Source of the DNA: a virus | Lineage: Duplodnaviria > Heunggongvirae > Uroviricota > Caudoviricetes | IMG/VR virus record: IMGVR_UViG_2698536418_000006 | Coordinates: 1-5,572 of that record | Reading direction: 5' to 3' (one strand) | Length of the DNA: 5,572 nt | Shown here: positions 1-5,572 of the stretch, in pieces | Position numbering within the stretch: position 1 is the stretch's first letter | Layout: the number at the start of each line of letters is the position of its first letter | Notes under the pieces: model-generated | What the model saw: the letters and a program-made list of their open reading frames with translations, nothing else | The model's database searches: none | Told to the model about the DNA's origin: nothing | Program-made: the position numbers and the translations under genes

Positions 1-1
1 C

Positions 2-382
2 CGGAAACTGGTAAAGGAACGGTCCAGACTGAAACGGGCCACGGTCAGAAATCCGAATGCCAGAATTATCGTTAACCGCGGTGATCTCCCGGTGATTAAG
101 CTGGGGATCAGGATGCCGGGGCGTCGTCCGGACAGCATACTCAAAGCCGGTCAGCATCGTTATCAGCGGGCATTTATTCAGCGATTAAAAAATGGTCGCT
201 GGCATGTCATGCAGCGTGTGGCCGGGAAAAACCGTTACCCCATTGATGTGGTGAAAATCCCGATGGCGGCCCCACTGAAACAGGCGTTTGATGAGAATGT
301 TGACCGTATCCGGCGTGAACGCCTGCCCGGAGAACTGGCATATGCGCTGAAACAACAACTGAGGATTGCGATAAAACGATGA
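2..382 (+). CDS. Z: Minor tail / tail completion protein Z, 5' partial (runs off the window start)
   Basis: Frame 2 is open from nt 2 with no stop; the track ORF at 92 begins at an internal GTG. The stop TGA 380-382 overlaps the U start (ATGA). Its position immediately upstream of U matches the lambda order; I do not recall the Z sequence itself as well as the others. Confidence 0.8.
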   Translation, partial: RKLVKERSRLKRATVRNPNARIIVNRGDLPVIKLGIRMPGRRPDSILKAGQHRYQRAFIQRLKNGRWHVMQRVAGKNRYPIDVVKIPMAAPLKQAFDENVDRIRRERLPGELAYALKQQLRIAIKR

Positions 383-774
383 AACATACTGATATCCGTG
401 CTGCAGTGCTGGATGCACTGGAGCTGCATGAACACGGGGCGACGCTGTTTGATGGTCGCCCCGTTGTTTTTGACGAAGAGGATTTTCCCGCGGTCGCGGT
501 TTATCTGACGGATGCAGAGTATACCGGTGAAGAGCTGGATGCGGATACCTGGCGGGCCACACTGCATATTGAAGTTTTCCTGCCTGCTCAGGTGCCGGAT
601 TCAGAGCTGGATTCGTGGATGGAGTCCCGGATTTATCCGGCGATGTCCGCGATCCCTGCACTGGCAGGGATGATTACCACGATGGTTCAGCAGGGCTATG
701 ACTATCGTCGTGATGACGATATGGCGTTATGGAGCTCTGCAGATTTGACTTATTCCATTACATACGAGATGTGA
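379..774 (+). CDS. U: Tail terminator (tail tube-terminating) protein U, 131 aa
   Basis: 131-aa ORF, the same length as lambda gpU, with near-identical blocks as I recall them ([79 protein letters not shown]). ATG overlaps the Z stop. Confidence 0.95.
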
Positions 775-781
775 GGACGAT

Positions 782-1534
782 ATGCCAACACCAAATCCCC
801 TGGCGCCGGTAAAAGGTGCCGGTACCACTCTGTGGGTTTACACCGGCAAGGGTGATGCTTATGCAAACCCGTTGTCAGATGATGACTGGCAGCGACTGGC
901 TAAGGTGAAGGATCTGACGCCGGGCGAGATGACGGCAGAATCCTACGATGATAACTACCTGGATGATGAAGACGCGGACTGGAGCGCGACCGGGCAGGGA
1001 CAGAAATCTGCAGGTGATACCAGTTTTACACTGGCCTGGAAACCGGGAGAAGAAGGTCAGAAAGGGCTTATAGGCTGGTTTGAAAGCGGGGATGTGCGGG
1101 CCTATAAAATCCGTTTTCCGAATGGCACGGTGGATGTGTTTCGTGGCTGGATCAGCAGTATCGGTAAGGCAGTGACGGCGAAAGAAGTGATCACCCGAAC
1201 AGTGAAAGTGACCAACGTGGGCAAACCTTCCGTGGCGGAAGAACGCAGCGAAATTACGCCGGCCACTGCAATTAAGGTGACACCGACATCCGGTACCGTG
1301 GAAAAAGGAAAAACAACCACCCTGACTGTTTCTTTTGAGCCGGAAAGTGCAACCGACAAGACGTTCAGAGCGGTTTCCGCCGATCCGTCGAAAGCCACCA
1401 TTAGTGTGAAAGATATGACAATTACGGTAAACGGCGTGGCGACAGGTAAGGTGCAGATCCCTGTGGTGAGCGGAAATGGTCAGTTCGCCGCAGTGGCTGA
1501 AGTCACCGTTACTGAAGCGGGCGCTGCAGGGTAA
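782..1534 (+). CDS. V: Major tail tube protein V, 250 aa
   Basis: Lambda gpV-like sequence and position. GAGGA at 771-775 lies 6 nt upstream of ATG 782. The C-terminal third is T/V/S-rich and beta-strand-like, consistent with the Ig-like domain of gpV. Confidence 0.95.
1253..1516 (+). other. V: C-terminal Ig-like (Big_2-type) domain of the major tail protein V, about residues 158-245
   Basis: The segment [87 protein letters not shown] has the alternating hydrophobic/T/S pattern of bacterial Ig-like domains; lambda gpV is known to carry one at its C-terminus. Boundaries are approximate. Confidence 0.7.
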
Positions 1535-1536
1535 AC

Positions 1537-1541
1537 GGAGG
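1537..1541 (+). promoter_or_regulatory. Shine-Dalgarno (GGAGG) for G, 6 nt upstream of ATG 1548
   Basis: Direct read of the sequence acGGAGGtaatacATG. Confidence 0.75.
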
Positions 1542-1547
1542 TAATAC

Positions 1548-1979
1548 ATGTTTCTGAAAACAGAACAATTTGAATATAACGGTGTGTCCGTCACGCTTTC
1601 CGAGCTGTCTGCGCTGCAGCGTATTGAGCATCTTGCCCTCCTGAAACGGCGTGCAGAACAGGCAGAATCCAGCGGCAACCTGCAGGTAAGCGTGGAAGAT
1701 CTCGTCAGAACCGGCGCGTTTCTGGTGGCGATGTCCCTGTGGCATAACCATCCGCAGAAAACGGCATCACCGTCAATGAATGAGGCTGTGATGCAGATCG
1801 AACAGGAGGTGCTCACCACCTGGCCTGCGGATGCCATTGCCCGGGCGGAAGATGTGGTGTTGCGTCTGTCCGGGATGAGCGGGGCTGTTCATGCGGATAC
1901 TGACAGCACCGAAGTGGCGAAAAATAACGCACTGACTGATGATGATTTTTCTGCGGGAAAGTCTTCGACGGCGAGCTGA
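1548..1979 (+). CDS. G: Tail assembly chaperone G, 143 aa
   Basis: Lambda gpG-like sequence (MFLKTE.FE.NGV.VTLSELSALQRIEHLAL.KR.AEQAES, RTGAFLVAMSLWHNHPQKT, SMNEAV.QIEQEVLTTWP, ending SAGK.ST.S). The slippery heptamer sits 6 codons before the stop TGA 1977-1979. Confidence 0.93.
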   Translation: MFLKTEQFEYNGVSVTLSELSALQRIEHLALLKRRAEQAESSGNLQVSVEDLVRTGAFLVAMSLWHNHPQKTASPSMNEAVMQIEQEVLTTWPADAIARAEDVVLRLSGMSGAVHADTDSTEVAKNNALTDDDFSAGKSSTAS

Positions 1980-2419
1980 ATTTTGCCCTCAGACTGGCGC
2001 GTGAGATGGGGAGGCCTGACTGGCGCGCCATGCTTGCCGGGATGACATCCACCGAATATGCCGACTGGCGACATTTTTACCGTACGCATTATTTTCACGA
2101 TACCCAACTGGATATGCATTTTTCCGGGCTGACGTACGCCGTACTCAGCCTGTTTTTTTGCGATCCGGATATGCATCCCTCTGATTTCAGTCTGCTTGCC
2201 CCCCGGCGTGAGGAAGCGCAGACGGAGATGCCGGATGAGGAAAAAATGCTGATGCAGAAAGCGGCAGGACTTGCCGGAGGCGTACGGTTTGGTGGGGACG
2301 GAGGGCGTGAGATTTTATCGTCTGCGGATGTGGCGGATGTCAGCGAGGATGATGTCGCATTAATGATGGCTTCAGCGGGGATTCCGGGAGGTGTGAGATA
2401 TGTCCCAGCCGGTTGGTGA
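1548..2419 (+). CDS. T: Tail assembly chaperone G-T fusion made by the -1 frameshift at 1955-1961 (G frame 1548..1961 joined to the -1 frame 1961..2419); about 290 aa
   Basis: After the slip the -1 frame reads VFDGELNFALRLAREMGRPDWRAMLAGMTSTEYADW...GGVRFG...GGVRY, matching lambda gpT as I recall it. T has no independent start near the slip. Its stop TGA 2417-2419 overlaps the H start by 20 nt. Confidence 0.9.
1955..1961 (+). promoter_or_regulatory. Programmed -1 ribosomal frameshift slippery heptamer G GGA AAG (X XXY YYZ)
   Basis: GGGAAAG at 1955-1961 is phased in the G frame as G|GGA|AAG. The -1 frame opens at 1946 (after TGA 1943-1945) and runs to 2419. This is the same heptamer and arrangement as the lambda G/GT frameshift. 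Confidence 0.9.
2387..2391 (+). promoter_or_regulatory. Shine-Dalgarno (GGAGG) for H, 8 nt upstream of ATG 2400, inside the 3' end of T
   Basis: Direct read of the sequence ccgGGAGGtgtgagatATG. Confidence 0.7.
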
Positions 2420-4289
2420 TCTTGTTATTGACCTGAGTCTGGATGCGGTCCGTTTCGATGAGCAGATGAGCCGGGTAAGGCGTCATTTTTCCGGACTGGA
2501 GACTGACGCCAGAAAAACCGCCGGTGTCGTTGAGCAGAACCTGAGTCGTCAGGCGCTGGCTGCACAAAAAGCCGGGATTTCCGTCGGGCAGTATAAAGCG
2601 GCCATGCGAACCCTGCCCGCACAGTTTACGGATATCGCCACGCAGCTTGCCGGTGGTCAGAATCCCTGGCTGATCCTGCTGCAACAGGGCGGTCAGGTGA
2701 AGGACTCCTTCGGCGGGATGATCCCCATGTTCAGGGGACTTGCCGGTGCGATCACCCTGCCGATGGTGGGGGCCACCTCGCTGGCGGTGGCGACCGGTGC
2801 GCTGGCGTATGCCTGGTATCAGGGCAACTCAACCCTGTCCGATTTCAACAAAACGCTGGTCCTTTCCGGCAATCAGGCGGGACTGACGGCAGATCGTATT
2901 CTGGCCCTGTCCAGAGCCGGGCAGGCGGCAGGGCTGACGTTTAACCAGACCAGCGAGTCACTGACGGCGCTGGTGAATGCCGGTGTGCGTGGTGGTGAGC
3001 AGTTTGAGGCGATCAGCCAGAGTGTGGCGCGTTTCTCCTCTGCATCCGGCGTGGAGGTGGACAAGGTCGCTGAAGCCTTCGGGAAGCTGACCACAGACCC
3101 GACGTCGGGACTGACAGCGATGGCACGTCAGTTCCATAACGTGACGGCGGAGCAGATTGCGTATGTTGCTCAGTTGCAGCGTTCCGGAGATGAAGCCGGG
3201 GCATTGCAGGCGGCGAACGAGGCCGCAACGAAAGGGTTTGATGACCAGACCCGCCGCCTGAAAGAGAACATGGGCACGCTGGAGACCTGGGCAGACAGGA
3301 CTGCGCGGGCATTCAAATCCATGTGGGATGCGGTGCTGGATATCGGTCGTCCTGATACCGCGCAGGAGATGCTGATTAAGGCAGAGGCTGCGTTTAAGAA
3401 AGCAGACGACATCTGGAATCTGCGCAAGGATGATTATTTTGTTAACGATGAAGCGCGGGCGCGTTACTGGGATGATCGTGAAAAGGCCCGTCTTGCGCTT
3501 GAAGCCGCCCGAAAGAAGGCTGAGCAGCAGACTCAACAGGACAAAAATGCGCAGCAGCAGAGCGATACCGAAGCGTCACGGCTGAAATATACCGAAGAGG
3601 CGCAGAAGGCTTACGAACGGCTGCAGACGCCGCTGGAGAAATATACCGCCCGTCAGGAAGAACTGAACAAGGCACTGAAAGACGGGAAAATCCTGCAGGC
3701 GGATTACAACACGCTGATGGCGGCGGCGAAAAAGGATTATGAAGCGACGCTGAAAAAGCCGAAACAGTCCGGCGTGAAGGTGTCTGCGGGCGATCGTCAG
3801 GAAGACAGTGCTCATGCTGCCCTGCTGACGCTTCAGGCAGAACTCCGGACGCTGGAGAAGCATGCCGGAGCAAATGAGAAAATCAGCCAGCAGCGCCGGG
3901 ATTTGTGGAAGGCGGAGAGTCAGTTCGCGGTACTGGAGGAGGCGGCGCAACGTCGCCAGCTGTCTGCACAGGAGAAATCCCTGCTGGCGCATAAAGATGA
4001 GACGCTGGAGTACAAACGCCAGCTGGCTGCACTTGGCGACAAGGTTACGTATCAGGAGCGCCTGAACGCGCTGGCGCAGCAGGCGGATAAATTCGCACAG
4101 CAGCAACGGGCAAAACGGGCCGCCATTGATGCGAAAAGCCGGGGGCTGACTGACCGGCAGGCAGAACGGGAAGCCACGGAACAGCGCCTGAAGGAACAGT
4201 ATGGCGATAATCCGCTGGCGCTGAATAACGTCATGTCAGAGCAGAAAAAGACCTGGGCGGCTGAAGACCAGCTTCGCGGGAATGGCTGA
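2400..4289 (+). CDS. H: Tail tape measure protein H, 629 aa as encoded; C-terminally truncated by an out-of-frame duplication junction at 4282/4283
   Basis: N-terminus (M..PVGDLV.DLSLDA.RFDEQM.RVRRHFSG), a hydrophobic segment (GGMIPMFRGLAGAITLPMVGATSLAVATGALAYAWY) and a long K/E/Q/A-rich helical region match lambda gpH. The ORF ends ...AAEDQLRGNG* at TGA 4287-4289, where lambda H continues for about 225 more residues in my recollection. Confidence 0.92.
   Translation: MSQPVGDLVIDLSLDAVRFDEQMSRVRRHFSGLETDARKTAGVVEQNLSRQALAAQKAGISVGQYKAAMRTLPAQFTDIATQLAGGQNPWLILLQQGGQVKDSFGGMIPMFRGLAGAITLPMVGATSLAVATGALAYAWYQGNSTLSDFNKTLVLSGNQAGLTADRILALSRAGQAAGLTFNQTSESLTALVNAGVRGGEQFEAISQSVARFSSASGVEVDKVAEAFGKLTTDPTSGLTAMARQFHNVTAEQIAYVAQLQRSGDEAGALQAANEAATKGFDDQTRRLKENMGTLETWADRTARAFKSMWDAVLDIGRPDTAQEMLIKAEAAFKKADDIWNLRKDDYFVNDEARARYWDDREKARLALEAARKKAEQQTQQDKNAQQQSDTEASRLKYTEEAQKAYERLQTPLEKYTARQEELNKALKDGKILQADYNTLMAAAKKDYEATLKKPKQSGVKVSAGDRQEDSAHAALLTLQAELRTLEKHAGANEKISQQRRDLWKAESQFAVLEEAAQRRQLSAQEKSLLAHKDETLEYKRQLAALGDKVTYQERLNALAQQADKFAQQQRAKRAAIDAKSRGLTDRQAEREATEQRLKEQYGDNPLALNNVMSEQKKTWAAEDQLRGNG
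2667..4282. repeat. Tandem direct repeat, copy 1 (complete 1616-bp unit covering H codons 90-628)
   Basis: 2667..3956 aligns base-for-base with 4283..5572 at a constant 1616-nt offset, with no indels at any point I checked. Confidence 0.95.
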
Positions 4290-5572
4290 TCCTGCTGCAA
4301 CAGGGGGGGCAGGTGAAGGACTCCTTCGGCGGGATGATCCCCATGTTCAGGGGGCTTGCCGGTGCGATCACCCTGCCGATGGTGGGGGCCACCTCGCTGG
4401 CGGTGGCGACCGGTGCGCTGGCGTATGCCTGGTATCAGGGCAACTCAACCCTGTCCGATTTCAACAAAACGCTGGTCCTTTCCGGCAATCAGGCGGGACT
4501 GACGGCAGATCGTATGCTGGTCCTGTCCAGAGCCGGGCAGGCGGCAGGGCTGACGTTTAACCAGACCAGCGAGTCACTCAGCGCACTGGTTAAGGCGGGG
4601 GTAAGCGGTGAGGCTCAGATTGCGTCCATCAGCCAGAGTGTGGCGCGTTTCTCCTCTGCATCCGGCGTGGAGGTGGACAAGGTCGCTGAAGCCTTCGGGA
4701 AGCTGACCACAGACCCGACGTCGGGACTGACAGCGATGGCACGTCAGTTCCATAACGTGACGGCGGAGCAGATTGCGTATGTTGCTCAGTTGCAGCGTTC
4801 CGGAGATGAAGCCGGGGCATTGCAGGCGGCGAACGAGGCCGCAACGAAAGGGTTTGATGACCAGACCCGCCGCCTGAAAGAGAACATGGGCACGCTGGAA
4901 ACCTGGGCAGACAGGACAGCACGGGCATTCAAATCCATGTGGGATGCGGTGCTGGATATTGGTCGTCCTGATACCGCGCAGGAGATGCTGATTAAGGCAG
5001 AGGCCGCGTTTAAGAAAGCGGACGATATCTGGAATCTGCGCAAGGATGATTATTTTGTTAACGATGAAGCGCGGGCGCGTTACTGGGATGATCGTGAAAA
5101 GGCCCGTCTTGCGCTTGAAGCCGCCCGAAAGAAGGCTGAGCAGCAGACTCAACAGGACAAAAATGCGCAGCAGCAGAGCGATACCGAAGCGTCACGGCTG
5201 AAATATACCGAAGAGGCGCAGAAGGCTTACGAACGCCTGCAGACGCCGCTGGAGAAATATACCGCCCGTCAGGAAGAACTGAATAAGGCACTGAAAGACG
5301 GGAAAATCCTGCAGGCAGATTACAACACGCTGATGGCGGCGGCGAAAAAGGATTATGAAGCGACGCTGAAAAAGCCGAAACAGTCCGGCGTGAAGGTGTC
5401 TGCGGGCGATCGTCAGGAAGACAGTGCTCATGCTGCCCTGCTGACGCTTCAGGCTGCACTCCGGACGCTGGAGAGGCATGCCGGAGCAAATGAGAAAATC
5501 AGCCAGCAGCGCCGGGATTTGTGGAAGGCGGAGAGTCAGTTCGCGGTACTGGAGGAGGCGGCGCAACGTCGC
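4283..5572. repeat. Tandem direct repeat, copy 2 (first 1290 bp visible; continues beyond the window)
   Basis: Repeats tggctgatcctgctgcaacag...gcggcgcaacgtcgc of copy 1 with scattered substitutions and one divergent patch. Confidence 0.95.
4283..5572 (+). pseudogene. H: Second copy of the tape measure coding sequence (H residues 90 to about 519), open in frame 2 to the window edge with no in-window stop; out of frame with upstream H. Either a disrupted H remnant or an N-terminally truncated H if expressed from an internal start.
   Basis: Frame 2 translates as WLILLQQGGQVKDSFGGMIPMFRGLAGAITLPMVGATSLAV... through ...QFAVLEEAAQRR with no stop from 4265 to 5572. The first in-frame candidate starts are GTG 4313 and ATG 4334. 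It is absent from the ORF track only because it has no stop in the window. Confidence 0.55.

Follow-up and report, generated by a model that had tools for sequence, protein, structure and literature searches.

We showed that the tape measure gene H in the window, which is the whole 5,572-nt stretch of DNA analysed here, carries a large head-to-tail repeat that breaks the gene instead of lengthening it. As written, the sequence encodes a 629-aa fragment of H without the C-terminal domain, whatever the origin of the join. The repeat is most likely not a biological feature, and we put at about 60% the probability that it reflects the mis-joining of paralogous H genes from lambdoid prophages. An assembly artefact, which the sequence-only reading had itself named as the alternative, is a more likely explanation than a lengthened tape measure. 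If the repeat is real, it would be a rearrangement of an ordinary kind that turned H of a defective prophage into a pseudogene.

The tail module and the repeat within H

The genes Z, U, V, G, T and H in the window form the tail module of a lambda-like E. coli prophage (Table 1). The closest genome is that of E. coli O111:H2 strain 12A, whose prophage (L001) is identical to the window over positions 1-3283 and collinear with it over 1-4281; the identity to phage lambda itself is about 88%. The 12A genes are annotated in RefSeq as tail protein, U, tail protein, chaperone G, T and an 853-aa tape measure protein. The counterpart of Z is annotated there as phage tail protein, and Pfam Minor_tail_Z matches Z in relatives. 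A -1 slippery site (GGGAAAG) was found at 1955-1961, and the G-T fusion is open after the -1 shift. H follows directly downstream of G and T in the position of a tape measure gene, its start at 2400 being overlapped by the end of T at 2419. The sequence-only reading had named the repeated gene a lambda-type tape measure H, which was borne out by TMP_2 matches in both copies and by the RefSeq annotation of the identical 12A gene.

A direct-repeat search of the window returned two copies 1616 nt apart, one starting at 2667 and the other at 4283, position 2667 being the first base of H codon 90 counted from the ORF start at 2400. By base-by-base comparison, 2667-3956 and 4283-5572 were aligned without gaps over 1290 nt with 37 mismatches (97.1%), and to the left of 2667 and 4283 the homology ended sharply. 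The alignment of copy 2 reaches the window end (5572), which agrees with the earlier statement that a block from H codon 90 reappears at 4283 and runs colinearly to that end. The paired minus-strand ORFs had also been taken for a side-effect of the repeat, correctly: all four pairs (192, 99, 85 and 143 aa) lie at an offset of 1616 and are by-products of it. A repeat of this length cannot have arisen by chance. Tandem Repeats Finder has a longest period of 500, so a 1616-nt unit is invisible to it. The window stops before the 3' end of copy 2.

Table 1. Positions of the tail genes, the repeat copies and the junction in the window (^ marks the breakpoint).
Feature	Position	Strand	Basis
Tail gene Z, 3' part (Minor_tail_Z family)	1..382	+	Identical to 12A prophage (L001 4001-4382)
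Tail terminator gene U	379..774	+	ORF; L001 annotation phage minor tail U family protein
Major tail tube gene V	782..1534	+	ORF; Phage_TTP_12 and Big_2 in relatives
Tape measure chaperone genes G (1548-1979) and T (2006-2419)	1548..2419	+	ORFs, 12A annotation, slippery site
Truncated H frame: codons 1-627, then Asn-Gly and stop; 629 aa	2400..4289	+	ORF, translation
Repeat unit, copy 1 (H codons 90-628)	2667..4282	+	Base-by-base and allele comparison
Hypervariable patch dividing the allele types	2963..3011	+	19 nt differences, 8 aa changes
Blunt out-of-register junction ...CGCGGGAA^TGGCTGATCC...	4282..4283		Comparison with parental-type alleles
Repeat copy 2 (H codons 90-519, ended by the window edge)	4283..5572	+	Comparison and TMP_2 match
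TGA closing the H frame, five bases past the junction	4287..4289	+	ORF list, translation

The H reading frame

The 1616-nt head-to-tail repeat reported inside H is present, but its unit is not a multiple of three in length (1616 = 3 x 538 + 2), and the repeat is therefore out of frame. The ORF is not continuous across the junction: the H frame ends with ...DQLRGNG before the TGA, and the product has 629 aa versus 853 aa in 12A. The N-terminal domain is retained in this product, PF06791 (TMP_2) matching residues 54-256 with 237 bits. Tape_meas_lam_C was not detected by Pfam in the 629-aa product and was found in the 853- and 859-aa relatives. The TMP_2 match of copy 2 starts at profile position 38, thus the repeat breaks inside this domain and away from a domain boundary. 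Copy 2 lies in a frame different from that of copy 1 and, read in the H frame, has no stop in any of its 430 visible codons; the nearest upstream stop in this frame is at 4262, and the first in-frame starts are GTG at 4313 and ATG at 4334 (equal to Met107).

With an out-of-frame offset of 1616 and a stop after the junction, the sequence as written gives no longer ruler. The idea of a longer tape measure and an altered tail length, raised by the sequence-only reading, was consequently not supported: the repeat is out of frame, the TGA at 4287-4289 closes the frame, and the copies are different alleles. Two ways around the stop were also considered and rejected. A programmed -1 frameshift at the junction does not fit, as CGC GGG AAT does not follow the slippery pattern X XXY YYZ. 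A restart at ATG 4282 would be in the wrong frame, giving a 92-aa ORF without Pfam match.

Allele structure, junction and search for a second occurrence

The ORF pairs of the repeat had been called near-identical, a description that does not hold for the copies throughout, since 19 of the 37 differences are crowded into the hypervariable patch (4579-4627 in copy 2). Differences fall in 32 codons, 20 of them synonymous, and 10 of the 12 amino-acid changes belong to one patch at codons 167-204. Every base that varies between the copies agrees with a known natural allele, and does so in blocks. Copy 1 is of the 12A type to about 3188 and of the STEC 2011C-4251 type over 3284-4282, the segment 3200-4282 being 100% identical to many STEC genomes. 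Copy 2 is of type B (as in strains C311 and W284) over 4283-4627 and then of the 12A type. Copies of a single origin should be identical or randomly diverged; the 37 differences instead stand in natural-allele blocks. Since the variants are mostly synonymous and all match natural alleles, two pre-existing alleles were joined and no fresh duplication took place.

The identical stretch 3012-3283 was then used as the point at which the halves of the two copies were exchanged in silico. Swapped X' had 2 mismatches to 12A, and swapped Y' had 566 complete-genome records at an identity of at least 99%, with a best of 99.6%. The actual copies had only 13 and 19 records at 99% or above, with best values of 99.1% and 99.5%, respectively, so that the exchange brought the sequences much nearer to common natural alleles. 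Judged by these comparisons, the two copies have the appearance of mosaics built reciprocally from two common allele types, with an apparent switch of phase between the types across identical stretches.

Across the breakpoint, alleles of the left parental type have ...CGCGGGAA^CTGGATGG (...GGGAA^CTGGATGG) and the right parental type reads ...AAAGTCCG^TGGCTGATCC (...GTCCG^TGGCTG), and the window has the out-of-frame form GGGAATGGCTG / GGGAATGG. Compared with these parental-type alleles, 0 nt of microhomology is shared at 4282/4283, and the join therefore lacks the mark of slippage or of a microhomology-mediated event. BLAST extension as far as query position 206 had pointed to a microhomology of 7 nt, which was discarded as alignment noise because the real alleles read CTGGATGG. 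No Ns or other scar were found at the junction in the window, and an IS- or integrase-mediated event was rejected because no inserted sequence is present there.

Both flanks of the breakpoint adjoin variable sites. In a panel of 76 unique H alleles, 4282, where the left side ends, is a balanced SNP with G in 42 and A in 34, and 2666, directly before the right side, is a common SNP with C in 23 and G in 53, after which 23 bases do not vary. Sites as polymorphic as these two make up only 9.4% of H, which gives a joint chance of about 1% for the SNP adjacency of both flanks, or a few per cent allowing for the post hoc choice. The breakpoints thus occupy positions where repeat copies differ, as a mis-join predicts. 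Contig or graph boundaries are expected at variable positions, while biological breakpoints have no reason for such placement.

An independent occurrence of the junction was searched for with a 400-nt probe, which was compared by BLAST with 5,426 complete E. coli genomes, phage records and plasmids. The probe met 11,698 H places in 3,711 of the 5,426 complete genomes, always with its halves separate; phage records and plasmids likewise had only separate halves, and the junction was not found in any of the three sets. W284 and CD09, listed with full probe coverage, simply carry a shorter H of 612 aa. Contig collections were searched with an exact 38-mer and with a degenerate version allowing A/G and one extra base. 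Neither pattern matched anything in IMG/VR or among GTDB representatives. The JGI metagenomes contained no match to the exact pattern and, for the degenerate one, a single unrelated chance 24-mer match in a soil-type contig. By exact look-up, the 629-aa product was not found in a 153-billion-gene index. 12A has a single copy of H. The identical T protein occurred in 10 contexts, in all of which H was either not called or present as one copy of 853 or 859 aa. An IMG/VR relative (L016) reported as 100% identical had 15 nucleotide mismatches and a normal H. In all collections searched, the junction was thus not reproduced in independent assemblies, again as a mis-join predicts.

Origin of the join and comparison with known systems

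After H codon 628, the sequence of the window returns to codon 90 of a different H allele. In the explanation that we prefer, one strain would carry several near-identical lambdoid prophage tape measure genes, two of which would have been joined in assembly, in scaffolding or by abutting contigs. We infer that this join was made outside the cell, by software or on a chimeric template. H-type sequence is found in a complete E. coli genome at 3 places in the median and at 11 at most, a classic setting for repeat-driven mis-joins. A mis-join is supported by a junction that is blunt, out of frame, placed beside variable sites, formed between two natural alleles and found nowhere else in the collections searched. 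As the junction lacks shared k-mers, a pure de Bruijn path could not have created it; a chimeric template, a scaffolder or a contig concatenation would be required, and this need for an additional step counts against a mis-join. The unscarred join and the intact frame of copy 2 over 430 codons speak against it as well, as do the rare natural mosaics that exist near each copy (99.1-99.5%). The SNP-adjacency argument is post hoc, and a private mutation would likewise be absent from other genomes.

The main rival is a real event, which we regard as possible but less likely than a mis-join. It would be an illegitimate, out-of-register recombination from H codon 628 to codon 90 of another prophage or phage, by deletion between tandem or neighbouring prophages or by exchange between a phage and a prophage, with H inactivated. 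The outcome would be a hybrid prophage with the 629-aa fragment and an out-of-frame remainder, tail-defective unless another prophage complements it. Distinct natural alleles as copies are what the joining of two elements is expected to give, the junction k-mers must stem from some molecule, and strains with many H-bearing prophages are able to recombine. A disrupted H is moreover common in STEC prophages, for example in 2011C-4251, where H is annotated as frameshifted and in two pieces. However, kilobases of 97% identity should favour in-register homologous exchange. Illegitimate joins in E. coli usually show microhomology, which is missing here, and E. coli is not known to possess classical end joining. 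The position of both flanks next to common SNP sites, the resemblance of the copies to reciprocal chimeras and the lack of a second occurrence in any collection searched also argue against a real illegitimate join.

A real in-frame duplication of 539 codons, assembled from two alleles and hidden by the loss of one junction base through sequencing error, appears very improbable. The left parental allele runs on as ...GGGAACTGG and the right starts with TGGCTG, so the junction is a single missing C away from an in-frame microhomology junction. Once the parental C is put back (GGGAAC^TGG^CTGATCC), the repeat has an offset of 1617 nt and a 3-nt TGG microhomology, and H would have 1392 aa; the open H frame of copy 2 over every visible codon also speaks for this reading. 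The TGG coincidence is not significant, since in a simulation 14% of random H breakpoint pairs gained at least 3 nt of microhomology after a 1-nt shift, and two thirds of all random junctions need only a one-base change to be in frame. The lost C would lie outside any homopolymer, the copies are different alleles, and no other example was found in any collection searched; natural variation in H length was seen as a 612-aa form, which is in frame, and as an 859-aa form. Tail length changes in proportion when a tape measure gene has in-frame duplications or deletions, by about 0.15 nm per residue according to PMC5099701, which cites Katsura and Hendrix 1984, and the 539 extra residues would make the tail about 80 nm longer if this reading were true.

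If true, a natural, expressed 1.6-kb tape measure duplication would put the protein-ruler rule for tail length to the test in nature. Such a duplication finds no support in the sequence, as the repeat breaks H without lengthening it. Engineered in-frame duplications and deletions have been described for lambda H (Katsura and Hendrix 1984) and for the lactococcal TP901-1 TMP (PMC5099701), and the engineered duplications share with the window an internal head-to-tail repeat in the gene that sets tail length. They are, however, in frame, with identical copies, one longer protein and a longer tail, whereas the 1616-nt unit of the window is out of frame, with a stop just past the junction and copies of different alleles.

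The mis-join that we favour most resembles the repeat-induced chimeric joins of draft assemblies and concatenated pseudo-molecules. Common to both are a multi-copy gene, a switch of allele type over stretches that are identical, a blunt junction that ignores the frame and sits at variant positions, and the lack of independent occurrence, although the putative mis-join of the window has no Ns at the join. Large internal repeats in multi-copy prophage genes thus need checks of frame, allele identity and read support before they are interpreted.

Decayed H genes of defective lambdoid prophages in STEC and EPEC (for example 2011C-4251 C6P70_RS30670 and RS29695, annotated as frameshifted) are likewise interrupted lambda-type H in multi-lysogenic E. 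coli, and the 2011C-4251 allele family matches copy 1 in its 3' part at 100% identity. These genes have small deletions or frameshifts in many genomes, whereas the window has a 1.6-kb out-of-register repeat seen once. The natural H length variants, of 612 aa in W284 and CD09 and of 859 aa beside the same T protein, are a length polymorphism of the same gene family; they keep the reading frame and both terminal domains, unlike H in the window.

The G–T frameshift site and small features within H

The coordinates of the features found in the tail module are collected in the table. In the reading frames of the window, a −1 shift at GGGAAAG leads from G into T and yields a G–T fusion protein without interruption.

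Features of the G, T and H region (window positions)
Feature	Position	Position in second H copy	Remarks
G ORF	1548-1979		
−1 frameshift site GGGAAAG	1955-1961		canonical lambda-type, close to the G 3' end
T	2006-2419		
Hypervariable patch, H	2963-3011	4579-4627	
20-nt near-palindrome CAGACCCGACGTCGGGACTG, within H	3094-3113	4710-4729	
21-nt tandem repeat, H	3812-3853 (counterpart)	5428-5469	weak, 2 copies, 80% matches (Tandem Repeats Finder)

The near-palindrome owes its listing as an inverted repeat solely to the presence of the H block in two copies. Between copy 1 and copy 2, the hypervariable patch carries 19 nucleotide differences in 49 nt, resulting in 8 amino-acid changes in codons 189-204, and this patch, which is bordered on both sides by long identical stretches, tells two H allele types apart.

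Disrupted H genes in other genomes

Window positions 3200-4282 were 100% identical to the H allele family of E. coli 2011C-4251. The annotation of 2011C-4251 (NZ_CP027388; locus L004, 3781-6261) gives H as a pseudogene that is frameshifted and split into two parts; directly 3' of codon 98, this H has a net loss of about 80 nt.

For phages PhiR70_1 (PV340577; locus L096, 3704-6264) and PhiR49_1, the deposited genomes are labelled complete and the host is given as E. coli C or ECOR13; in both, H carries two annotated features, with CDS lengths of 90 and 747 aa. PhiR70_1 H lacks one nucleotide about 19 nt upstream of codon 90, which shifts its frame; the first CDS terminates at the TGGCTGA stop that the window H also uses, and the second starts at Met107, the counterpart of the window ATG at 4334. 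This annotation points either to a sequencing error or to tolerance of an N-terminal split by H.

Length variants of H

In E. coli W284 (NZ_CP162987; locus L002, 2234-4072), the tape measure gene encodes 612 aa versus 853 aa, a natural in-frame variant with about 241 codons fewer, and strain CD09 has the same short form. A tail built with this 612-aa H is predicted to be markedly shorter. An H of 859 aa was found in several genomes whose T protein is identical to that of the window.

Follow-up and report, generated by a model that had tools for sequence, protein, structure and literature searches.

The window analysed here, a 5572-nt stretch of DNA, is very probably a scaffold join of two pieces of the tape-measure gene H that carry different alleles, combined with known phage mosaicism, and not a tandem duplication that has diverged. 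We propose that the source was a draft assembly of an E. coli strain, apparently made by short-read graph assembly, and that the strain probably carried several lambdoid prophages. The scaffolder would have joined two separately assembled H pieces across a single unknown base. Piece 1 (H nt 1-1882) would be attached to the Z-U-V-G-T genes of a 12A-type prophage, and piece 2 would consist of H nt 268-1557. An apparent 1616-bp tandem repeat and a truncated H of 629 codons would then be products of the join, and the pieces would differ because they represent different co-resident H alleles.

Gene content and the junction at position 4282

We observed that the window encodes a lambda-type tail module with the gene order Z-U-V-G-T-H, all on the + strand, and that nearly all of it has matches in lambda and in lambdoid prophages. 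The left end of the contig falls within the minor tail gene Z, whose 3' part (1-382; Pfam Minor_tail_Z, E 1.4e-41) is identical to that of the E. coli O111:H2 12A prophage. It is followed by the tail terminator gene U (379-774; Pfam Phage_tail_U, E 2.8e-61), the major tail tube gene V with a C-terminal Ig-like domain (782-1534; Pfam Phage_TTP_12, Big_2) and the tail assembly chaperone genes G and T (1548-2419; Pfam Phage_TAC_2, Phage_tail_T). G occupies 1548-1979, and the T frame is open over 2006-2419. The slippery heptamer GGGAAAG, read as G GGA AAG in the G frame, lies at 1955-1961, so that the lambda G/T -1 frameshift site is conserved. G and T themselves are of a divergent type despite this conserved heptamer.

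H stands directly after the G/T pair with its -1 frameshift site, the place expected of the gpH family. Piece 1 occupies 2400-4281 (H nt 1-1882), and piece 2, the second allele, runs over 4283-5572 to the contig end (H nt 268-1557). Both carry the Pfam TMP_2 domain (PF06791; E 1.6e-70 in piece 1, 1.7e-51 in piece 2), which lies in the N-terminal third of H. A Tape_meas_lam_C domain and a complete frame of ~853 aa were not found in the window, where only H nt 1-1882 and 268-1557 are present; relatives have an intact H of 853-859 aa with PF09718. A self-complementary stretch, CCCGACGTCGGG, which contains GACGTC, lies inside H in both pieces (3094-3113 and 4710-4729). It was reported by the repeat finder as an "inverted repeat" and suggested no function.

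The window is the entire 5572-bp contig CYCB01000096.1 (range 1-5572) of the draft assembly GCA_001283405.1, which we located through an exact match to the V protein. We compared it with the public record and found agreement at 5571 of 5572 positions. The sole mismatch was at 4282, the repeat junction, where we directly observed an N in the record ("gcgggantggctg") and an A in the window. Since the record has N at this position, we interpret 4282-4282 as a scaffold gap (no strand assigned), across which two assembly pieces, H nt 1-1882 and H nt 268-1557, were joined. The gap character stands at the join within a draft contig. The pieces share no overlapping sequence there, and no sequence crosses 4282, so the junction has not been sequenced across.

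Across the join, H nt ~1883 is followed by H nt 268, giving an apparent repeat period of 1616 that is out of frame. We observed that rendering the N as A created a spurious codon and a downstream stop at 4287-4289; the 629-codon truncated H and its stop are thus a read-through of the N. An exact look-up of the 629-aa H product returned no record, as expected because the public record has N at 4282 and its product would contain an X.

We searched for the junction using an exact 32-mer and a pattern allowing 0-8 junction bases, with which an in-frame version was also detectable. None of the 5,426 complete E. coli genomes had a site matching a 120-nt junction probe over 80% or more of its length. 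The junction was also absent from INPHARED phage records and from GTDB species representatives, IMG/VR and JGI metagenomes. Related genomes gave no independent support for it, and the relatives have a single-copy H. The sequence-only reading had started from a tandem duplication within one gene, a premise that these findings do not support. Its list of origins also included a merger of two prophages by the assembly; given an N in the record at the junction base and no occurrence of the junction in any collection searched, that is the best fit among them.

These data bear on whether the joint could be genuine, that is, formed by unequal non-homologous recombination from H nt ~1883 of one prophage to H nt 268 of another, with the N hiding it. 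We consider this unlikely. The scaffolder did place the pieces adjacent, with an apparent gap of ~0; scaffolders rely on read-pair links, and a real tandem structure would yield such links too. Standing allelic variation between the copies would also follow directly from one unequal exchange between different alleles. However, a genuine joint would be expected to leave unique junction sequence in one of the pieces, and none is there. At the join the pieces instead stop at apparent allele branch points and share nothing, and the junction is absent from all collections searched. Furthermore, any single base at the N gives a period of 1616 (3n+2), which would destroy H.

Three other ideas were rejected. 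A Campbell-like single-crossover insertion of a 1616-bp lambda-type circle and a replication template-switch event are both unneeded given the scaffold gap, and survive only as forms of a genuine joint. The third was a TGG microhomology joint in which correcting a 1-nt sequencing error would restore the frame; it was set aside on finding 0 mismatches in 3283 nt compared to 12A and an N as the base concerned.

We also assessed where the pieces end. The last base of piece 1, H 1882, directly precedes a common SNP at H 1883 (G in 51 and A in 25 of n = 76 alleles). A divergent N-terminal module has its last site at H 267, and piece 2 begins on the next base, H 268. Both look like places where a two-allele assembly graph would branch. 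Piece 2 ends at H 1557, and the polymorphic sites closest to this end in the sample (H 1563-1566) are 6-9 nt away. Since it is not directly beside a polymorphic site, the branch-point argument is supportive only. Genomes that carry the gene have a median of 2 H copies and up to 7, with 6 in strain 12A, and other draft assemblies of related prophages likewise break within or near H. These data suggest that the window is a join of two assembled allele pieces.

Allelic composition of the two pieces

An ungapped comparison of 2667-3956 with 4283-5572 showed that 37 of 1290 nt differ, and that 19 of the 37 differences fall within 49 nt (2963-3011 in piece 1, 4579-4627 in piece 2). When 37 differences were placed at random 200,000 times, the densest 49-nt span held at most 11 (mean 4.9; P < 5e-6). 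The concentrated patch of divergence described in the sequence-only reading was therefore real, and the pairwise alignment it had proposed showed clustered rather than uniform differences. The patch corresponds to H nt 564-612, inside the TMP_2 domain, and accounts for 8 of the 12 amino-acid differences between the stretches (H residues 189-204). Of the 18 differences elsewhere, 14 are synonymous.

We observed that the patch in piece 1 (2963-3011, + strand) is the 12A/O157-type version, with codons for TALVNAGVRGGEQFEA and 19 differences from the lambda version. The patch in piece 2 (4579-4627, + strand) has codons for SALVKAGVSGEAQIAS and is identical to lambda H. The peptides quoted from the sequence for copy 1 and copy 2 were exact (SLTALVNAGVRGGEQFEAIS vs SLSALVKAGVSGEAQIASIS, RILAL vs RMLVL and ELRTLEKH vs ALRTLERH). 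They had been accompanied by the statement that the copy-2 versions are those of lambda H. This was correct for the patch and for RMLVL, but not for ELRTLEKH/ALRTLERH (sites at H nt 1442 and 1460), where the copy-1 version is the one in lambda.

By a wide margin, the closest relative was the prophage of E. coli O111:H2 strain 12A (NZ_CP077479.1, 1925901-1930861). Window positions 1-3283 are identical to it, with 0 mismatches, and piece 2 from 4900 on differs from it at only 2 sites. Over 3284-3859, piece 1 differs from 12A at 15 sites, and piece 2 agrees with 12A at 13 of these 15. In 12A and in relatives with an identical V protein, H is single and intact, with no repeat (2562 nt in 12A).

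Piece 1 begins with a divergent N-terminal module of the 12A/O157 type (H nt 1-267, window 2400-2666). This module differs from lambda at 59 sites (~22%) and matches the 12A and O157 types. A sharp mosaic boundary lies inside H at nt 267/268, the same edge where piece 2 begins. From nt 268 onward, H alleles are 97-100% identical.

We then followed allele markers along both pieces. In piece 1 they are 12A-type through 3188 (H 789) and lambda-type from 3284 (H 885). In piece 2 they are lambda-type through 4627 (H 612) and 12A-type from 4726 (H 711). Allele identity thus reverses between the pieces, from 12A to lambda in piece 1 and from lambda to 12A in piece 2, a pattern that the first reading had overlooked. 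Copy-2 states at 3284-3701 occur in the related prophages 12A, L086 and L094 and, for the most part, in L091; they are absent from piece 1. One further site, 3344 (H nt 945), has C in piece 1, and T in piece 2 and in 85 of 85 natural alleles; the change is synonymous (ATC/ATT). The C is either a private substitution or an assembly error.

The longest stretch identical between the pieces spans 272 nt (3012-3283, + strand; counterpart 4628-4899), and a breakpoint scan placed the swap of allele phase inside it. As they stand, the pieces show 7 and 11 differences from the nearest natural alleles in the sample. Swapping the pieces anywhere in 3012-3283 reduced these to 2 and 4 differences, a sharp minimum, and the swapped pieces resolved to the 12A allele and the commonest lambda-type allele. 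These sequence comparisons make the pieces look like reciprocal chimeras, each combining a 12A-type with a lambda-type allele. The claim that the stretches derive from different lambdoid H alleles was accordingly upheld by the allele comparison.

The reciprocal pattern is most simply read as an assembly-graph path switch within 3012-3283. The parts of each piece beyond the patch would then be a reciprocal 12A-type/lambda-type mix, produced by a switch of path inside the 272-nt identical stretch. The swap could also be a real recombination between co-resident prophages. With regard to a genuine joint, the lambda-type tract is contiguous across the join (3284-4627) and has 12A-type sequence on both flanks, which counts in favor of such a joint; such a tract is likewise compatible with insertion by a single crossover or with template switching.

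A recent tandem duplication of one H allele, followed by gene conversion from another prophage with the patch as a short conversion tract, is very improbable. Both versions of the patch are common, so donors are available, and short block-wise exchange of the patch clearly occurs in nature. This explanation nevertheless requires a real duplication, and both the N at 4282 and the failure to find the junction in other sequences count against one. In addition, the 18 sites beyond the patch follow the reciprocal two-allele pattern, and several separate conversions would be needed. We therefore retain the joining of two alleles during assembly as the most probable origin of the repeat.

The 49-nt patch in the natural H gene pool

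To place the patch in the H gene pool, we used a sample of n = 85 natural alleles, comprising 80 IMG/VR loci together with lambda, 12A and three other E. coli prophages. We directly observed its population structure: the 49-nt patch occurs as two haplotype families, sharp-edged and discrete, with no intermediates and only private single changes. SNPs flanking the patch occur in nearly all combinations among the 85 alleles. Both versions are found with both types of N-terminal module; 027_SK3, for instance, has the copy-1 patch behind a lambda-type N-terminus. Diversity in the population sample, taken over H nt 1-2300, is at its maximum at H 551-600.

Complete E. coli genome records with an exact 73-nt match number 645 for the copy-1 version and 1,902 for the copy-2 version. 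The idea that the patch diverged after duplication, by a local burst of mutation, has the clustering in its favor and nothing further. It is already refuted, and its probability is close to nil: for both versions, all 19 patch states already occur together as intact haplotypes across independent genomes that number in the hundreds to thousands. The patch is a length-preserving 49-nt cassette, probably old, whose two versions each segregate as a unit in the natural H pool. The sequence-only reading had called it a mosaic signature, which agrees with this two-version cassette.

We assessed a possible donor of the copy-1 version. The 859-aa O157-type H (O157:H7) shares 65-90% identity with lambda along most of its length, carries a copy-1-like patch and is a plausible donor lineage in which the block sits in a uniformly divergent gene. 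Over H 541-600, identity to the O157-type H is 88% for 12A and 68% for lambda. Because the copy-1 patch resembles this divergent 859-aa H, these sequence likenesses suggest that it was imported by recombination from an O157-type-like lineage, with the direction of the ancestral import as the more conjectural part. The patch difference between the pieces would then reflect an old two-version cassette, one version being that of lambda and the other resembling the 859-aa O157-type H lineage. A third, related version of the patch was found in more divergent H genes. The patch probably has little functional consequence.

Several side observations concern the same genes. In four loci of the O157 type (L088, L089, L092 and L096), V is identical to that of the window and the 859-aa H is only 65-90% identical over most of its length; an identical V alongside a divergent H indicates that V and H have been reassorted between lineages. 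A second and much stronger peak of H diversity lies near the 3' end, beyond the window (nt ~2300-2550, loci L006-L085). Its maximum, at nt 2351-2400, is 0.28 per site, and it points to a further exchanged module toward the C-terminus. In a further related prophage (L087; GCA_900448305.1, UARW01000010.1), located in a 5.3-Mb contig, the head and tail genes are split into many short reading frames, with an 878-aa H call. The fragmented frames look like assembly indel errors rather than biology.

Significance and comparison with known systems

The main value of this analysis is as a caution: a single N shown as A made a scaffold join seem to be an out-of-frame tandem duplication, with diverged copies, in a tape-measure gene. 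For scans of draft assemblies, near-identical repeats at the ends of prophage contigs, and likewise any masked N, are candidates for artefacts. The biological residue is modest and consists of a freely reassorting 49-nt two-version cassette (residues 189-204) in lambdoid H. The cassette appears traceable to a more divergent tape-measure lineage, and is a small example of intragenic mosaicism. If the joint were genuine after all, two co-resident lambdoid prophages would have produced a hybrid tape-measure gene with a 1.6-kb partial duplication. It would be the unselected, defective raw product of the illegitimate recombination that is thought to produce phage mosaicism.

Compared to lambda, whose H (gpH, 853 aa) carries TMP_2 and Tape_meas_lam_C, the window has the same Z-U-V-G-T-H order and the same G/T heptamer. 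It is 97-100% identical to lambda H from nt 268, and the patch in piece 2 is identical. In contrast, H nt 1-267 and the upstream genes are divergent, with H there ~73-87% identical in 60-nt windows; piece 1 has a non-lambda patch, and the C-terminal third of H lies off the contig.

For contigs that are predicted to touch or overlap, but that turn out to have no overlap, some scaffolders (SSPACE, for example) write a single n at the join. The window resembles such one-base-gap scaffold joins in draft short-read assemblies. It has a single N exactly at the join and is likewise a 5.6-kb contig in a repeat-rich prophage region. Its two piece ends at the join look like allele branch points, the far end of piece 2 less so.

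Hendrix and colleagues reportedly described the genes of lambdoid phages as mosaics of sharp-edged segments swapped by recombination, and intragenic mosaicism of the kind seen in the patch is already well known. Like lambdoid mosaicism in general, the patch has sharp edges, with haplotypes ~39% apart, flanks 97-100% identical and free reassortment. Unlike the modules exchanged at gene boundaries, it is a 49-nt, intragenic and length-preserving cassette.
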